The position numbers and the translations under genes were made by a program. Below the pieces are notes generated by a model, which did not search any database, was not told where the DNA came from, and saw nothing but the letters and a program-made list of their open reading frames with translations. A stretch of DNA of 64,000 nucleotides from Treponemataceae bacterium (GTDB lineage: Bacteria > Spirochaetota > Spirochaetia > Treponematales > Rectinemataceae): the NCBI GenBank assembly GCA_963667725.2, contig CAXXHO010000003.1, positions 1,568,001 to 1,632,000 on the forward strand. The letters run 5' to 3'. Each line of letters starts with the position of its first letter. Position 1 is the first letter of the stretch. Positions 1 through 64,000 of this stretch are shown here, piece after piece.

Positions 1-2
1 CG

Positions 3-218
3 GGCGGCCCGCACTTCAGGGTAAGCCACGCGATTTTCGGCGGAGTCGCACTCCTCTTCATGATCGCGATGCCGAGTCTGGGATTGATGATATTCAAATC
101 GAAAGACAAGAAAAAAACAGCCCGGCTCAGAATCGCGCATCGCTGGCTAGGAAGGTTGGCCGCCATCCTCTGCTGCTTTGCCGTCGTCGCCGGGCTAGTC
201 CTTATCGGTGTCCTTTAA
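3..218 (+). CDS. Partial (5'-truncated) small membrane protein, cytochrome b561/DUF4079-like
   Basis: My translation of frame 3: ...SHAIFGGVALLFMIAMPSLG...RIAHRWLGRLAAILCCFAVVAGLVLIGVL*; two TM helices, each with a His. Confidence 0.55.
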   Translation, partial: GGPHFRVSHAIFGGVALLFMIAMPSLGLMIFKSKDKKKTARLRIAHRWLGRLAAILCCFAVVAGLVLIGVL

Positions 219-943
219 GGCTTTTTTTTCACGTTGCCCGATTTTGATCCCAGATAAGCCGCCCGCACGGCGGGGTCGCTCGCAATTTCCCTGGACGGGC
301 CCGATTTCACGATGCGTCCCTGCTCGAGCACATAGGCCCTATCGGCCACCGTGAGCGCCTTGAAGGCGTTCTGTTCCACGAGCAGTATTGTCTTTCCCAT
401 GTCGCGGATCTTGACTATGATTTCGAATACTGTCTGGACAAGCAGGGGCGCCAGCCCGAGCGAGGGTTCATCCATGAGCACGAGCTCGCCGTTGGTCATG
501 AGCGCCCTGCCCATCGCGAGCATCTGCTGCTCCCCGCCCGACAGGGTACCGGCGACCTGATTTTCCCTCTCCTTGAGGCGAGGGAAAATGGAAAAAACCT
601 TGTCCATATCCTCGCGGACGACCTTCTTGTCATTCCGCAGATAGGCGCCCAGAAGAAGATTGTCGGTGACGGTCAGATTGGCGAAAATCAGCCTTCCCTC
701 CGGGACATGACAGATGCCCGACTTGACGACCAGATCGGGCCGTCTTGCCAGCTTGGCGTCTTTATAGAGAACCTCTCCCTGCGAAGGTTTGAGGAATCCA
801 GAAATGGTGTTGAGGAGGGTGGATTTCCCGGCGCCGTTCGCGCCTATGATCGTGACGATCTCGCCCTGCTTTACTTCGAGTGATACACCTTTCAACGCCC
901 TGATGCCACCGTAGGATACGTGGAGGTCGATAACTTTCAGCAT
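215..943 (-). CDS. livF: Branched-chain amino acid ABC transporter ATP-binding protein
   Basis: GANGAGKST Walker A, LSGGEQQM signature, LMDEPSLGLAP; start trimmed to ATG at 943. Confidence 0.93.
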   Translation of the reverse strand: MLKVIDLHVSYGGIRALKGVSLEVKQGEIVTIIGANGAGKSTLLNTISGFLKPSQGEVLYKDAKLARRPDLVVKSGICHVPEGRLIFANLTVTDNLLLGAYLRNDKKVVREDMDKVFSIFPRLKERENQVAGTLSGGEQQMLAMGRALMTNGELVLMDEPSLGLAPLLVQTVFEIIVKIRDMGKTILLVEQNAFKALTVADRAYVLEQGRIVKSGPSREIASDPAVRAAYLGSKSGNVKKKP

Positions 944-945
944 GG

Positions 946-1719
946 TCAGGCCTCCTCTGTGGTGCCGAGATAGGCTTCGATCACCTTGGGGTTGTTCGCG
1001 ACCTCGTCGGCCCCGCCTTCCGCGAGCTTCAAACCGAAATTGAGCACGACAATGTGTTCGCATACTCCCATGATGAGGTCCATATGATGTTCGATGACGA
1101 GGACCGAAAGCTTGAACTCATCCCGAATCCTCACGATGAGCTTCATGAGATGCTCGGTCTCGTCCGGGTTCATGCCGGCGGCTGGCTCGTCGAGCAGCAG
1201 TAGTTCTGGATCCAGGGCCAAGGCTCTGACGATTTCCAGCCTCCGCTGCATCCCGTAGGGGAGATTGTTGGCGACGAGATCCCTTCTGTCCGTGAGGCCC
1301 ATGATTTCGAGAAGCTTTTCGGCCTTCGCCACGAGTTCCTTCTCTTCCTTCCTGAAACGCGGAAGGCGGAAAATCGACTCGGCGATATTGTAGGTAGCGC
1401 TCAGGTGACATGCGGTCAGCACGTTCTCGAAAACGGTCAAATTCTTGAACAGCCTGATGTTCTGAAATGTTCTCGTGATGCCGAGATCGGCGATCTTGTA
1501 GGGGGGAAGCCCGACGACGCTCTGGCCCTTGAATTTCACGGCGCCCTCGGTGAGGGAATAGACGCCGGTAATCAGGTTGAAAATGGTGGTCTTACCGGCG
1601 CCGTTCGGACCTATGAGCCCCACGATCCCCCCCTCGGGAACCGAAAAGGACACATCGTTGACGGCGGCAAGTCCCCCAAAGCGTTTTGTGAGATGGGAGA
1701 TTTCAAGTATGTCAGCCAT
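946..1719 (-). CDS. livG: Branched-chain amino acid ABC transporter ATP-binding protein
   Basis: [41 protein letters not shown]. Confidence 0.93.
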
Positions 1720-2647
1720 TGCTGCCCTCCCCGTCCTGGCCGCTTTTCATTTCCTTCAGGGCTTCGAGCCGCGCCTTCCGTTCCATCCTCGCTTTCCGGA
1801 TTCCCGCGGGCGTCAGTTCCATGCCGCCCATGAGCCCCTTGGGACGGGAAATCATGATGAGTATGACCGCGGCTCCATAGAACACGAGTCGCCAGATCTC
1901 GAAAGCGCGCAGGATTTCGGGCAGGGCCGTAAGCAGAAGGGCGCCCAACACGGAACCGGAGATCGAACCAAGGCCTCCAAAGATGACGATGATGGTGAGT
2001 TCTGTGGATTTCGTCATCGAGAACATCTTCGGCTGGAGGAAGGTCATGTAGTGGGCGAAGAAAACGCCCGCCACGCCAGCATAGACGGCGCTTACGATGA
2101 GCGCGATCATTTTATACCTGAATACGTTGATGCCCGATATCTGGGCCGCCAGCTCTTCCTCGCGGACCGCTATCATGTTGCGGCCATGCCTGGACTTCAC
2201 GAGGTTGGCGAGGAAAATGACGGCCAACACGTCGACAAGGATTATGGCAGGCAACGTCGACTTATAGGGAATGCCGGGCCAGCCGCGGGCGCCGCCGAAT
2301 ACCTGCACGTTGTTGAGCACGAGCCTCGTGGCTTCCCCGAAACCGAGCGTCGCGATGCAGAAATAGTCGCCCTTCAGGTTGAGGGTTATGCGACCCAGGA
2401 AGTAACTGACTATGCCGGCGGCGGCTCCTCCGGCGATGACGCCGACGAAGAAAGGAAGCCCCAGGCCCGCGGGAGTCGTCGTCGGCGAAACGGTCATGAG
2501 AGCGCCGATGAAGGCGCCTATCGCCATGAATCCCGCGTGGCCGAACGAGAACAGCCCAGTGAAACCGGTGAGCAGGCTCAAGCCGAGAACGGCGATGAGG
2601 TTGATCCCGGCGAGCATCAGGATGCCCTGGATATATGTCCAATCCAT
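1712..2647 (-). CDS. livM: Branched-chain amino acid ABC transporter permease
   Basis: [35 protein letters not shown] motifs. Confidence 0.92.
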
Positions 2648-2664
2648 CTTATTTCCCCCGGGCC

Positions 2665-3543
2665 TCAGGCCTTGTCCACGGTGTTCTTACCCATGATGCC
2701 GGTCGGCCTGAATATGAGAACGCCTATAAGAATTACGAACGCGATGAGATCGCGGTATTGCGATGAGATATACCCCGCGACGAGGGTTTCGATGATGCCG
2801 AGGATCACGGAACCGATGACGGCTCCCGGCAGGCTCCCCAGTCCTCCGAATACGGCGGCCACGAAGGATTTTGTCGTGATATTCCCGATCTGAGGATACA
2901 CCGTGTACTTCATGCCGAAGAAGACGCCCGCGACCCCCGCGAGAAATCCGCCAAGGCCGAATACGATCAGGATGATCCTGTCCGTGTTTACGCCCATGAG
3001 GGCGCAGGCCTTTATATTATAGGCCGCGGCCTGGATGGCCTTGCCCATTTTCGTCTTTTCTATGAAGAGGATCAGTCCTCCGAGACAGATGGCGGAGATG
3101 AAGAACATTAGGAGATCCAGCCTGCCTATAGCCAATGGTCCGAGCTTTATGGGGATCCTTTCGATCACCTGCGGATAGGTCCTGAACGTGGGACCTATCG
3201 TCGCTATGACGATGTTCTCGAGGAGAATGGAAGCGCCCATCGCGGAAATGATGAAGTAGAGAAAGGGCGCGTTTCGTTCGCGCAATGGCTTGTAGGCTAC
3301 CCTCTCCACCAGTATCGCCAGCAGAGTGGTTCCTACGGTCGCGAGAAGGAAGGCCGCGATAAAGGGAAGTTTCAGCAGCGTGAGCGCGAAGAAACCGAAG
3401 TAAGCGCCCAGCATTATGACGCCGCCATGGGCGAAATTGGAAAAATTCATGATGGAGTAAACGAGGGAATAACCAACAGCCATCAAGGCGTACACGGAGC
3501 CGATCGAGAGCCCGTTTATCAACTGTTGAAGGAACTGAGTCAT
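2665..3543 (-). CDS. livH: Branched-chain amino acid ABC transporter permease
   Basis: [36 protein letters not shown]. Confidence 0.92.
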
Positions 3544-3692
3544 GGCCTGTCCTCTTTCGGCGGGATGGGTGTCGGCGCGCTCGCTTGACCGGAAAGTCCA
3601 GCGGACGCGCCGCCCGATGAAAAAATCGGGCAGTCCCAAAGCGTCGGAGGCATTCCCCCGACGCTTCGTCGACTGCCCTTTAGCGGCCGCGC

Positions 3693-4847
3693 TTACTCAG
3701 CGGCGTACTTTTCCTGGAATACATACTGGCCATCGATGATCTTGAGGATGGCTGCGTCCTTGCCTTCGGGATTGTGGGTTTCCGGGCTGATATTGATTTT
3801 GCCCGTGATGCCCTGGACCTGGATGCCCTCAAGCGCCTTGGCCAAAGCCTCGCCGTTCACCTTGCCCGCTTTCTCGAGACCGGCGACCAGCAGAAGCACG
3901 GCGTCGTGGACGAGATAACCGTTGAGCTCGGTTTCCTTACCGTATTTGGCCAGGTAGCGCGCTTTATAGTCGGCGACTGACGGATCGGCGTAATCGAGAT
4001 GGTTGACGAAATAGGAACCCTCGACGGCTTTTCCGCCCATGGAGATAAGCTGCTCCGAAGGCCATCCGTCTCCGCCCATCATCACCTGCGTCATGCCAAG
4101 CTCTCTGGCCTGGTTGGCGGAGAGCGCCACTTCCTTGAAGAAGTAGGGCATGAAGATGATGTCGGGATTCGCTGCCTTGATCTTGGAGAGCTGGGGCCTG
4201 AAATCCACGTCGCCGGCGTTGAACGATTCATCGGCCACAATGGTGCCGCCCTTCTTCTCGAAATTCATCTTGAAGAACTCGCGCAAGCCCTGGGAATAGT
4301 CGTCGGACACATCGTAGAGGATGGCCGCTTTCTTGGCGCCCAGTCTGTCGAAGGCATAGCCCGCCGCAACGGCGCCCTGGTAGGGGTCGATGAAGCAGAC
4401 GCGGAAGTTGTAGGGTTTAACCTTTCCGTCAAGGACAGTGACCTTGGGATTGGTCGCTACGGTGGCGATATCGGGAACCTTGGCCTGCTCGAGGACAGGC
4501 GCTATGGGGATCGCGTTTCCGGAGGCGTTGGGACCGAGTATGGCGACGACTTTGTCCTGCCCCGTGAGTCTCTTTACGACATTTACTGCTTCCTGCGCAT
4601 CGCCTTTGTTATCGTAGCCGATGGCTTCGAGCTTGTATTTCTTGTTGCCGACCTGGATTCCGCCCGCGGCGTTATATTCCTCGAACAACATCTTTACGGT
4701 GTTGAACTCGTTTTCGCCCCATACAGCCTGGTCTCCGGTCAAAGCGCCGAACCAGCCCACCTTGATCGTGTCGCTTTTTCCGCTGCTGGCGCAGCCGGCA
4801 AAAGCCAGGGAGACGATGAGAACCAAAGCAAAAATCGCCCTCTTCAT
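3693..4847 (-). CDS. Branched-chain amino acid ABC transporter substrate-binding lipoprotein (LivK/LivJ-like)
   Basis: Signal peptide with lipobox FAGC; type I periplasmic binding protein motifs; first gene of the liv operon; GGAGG RBS. Confidence 0.9.
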   Translation of the reverse strand: MKRAIFALVLIVSLAFAGCASSGKSDTIKVGWFGALTGDQAVWGENEFNTVKMLFEEYNAAGGIQVGNKKYKLEAIGYDNKGDAQEAVNVVKRLTGQDKVVAILGPNASGNAIPIAPVLEQAKVPDIATVATNPKVTVLDGKVKPYNFRVCFIDPYQGAVAAGYAFDRLGAKKAAILYDVSDDYSQGLREFFKMNFEKKGGTIVADESFNAGDVDFRPQLSKIKAANPDIIFMPYFFKEVALSANQARELGMTQVMMGGDGWPSEQLISMGGKAVEGSYFVNHLDYADPSVADYKARYLAKYGKETELNGYLVHDAVLLLVAGLEKAGKVNGEALAKALEGIQVQGITGKINISPETHNPEGKDAAILKIIDGQYVFQEKYAAE

Positions 4848-4958
4848 AATTCCTCCTTGGAATTCAATGCAAACAGCCGACAGTATACTCCCGGAGAGGG
4901 AGATGAACAACCTTTTTTTTCGCCTTGAAAACGGACTTTGAGAAGGTTTTCCCCTTCA

Positions 4959-6794
4959 TCACTCGACGGTCACGCTTTTCGCGAGATTTCGCGGCTGATC
5001 GACGTCCCTCCCGAGTTCCAGCGCGCAGAAGTAGGCAAAAAGCTGGAGCGGCACGACCATGGAGAAGGGATAGAAGCGCGGATCGGCCTTGGGCACTGGT
5101 ATGAAATCGTCGACAAGGCTTCTCGTCTCCTCGTCGCCTTCCACGCCCACGGCGATGACGGGACCTCCCCGCGCCTTGATCTCCCTGATATTGGAGATCG
5201 TCTTTTCGCGAAGGTAGTCGTCCGACACGAGGAAGACGCTGGGAACCTCGGGCGTCACGAGGGCGATGGGGCCATGTTTCATCTCGCCGGCGCTGCAGCC
5301 CTCGGCGTGGATATAGCTGATTTCCTTGAGTTTGAGCGCGCCTTCCAGGGCGATGGGGTAAAGAATGCCGCGCCCGAGGAAGAGAAAGTCCTTCGCCTTG
5401 GAATATTTCCTGGCGATAGCCTGGATGTTGTCGCGCTGCTTCAGGACAGTCTCGACCATCTCGGGAACCTTCTGGAGGGAGACGAGGAATTTCGTCCCTT
5501 CCTCCCTGGACATGTCGCGCATCCTGGCCATGAGCAAGGTGAAGAGATAGAAAGCGGCCAGCTGGCTCGTGAAAGCCTTGGTCGAGGCCACGGCGATCTC
5601 GGGACCGGAATGAACGTAGATGCCGCCATCCGATTCCCTGGCGATCGTCGAGCCCACGACATTGCAGATTCCGAGGACCGATCCGCCTTTTCTCTGGATT
5701 TCGCGCATGGCGTAGAGGGAATCGGCGGTCTCTCCGGACTGGCTCACGGTGAACCAGAGACTGTCCTTTTCCACCACGGGATTCCTGTATCGCAGCTCGC
5801 TCGCCAGCTCCGCGCTGGCGGGAATGCGCGCCACGTGCTCGAGGAGATGGGAGCCGACCAGGCCGGCGTGCCAGCTCGTGCCCGCCGCGATAATTTTCAC
5901 TCTTCCTATTCCGGCGAATCTGCGTCTTTCCATATTGAGGCCGCCCAGCTTGGCCGTCGAATTTTCAGCGTCCAGGCGTCCGCTCAAGGCTCTCGCTATG
6001 GATTCGGGCTGCTCGAATATTTCCTTTTCCATATGGCAGGGATAGGCTCCCTTTTCGATGGAACCCAGCTCCCAGGTGATCTCGTCCACCTTTTTGTCTA
6101 CTTTGCGTTCTTCCTTGTCTATGATGGAGTAACTGTCTTTTCCGATATCGACGATTTCCCCGTCGTTGAGGTAGATGACCTTGTTGGTATAGGCCACCAT
6201 CGCGGTGATGTCGCTGGCGAGGAACATTTCGCCGGCGCCCACGCCCACCACGAGGGGGCTGCCGTTTCTCGCGCCCACGATGCGCCCCGGCTCGTCGGCG
6301 TGTATGACGGCGATGCCGTAGGTGCCCTGAAGGTTCTGGATAGCCGCCTTCACCGCCTCGAGGAGGTCGCCCTTGTAGTATTCGGCGATGAGATGGGGGA
6401 TGACTTCAGTATCGGTCTCGCTCGTAAAGACGCAGCCTTTTTTTTCTAGCATGGACTTCAGCGCGTGATGGTTTTCTATGATGCCGTTGTGGACGACGGC
6501 AATCTTGCCCGAATTGTCGGTGTGGGGATGGGCGTTGGCTACGGTGACGCCGCCATGCGTCGCCCATCGGGTATGGCCTATGCCCCATGTCCCATCCATG
6601 TCGGGAGGAATTGCCGCCTTGAGCGCGGCGATCTTCCCCACCGACTTCACGATGCCCAAAGGATGGTCGGCATAAGCCCTCCCCCCGACGGCGATGCCGG
6701 CGGAGTCGTAGCCTCTGTATTCCAGCCGCCTGAGTCCTTCGAGAAGTATGGATGATGTTTTCCTGGGTCCTGAATAGCCGATTATGCCGCACAT
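4959..6794 (-). CDS. glmS: Glutamine--fructose-6-phosphate aminotransferase
   Basis: MCGI N-terminus, LEYRGYDSAG, GHTRWATHG, C-terminal PRNLAKSVTVE. Confidence 0.98.
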   Translation of the reverse strand: MCGIIGYSGPRKTSSILLEGLRRLEYRGYDSAGIAVGGRAYADHPLGIVKSVGKIAALKAAIPPDMDGTWGIGHTRWATHGGVTVANAHPHTDNSGKIAVVHNGIIENHHALKSMLEKKGCVFTSETDTEVIPHLIAEYYKGDLLEAVKAAIQNLQGTYGIAVIHADEPGRIVGARNGSPLVVGVGAGEMFLASDITAMVAYTNKVIYLNDGEIVDIGKDSYSIIDKEERKVDKKVDEITWELGSIEKGAYPCHMEKEIFEQPESIARALSGRLDAENSTAKLGGLNMERRRFAGIGRVKIIAAGTSWHAGLVGSHLLEHVARIPASAELASELRYRNPVVEKDSLWFTVSQSGETADSLYAMREIQRKGGSVLGICNVVGSTIARESDGGIYVHSGPEIAVASTKAFTSQLAAFYLFTLLMARMRDMSREEGTKFLVSLQKVPEMVETVLKQRDNIQAIARKYSKAKDFLFLGRGILYPIALEGALKLKEISYIHAEGCSAGEMKHGPIALVTPEVPSVFLVSDDYLREKTISNIREIKARGGPVIAVGVEGDEETRSLVDDFIPVPKADPRFYPFSMVVPLQLFAYFCALELGRDVDQPRNLAKSVTVE

Positions 6795-6966
6795 GAACAG
6801 CTCCTTCCGGTCGCGATAGTAGTATGATAGTCGATTATTGCTTTGTGGTTCGGTAAAAAGGAAACCGTAACCAAATTTGTTTCATAATACTGAATCCCGG
6901 CCAAATTACCAGCCATGCTACCGTCCGAAGATTGAAAAAACGCCAAAAAGCTTCTATCGTATCCCA

Positions 6967-7725
6967 ATGGAATTCCAATTGCGGCGTTTCGCGACGGTCG
7001 ATTCCACGATGGATGTCGCGAAAAGTCTCATCGCCCGCGAGGCAAACTCGAGGCTGATCGTCATGGCTGATGCGCAGACGGCGGGCAGGGGCAGGATCGA
7101 AGGCAGATTCTGGGAAGCCGGCCCCGGCACCTCGCTGCTCATGACCCTCTGCCTGAAAGGCGACTTTTCAGCCGCGGAAGCCCCCTCATTGAGGATCGGC
7201 CTTGCTGTCCATGATGTCCTGTCGAAGCATGCGCCCTCCCGCATCCTCATCAAATGGCCGAACGACATCCTGGGGCTGAGCCCCATCGAAGATGGCGCTC
7301 AGCCCCGCTTCAGGAAGCTGGGAGGCATCCTCTGCGAAACTACGGCTGGCTGGCTGCTGGCGGGCATAGGGATCAACCTGAGGAAGAAATCCTATCCCGA
7401 TGCGCTGAAGGAAAAGGCCACGAGCCTCGATGAAGTCGCCAGGACCATGCCGGAAACCGACAGGCTGGCCTCGGCCCTGGCGATAGCCATGGCGGAAGCG
7501 GCCGTGAGCCGGCTGGAGGACAAGGATTGGCGCGAGGATTACGAAAAGGCGCTGTGGGGTATCGGCGAGGAGATCGGTTTCATAGTCGGGCATCCCGAGC
7601 GCGGCGATCAGAAAAAAGGAATAATCCAGGGCATCGACAACTCGGGACGGCTTCTGCTTCTTGGGGAAAAAGGCGAAGCCGAGGCCTTCTGCTCTGGGGA
7701 GATTTCTAGCTTAAAGAGCGTTTAG
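6967..7725 (+). CDS. birA: Biotin--[acetyl-CoA-carboxylase] ligase (class I, no HTH)
   Basis: DSTM, QTAGRGR, KWPND, KLGGILCE motifs. Confidence 0.9.
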   Translation: MEFQLRRFATVDSTMDVAKSLIAREANSRLIVMADAQTAGRGRIEGRFWEAGPGTSLLMTLCLKGDFSAAEAPSLRIGLAVHDVLSKHAPSRILIKWPNDILGLSPIEDGAQPRFRKLGGILCETTAGWLLAGIGINLRKKSYPDALKEKATSLDEVARTMPETDRLASALAIAMAEAAVSRLEDKDWREDYEKALWGIGEEIGFIVGHPERGDQKKGIIQGIDNSGRLLLLGEKGEAEAFCSGEISSLKSV

Positions 7726-7765
7726 CGGCCTAGAAAAAGGCCGCTTTGGAAAGGACCGCCCTAGA

Positions 7766-8692
7766 TCAGGCCACGAAACCGTCCTCCATCGCTTTGATCG
7801 CGAGAAGAAGGCTTTGGTTTATGGGCGCCGACAGTCCGCATTCGCGAGACTTTTCCACGACGACGCGGGCGAAGGCATCCACCTCCGTCTTCCGCCCCGC
7901 TTCCACATCCTGAAGCATGGACGTTTTGCCGCTTCCATTCAAATTGTCTATAGTCGCGAAGATTGTGTCGATATCCTCGGGGACGAGGCCTTTACCCAGG
8001 GCATCGGACAGCGCGATCACTTCCTTCATCGTCTCCGTCAGAAGCATCCTGGCAGGAAGGCTTTTCTGGAACAGGCCGTAAGAGCCGCGAATAAGGGCCG
8101 ACCATTGATTCAAGGCCACGTTTATCATGAATTTGTACCAGAGGACCCTTGCCATATCCGGAGGCGTTGTGTGCCGGATGTTGTGGGCATCGAAGAAGCG
8201 CGAAACCGACGTTATGCGATTTTTAGAAGCCTCCGGAAAGTCCTTTTCAAAGCCGAATCGAATTTCTCCCGGGGATTTGAATTCAATTCTGTTGCCCACC
8301 CTCAAGGCATCGATGGCGATTATTATGGCAAGAGGCACTTTTTCGCGGCCAAATTCGGCGCGAAGGATTTCTTCGCTCGATATGCCGTTGAGAAGCGAGA
8401 TGATTGTCGTGTCCGGACCTATGAAAGGGCGCATTTCCTCGATCGCCCCGGCCAGTCCGTCTGTCTTCACCGATACGATGGCGAGGTCGTAGGGGCCGTC
8501 GACGGTGGCGTCGGCGATCCGGAAAGAATAATGCTTTTGATTGACGATGAAGCCTTCGCGAAGATAGCGCTCCCTGCGTTCTCCCGCGGCGCAGAGGGCT
8601 ACCGCCTGGCTGTTCGCGTCGAACAGTATTGAGGCTACCGCTGCCCCGATGGCGCCGGCGCCGACGACCAGGGCTGATTTTATTTCCTTCAT
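7766..8692 (-). CDS. panE: Ketopantoate reductase family protein
   Basis: GAGAIG Rossmann motif, LLNG, WYKFMINV, SMLQD, TEVD. Confidence 0.85.
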   Translation of the reverse strand: MKEIKSALVVGAGAIGAAVASILFDANSQAVALCAAGERRERYLREGFIVNQKHYSFRIADATVDGPYDLAIVSVKTDGLAGAIEEMRPFIGPDTTIISLLNGISSEEILRAEFGREKVPLAIIIAIDALRVGNRIEFKSPGEIRFGFEKDFPEASKNRITSVSRFFDAHNIRHTTPPDMARVLWYKFMINVALNQWSALIRGSYGLFQKSLPARMLLTETMKEVIALSDALGKGLVPEDIDTIFATIDNLNGSGKTSMLQDVEAGRKTEVDAFARVVVEKSRECGLSAPINQSLLLAIKAMEDGFVA

Positions 8693-8706
8693 GCGTACTC
8701 CTGCGC

Positions 8707-9978
8707 TCAGATGCGGTATTTTCCCAGCCGGCCTTCGAGACGATTCGGGATTCTGCACCGGACGATCGTCCTGTCGTCCTCGGTCTTCTCATCGATGATG
8801 GAACCCTCTCGATGGATGAGGGGGATCAGGGAATATTCAGAATGCGGAATGGCGAGCAGGACTTCCTCCATATCGGAAGTAAGGCTTTTTTCTATGAGCA
8901 GCGCGAGACTGTCGAGTCCATGTCCCGTTTTGGCGGAGACGGCCAAGCCTTCGGGGTGCATTCGCTTCCACTGTTCCAGAGCCTCGGGTTCGGCTATATC
9001 GATCTTGTTGAGCACGAGAATCCTGGGCAGCTCGGCGGCGCCTATCTCGGAGAGGACTTTTTCGGTCGTCGCCATATGGATCTCCACTTCGGGATCGGAA
9101 GCGTCAGCGACGTGGATGAGGAGATCCGAAGCCGAGGCTTCCTCGAGCGTAGCCTTGAAGGCATCGACCAGGTTATGGGGGAGGTTGCGAACGAAGCCCA
9201 CGGTATCGGTGATGAGAAGCGTGGCTCCGGACTTGAGGATGAGCTTGCGCGTCGTCGGATCGAGGGTAGCGAAGAGCTTGTCCTCGGCGAGCACATTGGC
9301 CGTGGTCAGGGCGTTCAGAAGGCTGGACTTGCCCGCGTTCGTGTATCCGACGATGGCCGCCCTCGGCAGTTCGATGCGTTCCCGCCGCCTGCGCTGGACT
9401 TCGCGCGACTTTTTCACATCCTTCATTTCTTCCTTGATTTCATGAATTCTGTGTTCTATCGAGCGGCGGTCCAGCTCGATCTTCTGCTCGCCTGAACCCT
9501 TCGTGCCGTAGCGGCCGCCGCGCTGGCGGGAAAGGTCCTCGTAGGAATGAGCCAGCCGCGGCATGGCGAATTCCAGCTGAGCGAGTTCGACCTGGAGCCC
9601 GGCTTCCCTGGTCAGCGCCCTGGAGGAGAATATTTTAATGATGAGCTCAGCCCTGTCGTAGACTTTCTTGCCCGAAAGCTTCTCCCAGTTTCTCTGCTGG
9701 CTGGGGCTTATGGGGTGGTCGAAAACAATGGAATCCACGTTGTCCGATTTGGCGATGGCCACGATCTCGTCGGCCTTGCCGGTGCCTACGAGGAGGCTGG
9801 CCGTTTTTTCGCGGAGCTTGACGGAGATGGAGTCGACGACCTCGAGACCGAGAGTCTTGGCGAGGCTGCCGAGCTCATGAAGGAGGCTCAATGCCTCCTC
9901 TTTCTTGACCGCGTCGATTTCTATGCCGACGAGAAGCGCCCGCTCAGCCTTGGGGCGCGGATCGAAATATTCGTTCAT
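8707..9978 (-). CDS. hflX: GTPase HflX
   Basis: [26 protein letters not shown]. Confidence 0.96.
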
Positions 9979-10976
9979 ACATCTCCGATTGTGGCTACCA
10001 TGACCGCCTTGATGGTATGGAGCCTGTTTTCCGCCTGATCAAAGACGACGGAATGGCGTGAACGGAAGAGTTCATCCGACACTTCCATCTCGCCGATGCC
10101 ATGCTTTTTCTCGATATCCTGGCCCACGGCGGTCTTCGTATCATGGAAGGCCGGCAGGCAATGCAGGAAGACGACATCGGGATTCCCGGTTTTCCTCGCG
10201 AAATCCATGGTGACGCGGTAGTCCTGGAGCTGGGCGATGCGTTCGGCGAACTTCGCTTCCTCGCCCATCGAAACCCATACATCGGTGTAGAGCACATCGG
10301 TTCCGGCCAAGGCCTTATCCACGTTCTCGATGCTGAAGAATTCGATGCTGCCGCCGGTCTTCTCGGCTACCTTGCGCATCTCGGCCGTAAGCGTCTCATT
10401 CGGCCAGAGTTCCTTCGGCGCGAGCGCCACGAAACGCATGCCCATCTTGGCGCTACCGATCATGAGCGCGTTGCCCATGTTGTTCCGCGCGTCGCCGCAG
10501 TAGACCATCTTCACCTTGTTCAGGGGTTTGTGGACATGTTCTTCGATCGTGAGAAGATCGGCGAGGATCTGGGTCGGGTGATCGTCGTCGGTGAGGCCGT
10601 TCCACACGGGCACGCCCGAATATTTCGCGAGATCCTCCACGAGTTTCTGCGAAAATCCCCTGTACTGGATTCCGTTGTACATGCGTCCCAGCACCTTGGC
10701 TGTGTCCTCGACGGATTCTTTTTTGCCCATCTGCGAATTTGTGAGGAAGGTGGCGTTGCCCCCTTCGTCCCAGCAGGCGGTTTCGAAGGCGCAGCGCGTC
10801 CTGGTCGAGGCCTTGTCGAAAATGAGCACTATATTCTTGCGGTATAAGGCGTTCCCGGGGATTCCGGCTCGCTTTTTAGCTTTCAGGTCATGGGACAGGT
10901 CGAGAAGATAGCGGATTTCCTCGGGACTGAAATCCTTGAGCGTGAGGAAGCTGCGACCCTTGAGATTGACGGGCAT
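9975..10976 (-). CDS. argF: Ornithine carbamoyltransferase
   Basis: STRTR, HPTQ, VSMG, HCLP motifs; GGAGG RBS before ATG 10976. Confidence 0.93.
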
Positions 10977-11101
10977 GTGGTCCTCCAGAATGCGAAGTGG
11001 TTGCCGCATTGCCATACGGCGGCAATGATCCTATATATACCATGCGAAGTCCCGGGTCAAGTACGCGGGCACCTATGAAATATCATAATTATTTACCCAG
11101 A

Positions 11102-11119
11102 AGCGAATAAAATTGCATC
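11102..11119. promoter_or_regulatory. Possible ARG box upstream of argF
   Basis: AGCGAATAAAATTGCATC resembles the ArgR consensus; lies in the argF/aminotransferase divergent gap. Confidence 0.3.
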
Positions 11120-11217
11120 AACTCTCCAGACCTCATGGCGTTTGACTCATCAGCCCTCCTTGGCTATACTAGCTTCTGCGTTCCATCGGTTCATGGAACA
11201 CTCCAAAAGGAGCTGTC

Positions 11218-12588
11218 ATGACGCTCACACTATCCAACCTGGCAAAGGCAGTCATTGATTCGCAGTACGCGGTGCGGGGGCCTATCGTCGCCCGGGCGCA
11301 GGAACTCGAACGGACAGGCCGGAAGATAATTTACTGCAATATCGGAAACCCCCAGGCCCTGGGACAGAAACCGCTGACCTACGTGCGTCAGGTTCTCGCT
11401 CTGACCGAATGGCCTGAGCTTGCGTCGAAGGCTTCCGAAGCCTTTCCCGAGGATATCCTGGCGACGGCGAAAACCATAATGACCGAATCCAAAAGCGGTC
11501 TGGGCGCGTACTCGGAATCCAAGGGGCTGAAGTTCGTCAGGAAAGCCATCGCGGAGTTCATACAAGAGCGGGATTCCGACGAGGCGCTCGCCGTCAAAGC
11601 CGACCCCGAGCATATTTATCTCACCGATGGCGCCTCCAAAGGCGTCCAGACCGCGCTGCGCTGCGTCATCGCTTCCGACCGCGACGGCGTCATGGTTCCC
11701 ACGCCCCAGTATCCTCTCTATTCGGCAGCGATCACTCTCTATGGCGGCGTGCAGGTGGGATATTATCTGGATGAGGCTTCCGGCTGGAGTCTTTCCCGCT
11801 GCATGCTCGACGAAGCTTATGCCAAGGCGCGAAAAGAGGGCACGAAGGTCAAGGCCATCTGCGTCATCAACCCCGGCAACCCCACCGGCTCGGTGCTTTC
11901 GCGAGACAATATCGCCATGGTCATCGGTTTCGCGAAGGAACACGGACTTTCCGTGCTCGCCGACGAAGTATACCAGAAAAACACCTATAGGGCTGAGGAC
12001 CGCTTTACCTCCTTCGCGAGAGTGCTTACCGAACTGGGCGAAAAGGAGGTGAGCCTTTTCAGCTTCCACTCATGTTCGAAGGGCTACCTCGGCGAATGCG
12101 GCCAGCGCGGCGGCTATATGGAAGTGAGGAACCTGGCCGAGGACGTCATCGCCCAGATCACGAAGCTCCAGTCCATCGCCCTCTGTTCCAATCTGCCGGG
12201 ACAGGTCCTCGTCTACCTGCTGGTGCGTCCGCCGCGCCCGGGCGATCAGTCCTACGAGCTTTTCATAAGCGAACGCGACGGCGTGATAGACGCGCTGAAG
12301 CGACGGGCGGCGCTTCTCGCGGAAGGCCTGGACAGCATTCCCGGCTATTCCTGCCAGCCCATCACGGGCGCCATGTACGCCTTCCCGACGATCACCCTGC
12401 CCGCCGGGCGGAACGACGACGAGTATTGCCTCGCCCTTCTCGAAAAGACAGGCATCTGCGTCATTCCGGGAAGCGGTTTCGGGCAGCTACCCGGTACGGC
12501 CCATTTCAGGACGACAATTCTACCCCCTCTCGAACAGATAGAGGAAGTGGTGAGCAAGATCAGGGAATTCCACCTTTCGTGGCGATAG
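11218..12588 (+). CDS. Alanine aminotransferase (class I/II PLP enzyme, GPT-like)
   Basis: YAVRGPI, NIGNPQALGQKP, INPGNPTG, ADEVYQ, SCSKGYLGECGQRGG, HFRTTILP. Confidence 0.88.
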   Translation: MTLTLSNLAKAVIDSQYAVRGPIVARAQELERTGRKIIYCNIGNPQALGQKPLTYVRQVLALTEWPELASKASEAFPEDILATAKTIMTESKSGLGAYSESKGLKFVRKAIAEFIQERDSDEALAVKADPEHIYLTDGASKGVQTALRCVIASDRDGVMVPTPQYPLYSAAITLYGGVQVGYYLDEASGWSLSRCMLDEAYAKARKEGTKVKAICVINPGNPTGSVLSRDNIAMVIGFAKEHGLSVLADEVYQKNTYRAEDRFTSFARVLTELGEKEVSLFSFHSCSKGYLGECGQRGGYMEVRNLAEDVIAQITKLQSIALCSNLPGQVLVYLLVRPPRPGDQSYELFISERDGVIDALKRRAALLAEGLDSIPGYSCQPITGAMYAFPTITLPAGRNDDEYCLALLEKTGICVIPGSGFGQLPGTAHFRTTILPPLEQIEEVVSKIREFHLSWR

Positions 12589-12598
12589 GAGACTAATC

Positions 12599-12874
12599 AT
12601 GGAAATGAAAGCCAGTCATATTCTCATCAAGGACAGGGCCTTGGCCCAGGAGCTTCTCAAGAGGATCAAGCAGGGCGCCAACTTCGAAAGCCTGGCGCGT
12701 GAACATTCGACCTGTCCCTCGAAGTCATCGGGGGGAGATCTCGGCTGGTTCGGGCCGGGGAAGATGGTCCCTCCCTTCGAATCGGCCTGCAAAGGCCTGG
12801 GCGTGGGCTCGATATCCGATGTCGTCCAGACCCAGTTCGGCTATCACATCATAAAGCTGACGGGACGCCGCTGA
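12599..12874 (+). CDS. ppiC: Parvulin-type peptidyl-prolyl isomerase
   Basis: ASHIL, HSTCPS, GGDLG, MVPPFE, TQFGYHII. Confidence 0.93.
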   Translation: MEMKASHILIKDRALAQELLKRIKQGANFESLAREHSTCPSKSSGGDLGWFGPGKMVPPFESACKGLGVGSISDVVQTQFGYHIIKLTGRR

Positions 12875-13591
12875 TCAGATTTTTTTCAGCTGCGCGATCA
12901 GGGCGCTCATATCCTTGGGCAGGGGAGCGCTCATGTCGATTTTCTTCCTGGTCACGGGATGGGTGAAAGCGAGCCTTTCGGCATGGAGGCCGGTGCGTTC
13001 CAGCAGAGGCCTCTCATCGAAAAGATCCCCTTTCCATTTGCGCTTGATCTGCGAAAGAAGGACGGGTTTACCGTCGCCGTAGAGCGGATCAGAGACTATC
13101 GGATAGCCGGTGGCCGCGCAGTGCACCCTGACCTGATGCGTTCTCCCCGTTTCCGGACGTACCTGCACGAGGGAAAAATCCCTGAACCTTTCGAGTGTCG
13201 TGAAGTGGCTGTATGCCGCCTTGCCCCGCTTCGAGTCCACGATGGTCCTGTGAAGCCTGTCGGCATCGGCCAGCAGCGGATCGTCGCAGTCCCATTCATC
13301 CTTTTCCGTCCTGCCTCTCACGATGGCGAGATACGATTTCTCCACGGTCCTCGAAAGAAACTGCGAGTTGAGAATCCTGTGGGATTCGACGTCTCTGGCA
13401 TAGAGAAGGACGCCGGAGGTGTCCTTGTCGATCCTGTGGACGACAAGGAGATGCCCGAAATCCTTCTCCAGGTAGGAAAGCGCGACCGGAGCGTCCGGGT
13501 CGTATCGATCGGGAATCGACAGGAGACCAGCGGGCTTGTTTATGATGACGATCGACTCGTCGGAAAATAAAATCTGTGGGCTGTTTATCAC
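12875..13591 (-). CDS. RluA-family pseudouridine synthase
   Basis: NKPAGL, HRIDKDTSG, TGRTHQVRVH, LHA. Confidence 0.93.
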   Translation of the reverse strand: MINSPQILFSDESIVIINKPAGLLSIPDRYDPDAPVALSYLEKDFGHLLVVHRIDKDTSGVLLYARDVESHRILNSQFLSRTVEKSYLAIVRGRTEKDEWDCDDPLLADADRLHRTIVDSKRGKAAYSHFTTLERFRDFSLVQVRPETGRTHQVRVHCAATGYPIVSDPLYGDGKPVLLSQIKRKWKGDLFDERPLLERTGLHAERLAFTHPVTRKKIDMSAPLPKDMSALIAQLKKI

Positions 13592-13674
13592 GCCCTCACT
13601 TTAGCATATCGGGCGTTTTTTGGAAACCTGTGGTTTCCGCGGTTTTCGGTCCACGCGCGACGGGAACTCGATTT

Positions 13675-14103
13675 TCAGGCAAAAATATCCCTCGCACGCC
13701 GCGAAACCTTGTCCAGCATCCTGCGCAGCGCGGCCCTCTCCTCCGAATCCAGCACATCGAGCGCGTCGCCCATGGATTCGGGCGCGAAGAGCCTCGCGGC
13801 GTCTATCCTGTCCAGGAGTTCCTCCCCCTGTCCGGTCAAACCAAGGCGGGCGGAACGCCTGTCCCTGACCACGGAGATGCGGCGCAGCCAGCCTTTCTGA
13901 ACGCACTTGAGCGCCACCAGGCTGAGCGTAGGCTTGTCCATGCCGAGTTCCGAAGCGGCCGCCGACAGGTTCAGCGCCCCCATCCGCCACGCCAGTCTGA
14001 CCAGATAAAACTGATGAAAGGTTATGCCGAATGGCATGAGAGCCTGCCCCACCCTTCTCCGCCAAAGCGCAAAGGCCATGCCCATGAAAAGATACTCGTC
14101 CAT
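13675..14103 (-). CDS. MarR-family transcriptional regulator
   Basis: GITFHQF, wHTH, DRRS wing motif, LTGQG; palindrome-like TAGTTAGTATACGAAAC just upstream. Confidence 0.85.
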   Translation of the reverse strand: MDEYLFMGMAFALWRRRVGQALMPFGITFHQFYLVRLAWRMGALNLSAAASELGMDKPTLSLVALKCVQKGWLRRISVVRDRRSARLGLTGQGEELLDRIDAARLFAPESMGDALDVLDSEERAALRRMLDKVSRRARDIFA

Positions 14104-14218
14104 ATAGTTAGTATACGAAACATTTTACATTTTTACTAGTTTATTCTTAAAAGATCTTGTCATTCGGCCCGATTATGGGTATCTTCAAGGCGACCTCACA
14201 GGTCACCAATCCATTTAG

Positions 14219-15889
<1,671 letters not shown>

Positions 15890-15909
15890 GCCCAACTTAA
15901 CTTGAAATG

Positions 15910-15940
15910 AAGGCAGCGTCCGCAAGGGCGCTGCCTTTTT
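15910..15940 (+). terminator. Intrinsic terminator of groL
   Basis: AAGGCAGCGTCC-GCAA-GGGCGCTGCCTT followed by a T run. Confidence 0.85.
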
Positions 15941-16146
15941 ATAGGCCGCGCCGCCCATACCGACCATGCCGCTACGGAAAAACGCGGAAGCCGAGGCGTG
16001 CGCGCCGCCAATCGCTTCGCGATTGGCGAGGAATGTGCGGAATGGATTGAATAGGATGTTTTAGATTAAAAAAACAGGAACTTCGGAGTTGCAGCTCCGA
16101 AGCCCCTAGGATGATCGCCGTATTTATTATCGCTTTCTTGACAGCC

Positions 16147-16725
16147 TTACACCCTCAACAAGCCGCGAAAACCCCGAACGCCATAGTAGGATTCGGCGCC
16201 GTTGTGATACACGAAGACTCTGTCATAGCGGCGATCGCCAAAAATCGCTCCCCCGAGTTTTCTAATCTCGGAAGGAGTCTTAAGCCAGCTTGAAGTTTTC
16301 GTATCGAATTCTCCCAATTCCTGAAGCTTCCGGTACTGGTCTTCAGTCAACAGCTCAATTCCCAGGGCGGCTGCCATATCGACCGCGGTATTTTCCGGTT
16401 TATGCTCTTTTCTTGACTCGAGACCTTCGCGGTCATAACAGATACTTCTTCGCCCTTTGGGACTTTCATCCGAGCAGTCGCAAAAAATGTATTCATCCAA
16501 TGCTTTGTCGAATCCTATGACATCAGGCTCGCCGCCTGACTTTTCCATTTCGTTCAGCGACCAAAGCTTTTCAGGACTTGCGGCGATTTTCGCCAGGACT
16601 TCGATCCAATGCATATCCTTATGACGGTTCATGTATTTGTCGAATCGGGACTTCAACGAATTTAACAATATCTCCTGCTGCCCCGGAGTAATGCTTTTTA
16701 GGCCGCTTATCATCTCCTCCTTCAT
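16147..16725 (-). CDS. DUF4256-family protein
   Basis: LWSLNEME.SGGEPDV, ESPKGRRSICYD, YHNGAESYY..RGFRG. Confidence 0.8.
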   Translation of the reverse strand: MKEEMISGLKSITPGQQEILLNSLKSRFDKYMNRHKDMHWIEVLAKIAASPEKLWSLNEMEKSGGEPDVIGFDKALDEYIFCDCSDESPKGRRSICYDREGLESRKEHKPENTAVDMAAALGIELLTEDQYRKLQELGEFDTKTSSWLKTPSEIRKLGGAIFGDRRYDRVFVYHNGAESYYGVRGFRGLLRV

Positions 16726-16849
16726 TCATCGTCTTCTGCGAATATAACACTTATATAATATATTCATAAAAGACTTGGAGATCGAGCCAAAAGCCGGCCG
16801 AATTCGGCAAGAACCGTCGCCATGAGCCTCTAGATAACTCTTTTGATCC

Positions 16850-18904
16850 CTAGCACTTTCTCTCCCCATCGATGTCCGCGAAATCGACCATGAGGCTTCT
16901 GCCGTCCCGCAGCTGGAGGCGGACGCCCAGAGCCGAATAGCTCGGAGTGATGTCCATTATCTCGATGGACTTGACAGGGTCCAGTTCCTCATCGGTCCAG
17001 GATCCATCGTCCGTTCTGTGCAATAGGACGCTTATCATGAGTTCCATGGCGGGGTTCTTGGTCAAACGCTTCTTATGGGCGTAGACGACGGTACTTTCGT
17101 CGGTTTCGGCATTGCGCCCTGAATGGACCAGCGTCGCGAGATCGTCCCAGCCTGAGTAAGCCACGATAGCGACGCGTCTGCCGGGAATGGCGGCGGTGAG
17201 AACCTTGCGTCGGGCATTGGCAAAGGTTCGCGTGAGCGCGGGCTTGCCGTTCAGATGGGGCAAGCCGTAGCATCCCAGGGTCAGTTCATGTTCGAAGGCC
17301 AGGCGCGATCTGTCCACGCGCAAGACCCCGCCGGGAATGCAGACCTCGGCCAAGTCGATGATGTAGCCCACGCCGTTGTTGGGCGGCTGGCGCATGATAG
17401 CCTGGCGGTACAGGACTTCTCCGCGGATACCGTTGTACACCATGCTTTTCGAGGTAGTGTAGTCGGCCTTCGCGGCCGCCTCATTCTTGATAGTCTTGCC
17501 CGTGAGGTAAAAATTGATGTCATCGCCCCGCAGATCCCGGGGATCCAGGCTTCGGAAGGCGTATTCCATGGCTGTACCGCCCTCAGGATCATGGTCCTCC
17601 CAGGGGAAATAGGTGTTGTAGGCCAACTTGGAATAGTTGGGATCGTCGTAGTAGGTCTTTCCAGGCACTATTTCGGAAGCTCCCGTCTTGCCGTGGTTCA
17701 CCAGGATGAGACCGGGCTTTTCTAGCACCGATACCTTGGAGGCCTCTCCGAGCTCAGGCCAGAATCCCTCGTTTTCGGTGGCCGTCCAGAAGGGCGAATC
17801 GTCGGGCAGGGCCAGGCAGATGAAGGGCAGGAACATGAGGAAGGGGCTGCCGGGGCAGGAGTAGTTCTGGACCATGTACTCCTTGTGCCCGTAGAAGCCC
17901 AGTGCGGGGATGTCGTTGAAGTAGAAATCCTCGCGGGATACGAACTGGAGTATGGAACCGGAGCAGAGGCGCCTCGCCCAGCCCGGATCCAGGGGCGAGC
18001 CGCCTTTGAGCATGAATGAGACGGGGAAACCGCCCGAAATCCAGGTGCGGTAGCAGATCGAGCGGGCCCACATGTTGATGTAGCCGTCCCGGGCAAAAAA
18101 GTTCGGATAGGTCTTCATCATCTCATGGGCCGAGCGCTCTATCGTGGCCGCGATTTCAGGATAGTGCTCGTCGCCGAAGGCCCGGTTCCAGATGGTGCCG
18201 TACACGATGAAGAGGCTGATCGTGTAGTAGTTGTAGGTCTGCTCCAGGTACCAGCCTTCGCCGGAATGATAGGACACCACCCATAAGAGATGGCTTTTGA
18301 GCAGCTCATCGTCGATCTCGTATCCCTGCTTTTTAAGGAAGGAGAGGGCCACCAGGTTGAATATGCGCCAGTTGTTCTGAGTCGTCCGGTGATGGGCCCA
18401 GGCCGATATGCATACGGCCATTTCGTCCTTCTGCGCTTTCGTGAAATATGGCCAGATCACGTCGGGCAGTAACAGGAGTGTTTTGAGGAGGCCACCGAAT
18501 TCGCAGGTGAACTGGTAGGTGGCATCGGGCATGTCGTCGGGCAGGGGCAAGGATTGGGGATTGCCGGGGGTGAACATCTTATAGAGCTGGTTGCAGTAAT
18601 AGTCCCGCAATTTGATGCCCCGTATCTCTACTTCGGGCTCCACGTGCATGAGGGGGGCGGCCAGGGTCAGGCTCCGCTCCAAAGACTCGAACTCGTGGGA
18701 GCGGAAGCGCCAGGGCGGGGAATCAGCCTGGGGATAAGTCTTGCCGGGGACGATAGGAAAGGCGAAGGGAGCATCTTTGTCCACCACATGGGTAAAGGCC
18801 CGTTCCAGAAGGTACTTGGCGCACTCGATATAGTGCTTCTTTGTCATACCTGTAAAAGGGCTTGCGCTGAAATCCGGGTTCTTCACGCTGAAGGCTGCAT
18901 CCAT
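16850..18904 (-). CDS. DUF2264-domain protein (putative carbohydrate-active enzyme)
   Basis: NNWRIF, GEGWY, RSICYR and YSCPGSP motifs; downstream of a TRAP transporter. Confidence 0.7.
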   Translation of the reverse strand: MDAAFSVKNPDFSASPFTGMTKKHYIECAKYLLERAFTHVVDKDAPFAFPIVPGKTYPQADSPPWRFRSHEFESLERSLTLAAPLMHVEPEVEIRGIKLRDYYCNQLYKMFTPGNPQSLPLPDDMPDATYQFTCEFGGLLKTLLLLPDVIWPYFTKAQKDEMAVCISAWAHHRTTQNNWRIFNLVALSFLKKQGYEIDDELLKSHLLWVVSYHSGEGWYLEQTYNYYTISLFIVYGTIWNRAFGDEHYPEIAATIERSAHEMMKTYPNFFARDGYINMWARSICYRTWISGGFPVSFMLKGGSPLDPGWARRLCSGSILQFVSREDFYFNDIPALGFYGHKEYMVQNYSCPGSPFLMFLPFICLALPDDSPFWTATENEGFWPELGEASKVSVLEKPGLILVNHGKTGASEIVPGKTYYDDPNYSKLAYNTYFPWEDHDPEGGTAMEYAFRSLDPRDLRGDDINFYLTGKTIKNEAAAKADYTTSKSMVYNGIRGEVLYRQAIMRQPPNNGVGYIIDLAEVCIPGGVLRVDRSRLAFEHELTLGCYGLPHLNGKPALTRTFANARRKVLTAAIPGRRVAIVAYSGWDDLATLVHSGRNAETDESTVVYAHKKRLTKNPAMELMISVLLHRTDDGSWTDEELDPVKSIEIMDITPSYSALGVRLQLRDGRSLMVDFADIDGERKC

Positions 18905-18971
18905 CGGTCCACTCTCCTTTAATCGCGCGGTATCACCGTAGTATATGACAGTCTTGTAGAGGACAGTCTTG

Positions 18972-20264
18972 CTAGAATTTCCCGAATATCATATTCGGAA
19001 TCCAGGTAACCAGTCCGGGGAAAAACACGAGGAGACAGAGCTCCAACATGATGGCGGCGAAGAATGGAAGCGCAGCCTTGGTGTAATCCTCCACCTTGCA
19101 GTCTATTATGCCGCAGACCGAGTACAGGGCTGCTCCGATGGGCGGTGTCATGACGCCCAGGGTGACCACGGTGGCCATGAGTACGCCGAAATGCACCGGG
19201 TCGACGCCCAGGCTCTTCACCATGGGCAGGAAAATTGGCGTTAAAAGAAGAAAATTCACGTTGCTGTCCACAAACATCCCTGTTATGAAGAGAAACACGA
19301 GCATGATAATCACCAGGAGCTGGGGATTGGAGGTTATGCCGAAAATGAGCTTACTCAAAGCCACGGGGAGTTGGACCCATGTGAGGGCCCACTGGAATGA
19401 TCCCGAGAGGGCGATGATGAGCATGATAGCCCCATTATCCTTAAAGCTGGTCACCAGGGCATTCTTGAATTTTTCCCAGCTTAGCTCCTTATACACGAAC
19501 TTGCCGATAACGATGGCGTAGATGACGGCGAAGGCGCCGGATTCCGATGGCGTGAACACGCCAAACCTTATGCCGACAATCAGGAGCACTGGGAAGAGTA
19601 ATGCCCAGATGGATTCTTTGAGGTTCTTGAAAAGTTCGGTCAGACTGAGCTTCGGCGCTTCGGGGCGAGGGGGATCATATTTATGATAGCGGCTGGTTAT
19701 GGAGGTAGTGGCCATCAGAAAGAACATCATCAGGATACCGGGGATGATCCCTCCGGCGAAGAGGCGGCCGATGGACACTTCACCGACAAAACCGAAGATG
19801 ATGAAGCCAAGGCTGGGAGGAATGGTGGCGGTGATCAGGGCTGTCGTACAGTTGACCGCCACGATATACCCCTTCTTGTAGCCAATTCGCTGCATTTCGG
19901 GGCCGAGAATCCTCGTCTCCATCATGGCGTCAGCCGTGGCCGAACCCGAGACGCCTCCCATCAACGTGCTCATCACGACGCTGATCTGAGCCGTACCCCC
20001 GTACATACGCCGAGTCAAGAGGCGGGCCAGGCTCAAGAGCCTGCTGGTGATGCCCGACACATTCATCAGGTTTCCGGCGAATATAAAGAAGGGGACAGCG
20101 AGGAAGGCGAAGGATTGGCTCTGTTGGACCGTCATCTGCACGGCAATTTCAAAAGGAAGCTGCGGTTGGGAAAGGAAATACGCGAAACCAGCTATTCCAA
20201 TAACAAAGGCTATGGGCATCCCCATGAGCATGAAAATGACAAAGCATAGCAATAGCAAGGTCAT
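18972..20264 (-). CDS. TRAP transporter large permease (DctM-like)
   Basis: AVPFFIFAG, GGVSGSATAD, IPPS, FTPSE, TPPIG. Confidence 0.93.
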   Translation of the reverse strand: MTLLLLCFVIFMLMGMPIAFVIGIAGFAYFLSQPQLPFEIAVQMTVQQSQSFAFLAVPFFIFAGNLMNVSGITSRLLSLARLLTRRMYGGTAQISVVMSTLMGGVSGSATADAMMETRILGPEMQRIGYKKGYIVAVNCTTALITATIPPSLGFIIFGFVGEVSIGRLFAGGIIPGILMMFFLMATTSITSRYHKYDPPRPEAPKLSLTELFKNLKESIWALLFPVLLIVGIRFGVFTPSESGAFAVIYAIVIGKFVYKELSWEKFKNALVTSFKDNGAIMLIIALSGSFQWALTWVQLPVALSKLIFGITSNPQLLVIIMLVFLFITGMFVDSNVNFLLLTPIFLPMVKSLGVDPVHFGVLMATVVTLGVMTPPIGAALYSVCGIIDCKVEDYTKAALPFFAAIMLELCLLVFFPGLVTWIPNMIFGKF

Positions 20265-20743
20265 TTCGACTCTCCTTTGCCCGCCATCTGCAGAATGAGC
20301 TTTCGAATCTTCTGGATCGTAGAGAAGAACATTGAGACTGAGGCCACGACTAGGCTAAGGGTAACCAAAGCCAGGGGGATGGGCATGGATTGATAGCGGC
20401 TTACGCGTTCTGTCCATGCAAGTCTTGTACCGAAGATAGCCATGACCACCAAGGTAGCCGCGATTATCAAGAGTACGATGAGCTCTACTATCCATCTGAT
20501 CTTTGCCGGCAGCTTGCGTGTCACTATATCGACGCCAATTATCTGGCCATGGCGCCAGGCTACATCAGCGCCCAGAAATGCTGTCCACGCCAGGCAGAGC
20601 ATTGCCAGGTCGATATACCAGGACATCGAAAGCTTAAAAAGGCGCAAAATGGCCGAGAGGAAGATGAAGAAAATCAGAAATCCGAAGCCCAGGCCACAGA
20701 CTATTTCTTCGACCCTGCAGAACCATAGGTAGATCTTTCTCAT
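20261..20743 (-). CDS. TRAP transporter small permease (DctQ-like)
   Basis: Four TM helices, W.AFLGA...IGVD; lies between the DctP-like and DctM-like genes. Confidence 0.88.
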   Translation of the reverse strand: MRKIYLWFCRVEEIVCGLGFGFLIFFIFLSAILRLFKLSMSWYIDLAMLCLAWTAFLGADVAWRHGQIIGVDIVTRKLPAKIRWIVELIVLLIIAATLVVMAIFGTRLAWTERVSRYQSMPIPLALVTLSLVVASVSMFFSTIQKIRKLILQMAGKGESK

Positions 20744-20835
20744 ACTGACTCCAAAAGAGATACATGAGATGCGAAGGCAGGGTAGGAGAAGCAGGTACAT
20801 TACCCTGCCCCTCCTCTATCCTGCCTATGGGTGAC

Positions 20836-21825
20836 TTACATGCCCAGCTGCTTGAAGAGTTTCTCCTTGAGTCCGGATGAGAACTTGAGGTCGTTATTGG
20901 TGTACAGGGGGGCGATGGCGTCCTGGAATTCCTTGATGTTGACCTCGTTGATAGTGACGCCGCGCTGCCTCATCTGGTCGTAATAGCCGGCTTCATCCTT
21001 CTCGGCGAGGGCTCCGTATTCCAGCGCCTTGTCTCGGATGGTTTTGAGGAAGAACGCTTTCGCGTCAGGAGGCATCGCGTTGAGGAGCCTGGTGGAACAG
21101 ACGAAGGAGGTCTGGAGCATGTAGTGCTTGGTCATGGCGATGTACTTGGTCACGTCCCAGAAGGCTGCGCCGGCGGCGGCCGACACCTGTACCTCGGTGC
21201 CGTCCAGAGTCTTCTGCTGGATGGCGGGGAAGACTTCGCCGAAGGAAATGGCGATGTTGGCAAAGCCGAAATACTTGGCCAGGGCGTTGCCGATGTCGTT
21301 GCCGAAGCCGCGGATCCTGAGGCCCGAAAGGTCTTTGACCGTCTTTACCGGCTTGGTCGTGTAGAAGTTGCGGAAGCCGTTGTACATGTTGGCGACAAAG
21401 ATAATGCCCTGGGCTTCGAGCTTTTTGGACCACTCCTTGAAGAGATCGGTGTCCGGCAGATTCTTGAGCACCGCCGGGTCGGTGAGAATGTAGGGGGCCA
21501 TCAGGATGTTGAGATCGGGAATGGCGAACTGGCTGGCCAGGCGGCCGGGATCCGAAGGCACCACGAGGGGAATCCCCAATTTGGCCTGGGTCACCAGGGC
21601 GTTGGTGTCGCCGGAGAGGGCTCCAGCCACAAAAACCTTGGCATCGAAGCGGCCGTCGGCGTTCAGGACATCGGCCACTGCCTGCATCATCTTGCTCTGG
21701 GTGGTGTTCGCGGCCTCGGTGCCCGCGAAGGTTACAGGAATTTTTGCCTGGCCGCTTACCATAGCCACGGCGAAAAAGGCTATGGCCAGCAACGCCACCA
21801 TCTTAAAAGACCGAATCCGTTTCAT
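20836..21825 (-). CDS. TRAP transporter substrate-binding protein (DctP-like)
   Basis: Signal peptide, GFRNF, DLSGLRIR, EVFPAIQQKTLDGTE. Confidence 0.9.
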   Translation of the reverse strand: MKRIRSFKMVALLAIAFFAVAMVSGQAKIPVTFAGTEAANTTQSKMMQAVADVLNADGRFDAKVFVAGALSGDTNALVTQAKLGIPLVVPSDPGRLASQFAIPDLNILMAPYILTDPAVLKNLPDTDLFKEWSKKLEAQGIIFVANMYNGFRNFYTTKPVKTVKDLSGLRIRGFGNDIGNALAKYFGFANIAISFGEVFPAIQQKTLDGTEVQVSAAAGAAFWDVTKYIAMTKHYMLQTSFVCSTRLLNAMPPDAKAFFLKTIRDKALEYGALAEKDEAGYYDQMRQRGVTINEVNIKEFQDAIAPLYTNNDLKFSSGLKEKLFKQLGM

Positions 21826-21970
21826 ATCTCCTCCTTGAAATAGAAAGGGTGATGGAAATCTCATGTCCATCCTTGAACGGGTTGGGTCTGCGGTCAATCA
21901 AATATATTATGAACTATCTACAGATAATTATGATCGGCGAGAATGGGCGCAAAAAATGTCCGTGGAGACA

Positions 21971-23872
21971 TTAAATCTTGGATCGGTATTCCTTGGCTGT
22001 CGTGCCGGTCAGTTTTTTGAAGGTGCTGCTGAAATAATTGGGATTGTTAAAGCCTACTTCGTAGGCGATCTCGGCGATGCCCTTTTCCGTGGAAGCCAGA
22101 AGCAACTTGGCCTTGTCGATCCTCAGTGAGGTGAGGTGATCCACAAAGGTAGAGCCTGTCTCCTGCTTGAAGAGACTCAGAAAATACGACGGGCTTACGA
22201 ACACCTCTTTCGCCACATCCTTATAGCTCAAGGGCTGTCCATAGTTTTCTTCTATATATTTGATCGCGCTTCTAATGAGGGATTTCGAACGTTTTTCATA
22301 GACATGGGCAACGAGATTCGCTATCTCATCGACGATCTTCGAGAGCCATCGTTCGGCGGTCTGCGCGTCTTTGACATGGGCGATGTCATCGAAACAGTTG
22401 CCGACCAAGGCGTTCAATTTAGTTTCGTCTCCCCCGCCCAGAATGGCAGCGTCTATCATGGAGCCGAGAAGCTCATAGAGCCGCAACGTCAGGGCATCGG
22501 GCTTTTCGGCGATACATCGCGTGAACTTTTCCATGAAGTCGGAAAAAGCCTGCCGGCTGCCCTCTGGATCGCCCACCTTGATCAGGGAAAGAAGCCTTTC
22601 CTTTTCCTTGACGGGATAGGCGTTGATTCTCGGATCGTGTTCGCTAATGTTGTCCACGTGGACGATGTCGGCATTATCGAAGTGTTCGGCGTATTCCTGG
22701 GCGTTCAAGGCTTCGTGATATGATTTTCGCAGATCCTCCACCCTATCGTAGCTTCTGCCAATCCCCATGACGACACCGCGTCCGAGAGTTCGGGTAATCT
22801 CGCTTTGCAACGCCTCGAGAATGTCCCACAAGGCGGTGCGTTTTCCTGACTCACCATCCGTCGGCAATCTCAGGGCTATTCCGATTCTGCCCTTCGTGAG
22901 GGGAAGCGGAAGGTAAGCGTCCTCGTCCAGGGCCCGGGACAGATGCCTGGTGGCGATCTTGATCACCTCATCCATCGAACCCAGCTCTTTGAAAGGCTGA
23001 TTTCCCTCCCCTCGCAGCTTGATCATGACGATGGTGTTGGGGCAGACCTTGCCCAGGCAGGAGAGCATGTCCGTCAGCTTGGCCTTGGAGAATTCGCTAA
23101 AGGCTACATTATCGATGATGTCCTCTTTTATGAAGGGAATGAGGTTTTCGTAGTTGCGGTAGACTTCCCTGACATCGATGAGGACACTCCATCCGAAGAG
23201 GGTTGCGCTGAGGATGGATACGGTGTAGTAGATTTCCCACTTCTTCGTGAGGGAGCCGACAATAAAGGCGACAGCGAAAATCGATACCCCGCCATTAAAA
23301 AGAAAGTGCTTGTTCTTGAGCAAATCTCGAAACGAGGAGCCAAGCTGAAGCCTAGCCAATTTGATGGATGAGGACAGGAACATCAGGGCACCGGTGACCA
23401 CCTGGACGCCGATTGTCACCTCTCTTCCGTAAAAAGGAGGGCTGCGTTCGGGGGTTAGGTTGTCGAAGGCAGTGATTCCGGCAAACTGGAACAGCACCTT
23501 GCTCGACTTGGTGCCCAGGGTGTTGAAAACGACATAGGTGAGGCCGAGCAGGACGCCAATCGATACGATAGCTCTTTCCAGCCCCTTCACCCTTCGCCGG
23601 TTGAATAGATTGGAGCCAAGGATGATGACAGGCGCGATGACCGCGCAGAGTATGAATACCCTGATATTGACGATGATAAGGGAGGCCGGGTAAGGGCCAA
23701 GCATTAGCTGCAGCGGCCTTCCCAGAGAAAAAATGCTCATGCCGACGAGGAAGACGATGAAATACCAGTATGAACTCGCTCTGGCTGGGTTGGCTATTAT
23801 GAAATACACGAAATAGAGGAGAAAGAAGAGCCCGGCGACGAGGGGCGCTATGATATTGGAAAATAATGACAT
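21971..23872 (-). CDS. AraC-family regulator with N-terminal multi-TM sensor
   Basis: About 7 hydrophobic helices in the N-terminal 230 aa; GIG...SYHEALNA central domain; C-terminal AraC HTH (SPSYFLSLFKQETG, VGFNNPNYFS). Confidence 0.85.
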   Translation of the reverse strand: MSLFSNIIAPLVAGLFFLLYFVYFIIANPARASSYWYFIVFLVGMSIFSLGRPLQLMLGPYPASLIIVNIRVFILCAVIAPVIILGSNLFNRRRVKGLERAIVSIGVLLGLTYVVFNTLGTKSSKVLFQFAGITAFDNLTPERSPPFYGREVTIGVQVVTGALMFLSSSIKLARLQLGSSFRDLLKNKHFLFNGGVSIFAVAFIVGSLTKKWEIYYTVSILSATLFGWSVLIDVREVYRNYENLIPFIKEDIIDNVAFSEFSKAKLTDMLSCLGKVCPNTIVMIKLRGEGNQPFKELGSMDEVIKIATRHLSRALDEDAYLPLPLTKGRIGIALRLPTDGESGKRTALWDILEALQSEITRTLGRGVVMGIGRSYDRVEDLRKSYHEALNAQEYAEHFDNADIVHVDNISEHDPRINAYPVKEKERLLSLIKVGDPEGSRQAFSDFMEKFTRCIAEKPDALTLRLYELLGSMIDAAILGGGDETKLNALVGNCFDDIAHVKDAQTAERWLSKIVDEIANLVAHVYEKRSKSLIRSAIKYIEENYGQPLSYKDVAKEVFVSPSYFLSLFKQETGSTFVDHLTSLRIDKAKLLLASTEKGIAEIAYEVGFNNPNYFSSTFKKLTGTTAKEYRSKI

Positions 23873-23953
23873 CGTCTCATATCCGGTTTTGTTTCATTAT
23901 TGTCTGATCATACTAGGCGGGAAATCCCCAGGCGTCAAGGAAGTATTATTTAT

Positions 23954-24604
23954 CTACGATGCCGCGAGCCGAGCGAATTCCGCCAGGATCATCGCCGTGA
24001 GCCCCCAGACTATACTTCCCCCGAAATCGTAACAGGGTACCGACCAGTCCTCGTCCGCGCGTCGCATGGCAAAGGTTGAAATGGAAGCAGGGTCTGTCAG
24101 CGCCGCCAGGGGAATCTCGAACAGATCGTCCACCTCCTCCCGCTGAAGGCGATAGACAGGCATATCCTCGGTAAAAGCGACGAAAGGGTGAACATGATAG
24201 CCGGACGGCAGGGCCGAGATTTCGCTCAAGGCACCAAGGACCGACGATTCCGGCAGCCTGACGCCGATCTCCTCCTCCGTCTCGCGCAGCGCCGCGTCGA
24301 GAGGACTCTCGCCCGGCTCGAGGGCGCCGCCGGGGAAGGCTATCTGTCCGGCATGGTGCCTCAGGCTGCCGGGCCGTTCGATCAGAGGGAATGTGAGCCC
24401 GTCGCGCGCCGGATGCAGGAGGATCAGAACGGAAGCTTCTCGGAAACCTTCCCGCTCGGGTCGCGGGAGAAGGCCCTCGTCCCCTCTGAATGGGGGCGAC
24501 ATAAGCCTCCACGCCTCGATGCCGGGCAGGGGTCCGAGAAGAGCCTGCCTTATGGCGCGACATTCGTCGCTCAGGCGCTTAGCGCTCACGCGCTTAGCGC
24601 TCAC
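23954..24604 (-). CDS. CoA pyrophosphatase (Nudix, NudL-like)
   Basis: HAGQIAFPGG, ALRETEEEIG Nudix box, VWGLTA. Confidence 0.9.
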   Translation of the reverse strand: MSAKRVSAKRLSDECRAIRQALLGPLPGIEAWRLMSPPFRGDEGLLPRPEREGFREASVLILLHPARDGLTFPLIERPGSLRHHAGQIAFPGGALEPGESPLDAALRETEEEIGVRLPESSVLGALSEISALPSGYHVHPFVAFTEDMPVYRLQREEVDDLFEIPLAALTDPASISTFAMRRADEDWSVPCYDFGGSIVWGLTAMILAEFARLAAS

Positions 24605-24609
24605 GCGCT
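24575..24609. repeat. 15-bp tandem repeat (2.3 copies)
   Basis: GCGCTTAGCGCTCAC twice plus GCGCT, at the ABC stop / Nudix start overlap. Confidence 0.85.
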
Positions 24610-26502
24610 CTCCAGTTTATCGAACTGGCTGTTGTAGAGATTCGCGTAGAACCCGCCGGCGGCGATGAGATTATCATGAGTGCCCTGCTCGACGATGTCG
24701 CCGTGGTCCATCACGAGGATCCAGTCGGCGTCCCGTATGGTCGACAGGCGGTGGGCTATGATGAAGCTCGTCCTGCCCTTCATGAGTACGCCCATCGCTT
24801 TCTGTATGAGGACCTCGGTGTGGGTATCCACCGAGCTCGTCGCCTCGTCGAGGATGAGCATGGGCGGATTGGCGAGTATGGCCCGCGCGATGGTGAGAAG
24901 CTGCTTCTGGCCTTGTGAGATGTTAGTCGTTTCCTCGTTGAGCTCGGTCTGGTAACCCTGTGGGAAAGCCCTGATGAAGTGGTCCACATGGGCCGCCCTG
25001 GCCGCTTCGACGGCCTCCTCCTCGGAAGCGCCGATTTTTCCGTAGCGGATGTTGTCGAGGATGCTGCCGTTAAAAAGCCATGTATCCTGCAGCACCATGC
25101 CGAACATGCGCCGCAGATCGGCCCTCGCGTACTCGCGGATATCCTTGCCGTCAATGAGAATAGCCCCTTCCTTCACGTCGTAGAAACGCATGAGGAGCTT
25201 GACAAGGGTCGTCTTGCCCGCGCCCGTCGGCCCCACGATGGCGACCCGCTTTCCGGGCTCCACCTTCGCCGAGAAATTATTGATGATGATCTTGTCGTCG
25301 AGATAGCCGAAATGGACATTCCTGAATTCAACCGCTCCCTCGACCTTCGCGGGTTTCAGGGCTTCATCGCTTTCCGGCGTTTCTTCGGTCTCTTCCAGAA
25401 ATTCGAAGACCCTCTCGGCCGAGGCCGCCGTCTGCTGCAGGACGTTGGATATGTTCGCGATCTGGCTTATCGGCTGGGTGAATGAGCGGACGTACTGGAT
25501 GAAGGCCTGGATATCGCCGAGACTTATCGCTTTCCTGGCCGCGAGATAGCCGCCCATGATGGTGACGCCCACGTAGCCGAGGTTCCCCACGAAGTTCATC
25601 ATGGGCATCATTATTCCTGAGAGAAACTGCGATTTCCACGCCGAGCTGTAGAGCGAGTCGTTGATGCCTTCGAACTTCTCAATGTTCTTCGCCTCGCCGC
25701 TAAAGGCCTTGACGACCGCGTGGCTTCCGAACATTTCCTCGATGTGGCCGTTGGCATGGCCGAGAAATTCCTGCTGCTGCTTGAAGTACTTCTGCGACTG
25801 GTTGACGATGAGTCGGATCAGGATCATCGACAGCGGAAGGATGAGAAGGGCGACGAGGGTCAGCTGCCAGCTGATGGTGAGCATCATCACGAGAACGCCC
25901 AGGACGGTGACGAGCGAGGTGATCATCTGGGTCAGGCTCTGGCTCAGGGTCTGGTTGACCGTGTCCACGTCGTTGGTCATGCGGGAAAGCACTTCGCCGT
26001 GGTTCGTGCCGTCGAAATACTTGAGCGGCATCCTGTTGATCTTGGCGAGGATATCCTTGCGGAATTGGTAGGTGATCTTGATCGAAACGCCTGACATGAT
26101 CCAGCCCTGGATGTAGCTAAAAAACGCCGACACGAGGTATAGCCCCAGGACGCCGAGCAGGATCTGGCCTATGGCCTGAAGGTCGATGCCGCCGGATTTC
26201 CCGGCCATCTGCGCCATCACGCCCTCGAAGAGTTTGGTTGTCGCCTTGCCCAGGATTTTGGGGCCGAGAATGGAAAACACCGTGGAACCGACCGCGAAAA
26301 CGAAGACGATTACGATCGGGAGCTTGAAGGGGCTGAGGTATCCGATGAGTTTTTTCATCGTACCCTTGAAATTGCGGGCCTTTTCGCCCTTCATCATGGC
26401 ACCGGGACCGCCGGGGCCTCCGGCGACGCCTCTTCCGAAAGCCGCTCCGGGACGCATTCCCGGTTTGCCCGTCTGTCCTGTCGGATTATGCATGTCACTC
26501 AT
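24601..26502 (-). CDS. ABC exporter, fused permease/ATPase (heterodimer subunit 2)
   Basis: TM domain, GPTGAGKTT, ISQGQKQ, ILDEATSS, AHRLST. Confidence 0.93.
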   Translation of the reverse strand: MSDMHNPTGQTGKPGMRPGAAFGRGVAGGPGGPGAMMKGEKARNFKGTMKKLIGYLSPFKLPIVIVFVFAVGSTVFSILGPKILGKATTKLFEGVMAQMAGKSGGIDLQAIGQILLGVLGLYLVSAFFSYIQGWIMSGVSIKITYQFRKDILAKINRMPLKYFDGTNHGEVLSRMTNDVDTVNQTLSQSLTQMITSLVTVLGVLVMMLTISWQLTLVALLILPLSMILIRLIVNQSQKYFKQQQEFLGHANGHIEEMFGSHAVVKAFSGEAKNIEKFEGINDSLYSSAWKSQFLSGIMMPMMNFVGNLGYVGVTIMGGYLAARKAISLGDIQAFIQYVRSFTQPISQIANISNVLQQTAASAERVFEFLEETEETPESDEALKPAKVEGAVEFRNVHFGYLDDKIIINNFSAKVEPGKRVAIVGPTGAGKTTLVKLLMRFYDVKEGAILIDGKDIREYARADLRRMFGMVLQDTWLFNGSILDNIRYGKIGASEEEAVEAARAAHVDHFIRAFPQGYQTELNEETTNISQGQKQLLTIARAILANPPMLILDEATSSVDTHTEVLIQKAMGVLMKGRTSFIIAHRLSTIRDADWILVMDHGDIVEQGTHDNLIAAGGFYANLYNSQFDKLESA

Positions 26503-28574
26503 GCCAATTCCTCCTGCTTCAGCTGCGACATCGCGATATCGCGGTAGACTTCGCAGGTTTCCATGAGTTCATGGTGCGTGCCTCGCCCCACGAGCCGGCC
26601 CTCGTCGAGGACCAGTATCTGGTCGGCCTGTTTTATGGCGGCGACACGCTGAGTTACAAGAAGTATGGTGCTCTGGCTCAAGGATGCCTTGAGCGCCTGC
26701 CTCAGGAGCGTGTCGGTCCTGAAATCGAGGGCCGAAAAGCTGTCGTCGAAAATGTAGATGGGCGCCTTCTTTACGATGGCGCGCGCGATCGTCAGGCGCT
26801 GTCGCTGGCCGCCCGACACGTTGCCGCCGCCCTGGGAAATCTCGAGGCCCATTCCTTCCGGTTTCGCGTCGATGAATTCCTTTGCCTGGGAAATCTCGAG
26901 GGCGAGCGCCATGTCTTCTTTCGAGGCATTCTCGTCGGCATAGAGCAGATTGCTCTCGACCGTGCCCGAGAAAAGCGAAGCCTTCTGCGGCACGAAGCCG
27001 ATCTTCGAGCGCAGCGCCTCCTGTGAAACCGCCCTGATATCGATTCCTCCAACCATGATCGAGCCCTCGGTCGCGTCGTAGAAACGCGGGATGAGGCTCA
27101 CCAATGTGGATTTGCCCGATCCCGTCGTGCCGATGATGGCGGTCGTCTGCCCGGGCTTCGCCGTAAAGCTGATTTTGCTCAAGACATCATCGGTCGCTCC
27201 CGGATAACGGAAACTCACGTCCTTGAATTCGATGGTGCCTGCGAATTCAGCGCCATAAACGAGGGGAGTCTTCGGATCGACGATGCTTGGCTCGGTGGCG
27301 AGCACTTCCGCTATCCTGTCGGCCGAAACAGAGGCTCTCGGCAGGATGATGAACATCATCGAGAGCATTATGAAGGAGAAGAATATCTGCATGGCATACT
27401 GCATGAAGGCCATCATGTCGCCGACCCTTATCTGCGAAAGGGCGACTTCTTTCGCCCCCGTCCAGACGATAAGGAGGGATACGAGGTTCATGATGAGCAT
27501 CATGAGAGGCATTAGGACGACCATGACCCGCGTCACGAAGAGCATCGTTCCCGTCAAGTCTTTGTTCGCCTTGTCGAAACGCTTCTCCTCCTCGCCCTGC
27601 ATGGCGAAGGCGCGGATAACCATCATGCCCGACAGATTCTCCCTCACCACGAGGTTGAGCTTGTCGATGAGTTTCTGGATGCTTTTAAATTTGGGCAGGG
27701 CTATCGCGAAAACGACGGCGATGACGCCGAGGATGATGGACACCGCAAGCGCGATGATCCACCACATGGAGGAAGCCTTCCCCGTCGCCCTTATGACGCC
27801 GCCTATGCCGATGATCGGGGCGTAGAAGAACATCCGCAAGCCCATGACGGCCACCATCTGCATCTGGGTGATGTCGTTGGTCGAACGCGTGATGAGGGAG
27901 GCTGTGGAAAACTTGTCCAGTTCGGCGAAGGAGAAATTCTCGACCTTCCGGAAGAGGTTGACGCGCAGGTCCCGGGCGAAACCAGCCGCCGTGCGCGCCC
28001 CGAGGAAGCCGACGATGACGGTAGCGACGACGGAAAGAAGGGTCAAAAGAATCATAAGGCCGCCGACCGAAAGAATGTAGGAGGTCTGCAGGGCGACGGT
28101 ATCCATGCCCAGCCTTTCGTATTCGCCCTTGACGGCCTGGACGCCCATCTGGGTTACGATGGAAGGATCGATGCCCGTCAGCCTGGACGATATCGCGCCC
28201 ACCATCAGCGCGTTGAGGCGGCTCCTCGTCGTCGCGTCAATCTTTTTCAGGATGTAGAGAGGCTCGCTCTCCCCGTTGGGATATTTTTTTAGAAGTGCCT
28301 GATGGGCTTCGGAGCCCGGCTCGAAGCGATCGTAAGCCCCGAGGATGGCTGCGCCTTCCTCGGGGGAGACAGTCTGAAGGACCATGTTGAACTTGTTCCC
28401 GCCCATCGCCTGGGGCAGGGAATCTTCGATGCCGCCCTGCTGGATGCCCGTGTTCACGATCCTCGACATGTAGTCGGGCAGGGCCAGGTCGGCGTTGGCC
28501 TGCAGGAAGAGCAAGGCAACGATAAGGACGATGGAAGCCAGATATGGCTTCAGATAACGCATCAATCGGATCAT
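26499..28574 (-). CDS. ABC exporter, fused permease/ATPase (heterodimer subunit 1, degenerate Walker B)
   Basis: GTTGSGKST, VSGGQRQR, IFDDSFSALD, TQR; start set at ATG 28574, overlapping the MarR stop. Confidence 0.92.
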   Translation of the reverse strand: MIRLMRYLKPYLASIVLIVALLFLQANADLALPDYMSRIVNTGIQQGGIEDSLPQAMGGNKFNMVLQTVSPEEGAAILGAYDRFEPGSEAHQALLKKYPNGESEPLYILKKIDATTRSRLNALMVGAISSRLTGIDPSIVTQMGVQAVKGEYERLGMDTVALQTSYILSVGGLMILLTLLSVVATVIVGFLGARTAAGFARDLRVNLFRKVENFSFAELDKFSTASLITRSTNDITQMQMVAVMGLRMFFYAPIIGIGGVIRATGKASSMWWIIALAVSIILGVIAVVFAIALPKFKSIQKLIDKLNLVVRENLSGMMVIRAFAMQGEEEKRFDKANKDLTGTMLFVTRVMVVLMPLMMLIMNLVSLLIVWTGAKEVALSQIRVGDMMAFMQYAMQIFFSFIMLSMMFIILPRASVSADRIAEVLATEPSIVDPKTPLVYGAEFAGTIEFKDVSFRYPGATDDVLSKISFTAKPGQTTAIIGTTGSGKSTLVSLIPRFYDATEGSIMVGGIDIRAVSQEALRSKIGFVPQKASLFSGTVESNLLYADENASKEDMALALEISQAKEFIDAKPEGMGLEISQGGGNVSGGQRQRLTIARAIVKKAPIYIFDDSFSALDFRTDTLLRQALKASLSQSTILLVTQRVAAIKQADQILVLDEGRLVGRGTHHELMETCEVYRDIAMSQLKQEELA

Positions 28575-29056
28575 ATGGGATCCTCTCCCTCGCAGTGGGG
28601 GTTCTTCGCGCAGCCTTCGAGAGCCCTGGCCTTGGCGACGAGCATCGCGATGGTTTCGTTCGCGGCTTGCTTTTCCCCCAAAGACAGGGAATCGACGAGA
28701 TCCCTGATCCAGCGCTGGCGCACATGGATGCCCTTCTGGAGGAAGGCCTGCCCCTTCTCGGTCAGGGTCAGGCATTTGCCGCGCCTGTCTTCGGGATTTT
28801 CGCTGCGCTGTATGAAACCCTGCTGGACCAGCCGGTCCAACATCTGGCTCGCGGCGGCGCTCGACACCTGGAGGTCTTCGCCGACATCGGCGACGCCGCA
28901 GCGTCCATTTCTCTTTATCTTGAAAAGGGCGACTGTCTGCGACATCGACAGCCCGTTCTCTTTCGCGTAATGGACGAGGCCGTGCATCGAGTGGCGCATG
29001 ACCAACCTGGTCCACTCCCCCATCGTTTCCAGAAACTCAGTTTCGTTGGGCAACAT
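28571..29056 (-). CDS. MarR-family transcriptional regulator
   Basis: GLSMSQ, SQMLDRLVQQG, DRR, LTEKG. Confidence 0.9.
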   Translation of the reverse strand: MLPNETEFLETMGEWTRLVMRHSMHGLVHYAKENGLSMSQTVALFKIKRNGRCGVADVGEDLQVSSAAASQMLDRLVQQGFIQRSENPEDRRGKCLTLTEKGQAFLQKGIHVRQRWIRDLVDSLSLGEKQAANETIAMLVAKARALEGCAKNPHCEGEDPI

Positions 29057-29067
29057 AAGATCCTTAA

Positions 29068-29089
29068 ATAATTAAGATTACTTAACTAT
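29068..29089. promoter_or_regulatory. Probable MarR operator
   Basis: Inverted repeat ATAATTAAG-ATTA-CTTAACTAT (8/9 match) just upstream of the MarR gene. Confidence 0.6.
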
Positions 29090-29127
29090 AAAGAAATCTT
29101 TTATTTTAGTCAATTTGTCCGCGTCAA

Positions 29128-29736
29128 TTAGGCAGGGCGCTGGATGGCCTCGAAATAGTCCTCCACGAGGAGGGCGACGCATTCTTCCTCGCTCTTCCCC
29201 GTCGATGGCGCTGAAATGACACCAGGCGCGACGGCGGGACAGACCATGGCGGCAAAGAGCGCCTCGGTGCGCACCCGGAGCTCCCAGCCAGGATCGATGC
29301 CAAGGGCAGCGGCCACGCGGAGTTCGCACTCGGCGACGAATTCCCAGAAGTACGATCCCGCGCGCGATGACGACAGGGAAGCGTCCGCGCGGCCGCCGTC
29401 CAGCGCGCCCAAGAAGTGCAGCCGCGTCACGGTCGGATAGCGCAGGGCTCCGATACGGAGGTAGGTGGCGATTTCAAGGATTCTGGCCTTGGGATCCCAT
29501 GGCTGAACGTTCAGGAAGCCCTGAAGATCCTCGAGAGCGTTCTTCCATGAAGCGGCCATGGCCGCCGCCATGAGGGCGTCCTTCGTTCGGTAGTGATAGT
29601 TAATGGCCGCGAGATTGACCTTCGCCTCCGCCGAAATGGCTCTGGCTGTCGCGGCCTCGATCCCCTTCTTCTCTATGATGTCGATCGCGGCGGCAAGGAT
29701 TCTCTCCCTTGTGCCCTCTTCGCTCTTCTCAGGCAT
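29128..29736 (-). CDS. TetR-family regulator
   Basis: TRERILAAA...G...TARAI..EAKVNLAAINYHYRTKDAL. Confidence 0.9.
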   Translation of the reverse strand: MPEKSEEGTRERILAAAIDIIEKKGIEAATARAISAEAKVNLAAINYHYRTKDALMAAAMAASWKNALEDLQGFLNVQPWDPKARILEIATYLRIGALRYPTVTRLHFLGALDGGRADASLSSSRAGSYFWEFVAECELRVAAALGIDPGWELRVRTEALFAAMVCPAVAPGVISAPSTGKSEEECVALLVEDYFEAIQRPA

Positions 29737-30661
29737 CGCTTCCCCCTTGGCCGCCGCCGAGCGCCTTCTCCACCATCGCTTCGCTCAATTCCCAGAGCCG
29801 GCGCGCGGCGGCCGCGTCATAGGAGCGGCGGGACGATCGCAGCGGAACCGCGTCGCGCCAGTACAGCCCCGTTCGTCCCGCCGCTTCCGGCGAAGAAAGG
29901 AGGGCGGCTATCCCCAAAGCCGGCCGAGCCGGACTCGTGCCGCCCCTCCTCCTCATGCTCCAGAAAAGCCCGGTGAGGCCTTGCGCGTGCTTCTGCCCCA
30001 TATCGGTGTTGACGAGCCCAGGGTCTATGGTGAAAACCATCGGTTTTCCTTCCCCCGATCCAGCCTTAAGCGCGCCAGCATCCAGCCTGCGAGCGAGTTC
30101 GCGGGAGAAGAGCACGTTGGCCAGTTTCGACTGCTCGTAAGCCCAGAGGCCCAAATATCGTCTCTCGAGGCTGGGATCATTCCAACGTATCCATCCATAG
30201 TAATGCGATCCCGAACTGACGGTCGCGATCCTGGAGTCGGCGCTCATCGCGGGCAGAAGTTTCGTCGTGAGGAGGAAGGGAGCAAGGTGATTGACAGCGA
30301 ACTGCATTTCCAGGCCTTCCGCCGTGAGCGTTCTTTTTGCGGTGTAGACGCCGGCGCAGTTCACGAGAGCGTCGATGGGCTTGCCGGAATCGGCGAGACG
30401 AGACGCGAGGTCGGCCACTTCGGCCATGCGGCTCAGATCAGCGAGCTCCTGCTGCGGGGGAGGCGCTCCCGCCTCCTCTGCCGCGCTCTTAAAAGCCTTA
30501 GCGACCGCGGACGTCCGCTCTGGATCGCGCCCGACGAAGACCAGTTCGGCCCCTAATCCCAGGAGCGCCTCAACCGTGGCATAGCCGATGCCCGATGTAG
30601 CCCCCGTGACGACACAGCGCTTTCCCTTCAACGAACAGGCATTCATCCCGCACCTCCGCAT
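29729..30661 (-). CDS. SDR oxidoreductase (retinol dehydrogenase-like)
   Basis: TGATSGIG, VNCAG, NHLAPF, YEQSK. Confidence 0.9.
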   Translation of the reverse strand: MRRCGMNACSLKGKRCVVTGATSGIGYATVEALLGLGAELVFVGRDPERTSAVAKAFKSAAEEAGAPPPQQELADLSRMAEVADLASRLADSGKPIDALVNCAGVYTAKRTLTAEGLEMQFAVNHLAPFLLTTKLLPAMSADSRIATVSSGSHYYGWIRWNDPSLERRYLGLWAYEQSKLANVLFSRELARRLDAGALKAGSGEGKPMVFTIDPGLVNTDMGQKHAQGLTGLFWSMRRRGGTSPARPALGIAALLSSPEAAGRTGLYWRDAVPLRSSRRSYDAAAARRLWELSEAMVEKALGGGQGGSDA

Positions 30662-30707
30662 GATGTCATAAAAAAATAGCAGAAATGCGGACAGAGGTCA
30701 AGTTCTG

Positions 30708-30792
30708 TTTTATACGATTGTTTTAAACTATGTTTGACATTTTATTCGAAGCGAGATATATTGAACCACACGTTTCAAACAGTTGTTTTAAT
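30708..30792. promoter_or_regulatory. Divergent promoter region with two related imperfect palindromes (likely TetR operators)
   Basis: TTTTATACGATTGTTTTAAA (30708-30727) and TTTCAAACAGTTGTTTTAAT (30773-30792) flank a TTGACA. Confidence 0.5.
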
Positions 30793-30806
30793 TTGGAGTA
30801 AAGGCA

Positions 30807-31688
30807 ATGGAAAAAGCAGCAGAATTCGCCGTCGTCACCGGCGCGAGCCAAGGCTTGGGAAAGGCCTTCGCCGAAACATTATCGGCCAATGGCTGGAACC
30901 TCATACTGGTCGCTCTTCCGGGAACGGGCTTGTCGGTCTTCGCGGAGGAGCTGCGCCGCCTCCATGGCTCGATCGTCTTCGCTCTCGAGCTGGATCTCTC
31001 CACGGCAAGCGCCCAGCAGGAATTTCTCGCCTTCGCCCTCGCTAGCGAGAGATCCGTCGCCCTCCTCGTCAACAACATGGGCATAGGCGACAACGGCCTT
31101 TTCGATCTCATCCCCATAGAATTCCAGCGGAGAGTCGTCGACGTAAACATCCAAGCCACCATGGCCATCACCTACGGCCTCGTCGAAAGACTCGCCGCGA
31201 GCAAGGGTAGAATCCTCACCGTCGCGAGCCTGGCCGCCTTCTACCCCATGCCGCTTTTCGCGGTTTATGCCGCGAGCAAATCCTTCCTTCTCCACTGGAG
31301 CATAGCCCTCAGGCACGAACTCTCTCCACTCGGGATCTCGGTCACCGCCCTCACGCCGGGAGGAATCTACACGAGCGAGGCGATCAGGGAGAAGACGAAT
31401 TCGCAAGGCTTTTTCGGCCGCCTCTCATCGAAGGAACCTGCCCAAGTAGCGGAGATAGCCCTGCGGGGCGCTTTCGCGGGCAAAGCCCTCGTCGTTCCGG
31501 GATTTTTCAACAAGACCCTGATGGTGCTGGGAAGCAGATCGCCCAAGGACATGACGGCGAAGGCAATATTCAAGCGCTGGCGCGGCGCCCTGGGAAAGGT
31601 GAAGGAAAGCCATGACTGCGGCTGGTTCAATCGGCCCGCGCCGGCGCGCGAACATCGCTTAGCCGAACAGCGTCACCTCGTCGAATAA
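30807..31688 (+). CDS. SDR oxidoreductase (DltE-like)
   Basis: TGASQGLG, LVNN.G, YAASK. Confidence 0.9.
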   Translation: MEKAAEFAVVTGASQGLGKAFAETLSANGWNLILVALPGTGLSVFAEELRRLHGSIVFALELDLSTASAQQEFLAFALASERSVALLVNNMGIGDNGLFDLIPIEFQRRVVDVNIQATMAITYGLVERLAASKGRILTVASLAAFYPMPLFAVYAASKSFLLHWSIALRHELSPLGISVTALTPGGIYTSEAIREKTNSQGFFGRLSSKEPAQVAEIALRGAFAGKALVVPGFFNKTLMVLGSRSPKDMTAKAIFKRWRGALGKVKESHDCGWFNRPAPAREHRLAEQRHLVE

Positions 31689-33160
31689 CGGTACGCCAAG
31701 CCTCCGGCGAGGCTTGCCTGGGCCGAGTCGCCGAACCAGCATTCGCCCTTCCCCCAGACTTCGATCGCGGGACTCAAGGCCGCCTCGAGCCCGACGCCGA
31801 CGATCAGGTTCCTGGTCACCGGCTCCTGGAGGTCGAACCAGGTGGCGGCGCCGTTGGAAGGGGGATAGTCGCTTTCGATGCCGTAGGATCCCTTTCGCAG
31901 GTATTTGAGCGACAGATCGGCCTTGAGGCGGGGGGTTTCCCAGGAAAGCTTCAGCATGTCGAGGATGGTGTCGGGGCCGTAGGGAAAACCGAGGTAGAAG
32001 GCGTTGGCCGTGTACAAGTAGCCAGTCGATGTATTGACCAGCCGGTGGTCGGGGAGCGTCCATTTTCCCGAATCGTGCTCTCTGTTGTAGAGGTAGGTGG
32101 TGGTCCGATAGCCCTCGTAGCTCAGGCGCAGGCCTCCCGGTTCCGAAAAGCTGTTCTCCCGAAGCGAATAATCGGCTTCCCTCATGCGGCCGAAGGCGTA
32201 GGGCGCGCCGCCCGCGATTTTCCATTCGGCGCCGCCCAGGAATCCCAGGGCGGTCGGCCGAGCCGGGGAACCGTCGGAGGTCTCCCAGGGCATGACGAGA
32301 TCGTCCATCACGATTTCTCCGAAGGTCCTGACCGTTCCGAATCTGATCTCGGCGTTGGCATCGAGCATGACGTTGCTGTAGGCGTCCTGGTACATGTTGT
32401 GATAGACGGCGAAGGGCGAAATATCGATGAGGCCGGGCACTATGTCGTGGATGAGGTTGAGTTCGCCCACGGCAATCCTCAGCCGGTCGCTCGCGTAGCC
32501 GACCCGATGGGCGAAAATGTTTTTATAGCCCCATCCGGCAGGTTCAGGGTCCAGCTGGGTCCACACGTTGCCGGCCCTGTCCGCCCCGATGGCGACGAAA
32601 CCGTACCACCACTCGCCCTTCCGCGTGGGGAAGCGATAGTCGATCCACAGGTGATCCATGTAGGGCGCGCTGTCGGATATGGCGAGCCCATAAGTGCCTG
32701 GCCCCCATTTGAGCTGGCGCCTTCCTATCGAAAGCAGAAGCTTCTCGCCCCCGAACTCAAAATAGCCGACGGTGGGCATGTTTGCGTCGCCTATGGAGTT
32801 GATGCCATGGGCGACGAAGGGCAGATTGCTGTAATACCGTTCGGTGGCGAAGGATTGGAAATCGGGCCGTATATCGACGCGGAAAACGATTTCCGACCTG
32901 GCGGCATGCAGCTCGAGTCCCAGATTGAGCACGGAAGGGAAATCGTAGTAACGGGCATAATCCTCAGGACTCAGGGACAGCGTGTCGCCGAGAGGATCGA
33001 CGCTTGTGAGGCTGAAGGCAGGCATTGCCTGTACAAAAAACAGAGCCTCCCCCGGCAGCGGAGCCGGGGCGATCCATGAGCATACGCCGAACAGGCAGAA
33101 GAACAAGAGCCCGAGCGGCTTCGGTTTCGGACCTGTCATCCGAAAATCGGTCCGAGCCAT
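31673..33160 (-). CDS. Putative outer-membrane beta-barrel protein (Wzi-like)
   Basis: Signal-like N-terminus, IGRRQLKWGPG...L..SD.AP motif, alternating aromatic strands, C-terminal YRY. Confidence 0.55.
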   Translation of the reverse strand: MARTDFRMTGPKPKPLGLLFFCLFGVCSWIAPAPLPGEALFFVQAMPAFSLTSVDPLGDTLSLSPEDYARYYDFPSVLNLGLELHAARSEIVFRVDIRPDFQSFATERYYSNLPFVAHGINSIGDANMPTVGYFEFGGEKLLLSIGRRQLKWGPGTYGLAISDSAPYMDHLWIDYRFPTRKGEWWYGFVAIGADRAGNVWTQLDPEPAGWGYKNIFAHRVGYASDRLRIAVGELNLIHDIVPGLIDISPFAVYHNMYQDAYSNVMLDANAEIRFGTVRTFGEIVMDDLVMPWETSDGSPARPTALGFLGGAEWKIAGGAPYAFGRMREADYSLRENSFSEPGGLRLSYEGYRTTTYLYNREHDSGKWTLPDHRLVNTSTGYLYTANAFYLGFPYGPDTILDMLKLSWETPRLKADLSLKYLRKGSYGIESDYPPSNGAATWFDLQEPVTRNLIVGVGLEAALSPAIEVWGKGECWFGDSAQASLAGGLAYRYSTR

Positions 33161-35208
33161 CCGGCGAAATACGCTACGGCGAAGGCTATGACGATGAGAA
33201 GCGCGATGTAGAGCGCCCAGGGCTTCTTTTTCTCGGCGAACGGATCCTTGACGACCTTGGCGGCCCCAGGAGGCAGAACGGCGAGGTGGCTCAGGGTCGC
33301 GCCGAAGGGAACGTTGATCTTAAGCCGTCCATTAACCGCCCAGCCTTCCGCGTTGAGCAGAGGGCCCAGGTTCCTTTTCCGCAGCTTCATGTAGGCAAGA
33401 ATCATGGAGGGACCGGAGATGAGGAGGAAAATGGCGGCGACGCCGACGGGCATCCAGACGCCCATGCCGAAGAATATCCCCAGAATCCCCGTAACCATCG
33501 CGCCGACGCTTCCCAAGGCGACACCTATGGCCGCCACGGTTCCGACGTCTATTTTCTTGGGCGCCAGCTGCTCTGGTTTGGGTCCGTTGACCGTCGCCTG
33601 CGCGACTCCCTTCATCTTGTCCATGTTCGCGGCTTCCGCCGTGGCCGCCCGCTTCATGGCGAGTTCCTCTACCGTCCTGATGAGCAGCTTGTAAGGGCTG
33701 AAGAAGGCTTCGCGGATGCTGATTGGCTGGATGACGACCTTTGTGATGACGGCATCCCAATCGGTGCCTTCCGTATCGTAGTAAATGCCGTTCCGGCCAA
33801 TGAAGATGTTGTCGGCGTCGCCTGCGGTCAAGGCCGCGACAATCGACTTTTTCCTGCCGTCCTTTCGGGAGAGATCGCAATAGATGAGATAGATGGACGA
33901 CAAACCGGCCATCGTACCGTGGGCCGGGGCGTTTTTTACGTCCAGGCACAACTCCATTTCCCTGCCGTCGAGAAAGAGCCTGCCCGACATGAACATTCCT
34001 CTTTTCCGGACATAGAATTCGTCAAGGTTGACAAAATTCCCCAAAATGCGCAGAAAATCCCTCTTCAGGATCAGCAGGGTTCTGATCTTGCCCAAAGATT
34101 CGGCCTTCTCTGCCATCGCCAGATCCTTTTCTATAAGCGCGCGCAGCTTTTCCAGGGCATCCTGGCCGAAAGCGGGCTCGAAAACCTGACCATCCAAAAC
34201 GGCCACGCCCGTCTTGGGCTTGGAATCGGCCCAGGCGTTATATGAATACATCGTCGCCGCGATATTCTCCCATTCGGCCTGCGTGACGACATTCGCGCTG
34301 CCGAGCTTTTTCGCCGAAAGGGCGAAAAACGAAAGAACCGCCTTGCCATGACTGGGATGGAGGGCGCCATCGAGGCGCAGAACGCATGCGGCGTCGGGCA
34401 GGGCGACCGGCAGTCTCGCCAACTCTTCGGAATCGGCGGGTAGATTTCTGGACAGAACCGATGCCATGAGCGCTTCCAGCTCCCCCATGATTGAAGATCC
34501 CGACATGGCCAGAATGCGGCAGCGCTTGAAATAATCATCGAGCTGGGGACCGATCGCCTTGAAAAGATCGGCCGCCTTCCTGCCCTCCTCTTCCGAGGCG
34601 AAAAGACCCGTAAAAGCCTCGGCTCCGCCCAGCCATGAGCGGTAATCCGCTACGTCGGCGCTAAACCTGTCCAGGGAAGCCGCGTCCACGCCCGCTTCGC
34701 CGCAGGAATCCTGGACCGCGTAGCCCGTTCCGACCAGGGTGGCGATCAGCGCCTTCGAAGCCTCGTCCTCGGCCGAAGTCGATACCACGACGCCATCCCC
34801 GTTGAAAGGCAGGGCGGAGAACGTGTTTATGGCCTCTTCGACCGTGGTGAGATCGATAGATGTATGCTTGCCCTGCATCCGCGAGACGGCTTGATTCAGA
34901 GCGGCGTCCTTCAGCTGCTCGGCGGCGATGCTGTCGTTCTGCTCAAAGAGAATATCGAGCGAATTCAGCTGCCCCTTCAGCTCCTCGATGGTTCTGAGGA
35001 TATCGGTGACCCTTATCTTTCCGTCTTTGTCGGCATCGAGATAGGCTAGACCGTCCTTGAAGGCGGGCTGGGCGGCCGGCATGGCGAGGACTGCCCACAA
35101 TTTCTGATCCAGGTCGCCAAGCCGGGCTATATCGGCTCCATTTCTGATGACTACCTGATCCACACCGCCGATCCGGGAAAAACTCCAAGCGCCAGCAGTC
35201 TCTTTCAT
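33136..35208 (-). CDS. Conserved membrane-anchored protein with an EF-hand-like loop
   Basis: GGVDQV, DLDQKLW, DADKDGKIRVTD loop, three C-terminal TM segments, KRNLGPLLNA.GWAVN. Confidence 0.75.
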   Translation of the reverse strand: MKETAGAWSFSRIGGVDQVVIRNGADIARLGDLDQKLWAVLAMPAAQPAFKDGLAYLDADKDGKIRVTDILRTIEELKGQLNSLDILFEQNDSIAAEQLKDAALNQAVSRMQGKHTSIDLTTVEEAINTFSALPFNGDGVVVSTSAEDEASKALIATLVGTGYAVQDSCGEAGVDAASLDRFSADVADYRSWLGGAEAFTGLFASEEEGRKAADLFKAIGPQLDDYFKRCRILAMSGSSIMGELEALMASVLSRNLPADSEELARLPVALPDAACVLRLDGALHPSHGKAVLSFFALSAKKLGSANVVTQAEWENIAATMYSYNAWADSKPKTGVAVLDGQVFEPAFGQDALEKLRALIEKDLAMAEKAESLGKIRTLLILKRDFLRILGNFVNLDEFYVRKRGMFMSGRLFLDGREMELCLDVKNAPAHGTMAGLSSIYLIYCDLSRKDGRKKSIVAALTAGDADNIFIGRNGIYYDTEGTDWDAVITKVVIQPISIREAFFSPYKLLIRTVEELAMKRAATAEAANMDKMKGVAQATVNGPKPEQLAPKKIDVGTVAAIGVALGSVGAMVTGILGIFFGMGVWMPVGVAAIFLLISGPSMILAYMKLRKRNLGPLLNAEGWAVNGRLKINVPFGATLSHLAVLPPGAAKVVKDPFAEKKKPWALYIALLIVIAFAVAYFAGWLGPIFG

Positions 35209-35400
35209 GGAGATAGACTCCTTATCTGTACGATCATTCTAGTCGCTGCCTGTCACAGTATCAGCGGTTTTCTTTTTCCGCGCAAGGCTATATACAGATT
35301 TCCAGGCATAAGTCATTTGACCGGCTCCAGAGAATTTAGCTATACTATATGAGCAAATCCCAAACGGAAAATTTCCAGGAAAGATATTCAAGGAGCCGTC

Positions 35401-35718
35401 ATGAGCGTCGAAGTAACCCTTACCTCAGCCAACTTCCAGGCGGAAGTTCTCGATTCGAAAATCCCCGTCCTCGTCGATTTCTGGGCCGAATGGTGTATGC
35501 CCTGCAGGATGATCGCCCCTTCGATCGCCCAGATCGCCGAAGCCAATGAAGGCAAAATCAAGGTAGGGAAAGTGAATGTCGACGATGAAGGCGATATAGC
35601 CTCGCAATATGGCATCATCTCGATCCCCACGCTTCTGTTTTTCAAGGACGGCCAGCTCGCCAAACAGAAAGTGGGAGCCCTACCCAAACACGAGATCGAG
35701 AACTTCATTAAAGACTGA
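35401..35718 (+). CDS. trxA: Thioredoxin
   Basis: DFWAEWCMPC, SIPT. Confidence 0.95.
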   Translation: MSVEVTLTSANFQAEVLDSKIPVLVDFWAEWCMPCRMIAPSIAQIAEANEGKIKVGKVNVDDEGDIASQYGIISIPTLLFFKDGQLAKQKVGALPKHEIENFIKD

Positions 35719-35748
35719 ACCCAAACACGCCGGAGCGGCTCCAGGATC

Positions 35749-36885
35749 TTAGCCGGTCTTGGAGCCGCTCTTCCTTGTCTTCTTGGAACCTGCGGCGGAT
35801 TTTCCCGGAGCCGCGATGCCAGGACTCTGTGTGCCCGATTCCCCAACCTGCCATTGACCGGCCCCCACCTCGCCATCTCGATTCCGATGCAGGGGCTTGG
35901 AAGCCGAGCTCTTCCAGGGAAATCCGTCTTCCCATAACGGCGGGCTGGAACAAGGCCAGAGATCGGCAATTGTCAACTCCTCCAGAAATCCTGAAAGCTT
36001 AGCCGAATCGACCTCGCCGGTTTTGGCTGAAGAAACGAAGAAAACGCCGTCCACCGGCTGATCTTCTTCCCTGAGTCTTAGCATGATAAGGCCGGTCTCG
36101 TCCGGAATTCCGCCCGCATCGGACCAGAAATCCCTTCCCGCGACGCTCGCGTCCACACCTCCCGAAAGCGAAAGATCAGGCCCGGTCTCGTCCACTTCGG
36201 ACGGAAGGCCTTCGGGTGCGCAATGCAGGACAACAATCGAATTCTTGGCCGCTTCGCAGGGAGGAAAGGTGTAGGACATGGTCTTTACCGAACTGGCCCA
36301 TTGCACCTGTACTCCTCCGGTGTTCCCGCCTTCCTCGACCGTAAACTCGATATAATCCCTATGGAGGTTGCTGGCTGAACTGTTCTTGCCCGTCTGTATC
36401 TCGTTTATGCGCAGCAGCGCGGGCTTTTCGTTGTAGCCGACGAAGGAAAAGAGGAATCTCGTCGTATTGCCGGACTCATCCCTAGCCTCGCCGGAAAGAG
36501 AGCAGGCCTCTCCTGCCGCGGCCGCGGGATCCAGCGAGACGGTCAGGAGCGCCCCTTCGGAATCGGGAGTCGCTCTGGTAGCCGCGGGATCGAAAGCAAA
36601 ACTCTGGATTATCGGCTGGACATTTTCATCGAAGAGAATCTTAAAGGTCCCCGGATCGCTCTGGCCCGCGTCGAGAATGGATGGAGGCCTGATATCGCCC
36701 GCCGGCAGAAGTATGTCCGAAGGATCGGGGGAACAGGCGGCCATGAAAGCGGCGGCCGCGAGACAAGGCCAAAGCCAGGCGTTTCGCCCTGAGGTGAATG
36801 GATAAGGGCAGCTGCCGCCGCCTGAACTTCTTTTAAGGCTGGCGGCTTCTGGCCCCAGCATTCCCGAAAGTCCGGACCTCCCCAT
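35749..36885 (-). CDS. Putative lipoprotein with a lamin-tail-like domain
   Basis: AGGAGG RBS, hydrophobic stretch ending MAAC, LRINEI...DYIEF, TQSPG. Confidence 0.6.
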   Translation of the reverse strand: MGRSGLSGMLGPEAASLKRSSGGGSCPYPFTSGRNAWLWPCLAAAAFMAACSPDPSDILLPAGDIRPPSILDAGQSDPGTFKILFDENVQPIIQSFAFDPAATRATPDSEGALLTVSLDPAAAAGEACSLSGEARDESGNTTRFLFSFVGYNEKPALLRINEIQTGKNSSASNLHRDYIEFTVEEGGNTGGVQVQWASSVKTMSYTFPPCEAAKNSIVVLHCAPEGLPSEVDETGPDLSLSGGVDASVAGRDFWSDAGGIPDETGLIMLRLREEDQPVDGVFFVSSAKTGEVDSAKLSGFLEELTIADLWPCSSPPLWEDGFPWKSSASKPLHRNRDGEVGAGQWQVGESGTQSPGIAAPGKSAAGSKKTRKSGSKTG

Positions 36886-36982
36886 GGATACCTCCTGGCC
36901 AAGTCTCACCTTGTGAACGTCCGGAGAATATTCCTTCGCTTCAATATTGCCGCGTGGCGCCTCCCTGAAGTAAGATTGTCGC

Positions 36983-37441
36983 ATGAATATTGTAATAGCC
37001 AACGACCATGGCGCCGTCGATCTTAAAAAACGGCTTCTCCAATGGTTGCAGAAAAAGGGGCATTCGGTGAAGAATCTGGGGGTCGACTCGGAAGACAGGG
37101 TCGATTACCCCGACATGGCGACTCTGGCGGTCAAGGAGTATTCCAAGGGCGGCTATGATTTCGGCATCCTGCTCTGCGGGACCGGCATCGGGATTTCCAT
37201 CGCCGCGAACAGGCATAAGGGAATCCGCTGCGCCCTCATACACGACAGCTTCACCGCCCTCATGGCCAAGGAGCACAACAACGCCAACTTTCTCGCCTTC
37301 GGCGGAAGGGTTCAATACAGGGAAAAGCCCGAAGATATTCTGGAAGTGTTCATGAACGCCAGTTTCCAGGGCGGCCGCCACGAGCTGAGAATAGAAAAGC
37401 TGGACGCGTTCGAGGAAACGGAGAATTTCACCTTGCCCTGA
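36983..37441 (+). CDS. rpiB: Ribose-5-phosphate isomerase B
   Basis: NDHG, DYPD, CGTGIG, EHNNAN, GGRH. Confidence 0.95.
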   Translation: MNIVIANDHGAVDLKKRLLQWLQKKGHSVKNLGVDSEDRVDYPDMATLAVKEYSKGGYDFGILLCGTGIGISIAANRHKGIRCALIHDSFTALMAKEHNNANFLAFGGRVQYREKPEDILEVFMNASFQGGRHELRIEKLDAFEETENFTLP

Positions 37442-38483
37442 TGCGGAGAAGGTCGGCCCGGTCGACGACGAGGCTGGCTCCGTAGAGGGCGGCGCCCAAG
37501 AGGCCGGCTCTGTGCGACAGAAGCGCCGTCTCGAATTTGCATTGCTTCCAGGCATCGCGATACACCTTCTCGCGCACGAGTTCGGCGATCCGCGCCGGCA
37601 GGTGGGGGGCTCCCGCGATGACGCCGCCGCCGAAGACGACGGTATCGGGCGCCATCATGGCCAAGGCTACCGATACGGCGCGGGCCAGGGCCTCGGCGGC
37701 GACCGCGTCGACGGCGAGCGCGAGGCGATCCCCGGCCGCGTAGGCTTCGTAGACTTCCCGGGCGTTGAAACATTCACCGGCGAGCGCGCGCGCCGCCAGG
37801 GGCGAATCTTTAAATGAGGAGGCAGGGCCGGCGGCGCGCGCCATCGACCCGAGCCCCGCGTCTTCTCCCCTGCCCAAGGCGGCCGCCACCCTCCCGATGG
37901 AAGGCCCCGAAGCGTAGGCCTCGGAGCAGCCGTCGATGCCGCAGGCGCAGCGCCTGCCGGAAGGTTCGATCACGAAATGCCCGATCTCCAGCGCCCTGTC
38001 GTCGCAGCCGCCGAAGATCCTGCCGTCTTCCACATAGCCGCCGCCGATCCCCGTCCCCAGACCTATGAACAGCAAACCTTTAAGGCTTCCTTCCCTCGCC
38101 GCCCACTCCCCGTAGGCGGCCATATTGCCGTCGTTGCGAACGGCGCAGGGAGCGGCGGCCATTGCCGAGACTTCATCGCGGAGTCTCGTTCCATACCAGC
38201 CGGAAATATTGGCCGACATGCCGACGATGACTCCGTCGCTATCCACCCCGCCCGGCGTGCCTACACCCACGGAGGCAATCGTGCCGACGGCCGAAAGCTC
38301 GGCGATAACGCCGCGGATGACTTCCAGGACGGCGGCCGCGCCGCACGAGGCGGCCGTCTCCCGCGAGGCGGGCGTGGTCCGCGACACTTCAAGTCGCGAC
38401 TTCCCCGCGCCATCCAGGACGACGCCCTTTATGGTTTGCCCGCCTATGTCCAGGCCGGCGTAGAGCTTTTCCATTCGATTCAT
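37428..38483 (-). CDS. ROK-family sugar kinase
   Basis: DIGG, NDGN, LGTGIGGG, EIGH, CACG..GC.E. Confidence 0.92.
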   Translation of the reverse strand: MNRMEKLYAGLDIGGQTIKGVVLDGAGKSRLEVSRTTPASRETAASCGAAAVLEVIRGVIAELSAVGTIASVGVGTPGGVDSDGVIVGMSANISGWYGTRLRDEVSAMAAAPCAVRNDGNMAAYGEWAAREGSLKGLLFIGLGTGIGGGYVEDGRIFGGCDDRALEIGHFVIEPSGRRCACGIDGCSEAYASGPSIGRVAAALGRGEDAGLGSMARAAGPASSFKDSPLAARALAGECFNAREVYEAYAAGDRLALAVDAVAAEALARAVSVALAMMAPDTVVFGGGVIAGAPHLPARIAELVREKVYRDAWKQCKFETALLSHRAGLLGAALYGASLVVDRADLLRIRAR

Positions 38484-38489
38484 TTCCTT

Positions 38490-39905
38490 TCAGAGAAGAT
38501 AGGTTTCTCCCGCTTGGACTATCTCAACGGCGGCGGCGCCAGCTCCCAGCACCTTCTCCCTCATCGAAGCGAGGGCTTCCGATTCGCCATGGACGAGGAA
38601 CACTTTCTTGATCCTCGCGATATCGGTTCCCTTCAGCCAGTCGAGGGTTTCCTTCCAGTCGGCGTGAGCCGAAAAAGCGTCTATTTCCTGGATATCGGCC
38701 TTCACCCTGAACCAGTCTCCATGGATCCGCACATCCTTGGCCCCGTCCCTCAATCGCCTGCCCAGGGTTCCCTCGGCCATATAGCCGACGATAAGGATGG
38801 TGTTCGCGGCGCTGCCCACATTGTGGATCAGATGATGCTGTATCCTGCCGAACTCGCACATTCCGTCGGCGGAAATGACGATCATGGAACCCTTCGCCGC
38901 GTTGAGGGCCTTGGAATCGGCGACCGTCCTTGAAAAACGAAGCGCGGCGAAGCCGAAAGGATTTTCGGAATGGACCGTGAAGGCATCGTGAGTCTGCTGG
39001 TCGTAACATTCTGGATGAAGGCGGAATATCTCCGTCGCGTCCACCGCCATCGGCGAATCCACCCAGATAGGCAGGTCGGGAATTTCACCCTTATCCTGAA
39101 GAAGGTGAAGATTGAAAACAAGCTCCTGCGTTCTTTCCACGGCGAAGGCGGGAATGATGATCTTGCCGCCTGACCTGGCGGTGTTCGTCACGATATAAGC
39201 CAGTCTTTTCAGGGCATCGGAAGTGTCCTCGTGCAGTTTGTTGCCGTAGGTGCTCTCCAGAACCAGGTAATCGAGGTCCTCGAGGAATTCCGGATCGCGG
39301 ATAATCGGCTTGTCCTTCCTGCCAAGATCCCCGCTGAAGCCCACCACGAGCTCCTCGCCGTCGGCCGCCTTCAGTTTCATGCGAACCAGGGCGGAACCCA
39401 GTATGTGGCCGGCGTCGAAAAACTCGATCGAGACGCCATCCATGAGGGTAATAGGTCGGTGATAGTTGATGGTGACGAACTGGCCCGTCGTCTGGACGAC
39501 ATCCAGGTCGTTGTACAGCGGCTTCCAGTCGAATTTTTCATTCTTCTTGTCAGCCTGGCGTGAGAGATAGTCGGCATCGCGGGCCTGGATGCGCGCCGAG
39601 TCCATCATCACGAGATTGGCGAGATCCCTCGTCGCCGAGGTCGAGTAGATATTACCCGAAAATCCGCGCTTGACCAAAAGCGGCAGGAGCCCGCAATGGT
39701 CGAAATGAGCGTGCGTGAGGACGACGGCGTCGATGTCCGAGGCGGGAAGGTCACCGAGCAGGGCTCGGTTTTTCGCGTCCGATTCGGCTCTTCTTCCTTG
39801 AAAAGCCCCGCAATCGACCAATATCCGTTTCCCGTCCATTTCGACAAGATGCTTGGAACCCGTCACTTCACCCGCGGCGCCCAGGGAGCGAATGGTTATA
39901 CTCAT
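38490..39905 (-). CDS. MBL-fold/beta-CASP RNA-processing hydrolase
   Basis: EVTGS, THAHFDH, AGHILGS, ESTYG, FSAHAD. Confidence 0.92.
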   Translation of the reverse strand: MSITIRSLGAAGEVTGSKHLVEMDGKRILVDCGAFQGRRAESDAKNRALLGDLPASDIDAVVLTHAHFDHCGLLPLLVKRGFSGNIYSTSATRDLANLVMMDSARIQARDADYLSRQADKKNEKFDWKPLYNDLDVVQTTGQFVTINYHRPITLMDGVSIEFFDAGHILGSALVRMKLKAADGEELVVGFSGDLGRKDKPIIRDPEFLEDLDYLVLESTYGNKLHEDTSDALKRLAYIVTNTARSGGKIIIPAFAVERTQELVFNLHLLQDKGEIPDLPIWVDSPMAVDATEIFRLHPECYDQQTHDAFTVHSENPFGFAALRFSRTVADSKALNAAKGSMIVISADGMCEFGRIQHHLIHNVGSAANTILIVGYMAEGTLGRRLRDGAKDVRIHGDWFRVKADIQEIDAFSAHADWKETLDWLKGTDIARIKKVFLVHGESEALASMREKVLGAGAAAVEIVQAGETYLL

Positions 39906-40001
39906 ATCGTGAATATACCACCAAGTTTACCCCAGGCCAAGAAACCTTGCCTTCGGCCGTACTTGCGGAATTCTCGAATATCTGTCTATTATCATTCCAG
40001 C

Positions 40002-41180
40002 ATGGCTGACAGGATAACCCTTACCGTTGAAAAGCTCGCTTCGGGCGGCGACGGTATCGCATTCCTCGACGGTAAGGCCGTCTTCATCCCCTTCAGCATT
40101 CCCGGCGAGAAAATAACCTGCGAAATCGCCGAAACATCCAAAGACTACATCCGCGCGAGACTCCTCGACGTTCTTGTCCCCTCCCCCTTCAGGGTAAAGC
40201 CTCCCTGTCCTATTTTCGGCCTCTGCGGCGGCTGCGGCCTCCAGCATATCGAATACGGCCATCAGCTCGAATTCAAGGCCGCGGCCGTCCGGGACAGCTT
40301 CAGGCGCATCGCCAAACTTGATCCGACAGAAATGACGATAAAGAGCGGCGCGCCCTACGGCTACAGGAACAGGGTCCAGCTTCACATCGCTCAGGATCAT
40401 GGAATCGGCTTCATGGAAGCCGATTCCGCCTCCTCACTGAGAGCCGAAGGCTGCCCCGTCGCCGCGCCCTGCATCGACGTCTGGCTCCGCCGTCAGAACC
40501 GGAAGTCCAGACCGGACAAAGAGCTTCAGGCGCGCATCGGCCAGCGCGACCGCTTCGTCGTGTTCGGACAGGATGATCGGCTCTACATCGAAGGGATCGA
40601 CCCGCAGGCGAAAGCCATGGTGGCGGGCAGGGAATACCGTTTCCCGCTCAAGCACTTTTTCCAGAGCAACCTGGAGATGGCCGGCGCCCTCGTCGACGAC
40701 GCCCTGCGGGGCATCTCGGGACAAAAGGCCGTCGACCTCTACAGCGGCGCCGGCCTCTTCGCCGCCCGCCTGGCCGGGCAGTTCGGCGAAGTGACCTGCG
40801 TCGAGAGCGACGCCGTGTCGCTGGAAGCCGCCCGGGGCAATCTGCCCGCGGGAACCGGACGTTTCGTGCCCACCGACGTCGAAACCTGGGCCCTGGCGGC
40901 CGCCGCGCGCGCTCGCCGCGGGGAAGCCTCCCGCTTCGACTGGGTCCTCGCCGATCCTCCGCGCAGCGGCCTCTCGCCCGCCACCAGGGAATGGCTGAAA
41001 GGCGCCGATATAGGCGGCTTCATCTACGTTTCCTGCGATCACGTGACGATGGCGCGCGATATCGGCGACCTTACCCGCGCGGGCTGGAGCCTGGAATCCT
41101 TGACGCTGTATGATTTTTATCCCCAGACGGGATATATCGAAGCCCTCGGGCGGCTCAGGCCGCCCGGGAAGGCCACATAG
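40002..41180 (+). CDS. TRAM-domain RNA (uracil-5)-methyltransferase, RlmD-like
   Basis: C...GLCGGC Fe-S motif, FFQSN, DLYSGAG, DPPRSG, YVSC, DFYPQT. Confidence 0.9.
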   Translation: MADRITLTVEKLASGGDGIAFLDGKAVFIPFSIPGEKITCEIAETSKDYIRARLLDVLVPSPFRVKPPCPIFGLCGGCGLQHIEYGHQLEFKAAAVRDSFRRIAKLDPTEMTIKSGAPYGYRNRVQLHIAQDHGIGFMEADSASSLRAEGCPVAAPCIDVWLRRQNRKSRPDKELQARIGQRDRFVVFGQDDRLYIEGIDPQAKAMVAGREYRFPLKHFFQSNLEMAGALVDDALRGISGQKAVDLYSGAGLFAARLAGQFGEVTCVESDAVSLEAARGNLPAGTGRFVPTDVETWALAAAARARRGEASRFDWVLADPPRSGLSPATREWLKGADIGGFIYVSCDHVTMARDIGDLTRAGWSLESLTLYDFYPQTGYIEALGRLRPPGKAT

Positions 41181-41189
41181 GAGGCTACC

Positions 41190-42770
41190 ATGGAACGATC
41201 CGGTCCATTCAAAGGCAGAACGATTGCCGTCGTGAACGATCTTTCGCTCGATGAACAGCGATATCTCTATAAAAAAGCCAGCGAACTGAAGAATCTCGCC
41301 CGTTCGGGCGGGGACCTGAGTCCCTTCAAGATCAACGATCCCAGTTACCAGGCCTACCTCATCTTCATGGAAGACTCGACGAGGACGCGCGAATCTTTCC
41401 GCAACGCGGCAAAATTCCTCGGCTGCCGCACCAATGTCTTCGACGCGGCCTCCAGTTCCTTCAACAAGAACGAATCCATGACGGATGCCATAAAAATGCT
41501 GTATGGCTATTCGGCCGACTCCTGCTTCATCCTGCGCACGAAGCTCGAAGGCGCCTGCCGCTGGCTTCAGGGCGCCCTCTCCCGCTACGCCGAGATTTCC
41601 GGCGGCCCCCGCCCCGGATTCATCAACGCGGGCGACGGGAAGCACGAGCACCCCACCCAGGAATTCCTCGACGAATTCTCCTTTCTCGAACAGCTGAACT
41701 GGAACGAGGACCACATCCATATCGCCCTCACCGGCGACCTCTACCATGGGCGCACCGTCCATTCCAAGGCCGATGGATTGCGGATCTTCCGGAACGTCGA
41801 GGTGGATCTCGTAGCCCCCGAGCTGCTCTCCATGCCGCCCTATTACATCGAAAGGATGAAGGCCAACGGCTACAAGATCAATGCCTACGAATCACTGGAC
41901 GAATACCTGGCTTCGGGCAAGGTGGCGCCCATCTGGTACTTCACGAGGCTTCAGCTCGAACGCATGGGCGACTCGGTGCTGGAACGCGCGCCCTTCCTCC
42001 GGAAAAGCGTGACCTTCCGCAAGGACATGCTGAGCCTCCTGCCCGACGATGCCTGCTTCTACCACCCTCTGCCCCGCGACCGCCTCAATCCGACCAATCC
42101 CACCTTCCTCGATGAGCTGCCGCTCAATCGATGGGACGCGCAGTCGGCCAACGGCTATTGGACGAGGATCATAGAGATAGGCATGGTCTCGGGCCTTCTC
42201 GGCAAGGATTTCGAGGGAGCCTTCGCCATGGAACCGGATATCGTGGAAGACTTCATCATCGAAGCTCCCTCCGCCGACCACAGCAAGCCTGAGTATAAAG
42301 TGGGCATCAAGCCGGTTGAGGAAGGTATCGTCATCGACCATATCGCGTCGGGAGAACCCATCGAAAAGATATGGAGCAACGTGGAGGCGGTGCGCAAGAT
42401 CCTAAAGCTCAACGTCCGCTCGAGCCATGGCGTCTACCACTCATTCAAGGGCACCGATGTCTACAAGGGCATCATCTCCCTGCCTGACATCATCAGCTTC
42501 GGTGAGAAGGACCTGAAAAAACTGGCCGCGATAGCGCCCGGCTGCACGCTCAACCTCATCCGCGATTCGAAGGTCGCGAAAAAATATCGCCTGGCCATGC
42601 CGCCCCGGATCTATGGTTTCGAGGAAATTTCCTGCAAGAATGAGAACTGCATCTCCAATCCGAAGAACAACGAGGGCGTGACCACGGAGTTCAGGCGAAA
42701 GTCGGGTTCCACCTTCGTGTGCCGCTACTGCGAGCGCGAACACCCGTTCAGGGAGATCTGGGACATCTAG
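41190..42770 (+). CDS. pyrBI: Aspartate carbamoyltransferase with fused catalytic and regulatory chains
   Basis: STRT, HPTQ and HPLP in the N-terminal part; PyrI-like GIVIDHI and C.N..C...C.YCE zinc motif at the C-terminus. Confidence 0.93.
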   Translation: MERSGPFKGRTIAVVNDLSLDEQRYLYKKASELKNLARSGGDLSPFKINDPSYQAYLIFMEDSTRTRESFRNAAKFLGCRTNVFDAASSSFNKNESMTDAIKMLYGYSADSCFILRTKLEGACRWLQGALSRYAEISGGPRPGFINAGDGKHEHPTQEFLDEFSFLEQLNWNEDHIHIALTGDLYHGRTVHSKADGLRIFRNVEVDLVAPELLSMPPYYIERMKANGYKINAYESLDEYLASGKVAPIWYFTRLQLERMGDSVLERAPFLRKSVTFRKDMLSLLPDDACFYHPLPRDRLNPTNPTFLDELPLNRWDAQSANGYWTRIIEIGMVSGLLGKDFEGAFAMEPDIVEDFIIEAPSADHSKPEYKVGIKPVEEGIVIDHIASGEPIEKIWSNVEAVRKILKLNVRSSHGVYHSFKGTDVYKGIISLPDIISFGEKDLKKLAAIAPGCTLNLIRDSKVAKKYRLAMPPRIYGFEEISCKNENCISNPKNNEGVTTEFRRKSGSTFVCRYCEREHPFREIWDI

Positions 42771-43531
42771 TCGTTATGCGCTCTTCTGTATTCGTACATG
42801 AAGAGCGCCGCGGCCACCGAAACGTTGAGCGAATCCACATGCCCCCGCATCGGGATCGACACGATGGCGTCCGCCCTTTCGGCGAGAAGCCGCGACACGC
42901 CTTCCCCCTCGTTCCCGAAGACAAAGCAGGTCTTCGCGGGAAGCGGGAGTCCCGGGAGCGGCGCGCCTCCCATGTCGGCGGCGTACACCCAAAAGCCCTT
43001 GCCCTGAAGCCTTTTTATCGCGTCCGCGAGGTTCTGGACGAAAGCCACAGGCACCCAGGCCGAGGCGCCGGCGCTCGTCCTCGCCGCGGCGTCTCCCAAG
43101 GGCGATGCGCGCCGCATCGGGGCCACCACGAGGCTGATGCCGAAAGCGTCGGCCGAGCGCAGTATCGCGCCGAAATTCTGGGGATCTTCGATATGATCCA
43201 GCACCAGGACGAGAGCCTTTTCAGGCGGATCTTCCAGAAAATCTTCCAGGGAGAGGCTTTTTTCTGCGTTCCTGCCGAGCAGGGAAAGCGCTATGCCTTT
43301 ATTGTCGGGATCGATCCTGTCGAGCATGTCCTGGCCGACCTGTTCGACGACAATCCCCTGTTTTTTCGCCAGATCCAGGATATCCCTTACGCGCGGGCCC
43401 TGCTTGCGGCTTCCCAAGCCGGAGGCGACGAGAATCTTCACCTGGGAAGGCTTGGCTTTAAGCGTCTCGAGGATTCCATGAAAACTTGTTATATAGTCCA
43501 CAGAGCGAATACTAGCAGAGGAAGGCTTCAA
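42767..43531 (-). CDS. rlmB: 23S rRNA (guanosine-2'-O)-methyltransferase (SpoU/TrmH family)
   Basis: DPQNFGAILRS, GNEGEG, SLNVSVAA. Confidence 0.88.
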   Translation of the reverse strand: MKPSSASIRSVDYITSFHGILETLKAKPSQVKILVASGLGSRKQGPRVRDILDLAKKQGIVVEQVGQDMLDRIDPDNKGIALSLLGRNAEKSLSLEDFLEDPPEKALVLVLDHIEDPQNFGAILRSADAFGISLVVAPMRRASPLGDAAARTSAGASAWVPVAFVQNLADAIKRLQGKGFWVYAADMGGAPLPGLPLPAKTCFVFGNEGEGVSRLLAERADAIVSIPMRGHVDSLNVSVAAALFMYEYRRAHND

Positions 43532-43589
43532 TGAAAAGTGAGGGACCTTGCCGGATAATCCCGCGAGGTCCCGACTGGCTCAGGCTGTC

Positions 43590-44411
43590 TCAAGGCATGA
43601 CGGTGAATTCCTGGACAAGCTGTATGGCGCTTTCCGCGTGCTTGACGCCTGAAATCGAGTGAGTGGCCGCCAAGGCCGTGTCGATGGAGGACTGCGCGTT
43701 CGCGACGCCATGCAGCACCACCGAGCCTCTCTCGACCGTCGCTTCCAGGAAATGTACGGGGATCTTGCGCGCATAGATGATCTCGGTCACGACATTCTGC
43801 GCGAGCACGAGATCTTCTATCTTCTGCACGCCGGCTTCTTCCTTCCCCTTGTCGACAAAAACCTTGAGGAGCGAATCGATCGCCACCGCCGCGTGAGCGG
43901 GATCGGTATTCCCCGTATTGATGGTCAGATCATATTCTCGGCCATCGGACCAGTCCGTGGAGAAAAAATACTTATGGAAGCCGCCACGGTCATGGTCGCT
44001 CTGTTCGATGATCTGGAGGGCGCGCTTGTTGTCGCAGCCGAAAGTCCTTTTCGTCCTTTCGACCCTGACGGATAAGGGCGCCGTGATCTTCACCGAAAGC
44101 ATATGCGGAACGCCTCTCAGGATGGCATAACCGCCTCGTCCCATGATGATGCAGTTGTTTTCCTGCGCCGCCTCCAGAATCGCCGTCTTGAGAAAATGCA
44201 GGTAGTCGTCCCTCTGCTGCGAGAGCGAAGCCCAGAAACCGGGGTTTCTCTCATCGTATTTTTGCCGCTTCTCGGCGGTTATTCCAATAGAATTGAGCTT
44301 GCCTTCCAGATACTCCTTGTCGATGAGTTTATATCCGGAAATCTGCGACAATTCTTGAGCCGTCTCTTCGCCGAGGGATGCCAGTTCACGCGCTATGGTT
44401 ATTATCGCCAT
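43590..44411 (-). CDS. Cytidylate kinase-like protein with C-terminal BON domain
   Basis: IITIARE..S.G, IMGRG, YDLTINT; C-terminal GSVVLHG...ISGV. Confidence 0.8.
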   Translation of the reverse strand: MAIITIARELASLGEETAQELSQISGYKLIDKEYLEGKLNSIGITAEKRQKYDERNPGFWASLSQQRDDYLHFLKTAILEAAQENNCIIMGRGGYAILRGVPHMLSVKITAPLSVRVERTKRTFGCDNKRALQIIEQSDHDRGGFHKYFFSTDWSDGREYDLTINTGNTDPAHAAVAIDSLLKVFVDKGKEEAGVQKIEDLVLAQNVVTEIIYARKIPVHFLEATVERGSVVLHGVANAQSSIDTALAATHSISGVKHAESAIQLVQEFTVMP

Positions 44412-44581
44412 TGTTTCTCCCTCCTTATTCTATGTTTACTGTATGATTATATTCGCGGTTAGTCAAATTTTTTCCGAAACAGGCTTTCCGGCTTGCCCAG
44501 CGGTTCCCCCTTTTAGGGCCGGAGTACCCGGCTCGGAGCACCCGATGGCACAAGCCTGCCGATATCGGTATACTCAGCCCG

Positions 44582-45484
44582 ATGGAAAAGTTAGGCGCCT
44601 TGGCGGCCTTCGGGACGGCTTTCTGCTGGTCCATCTCCGCCATATTCTTTGAAAACGCGTCCAGGAAATTCGGCGCCCTCGCCGTCAACTTCTGGAAAGT
44701 CGTTTTCGCTTTTTTTCTCCTCGCCCTGGCGGGAACCATCCTTAACGGCCAGCCCCTTCCCTTTAGCGCTTCGCCCAGGACATGGCTCTACCTATGTCTT
44801 TCGGGCGTCATAGGCTTCCTGGTTTCGGACTATTTCCTCTTCAATGCCTACATACTCATCGGATCGCGCATAAGCGTCGTATTCCAGGCCCTGACGCCGC
44901 TTTTCACCGCCCTGTTCGCCTTCGTCTTCCTGGGCGAAAGAATGAAGCCGCTCCGGCTTCTCGGAATGGCCATTGTCGTGGGCGGCATCCTCATGGTGGT
45001 TTTATCGAGACAGAGAAAACAAAAAAGCGAAGGCAAGCCGTTCTTGGCATCTAAAAAAGGTTATGTCTACGCCCTGCTTTCGGCCGTTTTCCAGGCCGCT
45101 GGCCTGATCTTCTCAAAAGTCGGCCTCGGCGACAGCAACGCCATCGCCGGCACGCAGATCAGAGTGATGACCGCGATTCTGGGGTTTGGGCTTCAAGCCT
45201 TGCTTACCGGCCACGCGGTGCAGGTTTTCAAAGTCACGCCGAAGGAAAGGACTTTCCTGAAGAACCTGGGCATCGGCGCTATTTTCGGTCCTTTCCTGGG
45301 CGTCACCTTCTCGCTTTTCGCCCTTCAGAATACCGAAGCGGGCACGGCCAGCACCCTGATGGCGCTCACGCCAGTGCTCATCATCCCGCCCACGATTTTC
45401 ATCCTCAAACAAAAAGTGCAGGCCATGGAAGTCGCGGGCGCCGTCGTGGCGGTGAGCGGCGCCGCGCTTTTCTTTCTTCTGTAG
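44582..45484 (+). CDS. DMT/EamA-family transporter
   Basis: Ten TM helices in two repeats, FLGE motif. Confidence 0.88.
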   Translation: MEKLGALAAFGTAFCWSISAIFFENASRKFGALAVNFWKVVFAFFLLALAGTILNGQPLPFSASPRTWLYLCLSGVIGFLVSDYFLFNAYILIGSRISVVFQALTPLFTALFAFVFLGERMKPLRLLGMAIVVGGILMVVLSRQRKQKSEGKPFLASKKGYVYALLSAVFQAAGLIFSKVGLGDSNAIAGTQIRVMTAILGFGLQALLTGHAVQVFKVTPKERTFLKNLGIGAIFGPFLGVTFSLFALQNTEAGTASTLMALTPVLIIPPTIFILKQKVQAMEVAGAVVAVSGAALFFLL

Positions 45485-45554
45485 GCGGACTTCAGGCATT
45501 TTTTATGCACGAATCCAGTGCATTGATATATAATTGATCCTAAAGGAGCGCGCA

Positions 45555-46583
45555 ATGAAGGCTCTCGTGAAAAGCAAGGCCGAACCCGGACTGTGGATGC
45601 AGGAAGTGCCCATGCCCGAGATCGGCGACAACGATCTTCTGGTTCGCGTCAAGAAAACGGCTATCTGCGGCACCGACGTCCACATCTGGAAATGGGACGC
45701 CTGGTCCCAGCGCACCATCGGCATCGGGCAAACTGTCGGCCACGAATTCGTGGGCGAAATCGTCGAGATGGGACGTTCCGTAGCCGGGTACAAAATCGGC
45801 GAGAGAGTCTCGGCGGAAGGTCATATCGTCTGCGGCGTCTGCAGGGCGTGCAGGGCCGGCAAGCGCCACCTCTGTCCCAACACCATCGGCATTGGCGTCA
45901 ACAGGAACGGCTGTTTCGCCGAATACGTATCCGTGCCGGCCTCCAACGCATGGCATGTCCACGATTCCATTTCCGACGATATTGCCGCCATTTTCGATCC
46001 CTACGGCAACGCCACCCATACCGCCCTCTCCTTCGATATGATCGGCGAGGACGTGCTCATCACCGGCGCCGGCCCCATCGGCTGCATGGCTGCCGCCATT
46101 TCCAAGCATGTCGGCGCGCGGAATGTCGTCATCACCGACGTGAACGACTGGCGACTCGATCTCGCTAAGAAATTGGGCGCCACCCGAACCGTGAATACCG
46201 CGAAGGAATCCCTCAAGGCGGTGCAGCAGGAGCTGGGCATGGTCGGCGGCTTCGATATCGGCCTCGAAATGTCGGGAAACCCCAAAGCCTTGGAACAGAT
46301 GATAGAGAACATGTACAACGGCGGCAGGATGGCTCTTTTAGGCCTTCTCCCCGACGGGGCCGGCATCGACTGGAGCCGCGTCATATTCAAAGGCCTCTTC
46401 CTCAAAGGGATCTACGGCCGCGAAATTTTCGAGACCTGGTACAAGATGCAGGCCATGCTTCTTTCAGGCCTCGATATCAGCCCCGTGATCACGCATCGCT
46501 ATTCCTTCGACGACTTCGAAAAGGGCTTCGACGCCATGCTCTCGGGGCAGTCGGGCAAAGTGATCCTCAGCTTCGATTGGTGA
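45555..46583 (+). CDS. tdh: L-threonine 3-dehydrogenase
   Basis: [34 protein letters not shown]. Confidence 0.95.
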
Positions 46584-46676
46584 GAAAGGCAGTTCGCGTT
46601 TTTTAACCGAGGAGGGGGAACCTACGGTTCCTCCTCTACTCTCGATACATGCCGTCTTTTCTGCTATACTCCCCTC

Positions 46677-48125
46677 GTGAAAGAACACGCATATAAAGGC
46701 GATCGACGTCCGGGCGGATCGCCCCGCCGTTTCGAAAAACCCCGGTCAACGCAAAAGCCGGAGATCCAGCCGCTTTCCTCGATGGTGATCCAGTCCCTCA
46801 GGATAGAGAGCGACTGCGTAAAAGCCCTGGCCGCCCTGCCCGCCATATTCGACGAGACCGTCCCGCTTACGCAAAAACACAGGGTGGAACTAGGTCACAC
46901 CATCAGATCGCTTTGGGAAGACCTCACCTCCGAACGCGAACACCGCACGGCTGAGTATTTGAGCTCGCCTGCCTATTATTCGGCATACGTGCGCTATTTC
47001 CTTCCCTGGAACATCATCCGCCTCTCATCGATCTTTTCCGGCCTTCCGCTCGAACTGGACGACGGAGCGACAATCGTCGATATCGGCTCGGGGCCGATGA
47101 CCCTACCGATAGCTCTCTATATCGCCCGCCCCGACCTGCGGAAAAAACAACTCACAATTTACTGCCTGGATAAGACGGAACACATTCTCAAGGTCGGCCA
47201 GACAATTTTCGAGAGTCTCGGCGTCAGGCTTTCCAGCGCCCTGCCCCCCTGGAAAATCATACCCCTGAGACAGCAGTTTGGGTCCTTTCTGCCGGAAAAG
47301 GCTGACCTGCTCACCGCCGCCAATGTCTTCAACGAGTTTTTCTGGAAGAGCAAGACACCGCTCGGCATGCGCGCCCTCCTCACGGCCCGCCAGCTCCTGG
47401 GATACCTGAAGGATTCGGGCTCGATCTTCCTCATGGAACCGGGCGACCCGCGTTCCGGCTCCTTCATCAGCTCGGTCCGCGCCGCCCTGTCGGCCTTTGG
47501 GGCTTTCCCTGTAGCGCCCTGTCCTCACAGCCATTCCTGCCCTATGCCCGGCATTTTCCGCAGCCTTTCCTCGCCAGGCGAGGAACTCCCCACGGGAGCC
47601 TCGTCCAAAAACCTCTCCGACGTCGTCATGCCCAAAAGGCGCGACAAATATCCCTGGTGCCATTTCACCATCGGAACGGAGAGCGCTCCGACATGGCTCA
47701 AGACGCTGTCCGACGAAGCGGGGCTCTCCAAGGACAAACTGGTTTTCTCATATCTATTGTCGACCTTGCCCAGGATGCCCCTCCAGGCGAAAAAGCCGCC
47801 GGAATCTCCAGCTCTGCTGCGCATCGTTTCCGAAGAGTTCCCCCTGCCTAACTTCAAGGCAGGCCGCTATGCCTGCTCGGCAGAGGGCTACAGCCTCGCG
47901 CGCTATTCGCCCCTAAGCTTTGGCTTCGCGAGCGGGGATCTCGTCCGCATGCCTCAGCCAGCCGGCCTTGCCGCGCCAGGCGCCCCGAGGGAAAAGCGCC
48001 CGGCGGGAAAGCCCCAAACGCGTTTAGCCGACATCCTGGACCATCGTCCGATACCCTCGGCCAAGGCCGCCGGCAAGGGCAAAGACATCGATGAAAAATC
48101 GGGAGCGATAATCGTTTCCTATTGA
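46677..48125 (+). CDS. Rsm22-like SAM-dependent methyltransferase
   Basis: AYVRYFLP, DIGSGP, EPG, APCPH...CP, WCHF, FSYL. Confidence 0.75.
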   Translation: MKEHAYKGDRRPGGSPRRFEKPRSTQKPEIQPLSSMVIQSLRIESDCVKALAALPAIFDETVPLTQKHRVELGHTIRSLWEDLTSEREHRTAEYLSSPAYYSAYVRYFLPWNIIRLSSIFSGLPLELDDGATIVDIGSGPMTLPIALYIARPDLRKKQLTIYCLDKTEHILKVGQTIFESLGVRLSSALPPWKIIPLRQQFGSFLPEKADLLTAANVFNEFFWKSKTPLGMRALLTARQLLGYLKDSGSIFLMEPGDPRSGSFISSVRAALSAFGAFPVAPCPHSHSCPMPGIFRSLSSPGEELPTGASSKNLSDVVMPKRRDKYPWCHFTIGTESAPTWLKTLSDEAGLSKDKLVFSYLLSTLPRMPLQAKKPPESPALLRIVSEEFPLPNFKAGRYACSAEGYSLARYSPLSFGFASGDLVRMPQPAGLAAPGAPREKRPAGKPQTRLADILDHRPIPSAKAAGKGKDIDEKSGAIIVSY

Positions 48126-48150
48126 CATTAGGGTTCAATCCATATATATT
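48122..48150 (+). promoter_or_regulatory. Sigma70 promoter of the tRNA genes
   Basis: TTGACA-17 bp-TATATT. Confidence 0.75.
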
Positions 48151-48172
48151 TCGTCTTCGTCAGCAATGACAC

Positions 48173-48246
48173 GGGGGCGTAGCGAAGCTGGTTATCGCGC
48201 TGGCCTGTCAAGCCGGAGATCGCGGGTTCGATACCCGTCGCTCCCG
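48173..48246 (+). tRNA. tRNA-Asp(GTC)
   Basis: Full cloverleaf: GGGGGCG/CGCTCCC acceptor, CTGGC-CTGTCAA-GCCGG anticodon arm, GGTTCGA T-loop. Confidence 0.96.
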
Positions 48247-48267
48247 ATTCGCCTCTTGGGGCGATCC

Positions 48268-48297
48268 AACCCGTCAATCAAACTGACGGGTTTTTTT
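48268..48297 (+). terminator. Terminator-like hairpin between the two tRNAs
   Basis: AACCCGTCA-ATCAAAC-TGACGGGTT plus T run. Confidence 0.65.
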
Positions 48298-48301
48298 ATT
48301 A

Positions 48302-48374
48302 CGGGCTGTAGCGCAGGGGCTAGCGCGCTTGGTTCGGGACCAAGATGTCGGAGGTTCAAATCCTCTCAGCCCGA
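48302..48374 (+). tRNA. tRNA-Pro(CGG)
   Basis: CGGGCTG/CAGCCCG acceptor, CTTGG-TTCGGGA-CCAAG anticodon arm, GGTTCAAATCC T arm. Confidence 0.96.
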
Positions 48375-48383
48375 TTTTATGAT

Positions 48384-48409
48384 AAGCCACTCGAAAGAGT
48401 GGCTTTTTT
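48384..48409 (+). terminator. Intrinsic terminator after tRNA-Pro
   Basis: AAGCCACTC-GAAA-GAGTGGCTT-TTTT. Confidence 0.85.
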
Positions 48410-48579
48410 ATTGTCCTACAACAACTTAACGAAAATAAATAACGTTATACGCCACATGTTGCAAAGCTCAAAAAACAGCCCTATTATAGGCAAAAATGAG
48501 GCTCGCGGGGTACAAATGGAGTACATCGTATTTTTTATGCCTCCAGCTCGCGCGCATAACGCTTTTAAGGGAGATAGCC

Positions 48580-49917
48580 ATGGGGACCAAGTACCACCTT
48601 TTTTCACGCGATCGGACCGGAAAGGACGGTAAAATAGTTCGCCGCTGGTACTACTGGTACTGGGGGGAAGATGGCGTAAGGATCAAAAAGGCCGCCGGAC
48701 CTAATGGCAGCGCCCCCCTCCTGAAGAGAGAAGCGCAAGACTACATCGACCAGCTAGATGCCCCTCTAGTAATGCCAGGGCTCATCCCTGCCCTATCTAG
48801 CCCGCCGGCAAGCTTTGCCCCCTATGGAGCACCACGTACATTCAAGGCTTTCGCAGACACTCTCTATCTTCCTGATTCGCAGCATCTCAAGAGGAAAGCG
48901 CTCACCGATGGGGAACCAATCAGTGAAGACACTAGAACAGGGCATCGCAGTCGACTAAAAAACTACCTCATTCCAAAATGGGGCGAATGCTCTTGGGCTA
49001 CGTTTGCAGAACCGGGATTCCCCGATGATTTCACGGATTGGCTTGTTGATCTTGAGAGGATCCCGAAACACAAAGAAGGCACCCGTGTCCCTGATCCAGT
49101 TCCTATCTCCAACTCAACCAGGAATTCTCTTATAGAGACAATGACGATATCCCTAAGGGAAGCGAAACGGGCAAGATTGATCCTACAAGTCCCTGAGTTT
49201 GAGCGATTCAATAGGCTATCTCGTCACCAGGACACCCTTACGAATGAGGAACTGATTAAGCTCTTTCCGGAAGATCCGGATAAGCTCAAGAAAATATGGC
49301 AGCTCGAGGATGGCCGCGACTTGAATACTGGGTTGCTTTTCGGCGCTATGTGTTGTCTCGGAGTGTCGGCGGGGCTTCGATCCGGAGAACTTCGCGCGGT
49401 CTCGGCAGATCAAATAATCCGTACTCGACAACCGGATGGAGCTATGACCTATGGCCTTATAGTTGATAGAGCCTTGAACAGAAATAATGAGATCGCAGGA
49501 CTGAAGAAGGCTAACAAAGAAGATCTTCGCGTCCGTGTTGTCGTTTTATCGGATAAAACCATGCGAATACTTGATATGTACCTAACCAGTATCAAGCACA
49601 AGGAAGGACTACTCTTCCTCCATCGAGGCCAACCGGTTCGGAAAGAGAATCTTGGGAGACGCTGGGCCGGAGGGCTCAAACAAGCGAAGATTCCTTTAAA
49701 AGGGAGGCGGCTTACTCCTCATGCAATGCGGTACACCTACAATACACGCATGAGGATGCTGCTTTCAGAGCAGGTACTCCAGGAGGTAGTCGGACACAGG
49801 TCGGATGCCATGACGGCTCTCTATGATCGGCCTCACCTTGTAGAACGGTTGAAGCAACTATCAGATCAACAAGGTGCTTTCAATAAATTCTGGGGAGAGG
49901 TTAAAGCCATCACCTAA
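48580..49917 (+). CDS. Tyrosine recombinase / phage integrase
   Basis: GLRSGE (R), HAMR (HxxR), GH...TALY (H, Y); AAGGGAG RBS; possible promoter TTGCAA-17-TATTAT at 48459-48487. Confidence 0.93.
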   Translation: MGTKYHLFSRDRTGKDGKIVRRWYYWYWGEDGVRIKKAAGPNGSAPLLKREAQDYIDQLDAPLVMPGLIPALSSPPASFAPYGAPRTFKAFADTLYLPDSQHLKRKALTDGEPISEDTRTGHRSRLKNYLIPKWGECSWATFAEPGFPDDFTDWLVDLERIPKHKEGTRVPDPVPISNSTRNSLIETMTISLREAKRARLILQVPEFERFNRLSRHQDTLTNEELIKLFPEDPDKLKKIWQLEDGRDLNTGLLFGAMCCLGVSAGLRSGELRAVSADQIIRTRQPDGAMTYGLIVDRALNRNNEIAGLKKANKEDLRVRVVVLSDKTMRILDMYLTSIKHKEGLLFLHRGQPVRKENLGRRWAGGLKQAKIPLKGRRLTPHAMRYTYNTRMRMLLSEQVLQEVVGHRSDAMTALYDRPHLVERLKQLSDQQGAFNKFWGEVKAIT

Positions 49918-50025
49918 AAGCAGTAATTGTGAAGTGGTTTTCGCGACCGGAGAATTAGTAACTTCTCAAGCATATCAAGGTAATATTTATTTACTACAGC
50001 CCTCATTAACTAATATTTTTACTTA

Positions 50026-50739
50026 GGGGCTGTACTAGATAAAATAAGATGTTATACTTAAAAAGTGATCATAAGTCATTGCAGGTTAATGAAAAGAACA
50101 CAAGAAAGACTCCTCGAATTCTTTGTGCTAGAAGTAACTGCTAGATCTGCTGCAAATATACTAGAAATTCATTCTAATTCTGCAGCTCTTTTCTATCGGA
50201 AAATTCGTCAAGTTATAGCCTTTCATGTAGCCCAGGAAGCAGCTGAAGTATTCAATGGTGAAGTAGAAATCGATGAAAGCTACTTCGGTGGAGTTCGCAA
50301 AGGTAAACGAGGCCGAGGCGCTGCTGGGAAAGTAGTCGTCTTTGGCATGCTAAAGCGCCATGGCAAGGTTTTCACCGTTGTTGTGGAGAATACCAAGACA
50401 AAGACCCTAATGAACGAAATTGCCCGTAAAATCAAGCCCGATAGCGTTGTCTATACTGATGCCTATCATAGTTACGATGCGTTGGACGTTAGTGAATTCC
50501 ATCATCTCCGAATAAATCATTCAGATATATTTGTTGATGAAAAGAATCACATCAACGGAATAGAAAACTTTTGGAACCAAGCTAAAAGAGTATTAAGAAA
50601 GTACAATGGAATAGACAAGAAATATTTCTATCTGTTTCTGAAAGAATGTGAGTTCCGATTCAACTACGGAACACCAAAGAATCAACTTAAAATTCTTAGA
50701 AAATGGTGCTCAATCTAGACTTTTATCTAGTACAGCCCC
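50026..50739 (+). mobile_element. IS1595-family (IS1016 group) insertion sequence, 714 bp
   Basis: Perfect 19-bp terminal inverted repeats GGGGCTGTACTAGATAAAA; 8-bp target duplication TTTACTTA at 50018-50025 and 50740-50747. Confidence 0.95.
50065..50718 (+). CDS. IS1016-like DDE transposase
   Basis: LLEFFVLEVTARSAA, EIDESYFGG, GKRGRGAAGK, YTD, NHINGIENFW, LKECEFRFN. Confidence 0.95.
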   Translation: MIISHCRLMKRTQERLLEFFVLEVTARSAANILEIHSNSAALFYRKIRQVIAFHVAQEAAEVFNGEVEIDESYFGGVRKGKRGRGAAGKVVVFGMLKRHGKVFTVVVENTKTKTLMNEIARKIKPDSVVYTDAYHSYDALDVSEFHHLRINHSDIFVDEKNHINGIENFWNQAKRVLRKYNGIDKKYFYLFLKECEFRFNYGTPKNQLKILRKWCSI

Positions 50740-50780
50740 TTTACTTATTACCTTATCCGAAGAAAAGCAATAAAATAGTA

Positions 50781-51587
50781 TTAGTTTTTTGATATTTTGG
50801 GTCTTTTAATATTAAACAAGAGTCTTTCTGCATCAATTGCTTTATTTATGTAAGTCAACATGCACAAAGCGAGAATATACATTACTATTCCTATAATGAC
50901 TAAGACAATTGAATTCACAATATCAATGGCCATGTAGATTGCAATGGTTAAGCCGAATAATACTCCAAATGCGATAATTAACGAATACTGGTAAGCTTCA
51001 CGAGTATCTTTTGAGATTGATGAAAAATATAAAACCAAACTCGATGCAGCAAATATCATAGCTGGCGAGACAAAAATCACCGCAATAGTCCATTCCAGAA
51101 TAGCTACTCCACTAATACCTACAAAAGCAATCGCAAGACTCAATTCGAGTATCCCTAATACCCATGCAATAACAACGGAAGGTAATACTATTTCTCCTAA
51201 TTTTGTTATAAAAATTGATCTTATGCTCATTGGCATACAAACAAGTGTTTCCAAAGTACCCTGTTCTTTTTCCTCAATAATAAGGCTAATTCCAATGATA
51301 AATGGAAAAGCTAACTGTAAAAGTAAATAATATAAAGGTAACACATTATTAAAAATCACTAAATATGCCGGATTAACAGTACCTTGGTATCTAGCAAGAG
51401 TCACCGCCCAAAATCTGCTCTGATTTGTAAGCGCTACCACATCAATTAAATTACCAAAGGTTATTGAATAGACTGCGATATTCATTATTATCAGCAATAA
51501 AGGTATTGCAATAAGTGCACTTGCATTCTTTTTATCAGCAAAGATATACCTAAGGTCACTTTTAATTAAGAATAATCTTGAATTCAT
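50781..51587 (-). CDS. ABC-2 type permease (peptide export/immunity)
   Basis: EEKEQGTLETLVCMP motif, six TM helices; AT-rich. Confidence 0.85.
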   Translation of the reverse strand: MNSRLFLIKSDLRYIFADKKNASALIAIPLLLIIMNIAVYSITFGNLIDVVALTNQSRFWAVTLARYQGTVNPAYLVIFNNVLPLYYLLLQLAFPFIIGISLIIEEKEQGTLETLVCMPMSIRSIFITKLGEIVLPSVVIAWVLGILELSLAIAFVGISGVAILEWTIAVIFVSPAMIFAASSLVLYFSSISKDTREAYQYSLIIAFGVLFGLTIAIYMAIDIVNSIVLVIIGIVMYILALCMLTYINKAIDAERLLFNIKRPKISKN

Positions 51588-52306
51588 ATTATTTTCCCTC
51601 GTGCTTTAAAATAAGCGTCACCAAGGTTATCACAGCTGTATCTTTCATATATGTTTTGGATAGTATCTTCGCATACAATTTTTGATTTAAAAAGAAAACC
51701 GATATGAGAGCAGAAAGCTTGGCAAAATACTAGATCATGTGAACTAATAAAAAAAGTTACCCCATTTTGGGAATTTAAGATTTTTATAAGCCGAATTACA
51801 CTCTCGGCGCCTTCCGGATCTAAATTTGCAAAAGGTTCATCCCAAAAAACGAGAATTGGTCTGTGGATAATTGAGCGCACTAGATCTACTTTTTTCTTAT
51901 TCCCTGAGGACAAAGCGGAATATTTTGTTTTCTTATATTCAGAAATGTATAGTTGATCCATTAGTTCGCTTAGCTCGTTTTTTGAAAGAGTGTTGGGATA
52001 AAAACCAGCATAAAACGCTAGATTCTGATCAACCGTAAGATGAGGTCGAAGCATAGTTTCTTCTGTAGATACCCCTGCGAGTTTGTGTATCTTTTCTTTT
52101 TCTTTCATTGGATTAATGCCAAGTATACTTACATATCCGCTTTCAATACGAAATAAACCATTCATTACCCTAATTAAGCTCGTTTTCCCGGCTCCGTTGG
52201 ATCCCAAGAGCCCATAAATTGATTTTTCTTTGCATGACACAGATACATTGTTAAGGATTGTTTTTTCACCAATTGTTTTTACTATATTTTGCACATCAAT
52301 AATCAT
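51584..52306 (-). CDS. ABC transporter ATP-binding protein
   Basis: GSNGAGKT, LSSGNKKK, WDEPFANLD, SSH; AGGAG RBS before ATG 52306. Confidence 0.9.
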   Translation of the reverse strand: MIIDVQNIVKTIGEKTILNNVSVSCKEKSIYGLLGSNGAGKTSLIRVMNGLFRIESGYVSILGINPMKEKEKIHKLAGVSTEETMLRPHLTVDQNLAFYAGFYPNTLSKNELSELMDQLYISEYKKTKYSALSSGNKKKVDLVRSIIHRPILVFWDEPFANLDPEGAESVIRLIKILNSQNGVTFFISSHDLVFCQAFCSHIGFLFKSKIVCEDTIQNIYERYSCDNLGDAYFKARGKII

Positions 52307-52308
52307 CT

Positions 52309-52854
52309 TTAGCTCCTGAAATACTTGATCAAGCCCGGCAACTGAACACACTCCATTATACAAATAAGCTTTATTGTGTCGCTAATGAAATTTTCATAGC
52401 TCTTTTTTTTCATATGATAGACAAGACTTACATAAATTGCTTGGAGCACTGTAATTACTATCATTACTAAGGTAATAGGTGCTCTCCGTCCATCCAATTG
52501 ACTTCCAAAAGCAAATAACGAATAAGATTGTGGATTATTTTTATAATATATCAATAAAACCGCTATCAGCCCACTAAAAATCCAAAATGAACTAGCAACC
52601 ACAGAAATAAAAAGACGAGAATCCTTTTCTGCCTCAAATGTAAGTAGGAAGAATACCTTTTTATATATTATTACTAATATTAAATATGTCACTACTTGTA
52701 AGAAAAACATTACGAAGGTCATTGTACGAGAGACCAGAAAAGCCAATCCAGGTAAAGAAGCCACACCTAAAATGGTATTATTATCCTGAATCAACAACGT
52801 TTGGAGACCAGCACATACTAGAAGTGATACAGCGATGAAAACATACCTTTTCAT
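52309..52854 (-). CDS. Multi-pass membrane protein (Yip1-like by position)
   Basis: 4-5 hydrophobic segments; translationally coupled to the SpoIIM-like gene. Confidence 0.65.
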   Translation of the reverse strand: MKRYVFIAVSLLVCAGLQTLLIQDNNTILGVASLPGLAFLVSRTMTFVMFFLQVVTYLILVIIYKKVFFLLTFEAEKDSRLFISVVASSFWIFSGLIAVLLIYYKNNPQSYSLFAFGSQLDGRRAPITLVMIVITVLQAIYVSLVYHMKKKSYENFISDTIKLICIMECVQLPGLIKYFRS

Positions 52855-53357
52855 AATATTCTTATATATGAATTTATGCTTTTTAGAAGTGAAGACTCAA
52901 CAAATGCTCCAATAATGAGCAACATTAATGCGAGTACTGAAGTAAACATGAGTTCCATCTCCAGGTGTGTTTTACGACGGAATATCTTATTCATAACGCT
53001 TGAAAATCCAACTGCAGTCATAAGACAATATGCGGTTAGCTCACTAAAAAAAACAATCCATACCCCTTTATCAATAAAAGAGTACAAACTAATATACGGA
53101 AGAACATATGAGAAGAATATCACTGAATTAGTAACAGAAACTAATAAAGTTGAAAGGCCATATGTATAAATCCCAGATGCGAGCAATATACTTACTAATA
53201 TGTTGCTGAACAAAATACCAAAAGCATTTTTTTCGGTTAATTTTCCACCAAGCTGCAATACCCTGGAAGGAATTAATACCTGATTAACGATATATAATAG
53301 AGTCCAATATAAAATACAAATTGCTAATAAGCCCAAGAAGAAGGTTCGATTCTTCAT
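52851..53357 (-). CDS. SpoIIM/DUF95-like membrane protein
   Basis: ILFSNILV..G..T.G...L....N, central EL, C-terminal LLIIGAFVE match the DUF95 pattern; canonical PHG not visible. Confidence 0.7.
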   Translation of the reverse strand: MKNRTFFLGLLAICILYWTLLYIVNQVLIPSRVLQLGGKLTEKNAFGILFSNILVSILLASGIYTYGLSTLLVSVTNSVIFFSYVLPYISLYSFIDKGVWIVFFSELTAYCLMTAVGFSSVMNKIFRRKTHLEMELMFTSVLALMLLIIGAFVESSLLKSINSYIRIL

Positions 53358-53381
53358 TTTCTAGGATTTTGAGGTAATTTA

Positions 53382-53418
53382 CTAAAGGCAGCGGATTTGG
53401 GATCTCCGCTGCCTTTAG
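53382..53418 (-). terminator. Intra-operon hairpin directly after the peptide gene
   Basis: Perfect 14-bp stem CTAAAGGCAGCGGA/TCCGCTGCCTTTAG with 9-nt loop and only a short U tract. Confidence 0.75.
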
Positions 53419-53419
53419 C

Positions 53420-53632
53420 TTACAGCCCCCAGGATGTAATCATTCCAAGAAGGAACCATCCTGCAGGACCAGCAGCACCGCATGCTAATGCGGCTACGCT
53501 AAAGTAGGTGCTGCCGATAAAGACGCCGACACCAACTCCGGGAATAAAGAGTGCGAGATTCGCCCCTCCCGAAATCAGTCCCACAAGAACAAGCCCCAAC
53601 AGCCATGCAATACCTTTCACCTTTTTTTGCAT
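53420..53632 (-). CDS. Putative circular bacteriocin precursor, 70 aa
   Basis: AAGGAGG RBS; MQKKVKGIAWLLGLVLVGLISGGAN followed by a Gly/Ala-rich hydrophobic core; first gene of a DUF95/membrane/ABC operon. Confidence 0.7.
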   Translation of the reverse strand: MQKKVKGIAWLLGLVLVGLISGGANLALFIPGVGVGVFIGSTYFSVAALACGAAGPAGWFLLGMITSWGL

Positions 53633-53661
53633 GAGCTCCTCCTTAAAAAATACCAAATTCG

Positions 53662-53690
53662 ACTATAAATCTGAAAATGTTACCTGTCAA
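53662..53690 (-). promoter_or_regulatory. Near-consensus sigma70 promoter of the peptide operon
   Basis: Minus strand TTGACA-17 bp-TATAGT, 30 bp upstream of the ATG. Confidence 0.8.
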
Positions 53691-54192
53691 TTAAAATAGT
53701 ATAAAATCGTATAACAGTGCCCTGGTACAAAGAAGAAAAATGTTTATTGATGATGAAAATATGGCAATGTATAATAAAGATGCATTACAGAATTTTAAGG
53801 TACTTTATTACTATAGTTACCTATTTTCATGAAGGATTCTTTTACAAGTACAATTGCTTATAGAGTTCGTTCACCTTCTTCTACAATTCGAGCGATTTCT
53901 TGTAGAATTCGGGCAAGCTTACCGACAATACTTCCACTGAATAACTTTATGCTATTGAGCTCACTTCGACATTCGTTGACTAACTTCTAAATCTCTGATT
54001 ACTTCCTTGTTAGCAGCTAGTTGCTTCCCGAGGGCTGGTTTTAAAATCCAAAGGCTGCGCCCCCCCGACACGGCACCAAGAATGAAAGCAAGAGAGTACG
54101 TTCCAAAAAAAATACCAGCAACGAACTAATAAGTAGAGGTAATAAACCAAAGAAGATGAGCATATTAGTTAATAAAGCTAATAACCTCTCTT

Positions 54193-54507
54193 CTATTTCA
54201 CTTCAAATCGCCCTGCCCTAAACCGGAGGTCTTCAGCACTCTTTTTCGCGAACTCCTCGATGTGATCCTCGAACTTGACCAAGAAAGATCCCATCTCGTC
54301 ATATTCGAAAGCTTCATCTGCAACGAAAACGAGACGAATTTTCTGGTTTGATGCTGCATTCTTCAGTGTGAATTTTTGCCACCCTTGGCCAGTATTCCTA
54401 TTTGGCTCGTCCCAGATCAAGAGCAAGCCAGGGAACCTTCTGTTAAAACGTTCCTGGAGATCCTTACAAGCAAGATCTCTATTTTGATCACCACTCTTGA
54501 AAAACGT
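54193..54507 (-). pseudogene. Hypothetical ORF (104 codons) with ACG where a start is expected
   Basis: GAGGGAGG-CAGGT-ACG opens a frame that continues into the 77-aa tracked ORF. Confidence 0.4.
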
Positions 54508-54751
54508 ACCTGCCTCCCTCTATCAGAACCAAAATTGAAAGAAAGAACATACTAGGCAACACGGATAGTCTCAAGGAGCTTTCAAGATGTTAGTTTTTCG
54601 ACTGCCGATCAATTCCCAAGATTAGTACTCACAATCGAAATTATTCCAACGACATCAAGCAAGAAGCGCCTTTTCTAAAGGAGAGTTATGGCTTAAAACA
54701 TAACGCTCTCTCTTGCCACGACTACTACTCCTCAAGAAATTATGGATCACT

Positions 54752-54998
54752 TTATCTAGTTTTTGAAGTCGTCCTTAGCTTTGGGCCTAGCCTATGTAGG
54801 TTTTTCCAATAGAGTTCACAAAATTCTTTCATATTAAGTAAGACGAAAGTCGTGAATTCATCAATTTTCTTATCTTCATCTTTCTTTTTTAGTCTCGCTA
54901 TAGTTGTCCCCAATACTGTCAGAAAAGAATAAACCGTCTGATGTTTTATGCCCGATGTTACTGCGACGGCAGTTTATATAGTTTTCTTAGTTAAGCAT
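54752..54998 (-). pseudogene. Decayed HU/IHF-like DNA-binding protein gene
   Basis: Frame reads AVAVTSGIKHQTVYSFLTVLGTTIARLKKKDEDKKIDEFTTFVL, resembling HU (AVA..SG...TI...KK.E...I..F.TF); stop and frameshift near the 5' end. Confidence 0.4.
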
Positions 54999-55028
54999 GG
55001 AATAGGATAATATTTTTGCAGCCCGGGC

Positions 55029-55403
55029 TTAGGCTTCCGACCCGTTTTTCACAAGTTCTGTATCTTCAATCGCTAGTGCATGAATCGTATCGCAGAAATA
55101 TCTAGACATATTTGGTGAAATAACGTCAAGATCATTAACCGCTTGACGCCACCGTCGAGCTTTTGCATAAAACTCCGCTTCGGATGCGGATAAGATGATT
55201 GGCTCCACTCCAGTTACAAAGTACTCAACAGTTGTATTCAAGGCTGTCGCAATACCTACTGCTGCATCAGCGGGTGGTATTGTTTTTCTTGATGACCATC
55301 TTCTAAAAGAATCTGATCGTACTCCTATCTTTTGTGATACCCAGTCCATAGTAGTATTTTCAGACTCGATCTTCTGCCTAATACGGGACCAAAAGTTTTC
55401 CAT
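55029..55403 (-). CDS. XRE-family HTH repressor (CI-like, no peptidase domain)
   Basis: FWSRI...VSQKIGV.......W....TIP.......IA.AL.TTVEYFVTG; divergent from the early operon. Confidence 0.88.
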   Translation of the reverse strand: MENFWSRIRQKIESENTTMDWVSQKIGVRSDSFRRWSSRKTIPPADAAVGIATALNTTVEYFVTGVEPIILSASEAEFYAKARRWRQAVNDLDVISPNMSRYFCDTIHALAIEDTELVKNGSEA

Positions 55404-55409
55404 ACCTAA

Positions 55410-55505
55410 ATTATCGTCAAAAAGTGGCAATATTGCCTCTTTTTTCTATTGACATTATGGCAGTTTAGCCACATTAATATATTATGAGTGTGGCAAAAAT
55501 GCAAC
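55410..55505. promoter_or_regulatory. Genetic switch with three 16-bp operators and divergent promoters
   Basis: GTGGCAATATTGCCTC (55424), ATGGCAGTTTAGCCAC (55457), GTGGCAAAAATGCAAC (55490); TTGACA at 55449; minus-strand GATAAT at 55415-55410. Confidence 0.8.
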
Positions 55506-55705
55506 GAAGACGAGATATCAACGATCTGTCAGTAAAAATTCCTTTTGAAGGGAACGAAAGAAGCCGGTTCATATGTTTTGCCAAGGCTAGAACATTAGTG
55601 CAAGGCCAATGGATTAGAAAGCTAATACTAGAAGAAATGTCAGCCCTCGAAGCCAAAGAAACCCATATAGAAAAAGAAGAAACCTTACTCCGGAGCCAAT
55701 CATGA
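55484..55705 (+). CDS. Small DNA-binding protein in the Cro position (ribbon-helix-helix-like)
   Basis: Strand SVKIPF then two helices, including GQWIRKLILEEM; first gene divergent from the repressor. Confidence 0.6.
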   Translation: MSVAKMQRRRDINDLSVKIPFEGNERSRFICFAKARTLVQGQWIRKLILEEMSALEAKETHIEKEETLLRSQS

Positions 55706-56142
55706 AAAGCCAACCTGATGAATTTGCTTCTCCTGGTACCGAGCCACCAGTCAGTATCCCAATTTATCTCCCGCAGCTTGCAAGCATGAATAACAAGCTT
55801 GATGCCGTGCTCGATGGTACTGGTCAACGCCTTTATACCCTTGAACAAGCTCATGGCAGGAAATATGGCAAAACCAAGGGCGGAATCTCCTACTCAACTA
55901 TAAAAAATTGCCCTGCAATGCAACCCCGCGGGGGAAAGCCTGATGGCTGGTGCTCAGGGAAAAAGGTCTGGTCCGTGCCCACTGTCGAAGAGTGGTGCTT
56001 GGTTGATGACCTCCATCTCGGTGAATACCTAGCGAAGTACAACCCCAATATCAAGGTTCCCGCGCGAATCATAGAAGCGAATAAGCGGCACTCCTCTGAA
56101 CAGGTGAAATACTCGGAGGCATTCGATGAAAAAGAATATTAA
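55702..56142 (+). CDS. Hypothetical phage protein (possible DNA-binding)
   Basis: ATGA overlap with the upstream gene; LYTLEQA...ISYSTIKN...W....VEEW pattern. Confidence 0.65.
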   Translation: MKSQPDEFASPGTEPPVSIPIYLPQLASMNNKLDAVLDGTGQRLYTLEQAHGRKYGKTKGGISYSTIKNCPAMQPRGGKPDGWCSGKKVWSVPTVEEWCLVDDLHLGEYLAKYNPNIKVPARIIEANKRHSSEQVKYSEAFDEKEY

Positions 56143-56374
56143 CTGCGATTCGATCTGTAGGTCATTAGAGCTTTATAAAAAGGCTTCTGCTGACTCGAAA
56201 GAAGCTGCCCGAGCCCTCTACTCGGCGATCGCAACCATCCTTTCTGAAAGTGGCCTCGAAGCTGTAGTGATCACTACCCCCCACCCCGACGAATTACTCT
56301 CCCGCCAGATAGACATAAAGATTTCAGAAAGCATTTCACTGCGCCTGAGTGGTTATATCAGGCATTCATCATAA
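56126..56374 (+). CDS. Hypothetical phage protein
   Basis: GGAGG RBS; overlapping operon organisation. Confidence 0.6.
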   Translation: MKKNINCDSICRSLELYKKASADSKEAARALYSAIATILSESGLEAVVITTPHPDELLSRQIDIKISESISLRLSGYIRHSS

Positions 56375-56480
56375 AAGGAGGATGCATTGAGATAAACGAG
56401 GAAGGGGCTGCAGGACAACCATAACGCAATTTGGATGCAGCCCCGGCACTCAATCTCAAGGCATTTCAAGGAGGTTTCTG

Positions 56481-56642
56481 ATGGAAAACGAAGAGATCGT
56501 CAAGCTTGTCACGATGATTTCAACCCTCGGCCATCACGTCGTGGGTATCACCGAAGAAACCTACATTGAGGCGCCCCGCAACAAGCCAGAGCCCACCGGA
56601 AGATACCTTCTCATCATTCGCCCTGCTCAGGAAAAGAACTGA
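56481..56642 (+). CDS. Small hypothetical protein, 53 aa (not in the ORF track)
   Basis: AAGGAGG RBS; MENEEIVKLVTMISTLGHHVVGITEETYIEAPRNKPEPTGRYLLIIRPAQEKN*. Confidence 0.65.
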   Translation: MENEEIVKLVTMISTLGHHVVGITEETYIEAPRNKPEPTGRYLLIIRPAQEKN

Positions 56643-56708
56643 TGTCCCGCTCCACATCGAATAAAGCGCCGTTGGCGCTGAACATATCCCCTTTTGGAGG
56701 TATCGGAA

Positions 56709-57032
56709 GTGAAGAAGCTTCTCGCCTTCTGTCTGATGGCGACCGCACTGTTGTTCATGCTTGCCGCCATGCCATCAACGGCTGGCCCTGGCATGGCGCC
56801 GCTTGCCTTGATCGAAAGCGCCCTGCCCGCTGTCCTCGTATCGCCGGCAGAGGCACTCTCCGTCCCGGCACCAGCGCGTCCGCTCGCTATTTCGAGCAGC
56901 TCCGTTCCTATGCTCACGTTGGCGCCATCAGCCCCTTTGCTCGCTCTATTTTCGACCAAAGCGGACCTTCCCCTTCACGCTACGATAGCCACGCTGGCAG
57001 CCCTTATGGGGGTAGGGCTCACCGGCGCATAG
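56709..57032 (+). CDS. Exported Ala/Pro/Leu-rich small protein
   Basis: GGAGG RBS, GTG start, signal peptide KKLLAFCLMATALLFMLAA, hydrophobic C-terminus. Confidence 0.55.
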   Translation: MKKLLAFCLMATALLFMLAAMPSTAGPGMAPLALIESALPAVLVSPAEALSVPAPARPLAISSSSVPMLTLAPSAPLLALFSTKADLPLHATIATLAALMGVGLTGA

Positions 57033-57324
57033 CCACCCGCTTGAGCTACGACATCAGAGACCGTATGCACGGCCTGCCGCGCGACCAGGACGCGCCAGCC
57101 TAACGACGGCAAGCAAACAGCAGTGCATCAGCGGCCATAGCGCGCTTCGCCCCTCTTTGCGGGGCGCGCATTTCATCTTCCCGCCTGAACGCGGGAACAG
57201 TATCGCGATCCTCTCTCAGGGAGTGATCGCCGCGGATCGGGCTGCCACGTGCAGTACCGTCCGGCCAAGCGGGGATTCCCCGCAAGGTTCTTTCAAGTGA
57301 TCCGGACCGCCTAAGTCTGGAGGG

Positions 57325-57387
57325 AGGAGCGTAGCTCAGATGGGAGAGCTTCGGTGTTTCGCGAGGGTTCGAACCCCTCCGCTCCTG
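57325..57387 (+). ncRNA. tRNA-like RNA lacking an anticodon arm
   Basis: Acceptor AGGAGCG/CGCTCCT, TA, D arm GCTC-AGATGGGA-GAGC, 13-nt linker, T arm GAGGG-TTCGAAC-CCCTC. Confidence 0.7.
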
Positions 57388-57468
57388 TTCCGGCCTGTAT
57401 GAGGCCGGGGTAGACACGTTTGTTGAGGCTGAACATGCCGCCGGGCCCTATCCCCCCGGCGGTTCCTA

Positions 57469-57554
57469 GGGAGCGTAGAGACCGGGGAGCACGTCCATGG
57501 CGCGTGTGGATCCGGCCTTGACCGGTGAAGAGGGTTCAACTCCCTTCGCTCCGA
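57469..57554 (+). ncRNA. Aberrant class II-like tRNA (pseudo-tRNA)
   Basis: GGAGCG/CGCTCC acceptor, no clear D stem, TCCAT-GGCGCGT-GTGGA arm without U33, variable arm CCGG-CCTTGA-CCGG, T arm GAGGG-TTCAACT-CCCTT. Confidence 0.6.
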
Positions 57555-57571
57555 TACGCTGGAGGTAATCG

Positions 57572-58045
57572 ATGCTGAACGGGTTGTCACAAGAGCAAGC
57601 GTATCGAAACAGGATTTCTTTCTCCGTCGAGGAAGCCGCCAAGATTTGGGGCTATAACCCCAGGACGGTTTGGAAGAGAATCCGTTCAGGCCAGCTCGCG
57701 GCCGCAAGGATCGGTACCAGGATCCTCCTTCCCCGGATTGAACTTGAGAAGCTCACCGGCCCCCTCTCTCCCCTCCCCGTGGACCAAGGCCCTGCACTCC
57801 TCTCCGTACTAAGCAAGGACTGCGGTATCAGCGATCGCTTCTTAAGGGAACTAATCTCTACAGGCGCTCTCAGCATCGAAAGCAGGGTCCGTCCGATCAA
57901 AATAGACCGCCAGCACATCGTCGATTGGCTCTCCTCCCATACCGACACTTCTGGCGCCCGGGTCCGTCCCGATCTCGCCATGGGCGTCAAACAGAGAAAC
58001 CGGCAGCGGCGAAAGGCAGCCACAACAGAACGGAGCGCCCCATGA
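57572..58045 (+). CDS. Excisionase-like protein with two MerR/Xis-type HTH domains
   Basis: FSVEEAAKIWG....TVWKRIRSGQLAAARIG.RILLP; second repeat CGISDRFLRELISTGAL...IDRQHIVDWL. Confidence 0.8.
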   Translation: MLNGLSQEQAYRNRISFSVEEAAKIWGYNPRTVWKRIRSGQLAAARIGTRILLPRIELEKLTGPLSPLPVDQGPALLSVLSKDCGISDRFLRELISTGALSIESRVRPIKIDRQHIVDWLSSHTDTSGARVRPDLAMGVKQRNRQRRKAATTERSAP

Positions 58046-58332
58046 CAAGGACGCAGTGGCGGCTACGGGACCTTAGCCTCTGGCTCAGGAAGAATCGCGA
58101 GTTCATCGCCGATCTCATGTTCGCCCTTCTTCTGTCGCTCGCCCTCACCTCCCTTGGGAAATGCTCCCTTAAGCGCCAGGAAGCCAGCTTTGAAGCTATC
58201 ACCCTGCAGGCAGTCCATATGCCCTGCCCCGATGGTTCCACCCTCGTCACCTTCATGCAAGGCGGGGCAATCCAGGGGCAGACCTTCGCCGACCGGGCCT
58301 CCGCCCTCGCCTTCGCGGAGGCGCTCCGGTGA
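58042..58332 (+). CDS. Hypothetical membrane-anchored protein
   Basis: ATGA overlap; one TM segment (FIADLMFALLLSLALTSLGKC). Confidence 0.6.
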   Translation: MTRTQWRLRDLSLWLRKNREFIADLMFALLLSLALTSLGKCSLKRQEASFEAITLQAVHMPCPDGSTLVTFMQGGAIQGQTFADRASALAFAEALR

Positions 58333-58667
58333 CGAAGGAAAAGAAAGCAGCGCTTAGGGCGTCCCTCTTCGTGGAGGTGTCAAAAGAGGCGGAGCTCCTA
58401 GAGAAGAACGTGGGGCTTCAGCAGTTCCGCATGCGGCCAAAGGACTTGAGCCGGAGCGAGGCGATCGTTGAGGCGATGATCGCCCGAACCCAATGCACTG
58501 ACCGAATGCACGAGGGATCCATGACATGGTTCCACCTGCTCAAGGCTGCCTTTACCGAAGTCTTCGCCGAGGAAGAAAGGGATCTCACCGCGGAGCAGCT
58601 CGTGAAGCTCTGCGCCACAGCGCTTTTCATGCTCGAATCGATCGAAAAGAGGAGGAAGCACCCATGA
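58329..58667 (+). CDS. MazG-like NTP pyrophosphatase-fold phage protein, degenerate
   Basis: TWFHLLKAAFTEVFAE...EQLVKLCATALFMLESIEKR resembles the phage pattern TW.HIL.EEV.EA.AE...ELVQVAAVA..WIE.IDRR. Confidence 0.5.
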   Translation: MTKEKKAALRASLFVEVSKEAELLEKNVGLQQFRMRPKDLSRSEAIVEAMIARTQCTDRMHEGSMTWFHLLKAAFTEVFAEEERDLTAEQLVKLCATALFMLESIEKRRKHP

Positions 58668-59179
58668 AGCCAACAACGGGAGTACTCGCGATTACCGCCG
58701 AGCGGATCCGTCAGATCCAGGACGAAGGATTCCTGCCCGACCATGATGATGCACACCGGAACGGGGAGCTTACCCAAGCTGCCGCGGCCTATGCGTACCC
58801 GGAGCAAGAGGGCGTGACCATGCTCTTCCAGGACTTCCGTGGCGGAGTACTCTTCCCCGCGTCCTGGGACTCATCATGGTGGAAGCCGGGGACGGGAGCT
58901 TTCCTTGCGGGACGGAAGCGCGAGCTTGAGAAGGCTGGCGCACTCATCGCCGCCGAATGGGACCGGCTCGAACGCCTCGAAGAAAAGCTTCAAAGCTTCG
59001 ATGGTAAGAACAATGATTCCTTATCCTGGATCGACTGGTACGAGCTGCTGCAGGAGTACTCCTTCGTCCTTGGCCATGGAAGAGAGCTTATCACCGGATG
59101 CGGCGATGAATGCTGGAAGAGTCTCTATAACGAAGGCTTCGACATTCCGGAAGCATTCCGGGCAGGATTCGAGGAATGA
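58664..59179 (+). CDS. Conserved phage protein
   Basis: AERIRQI..EG....HDD.H..GEL..AAAAYA...WWKP...RELEKAGALIAAE.DRL, a pattern I recognise from phage early regions. Confidence 0.75.
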   Translation: MKPTTGVLAITAERIRQIQDEGFLPDHDDAHRNGELTQAAAAYAYPEQEGVTMLFQDFRGGVLFPASWDSSWWKPGTGAFLAGRKRELEKAGALIAAEWDRLERLEEKLQSFDGKNNDSLSWIDWYELLQEYSFVLGHGRELITGCGDECWKSLYNEGFDIPEAFRAGFEE

Positions 59180-59658
59180 GCGTCTCCCCGGCCGAAGCGG
59201 GCTTCTTCACCCTGAAGGACGGCATCTACGCCGCCCCGCTCGCTTCTCCAGGAGGGGCGAGCGCGATGTCCTTCTTCGTCCAGGGGGATCCCCTTTCAGC
59301 ATCCTATGGGAGCCGAATCGTTTCTGCCGTCTCGCGCATGAAACGTACCCCATTTGCCGGTGCCCTCGAATTGAACCTGCAGTTCCTGTTCAACCGTCCG
59401 AAGAAGGACTCAGTCAGGTTCATACGCGAGCATGCCTCTTTCATCGCTTCCCTCGAGGAGACAACCAGCCGGACGCTCTCCCGGGCAAGTACCTGGCTCG
59501 ATGAGACGCAGGTGATACGCACCCAGTCAGTAAAGCGCTATGCCCTCCCGGAAGAAACGCCGGGGGTGCATATAGAAATCGTCACCTTGCCTCAAACCCT
59601 GGAGCGGGGGTTCTCAAAAACCTCCTTACCCCGTGCCAGGGCACGAGGCTCTTTTTAG
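59176..59658 (+). CDS. RusA-like resolvase-fold protein, degenerate
   Basis: FFVQGDP, GALELNLQFLFNRPK, WLDETQV, KRY, PGVHIEI; DxDN motif absent. Confidence 0.6.
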   Translation: MSVSPAEAGFFTLKDGIYAAPLASPGGASAMSFFVQGDPLSASYGSRIVSAVSRMKRTPFAGALELNLQFLFNRPKKDSVRFIREHASFIASLEETTSRTLSRASTWLDETQVIRTQSVKRYALPEETPGVHIEIVTLPQTLERGFSKTSLPRARARGSF

Positions 59659-59669
59659 GACCATTTGAA

Positions 59670-59870
59670 ATGACCGTAGTGATTGATGGGAGAAAGATCA
59701 CGGGGCTCACCCGGATCTACAACGAACTGGGCGCGAGTACGCCTGAAGCGATGCAGGAAGCACGATCCTGCCTCGATACGGGGCGCCCCTACAAGGGCCA
59801 CACCATCGCGCACGAGGTGCCGGAAACGCGTCCTTCCGAACCCGGCGCCCGTCCCGCAGGATGGTGGTGA
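59670..59870 (+). CDS. Hypothetical phage protein
   Basis: AGGA RBS; operon context. Confidence 0.5.
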   Translation: MTVVIDGRKITGLTRIYNELGASTPEAMQEARSCLDTGRPYKGHTIAHEVPETRPSEPGARPAGWW

Positions 59871-60376
59871 GCATGCGTATTCCCCTTTTGGAACGAATAA
59901 AGACCTTCTTCAAGGCACAGACGGGTCATGTCCGGGTGGGAAGAACCTGGATCTCTACGAGCGAGTTCCTGGCCAGTGAAGAAGAAAAACGGCAGGCAAG
60001 GATTCCTCCTATGAACGATATCTCGGGGGAGGCAGTCCTTGAGGTGCTCTTCGAGCCTGAGCGGCAGCTTGAGCTCTTCGAAGGCGTTCCCACCTGCGGG
60101 GCGACGATCAATGCGCGGTTCGCCGAGTTCCATAAGAAGAATCCTCATGTCTATAGGATCCTTGTACGCCTCGCCCTCGATGACGCTGCTTCAGGAGGCA
60201 GGCGAGGCATAGCCGCCCTCTTTGAGGATCTCCGCGATAGCGAGATCCCCACGGACCATGGCCAGGAGGTGTTCAAACTGAACAACAGCTACGCCTCACG
60301 GTACGTCCGCCTGATGATGAAAAACGAGCCCCGTCTTGTGGGGCACTTCGAGACTAGGGAGTTGAAAGCGCTATGA
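59861..60376 (+). CDS. Conserved phage protein (start uncertain)
   Basis: FAEFHKKNPHVY...FKLNNSY...Y.RLMM..EP.L.G.FETR. Confidence 0.7.
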   Translation: MVVSMRIPLLERIKTFFKAQTGHVRVGRTWISTSEFLASEEEKRQARIPPMNDISGEAVLEVLFEPERQLELFEGVPTCGATINARFAEFHKKNPHVYRILVRLALDDAASGGRRGIAALFEDLRDSEIPTDHGQEVFKLNNSYASRYVRLMMKNEPRLVGHFETRELKAL

Positions 60377-61947
60377 ATAGAGAAGCACCGGCTACCTCGA
60401 TGAATGAAAAGATCCAGCATATCCCGCTCGAGAAGATCGTTCCCTCCCCGAAGAACCGAAACGTCGGCGGGTTCGACAAGGAGAAGCTCGAGCAGCTCGC
60501 CGACAGCATCCGCTCGATCGGCGTCCAGCAGCCGGCGATTGTCCGCCCCGCAGGCGATCACTTCGAACTGGTTGCAGGCGAGCGCCGGTGGCGAGCGTCT
60601 TCCCTCGCAGGAGTGCCCACGCTCCCCTGCATAGTCCGGGACCTCGATAACGCGGCCGCACTCCATATCCAGCTCATCGAGAATCTGCAGCGGGAAGACA
60701 TCCATCCGCTCGATGAGGCCGAAGGCTTCCATAGGCTCATCGAAGAAGGACATTACGAGATCGAATTCATCGCGAAAGAAACAGGCCGGTCCGCCGTGTA
60801 TGTCTATCAACGGCTCAAGCTTCGAAAGCTCATTCCTGCAGCCCGTTCCCTGCTTGCCGGCGGGAAGATTTCCGCAGGGCATGCGAATCTCATCGCGCGG
60901 CTGCCTCCTAAGCAGCAGCATGAGGCGCTCAAGATTCTGGACCGTCCATGGCTGGTGTCGATCAAGGACTTTGACGAACAGATCAGGCACGAGATCCTCA
61001 TGGAACTTTCCCGAGCAGCCTGGAAGCTTCATGATGCCGACCTTCTTCCTGCCGCGGGGCCATGTTCTTCCTGCTCGAAACGGACCGGCGCCGAACCACA
61101 GCTCTTCGCGGAACTTGGCAAGAAGGACTGCTGTGCGGACAAGACCTGCTTCGAGGCAAAAGAGAACGCCTTCATCGCGAAGAAGCAGGCAGCCCTTGAG
61201 GGGATCGAGCACCTCGAAGTCCTCGATGGGTATTCCGAAGAACGCGAGGCCATCGCGCTCGCCCCGCACGAATGGACCGAATGCAAGAAGAGCGACGAAG
61301 GAGCGGTCCGCGTCCTCGTGGTCGGCGGGAACAAGCCTGGGAGGCTCACCTGGGGGAAGAAACGGGCGTATGTAAAGACGCAGGCACAGAAGAAGGAAGA
61401 GCGTACTAAGGAGAAGCAGATCGAGAAGGCCCGGAACGAGTATGCCCTCTCCCTCTATGAAGGGATCCTCGAGCGGTTCAATGACGTCGAGGGGCTCTCC
61501 CTTCCCCTGCTTCGATCCTCGCTCCTGCAGGTCTGGAAGAATCTCGGCTTCGAGGGGATGAAACGGATCGCGAAGCTCGAAGGGTGGGCAGATCCGGACT
61601 ATAACAACACCTTCCTAAAAAACCACCTGGAGACGCTCAACCGCGGGAGCCTTGAGCGGCTTCTTCTCGTTTTCGCCTTCGGTATCCACAGCAAGGTGAA
61701 TCAGTACAACAGGGGGATCGACAGGGCGCTCATCGAAGGCGCGACAGCCGCAGGCATTGATGCCGCCCCGCTCCTCGAGAAGATCGCCGGAGCCTACGGC
61801 CTGACCGCAGATGATATCGACCCGCGGGGCGCCCCCGGCGAGAAAGATGATGCCAACGATGACGCCACTGAAGATGAGGCGACTGAAGACGAGAATCCTG
61901 ACGATGAAAGTGCCCGCGATACGACGCCTGCGGAGGCAACCGTATGA
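60373..61947 (+). CDS. ParB/RepB/Spo0J-family protein with Cys-rich central domain
   Basis: LADSIRSIGVQQP, LVAGERRWRA, ENLQREDIHPLDEA, GPCSSC...CC.DKTCF, acidic tail. Confidence 0.9.
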   Translation: MNREAPATSMNEKIQHIPLEKIVPSPKNRNVGGFDKEKLEQLADSIRSIGVQQPAIVRPAGDHFELVAGERRWRASSLAGVPTLPCIVRDLDNAAALHIQLIENLQREDIHPLDEAEGFHRLIEEGHYEIEFIAKETGRSAVYVYQRLKLRKLIPAARSLLAGGKISAGHANLIARLPPKQQHEALKILDRPWLVSIKDFDEQIRHEILMELSRAAWKLHDADLLPAAGPCSSCSKRTGAEPQLFAELGKKDCCADKTCFEAKENAFIAKKQAALEGIEHLEVLDGYSEEREAIALAPHEWTECKKSDEGAVRVLVVGGNKPGRLTWGKKRAYVKTQAQKKEERTKEKQIEKARNEYALSLYEGILERFNDVEGLSLPLLRSSLLQVWKNLGFEGMKRIAKLEGWADPDYNNTFLKNHLETLNRGSLERLLLVFAFGIHSKVNQYNRGIDRALIEGATAAGIDAAPLLEKIAGAYGLTADDIDPRGAPGEKDDANDDATEDEATEDENPDDESARDTTPAEATV

Positions 61948-62795
61948 ACCAGGATCAGGTGAAGGAGAAGCTCCTTTCTTTGAAGGTTCCCTGCCCGGAC
62001 TTCACCCTCGTGTTTTCAGGCAAAGCCTCCTGCCGAGTGAACGGCCTCTACAAGCCCGCCCTCGCCTCGATCGTCCTTCACAACAAAAATTTCACGAACG
62101 ACAACGCTCTCATGTATACCGCCCTCCACGAGTTCACCCATCACCTTGCACATACGCGAAACCTCGTCTCAGGAAGGAATGCACACTCGATCGCCTTCTG
62201 GGCGCTTTTCCACTCCCTTCTGAAGCTCGCGATCGAGGAAGGCGTCTATGTGGATCCCTACCTCGAGGACGAAGCCTTGAAGGCGAAACGTGAAGAGATC
62301 CTCGAACTCCAAAGGCAGCAGAACGAACTCAATAGAAAGCTAGGGCAAGCAATCGCCGAGATGGAGACCCTCTCCCAGGAGAAGGGCGCCCGCTTGGAGG
62401 ACTTCCTCGATCGTCATGCACGGATCCCAAGGAACCATGCCCAGAATCTCGTCAAAGCGCAGCACAACGTCGCGTTGAGCAATGTCGAGGCCGCAGGCTC
62501 GCCTTCCCTCGTGGAAGCGATCGTGAACCAGGGCGAGGACATGAGCCATGCGGCCGCTATGGCGAACCAGGGATGCTCGATCCAACAGATCAAGGCGGTT
62601 TGCCGACAGAAGAAAGTAATCGATCCCCGTTTCGACCCGGGAGAGGCCCAGACGGATGAGGAGAGGCTTGAGAAAGCCAAGAAAGAGCTGTCCGGGGAAT
62701 ACAAGAAGAAAGAACGAGTGGAGCGAAGGATCGACGAGCTTTCGCGCGAGATCGAGGTCCTCGAGGATCCAGGACAAGGAGAAGCCCATGGATAA
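61944..62795 (+). CDS. HExxH zinc-metalloprotease-like protein with coiled coils
   Basis: VNGLY, TALHEFTHH, AHSIAFW (SprT/WLM-like zincin). Confidence 0.7.
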   Translation: MNQDQVKEKLLSLKVPCPDFTLVFSGKASCRVNGLYKPALASIVLHNKNFTNDNALMYTALHEFTHHLAHTRNLVSGRNAHSIAFWALFHSLLKLAIEEGVYVDPYLEDEALKAKREEILELQRQQNELNRKLGQAIAEMETLSQEKGARLEDFLDRHARIPRNHAQNLVKAQHNVALSNVEAAGSPSLVEAIVNQGEDMSHAAAMANQGCSIQQIKAVCRQKKVIDPRFDPGEAQTDEERLEKAKKELSGEYKKKERVERRIDELSREIEVLEDPGQGEAHG

Positions 62796-62912
62796 AGCAT
62801 TGTTGTTCCTGTTGATCTTGAAGCGGCTAATCCCCGCCCTGGTCAAGATTCAGGAAGACCTGGAGAAGTATTCCGCCGTCCTCACCGAAGGGCTCTCAAA
62901 GGACAAGGCGCC

Positions 62913-63272
62913 ATGAGCAAAGGGCAACTCGAGCTTGACATGACGGAGCGGATCCCCAAGGAGGCGCTCCACGCCGAGGATCCCTATGCGCTCGATTCCA
63001 GGATCCCGGTGGAGGAAGTCCCCTTCCAGTATGGAAAGGTCAAGCTTCGGAAGCTCGAGAACGGTCTCTGGATATGGGGCATGCGCTATGCCCTCCCCGT
63101 GAAAGGCTGCGGTGGTGATTTCCAGCCCTTCAGGGCACATGGACCTGCGTATGCGGCCCATTCCCGTGAGGAGGCGATCGGCAATGCGATCTCCTGGCTG
63201 AAGGAACGCTTCGACCTTAGCGCGGTGAGAATAGTTCGCGATTTCATGGATTCGAGCGTGGGCATGTCTTGA
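62913..63272 (+). CDS. Hypothetical phage protein
   Basis: ATGA overlap with a short upstream ORF (62788-62916). Confidence 0.6.
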   Translation: MSKGQLELDMTERIPKEALHAEDPYALDSRIPVEEVPFQYGKVKLRKLENGLWIWGMRYALPVKGCGGDFQPFRAHGPAYAAHSREEAIGNAISWLKERFDLSAVRIVRDFMDSSVGMS

Positions 63273-63388
63273 AGGCAGCCCAGCTCGCCAAGGTGACACA
63301 GGGTGTTTTCCCTCCTCGGGGAGGAACTTGTTGGTCGTGCTTCGAGTGTACGCCTTGAGGAGGGCTTTTTAATGGAAGGAGGGAGAGC

Positions 63389-63637
63389 ATGAGGATTGGA
63401 TCGTTGTGGATTAGGGAGAAGGAAGGAAAGAAGGTGACGGGTGGGGAGATCTCCTCGGATTCAGGGATCAACCTGCCCGCCGGGATGAAACTCCAGTGCA
63501 GACTCGTGAGGAATGAAAAGAAGCAGCCGGGCGACAGGTATCCGGATTTTTATGTTGAAGCCTGGGTGGCTCGGGAAAAGAAAGCTTCAAGTACCCCCAG
63601 CGGGGCGCCGCATAATGACGATGACTACCCGTTCTAA
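63389..63637 (+). CDS. Small DUF736-like protein with SSB-type acidic tail
   Basis: AGGAGG RBS; RIGSLW...N.KK.....PDF.V; C-terminus DDDYPF. Confidence 0.7.
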   Translation: MRIGSLWIREKEGKKVTGGEISSDSGINLPAGMKLQCRLVRNEKKQPGDRYPDFYVEAWVAREKKASSTPSGAPHNDDDYPF

Positions 63638-63653
63638 GGAGAAGGCGAACACG

Positions 63654-63941
63654 ATGAAAACTGAATCGATCGGTCCCACGCAGCGAAAGGTACTCGAGGT
63701 CATGGCGGACTTGGAATGGTGGACGGTCCGGCGCCTAGTAGAATCGCTTCACAGTACTGGCGCAGAGAAGGCGGTATTCAGGCTCTTCGAGCGGGGCTTC
63801 GTTGAGAAACGCCTTGGACGCGGGCTTCCTGTGCACCATGAAATGAGGCTCACCCTTGAAGGTGTCGATGCGTACCTCGAAGGTTCGGAGAACCCCTCCA
63901 AGGCAGAGACTCAGGAGCTCGAGCCAAGGCTCTTTGCATGA
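63654..63941 (+). CDS. Winged-helix protein
   Basis: AAGGAG RBS; TQRKVLEVM...AVFRLFERGFVEK...MRLTLEG. Confidence 0.7.
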   Translation: MKTESIGPTQRKVLEVMADLEWWTVRRLVESLHSTGAEKAVFRLFERGFVEKRLGRGLPVHHEMRLTLEGVDAYLEGSENPSKAETQELEPRLFA

Positions 63942-64000
63942 AGCTGTACCATTTCACGAATCGGGAATGCGCGCGAAGGATTGCTCAGGAAGGGATCACG
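63938..64000 (+). CDS. Partial ORF (3'-truncated), possible ADP-ribosyltransferase fold
   Basis: ATGA overlap; MKLYHFTNRECARRIAQEGIT. Confidence 0.45.
   Translation, partial: MKLYHFTNRECARRIAQEGIT

Follow-up and report, generated by a model that had tools for sequence, protein, structure and literature searches.

Known circular bacteriocins, the closest described systems, have cores of 58-76 residues with a saposin-like fold of four or five helices, and the characterised ones in the literature consulted come from Bacillota. A polybasic region was reported in 111 of 119 surveyed circular bacteriocins (PMC7132975). In the available portions of PMC6131525 and PMC13289728, SpoIIM is described as class-defining and as a gene that no circular bacteriocin cluster lacks, and the published mining criterion, as worded in the accessible text of PMC8659200 and PMC13289728, is a precursor together with SpoIIM and a transporter. 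The same portion of PMC6131525 reports that leucocyclicin Q was still cyclised after loss of lcyD (DUF95), so SpoIIM is a marker and not a proven cyclase. Outside Firmicutes, two DUF95-marked head-to-tail clusters were predicted in Chloroflexi, and the same survey listed none in its 21 spirochaete genomes (PMC4289311); the present cluster resembles the Chloroflexi ones by description. Outside subscription journals and supplements, the literature yielded no account of a spirochaete cluster of this kind; related entries may stand in the mining papers' supplementary tables.

The operon studied here lies in a stretch of 64,000 nucleotides (the window) from a host of the phylum Spirochaetota, as the original prediction had supposed. 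Comparison with subgroup II (plantacyclin B21AG from its sequence; gassericin A, acidocin B and butyrivibriocin AR10 from the literature) revealed a similar succession of precursor, hairpin, SpoIIM, (small slot), ABC ATPase and ABC-2 permease, with an Asn at the end of a 22- to 35-residue leader, a near-neutral core with hydrophobic termini and an extra membrane protein of 170-180 aa. The plantacyclin B21AG cluster (NZ_CP025732) comprises precursor, hairpin, SpoIIM, immunity gene, ATPase, ABC-2 permease and a 173-aa protein. Asn before the hydrophobic core start is reported as conserved in subgroup II in the accessible text of PMC8659200 and was also found in the plantacyclin precursor examined here. 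On the other hand, subgroup II cores have 58 residues and ours 45-46, a length that depends on a cleavage site picked by analogy; our peptide lacks charged residues, carries an invariant Cys and has no detectable sequence homology to those of subgroup II. The 54-aa immunity gene of subgroup II is missing here, the PH-G/S motif of the plantacyclin SpoIIM is missing from the operon's SpoIIM, the 181-aa and 173-aa membrane proteins show no detectable relation (55/300 shuffles score as well), and the subgroup II hosts are Bacillota while ours are diderm spirochaetes. The predicted assignment to circular-bacteriocin clusters held for the gene order, and failed for the AS-48, gassericin and butyrivibriocin peptide families by sequence.

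Subgroup I (AS-48, circularin A, pumilarin, altitudin A) and altitudin S likewise combine a precursor, SpoIIM, a membrane protein and an ABC transporter (available text of bioRxiv 10.1101/2025.10.31.685828), but their peptides are cationic and have 60-76 residues, and the operon's core is neither. Altitudin/pumilarin-type clusters carry, as far as the available text goes, a Yip1 protein; Yip1 had also been proposed for 52309-52854, but PF04893 gave no match to this protein at E<=1 and none genome-wide at E<=10.

Operon layout and related loci

The ORF check confirmed five minus-strand ORFs at their predicted places (50781..53632), in the order 70-aa peptide, SpoIIM/DUF95-like protein, 181-aa membrane protein, ABC ATPase and ABC-2 permease (Table 1). 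The operon is AT-rich, as had been noted (GC 0.349 versus 0.557 genome-wide), and from SpoIIM to the permease its genes are tightly packed, with overlaps of 4 nt or gaps of 2 nt.

Table 1. Features of the operon and of the element that carries it; positions are those of the window
Feature	Position	Strand	Support or remark
attL: 44-bp direct repeat, tRNA-Pro 3' end	48332..48375	+	partner copy G000:C3:1656110-1656153
Tyrosine integrase of carrier element	48583..49917	+	
IS1595-family insertion sequence, 19-bp inverted ends, 8-bp target duplication	50026..50739	+	outside operon
ABC-2 permease, 268 aa	50781..51587	-	ABC2_membrane_2 E=2.6e-5, below cut-off
ABC ATPase, DrrA-like exporter type, 240 aa	51584..52306	-	PF00005 E=7e-25
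181-aa membrane protein, ~5 hydrophobic segments, no known family	52309..52854	-	homologue in same slot at 3/3 related loci
Divergent SpoIIM/DUF95 membrane protein, 168 aa, five helices	52851..53357	-	weak PF01944 match, homologues
RNA hairpin, precursor-SpoIIM gap	53379..53423 (approximate ends)	-	-28 kcal/mol, z -5.7
70-aa precursor from ATG, behind AGGAGG site	53420..53632	-	ORF, homologues at L066, L067 and L069
Sigma-70-type promoter TTGACA-17-TATAGT	53662..53690	-	11/12 match, best among 19 hits
CI-like repressor of carrier element	55029..55391	-	

At three other loci, L066, L067 and L069, a member of the precursor family heads the same series of genes, which bears out the predicted linkage; their hosts are a Treponema MAG, a genome of the same order and one that is unclassified. 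The assignment of our host to Spirochaetota rests on genome G207, which is of the same phylum and whose peptide NCBI labels Spirochaetota bacterium. Locus L066 carries all five genes with 28-41% identity where compared (ATPase 33%, permease 31%), and its permease scores above the PF12679 cut-off, while L067 and L069 hold the first three genes and are then cut by the contig end; the cluster is complete in two of the four loci. No ORF of at least 25 aa follows the L066 permease, and 41 nt beyond the operon's own permease lies an IS. A small cationic hydrophobic immunity gene was not found in the operon, where the coupled genes leave no room for it, nor was an outer-membrane channel or adaptor gene. 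Atlas scores of the 181-aa protein, like those of the peptide, were under 0.9.

The predicted promoter was upheld. Since the number of motif hits equals chance (19; shuffles 19.4 +/- 4.4), its support comes from its position, 29 nt ahead of the precursor start, and from its recurrence, a TTGACA-17/18-(-10) site lying upstream of all three homologous precursors. The hairpin recurs, with unrelated sequence, at L066 (z -5.5) and L069 (z -6.3) and is absent at L067 and L042; it is likely an attenuator or mRNA stabiliser.

Word-indexed protein searches returned the operon's own peptide and SpoIIM and nothing else, and their profile version added P0005 and P0008 only. Locus scans of viral contigs with the permease, the cluster-1 alignment and A4, of metagenomes with the cluster-1 alignment and of genomes with P0005 gave nothing, and tblastn against plasmids and phages gave no match or two hits at E=8. 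Several weak matches were rejected: two viral ones to the peptide profile were long tail-region proteins sharing only a short motif; seven genome matches (E 0.0016-0.008) lay in long frames or contained a stop; two further genome matches were rejected, and so were another two, one of which was examined and had a context that was not SpoIIM-like.

The SpoIIM-like protein

The 168-aa protein matched PF01944 at E=0.0014 (residues 9-155 on profile positions 5-159 of 163), its 19 bits falling short of the cut-off of 26.9, while five of its six genuine homologues, including the L066 and L067 proteins, scored above the cut-off. As judged from these sequence comparisons, its membership of SpoIIM is transitive, through the homologues; the predicted SpoIIM/DUF95 identity stood by that route and not by direct score. 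P0003 also falls short of the cut-off, and the protein in the SpoIIM slot of L069 had no Pfam match at E<=0.01. P0009, which is repetitive and has no SpoIIM match, was dropped as a homologue. The operon's SpoIIM keeps N52, N77, E106 and E154. Among 400 other genomes, the family profile picked out canonical SpoIIM proteins in 7, and Foldseek with the predicted model (pLDDT 87.5) gave no match at E<=0.001.

SpoIIM is common without peptides, being present in 53 of 301 genomes of the spirochaete phylum; of the other short SpoIIM loci examined there, 18 of 19 have a housekeeping context, mostly next to a lipoprotein-like gene, and one of the 19 combines a precursor, SpoIIM and a transporter, a rarity that speaks for the peptide-cluster reading. 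The commonness of SpoIIM without peptides, and the occurrence of a GASGPVGW-like motif in unrelated phage tail proteins, speak for a coincidental resemblance to bacteriocin clusters, in which the 70-aa protein would escape processing and serve an ABC export complex of another role as a small membrane subunit or as its substrate. We regard this as very improbable: the precursor is the first gene, and a hairpin parts it from the translationally coupled genes in three of the four loci and in plantacyclin. These traits fit a secreted natural product, as do a leader that varies beside a conserved core and an AT-rich cluster of rare, patchy occurrence.

The precursor peptide and its possible fate

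The predicted leader has 25 residues, with a Lys-rich start, a hydrophobic helix and Asn25 at its end, and the predicted core (Leu26-Leu70) is uncharged, with a GRAVY of 1.5, one Cys and a computed average mass of 4442 Da if cyclic and 4460 Da if linear. Alignment of the four precursors indicated predicted cores of 45, 46, 45 and 46 aa, all devoid of K/R/D/E/H (GRAVY 1.2-1.5), with 13 of the 16 invariant columns in the core and the invariant Cys in an A-C-[GA]-A-x-G-P-x-G-W motif. Identity to the homologues was 18-28 of 45-46 residues in the core versus 5-10 of 22-25 in the leader, and 16 of the 28 core residues identical between the operon and L067 are encoded by different codons. The predicted cut falls between Asn and Leu in three precursors and between Cys and Leu in L069; the C-terminal residue is hydrophobic (Leu or Ala) in all four, the ending being W-x-[LA].

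No Pfam bacteriocin match was obtained at E<=10 for the three precursors scanned, PF12173 did not match the precursor gene, and PDB sequence searches gave no meaningful match. Plantacyclin scored against the precursor profile no better than 498 of 500 shuffles, and Atlas rows naming circular bacteriocins reached 0.77 only for the peptide, within the chance range. The peptide, without detectable homology to known circular bacteriocins, probably belongs to an undescribed family. The low-confidence peptide model (pLDDT 60) has two helices in the core and no four-helix saposin fold, and Foldseek with it gave no match at E<=0.001. A lipoprotein reading was rejected with Cys51 too far into the peptide, a cyclic pilin with no conjugation genes seen in the element, and a sactipeptide with no radical SAM gene in the operon.

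With its basic start, its hydrophobic helix and the G-G-A that precedes Asn25, the leader also resembles a Sec signal, as would be expected if it were simply removed and the Gly/Ala-rich helical hairpin were a linear, class IId-like bacteriocin or signal, exported and tolerated through the other genes. Atlas rows for the peptide include BlpM and glycine-zipper clusters with similarly weak scores, and the dispensability of lcyD and the motif-less SpoIIM point the same way. Against a linear product stand the class-defining status given to SpoIIM in the sources available, the C-terminal end of fixed length in 4/4 precursors, and a double glycine that is not kept in the homologues and has no C39 peptidase transporter beside it, so that a double-glycine leader was rejected; we consider a linear product rather unlikely.

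We think it fairly probable that the operon belongs to a small four-locus family of SpoIIM-plus-ABC peptide clusters and makes a head-to-tail cyclised, uncharged membrane peptide of 45 residues, likely a bacteriocin. By analogy with subgroup II, the hairpin would maintain an excess of precursor mRNA, the hydrophobic leader with its Lys-rich start would anchor the precursor in the inner membrane, and the precursor would be cut after Asn25. The SpoIIM-like protein, the 181-aa protein or both may join Leu26 to Leu70; the ligase is not known even in characterised circular-bacteriocin systems. The ABC-2 transporter would extract the ring from the inner membrane and may, together with the 181-aa protein, protect the producer, and the ring would permeabilise the membranes of competitors.

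Points against this cyclised-peptide reading are the lack of a sequence link to known circular bacteriocins, the short core without a basic residue, the two core helices of the low-confidence model, the missing immunity gene, the divergent SpoIIM, the change of Asn to Cys in L069, a cut site picked by analogy, the small number of loci known, four, and the lack of an outer-membrane channel or adaptor gene in the operon, which leaves release from a diderm cell without an explanation.

If the cluster cyclises its peptide, the pathway would extend to diderm spirochaetes, with a ring that is shorter, bears no charge and escapes precursor-based mining, and the cluster would help with the long-open question of which protein is responsible for leader cleavage and ring closure. 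The set of five genes is minimal and has four natural variants, and its SpoIIM dispenses with the usual His motif and keeps two Glu and two Asn; with the cut-site change, this makes deletions and point mutants informative.

The carrier element

The operon had been predicted to be a lysogenic-conversion cassette of a prophage, between integrase and repressor. It does occupy that slot, but an IS1595 copy intervenes on the integrase side. The carrier measures ~39.8 kb between the 44-bp repeats, is integrated at tRNA-Pro and has prophage traits (att sites, integrase, repressor, excisionase and replication gene), while no terminase, capsid, tail or lysis gene was found in 32 proteins with PHROGs or in 18 element proteins with Pfam; PF03237, one terminase family, was absent genome-wide at E<=0.01. 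It is better described as a phage-related integrated element than as a prophage. The contigs gave no sign of an excision joint. The three other loci have transport and housekeeping neighbours, with no phage or defence genes seen in the available DNA of any of them. Because these loci show no phage context, the cluster is passenger cargo; with no virion gene found in the carrier either, lysogenic conversion was not supported as the nature of the system; in the cyclised-peptide reading the element is a recent vehicle, outside the mechanism.

A sister element on the same chromosome fills its integrase-repressor slot with anti-phage genes, namely DUF4297-HerA (E 8e-138, 8e-274), a NucC-like nuclease and a PD-T4-6-like kinase, and the other arm of our carrier has Abi-alpha and TIR-domain genes. 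A phage-related element with an independent AT-rich transcription unit in its variable slot recalls the prophage and satellite defence and cargo hotspots of bioRxiv 10.1101/2021.01.21.427644 (as far as its available text describes them), from which our case differs in a carrier that shows no virion gene and in a cluster that also occurs outside a phage context. The peptide, processed or closed to a ring, might stay in the producer's envelope and, rather than kill neighbours, defend against or exclude phages, for instance by preventing the injection of DNA or by depolarising the infected cell; a core without charge to draw it to a target, and an operon without outer-membrane exit or small immunity gene, would agree with this. 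On the contrary, PADLOC matched none of the four operon proteins scanned (the ATPase was not among these), the neighbourhoods of the other loci show no such association, and the carrier also bears unrelated cargo (methyltransferases, NUDIX, GNAT and HD-domain genes), which makes the slot position weak evidence for defence. We judge a defence role unlikely. Slightly less likely still is a new class of diderm backbone-cyclised peptide that would join these features, with a 45-residue uncharged Cys-bearing ring, a His-less SpoIIM subfamily, no immunity protein because the ring acts in the producer's own envelope, and recruitment into the defence slot of the phage-related element for phage exclusion.

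The operon was also recovered, in three runs made from a single sample, on one 7,387-base contig; no variant is listed for it there, and its depth is like that of its flanks.

Operon structure and the precursor family

The five minus-strand genes (50781-53632 of the window) were found where the original prediction had placed them, and the host was confirmed as a member of the Spirochaetota. The last four genes overlap or almost touch, and the GC content of the operon is 34.9% against 55.7% for the genome, in which it occurs once, on a single variant-free contig in three runs, all of one sample. Of 19 consensus matches in all, a number not above chance (19.4), the operon promoter scores highest, and its support comes from position and recurrence. 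A TTGACA-type promoter lies upstream of all four precursor genes of the family, and in three of the four loci a 16-17-bp hairpin (z -5.5 to -6.3), unrelated in sequence among the three, separates the precursor and SpoIIM genes. Some 1.2 kb (53830-55030) separates the operon promoter from the repressor; the frames in this stretch are all short or lack a start (77-108 aa and 73 aa) and have no family matches, and the stretch is likely decayed cargo.

Features of the operon, its carrier, the sister element and the L042 cluster
Feature	Position	Strand or setting	Evidence or content
Precursor peptide, 70 aa	53420-53632	minus	ORF
Membrane proteins, 168 aa and 181 aa		minus	ORFs
ABC ATPase		minus	PF00005 E=7e-25; best NCBIfam model DrrA, under cut-off
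ABC-2 permease		minus	E=2.6e-5, under cut-off
IS1595 copy	window 50018-50747	between integrase and operon	19-bp inverted ends, 8-bp target duplication
Carrier right arm	L054:5402-10150 (G000:C3:1635402-1640150)	almost all minus	HSDR_N-like, Abi-alpha, TIR-domain (CAP12/Pycsar type)
Sister element block	L056:1734-18275 (G000:C3 about 517.7-534.3 kb)	repressor to integrase	15 kb, AT-rich
Candidate cyclic-peptide cluster L042	L042:3527-6630 (G207:C143)	Spirochaetota MAG	non-homologous to window family

It is the peptide family, not the phage location, that makes the operon interesting. The metagenome contig L066 carries all five genes in the order of the window (identity 41% for the peptide, 28% for the 181-aa protein, 33% for the ATPase and 31% for the permease); in L067, from a Treponema MAG, the contig breaks off inside the third gene, after the peptide and SpoIIM genes, and L069, in genome G662 of the same order as the window host, likewise carries these three genes up to a contig end. 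The third genes are homologous to one another. The precursor family is rare: among 401 genomes of the order only the window genome and G662 gave strong profile matches, and sets of 401 genomes from the family of G662 and from the phylum gave one each (the window genome in the phylum set), all these sets being samples and partly incomplete.

All four precursors begin with basic residues and a hydrophobic helix, followed by the motif [NC]-L-x-L-x-x-P; A-C-[GA]-A-x-G-P-x-G-W stands in the centre, and the sequence closes with W-x-[LA]. The predicted cut after the Asn of the first motif (Cys in L069) would leave leaders 23-27 residues long and cores of 45, 46, 45 and 46 residues, the latter free of K, R, D, E and H (GRAVY 1.2-1.5). 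Between precursors, 18-28 of 45-46 core residues are identical versus 5-10 of 22-25 in the leaders. The window and L067 cores have 28 residues in common, encoded by different codons at 16, which indicates that the protein sequence is under selection. The reading of the 70-aa protein as an unprocessed membrane subunit is very improbable.

SpoIIM identity and comparison with circular bacteriocins

The 168-aa product of the second gene, described earlier as SpoIIM/DUF95-like, spans the PF01944 profile but scores 19 bits (E=0.0014) against a cut-off of 26.9. The similarity was supported through relatives: among 1.84 billion representatives there were eight matches, namely the protein itself, six genuine homologues (27-35% identity) and a repetitive artefact, which was dropped, and five of the six homologues passed the cut-off. 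P0003 is the nearest homologue and yet falls under it; one member of its cluster carries the source name SpoIIM. P0008 is the SpoIIM of L066. Run against 400 other genomes, the window-family profile picked up canonical SpoIIM proteins in 7. Structure prediction gave, with high confidence (pLDDT 87.5), a bundle of five helices that has no match in the PDB. Residues N52, N77, E106 and E154 are kept in the family, which lacks the PH-G/S motif that the plantacyclin and L042 SpoIIM proteins have ahead of their first Glu.

SpoIIM on its own is not diagnostic of a peptide cluster, since a SpoIIM gene occurs in 53 of the 301 genomes from the phylum and 18 of the 19 short SpoIIM loci whose surroundings were inspected have no peptide-plus-ABC cluster. 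Housekeeping-type short SpoIIM genes of Spirochaetota (L034-L041, L044-L051, L053) mostly adjoin a 180-210-aa lipoprotein-like gene, a conserved pair; one such family sits between what we take, from motifs, to be mutL and an alanine-racemase-like gene.

The proposed circular-bacteriocin identity was supported in part: the gene content is that of such a cluster, but homology to known peptide families, core length and an immunity gene were tested and none agreed, so the window peptide is kept out of the known families. Published work describes circular bacteriocins of 58-70 aa, polybasic in 111 of 119 and with a single Cys in 10 of 119, with 20% linkage to mobile elements (PMC7132975); mining criteria, producers mainly in Firmicutes and an Asn site in subgroup II precursors (PMC8659200); SpoIIM in all clusters, an immunity gene, and an lcyD (DUF95) knockout that did not stop leucocyclicin Q cyclisation (PMC6131525); and subgroup sizes, the 76-aa altitudin S and a Yip1 protein in clusters (bioRxiv 10.1101/2025.10.31.685828). 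A precursor together with SpoIIM and a transporter is also the mining criterion of PMC13289728, and PMC13646528 was consulted as well. PMC4289311 gives eight head-to-tail clusters, two in Chloroflexi and none in 21 spirochaetes, and our literature search, with supplements and most subscription journals outside its scope, turned up no paper describing spirochaete clusters of this kind. The plantacyclin B21AG plasmid carries, in order, precursor, hairpin, SpoIIM, a 54-aa immunity-type gene, ATPase, ABC-2 permease and a 173-aa protein, the precursor having an Asn-Ile site and a 58-aa core; in contrast, the small immunity gene of the subgroup II cluster has no counterpart in the window operon.

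By analogy, the most probable mode of action is that of subgroup II circular bacteriocin clusters. The precursor would be made in excess and anchored in the membrane by its leader, cleavage would follow Asn25, Leu26 would be ligated to Leu70, and ABC-driven export with self-protection would precede permeabilisation of competitors' membranes. That the exported peptide stays linear, with cleavage but no ligation, is unlikely. The operon has no outer-membrane channel gene, the host cell is two-membraned and the predicted ring is uncharged; a role against phages within the envelope of the producer itself, a reading to be weighed with these features, is nevertheless quite unlikely, and the subgroup II-like mode is preferred.

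The separate cluster L042 encodes a 68-aa peptide, a canonical SpoIIM (55 bits), three membrane proteins and an ATPase. Its peptide (45 residues after an Asn, at a site of our choosing; two acidic residues) did not match the precursor profile of the window family, and belongs to a 90% cluster of four members. The 200-aa protein of L042 matches Yip1 faintly (E 0.38); with the profile of the 181-aa family it outscores 293 of 300 shuffles.

Carrier element, sister element and other settings

A 44-bp repeat at tRNA-Pro bounds the 39.8-kb carrier, which holds integrase, repressor, excisionase-like, RusA-like, ParB-like and replication genes, followed by about 20 kb of AT-rich cargo. Comparison of 32 proteins with PHROGs and of 18 with Pfam revealed no virion or lysis genes, and the genome has no PF03237 match, in line with a defective element. 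The right arm also contains methyltransferase, PAS-HD, NUDIX, GNAT, HAD and deaminase genes. Just past the window end (L054:2335-3834), genes match phrog_4652 and phrog_15946, and a similar pair occurs in the sister element.

No phage genes or tRNAs were found near L066 (16 kb around), L067 (3 kb, one side) or the G662 cluster (12 kb, one side). At all three the cluster GC is below that of its own flank, in agreement with horizontal movement. On the other strand, 3-10 kb upstream of the G662 cluster (L079:2547-8923), are a LolA-like gene, two FtsX/MacB permeases and two ABC ATPases, probably unrelated, possibly a candidate route across the periplasm.

The sister element, at tRNA-Glu, is 78-83% identical to the carrier along common stretches. 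Its integrase-repressor slot holds DUF4297-HerA, a NucC-like nuclease and a PD-T4-6-like kinase, which marks this slot as variable cargo space. Several genes of the sister block without known family (254, 466, 279 and 396 aa) are candidate defence genes. An IS1595-end-like stretch lies directly left of the IS1595 insertion in the window (about 49994-50003), and four further copies, full or split and 77-96% identical, are on contig C5.

Follow-up and report, generated by a model that had tools for sequence, protein, structure and literature searches.

Confirmed circular bacteriocins measure 58–70 aa (PMC7132975), with altitudin S at 76 aa (PMC7132975; bioRxiv 10.1101/2025.10.31.685828), and they are divided into subgroups I and II (bioRxiv 10.1101/2025.10.31.685828); further comparison literature is available (PMC8659200). 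The class-defining gene encodes a SpoIIM/DUF95 protein (PMC13289728; PMC11580447), which is specific to circular and not to leaderless clusters (PMC11580447). This DUF95 protein has been proposed to do both cleavage and ligation, although the cyclisation enzyme and chemistry are still described as unresolved (PMC13463998). In long-leader precursors a small residue at leader position −2 mirrors the penultimate core residue and the +1 residue is hydrophobic, whilst the −1 position of pumicyclin A tolerates A, D and K (PMC13463998). A dedicated small cationic hydrophobic immunity gene is a further feature of the clusters (PMC6131525). The candidates of a large mining study numbered 6,925 in Firmicutes, with two more in Actinobacteria and one in Thermotogae (PMC8534725); a further source describes ten rumen candidates, nine of them in Lachnospiraceae, in passages that do not mention Treponema (PMC13289728). 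Across the titles and abstract starts that were covered, no spirochaete, 45-residue or uncharged circular bacteriocin was described; subscription journals lie mostly outside this coverage, and supplementary tables of mining papers may hold such peptides.

The window, by which we mean the whole 64,000-nucleotide stretch of DNA analysed, encodes a 70-aa peptide at positions 53420–53632 on the minus strand, and its translation is the peptide described in an earlier reading of the DNA made without database searches (the sequence-only reading). Residues 1–25 end in Asn25, and the remaining 45 aa contain no D, E, K, R or H, a single Cys, 16 Gly or Ala and Leu at both ends (GRAVY 1.50), so that translation reproduced the 25-aa and 45-aa parts, the lack of charge, the one Cys and the Leu ends given in that reading. 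The cyclic monoisotopic mass predicted for this core was calculated as 4439.33 Da. The gene heads a five-gene cassette on the same strand, where it is followed by genes for a SpoIIM/DUF95-like protein, a 181-aa membrane protein, an ABC ATPase and a permease (Table 1). A cassette of circular-bacteriocin type had been proposed, and the SpoIIM-like gene, the membrane protein and the ABC pair support this.

Table 1. Features of the precursor cassette and its surroundings in the window.
Feature	Position	Strand	Basis or remark
Predicted leader, residues 1–25	53558..53632	−	Basic N-terminus, hydrophobic middle; poorly conserved
Predicted core Leu26–Leu70, 45 aa, uncharged, with stop codon	53420..53557	−	Alignment, composition
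Sigma-70-like promoter, TTGACA-17-TATAGT	53662..53690	−	Consensus match only; 11/12 positions
Perfect 14-bp hairpin directly 3' of the precursor stop	53382..53418	−	Similar ones in L009 and L017
SpoIIM/DUF95-like membrane protein, 168 aa	52851..53357	−	PF01944, 19 bits, E 0.0014, below the cut-off of 26.9
Multi-pass membrane protein of no known family, 181 aa	52309..52854	−	Gene order conserved; rough scan shows 5 hydrophobic segments
ATPase of an ABC transporter, 240 aa, lacking a peptidase domain	51584..52306	−	Family search
ABC-2-type permease, 268 aa	50781..51587	−	PF12679, E 2.6e-5, below cut-off
tRNA-Pro(CGG) at the left edge of the carrier element	48302..48374	+	Final 44 bp repeated ~39.8 kb downstream, beyond the window
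Carrier-element tyrosine integrase	48496..49917	+	Family search
IS1595 transposase beside the cassette end	50065..50718	+	Family search
CI/RstR-like repressor of the carrier element	55029..55430	−	Matches below cut-off

The precursor ATG is preceded by an AAGGAGG ribosome-binding site (RBS), and the promoter-like site ~30 bp upstream of the gene was the best of 19 sigma-70-like sites in 50000–55600, a count not above that of shuffled sequence (19.2). Hairpins resembling the one that follows the window precursor were also present after the homologous genes of loci L009 and L017, and none was found in L016 or L010. The hairpin likely stabilises or attenuates the transcript, which would leave the precursor in excess. 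Uncharged last 45 residues were seen in only 4 of 6155 six-frame Met-start ORFs of 55–90 aa in the genome, the precursor among them, and an uncharged run of 45 residues lay within 98 of 3148 long ORFs. Comparison of the window and L016 cores revealed synonymous codons at 16 of 28 conserved residues. The reading of the precursor as an artefact was rejected on the conserved family and these synonymous changes, and the gene is real. Upstream of the promoter, the AT-rich stretch 53700–55000 holds only short ORFs (40–77 aa) that lack an RBS and are probably decayed genes, including a 40-aa hydrophobic ORF at 54041–54163 on the minus strand.

Single-sequence word-indexed searches with the precursor and with the SpoIIM-like protein returned the query alone. 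A full HMMER search found three homologues of the precursor (~50% identity) and iteration with alignments found nine more, giving 12 homologues and 13 sequences in total, which form seven lineages at 75% core identity, the window's included. We regard the family as real and apparently not described before; its short neutral peptides are probably cyclised head to tail. Its hosts, where known, are spirochaetes, and it is rare: the window's own genome was the only one of 69 in the host family to carry the precursor, which was also present in 3 of 338 genomes of the genus Treponema, in 2 of 401 genomes sampled from the family of that genus and, with the first four-row profile, in 1 of 401 genomes sampled from the phylum. 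The SpoIIM profile had matches in 2 of 401 genomes of an order sample, and many genomes in these counts are incomplete.

No family of Pfam, NCBIfam or PHROGs covered the precursor, and no bacteriocin match was obtained for the precursor family in Pfam or NCBIfam. Searches with tblastn gave no match for the precursor in plasmids and phages, nor for the L016 SpoIIM-like protein in plasmids; PDB sequence searches yielded 0 matches, and two viral scans gave no match. In the ESM Atlas all scores were below 0.9, with circular-bacteriocin clusters at ranks 8, 9 and 14 (0.77), which serve as leads only. Several candidate relatives were dropped. Weak matches in 7 of 60 relatives lay within longer reading frames (136–600 aa), the viral-scan candidates L013 and L014 were stretches of long ORFs that are tape-measure-like by context, and L011 was a 15-residue match with no precursor-like ORF.

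Genomic context was available for five loci (window, L009, L016, L017 and L010); eight of the 12 homologues came without it. The order precursor, SpoIIM-like gene, ~181-aa membrane gene was seen in four of these five (window, L009, L016 and L017), and the three homologues from Treponema-genus genomes are each followed by these two genes. Both loci of sufficient length (window and L009) go on to the ABC pair, L016 and L017 ending inside the third gene; the window permease is 34% identical to its L009 counterpart over 173 aa. In L010, whose contig ends at 1232 bp, the precursor is followed instead by a gene for a 137-aa, four-segment membrane protein (L010:669-1082), beside a tRNA-Glu. This protein matched neither the SpoIIM nor the 181-aa profile significantly, and it could be an immunity protein or reflect a different cassette layout. 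The L010 precursor belongs to a 71-aa lineage with Phe at −1 (P0010, P0012 and P0014–P0016).

The alignment located the leader/core boundary at the position proposed by the sequence-only reading, between residues 25 and 26. Leu26 was invariant (13/13), and mean pairwise identity over 11 rows rose abruptly there, from 0.28 in the leader to 0.61 in the core. The residues before position 26 were variable and included indels, with leaders of 23–26 aa, and the core was 45 aa long in ten members and 46 aa in three. All 13 cores start with L-[GTAS]-L-x-x-P and end with W-x-[A/L] at the stop codon, with no C-terminal extension; the invariant core residues are L26, L28, P31, S41, A50, G55, P56, W59, G63 and W68. 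The short core without D, E, K, R or H, first noted in the window, proved to be a family trait (13/13). Both core ends were hydrophobic in every member, as in circular bacteriocin precursors. Core Cys counts ranged from 0 to 3, with three only in the related P0006 and P0013, the one lineage in which the sequences would make a disulphide possible.

The residue before Leu26 was Phe in five members, Cys in four, Asn in three and His in one (n = 13), and Asn was replaced by Cys between P0006 and P0013, whose cores are 82% identical. A leader end of IPN, given for butyrivibriocin in the sequence-only reading, is shared by two homologues. That reading had assigned the precursor a gassericin-type Asn leader end and had named a non-conserved Asn25 as its own refutation; with Asn in 3 of 13 this is what was found, and the assignment has to be given up. 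Leu–Leu ligation, which it had also proposed, cannot be general, as the last core residue was Ala in eight members and Leu in five. Position −2 was occupied by P, G or A in all 13 sequences, and the penultimate position by G, S or A. The pattern of a small −2 and a hydrophobic +1 residue held in 13/13 at bond 25/26 and in at most 10/13 at the eight other bonds tested, although the residue classes, with Pro counted as small, were set after viewing the alignment and the 13 sequences amount to seven lineages, so that the comparison is a consistency check and not an independent test. Variability at −1, together with small residues at −2 and in the penultimate position, agrees with the DUF95 model, so that the Asn label is refuted and cyclisation is not. 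The specificity of the cut would then lie in the core ends and the small −2 residue rather than in Asn. An N25A change would probably be uninformative, given that the −1 position of pumicyclin A took A, D and K (PMC13463998).

PF01944 was the best family for all four SpoIIM-like orthologues, at 19 (window), 14.9, 33.7 (L016) and 24.8 bits, and one of the four, that of L016, passed the Pfam cut-off of 26.9. Four known bacteriocin SpoIIMs run as controls scored 27.6–52.4 bits, a range that includes the L016 orthologue. Profile–profile alignment of the family with four subgroup II SpoIIMs covered 104 columns, at E 0.0016 and a probability of 16%. The PHG motif, invariant in all four fetched subgroup II SpoIIMs, is missing from the family, which keeps two Asn and two Glu positions (N52, N77, E106 and E154); the absence of PHG and retention of these four leave fewer candidate catalytic residues. 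The 181-aa protein is like the accessory proteins of subgroup II in nothing but size and hydrophobicity; profile comparisons with them were negative, and the names Yip1 and GaaB homologue were rejected for it on this ground. Neither of the two complete cassettes (window and L009) was found to contain a further small ORF that is cationic, hydrophobic and equipped with an RBS, in agreement with the sequence-only reading, which had seen no such immunity gene.

Class features of circular bacteriocin clusters found in the cassette are the SpoIIM/DUF95 gene (one of four orthologues over the Pfam cut-off), the ABC ATPase with its transporter (window and L009) and a precursor with an N-terminal leader, hydrophobic core ends and no C-terminal extension (13/13). 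The core, at 45–46 aa, falls outside the range of 58–70 aa, and that of the window is 13 residues shorter than its lower end. Circular bacteriocins have four to five helices in a saposin-like or helical-bundle fold; low-confidence models of the spirochaete core gave two helices for the isolated linear core and three for the core within the precursor. Resemblance to subgroup II (gassericin A, plantaricyclin A and paracyclicin; PF12173) extends to a long hydrophobic leader (23–26 aa against 27–35 aa in four fetched precursors, and within the subgroup range of 22–35; bioRxiv 10.1101/2025.10.31.685828), a SpoIIM protein of ~160–170 aa, an accessory membrane protein of 165–180 aa, an ABC pair, hydrophobic core ends and a small penultimate residue. 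An annotated class IIc cyclic bacteriocin plasmid has the same order of precursor, SpoIIM and a ~170-aa hypothetical protein. In contrast, subgroup II cores are 58 aa long with 3–5 charges, compared with 45–46 aa and none in the spirochaete family, which also differs in its −1 residue (N, H, C or F), in the Trp at core position −3, in its spirochaete hosts, in a SpoIIM lacking PHG and in an accessory protein that cannot be aligned. The −1 residue of the four fetched subgroup II precursors, from annotated plasmids and with the last 58 residues taken as core, was Asn in three and Asp in one. A PF12173 search gave no match for the four members of the first alignment (4/4) or for P0020 (controls 168 and 91 bits), and the probability in a profile–profile comparison of the precursor family with subgroup II was 0.1%. 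The subgroup II link of the sequence-only reading therefore found no sequence relation behind it in family or profile searches.

Subgroup I (AS-48, circularin A, pumicyclin A and others) shares the DUF95/SpoIIM and ABC cassette, and, as in pumicyclin A, a tolerant leader −1 position and a small P2 residue mirrored by the penultimate residue (PMC13463998). Its members are cationic (net +2 to +6), 60–70 aa long and built of four to five helices (bioRxiv 10.1101/2025.10.31.685828; PMC7132975), whereas the spirochaete family is neutral, 45–46 aa long and has two predicted helices; the polybasic region of subgroup I is missing, with no K or R in any of the 13 cores. The putative circular bacteriocin 'alkalicyclin' of Alkalibacterium AK22 is likewise reported to lack basic residues; by its published description it belongs to family ii and is devoid of aromatic residues (PMC7132975), against invariant Trp residues here. 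The cassette is built like a circular bacteriocin cluster, and it fits neither subgroup I, on charge, nor subgroup II, on sequence, length, charge and Asn.

Our preferred reading, which we regard as evenly balanced, is that the peptide is cut before Leu26, closed head to tail and exported as a membrane-acting antibacterial. Within it, cyclisation by the cassette machinery seems to us very probable; given cyclisation, 25/26 is with high confidence the bond cut, and an antibacterial role is likely. The SpoIIM-like protein, probably with the 181-aa protein, would cut bond 25/26 in the inner membrane and ligate Leu26 to the C-terminal residue; the ring would be exported through the ABC transporter, and the ABC pair and the membrane proteins would protect the producer. 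The invariant P31 and P56 split such a ring into an arc of 24–25 residues and one of 19 residues. The arc across the predicted junction is exactly 19 residues long in 13/13, with a mean hydropathy of 1.66–1.84, and the only core indel is located in the arc that does not cross the junction. The 19-residue arc would exist only after ligation, and its predicted length and hydropathy are those of a membrane-spanning segment. The ring would be a closed two-helix hairpin of membrane-spanning size. With Gly, Ala and Ser making up 42–53% of the cores, rings could pack through Gly/Ala/Ser faces into a leak or bind a membrane protein; as they carry no charge, their entry into membranes would rely on partitioning or on a membrane-protein receptor and not on electrostatic attraction.

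AlphaFold2 models were of low confidence, with two helices (6–29 and 31–44) after a disordered start for the linear core (pLDDT 61.5) and four helices, three of them in the core, for the precursor (pLDDT 60.9). In fold searches the two models matched helical structures of a generic kind (best Z 8.4 and 4.9), and no circular bacteriocin stood among the 50 matches listed. As a tentative and somewhat doubtful extension, the family could be a third lineage of head-to-tail cyclised peptides, from diderm spirochaetes: a neutral closed two-helix hairpin, its second membrane-spanning helix made by ligation, served by a SpoIIM without PHG and doing without electrostatic targeting or a dedicated immunity protein, possibly within the producer's membrane.

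A neutral, very hydrophobic ring would be poorly soluble, which speaks against the preferred reading and suits a peptide retained in the membrane no less than a secreted toxin. The peptide might be cut at 25/26 and cyclised but kept in the producer's membrane to serve the element or the host, for instance by excluding phages or related elements, by adjusting membrane permeability or by signalling. We consider this unlikely, though the absence of a dedicated immunity gene from both complete cassettes would accord with such a non-toxin role. It would also suit the uncharged cores (0 charges in 13/13 against 3–5 in the four fetched subgroup II cores), the two arcs of membrane-spanning length, the integrative DNA and the patchy occurrence (1/69 in the host family and 3/338 in the Treponema genus). 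However, the ABC exporter, the strong promoter-like site and the hairpin behind the precursor suit a product made in quantity and exported, activity is known for circular bacteriocins that are nearly neutral, butyrivibriocin AR10 for one (PMC7132975), and the paracyclicin plasmid, in an incomplete gene table, also has no annotated immunity gene.

The remaining readings place the cut or its outcome elsewhere. Quite unlikely, in our view, is a linear product, in which the basic-hydrophobic N-terminus would act as a Sec-type signal or membrane anchor that signal peptidase I takes off, with the SpoIIM-like protein and the ABC pair serving only export or immunity. The leader, with 1–4 basic and no acidic residues ahead of a hydrophobic stretch, the small residue (G, T, A or S) at position 27 in 13/13 and the SpoIIM-like protein without PHG would agree with this, but under a simple (−3,−1) small-residue rule at most 7/13 members comply at any of nine bonds (residues 21–29). 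Both core ends are, moreover, tightly conserved at fixed spacing, as expected for ligation, and SpoIIM is specific to circular, not leaderless, clusters (PMC11580447). Neither of the other cuts allowed for by the sequence-only reading, after GG or by signal peptidase at GGA, is conserved: at the GGA site 6/13 members satisfy the rule and −1 is Pro in 7/13, and the GG pair of the window leader occurs in 1/13. The latter pair, the Gly/Ala-rich core and a Bacteriocin_IIc cluster as a weak feature-space neighbour (score 0.76, rank 28; a lead only) are what can be said for a class II bacteriocin with a double-glycine leader, which a transporter carrying a peptidase domain would cut after G22-G23; with an ATPase of 240 aa that has no peptidase domain, this reading is scarcely credible and appears largely refuted by the alignment. 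Cyclisation after a cut at residue 28 (a 42-residue ring) or at ~21 (a ~49-residue ring) is very unlikely. A small P2 with a hydrophobic P1' does occur in 10/13 at 28/29 and in 9/13 at 21/22, yet L26 and L28 are invariant, which would not be needed in a leader known as tolerant, and the residues before 26 vary and include indels.

If the proposed ring is true, it would be smaller than described circular bacteriocins and unrelated to them in sequence. A 45-residue substrate with natural variation at −1 (N, H, C or F) and a SpoIIM without PHG would offer a minimal, informative system for the DUF95 single-enzyme model, and a neutral ring would test whether membrane activity needs charge. With mining candidates reported from Firmicutes, Actinobacteria and Thermotogae (PMC8534725), the spirochaete family would extend the class to a new phylum. 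As the precursor was missed by Pfam, NCBIfam and PHROGs, similar families may have been overlooked.

The cassette is AT-rich cargo on mobile DNA in both the window and L009. In the window it lies between an IS1595 transposase and a CI-like repressor, and the four genes after the precursor have 32–35% GC, compared with 58% in the flanking host DNA. The repeated 44 bp at the end of the tRNA-Pro, which form a direct repeat, indicate an integrated element that runs from position 48332 to genome position C3:1656153 (~39.8 kb). Its genes include an integrase, a repressor, an excisionase-like gene, a RusA-like gene, a ParB gene and a replication initiator, and this phage-like early set is followed by a long run of AT-rich cargo genes. 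No virion structural families were found among the 19 element proteins scanned, which represent part of its ORFs. In L009 the cassette is flanked by a 312-bp direct repeat (90% identical; L009:6270-6581 and L009:9700-10011), which we take to be the 3' end of a gene resembling fumarate hydratase, as recognised from its sequence, and this suggests that the cassette was inserted at that gene end. The IS1595 copy in the window (49990–50770) abuts the permease gene, with related copies (77–96% identity) elsewhere in the genome. A small ABC-type trio of 189, 203 and 215 aa was also observed ~2.5 kb upstream of the L017 precursor (L025:3742-5582, minus strand).
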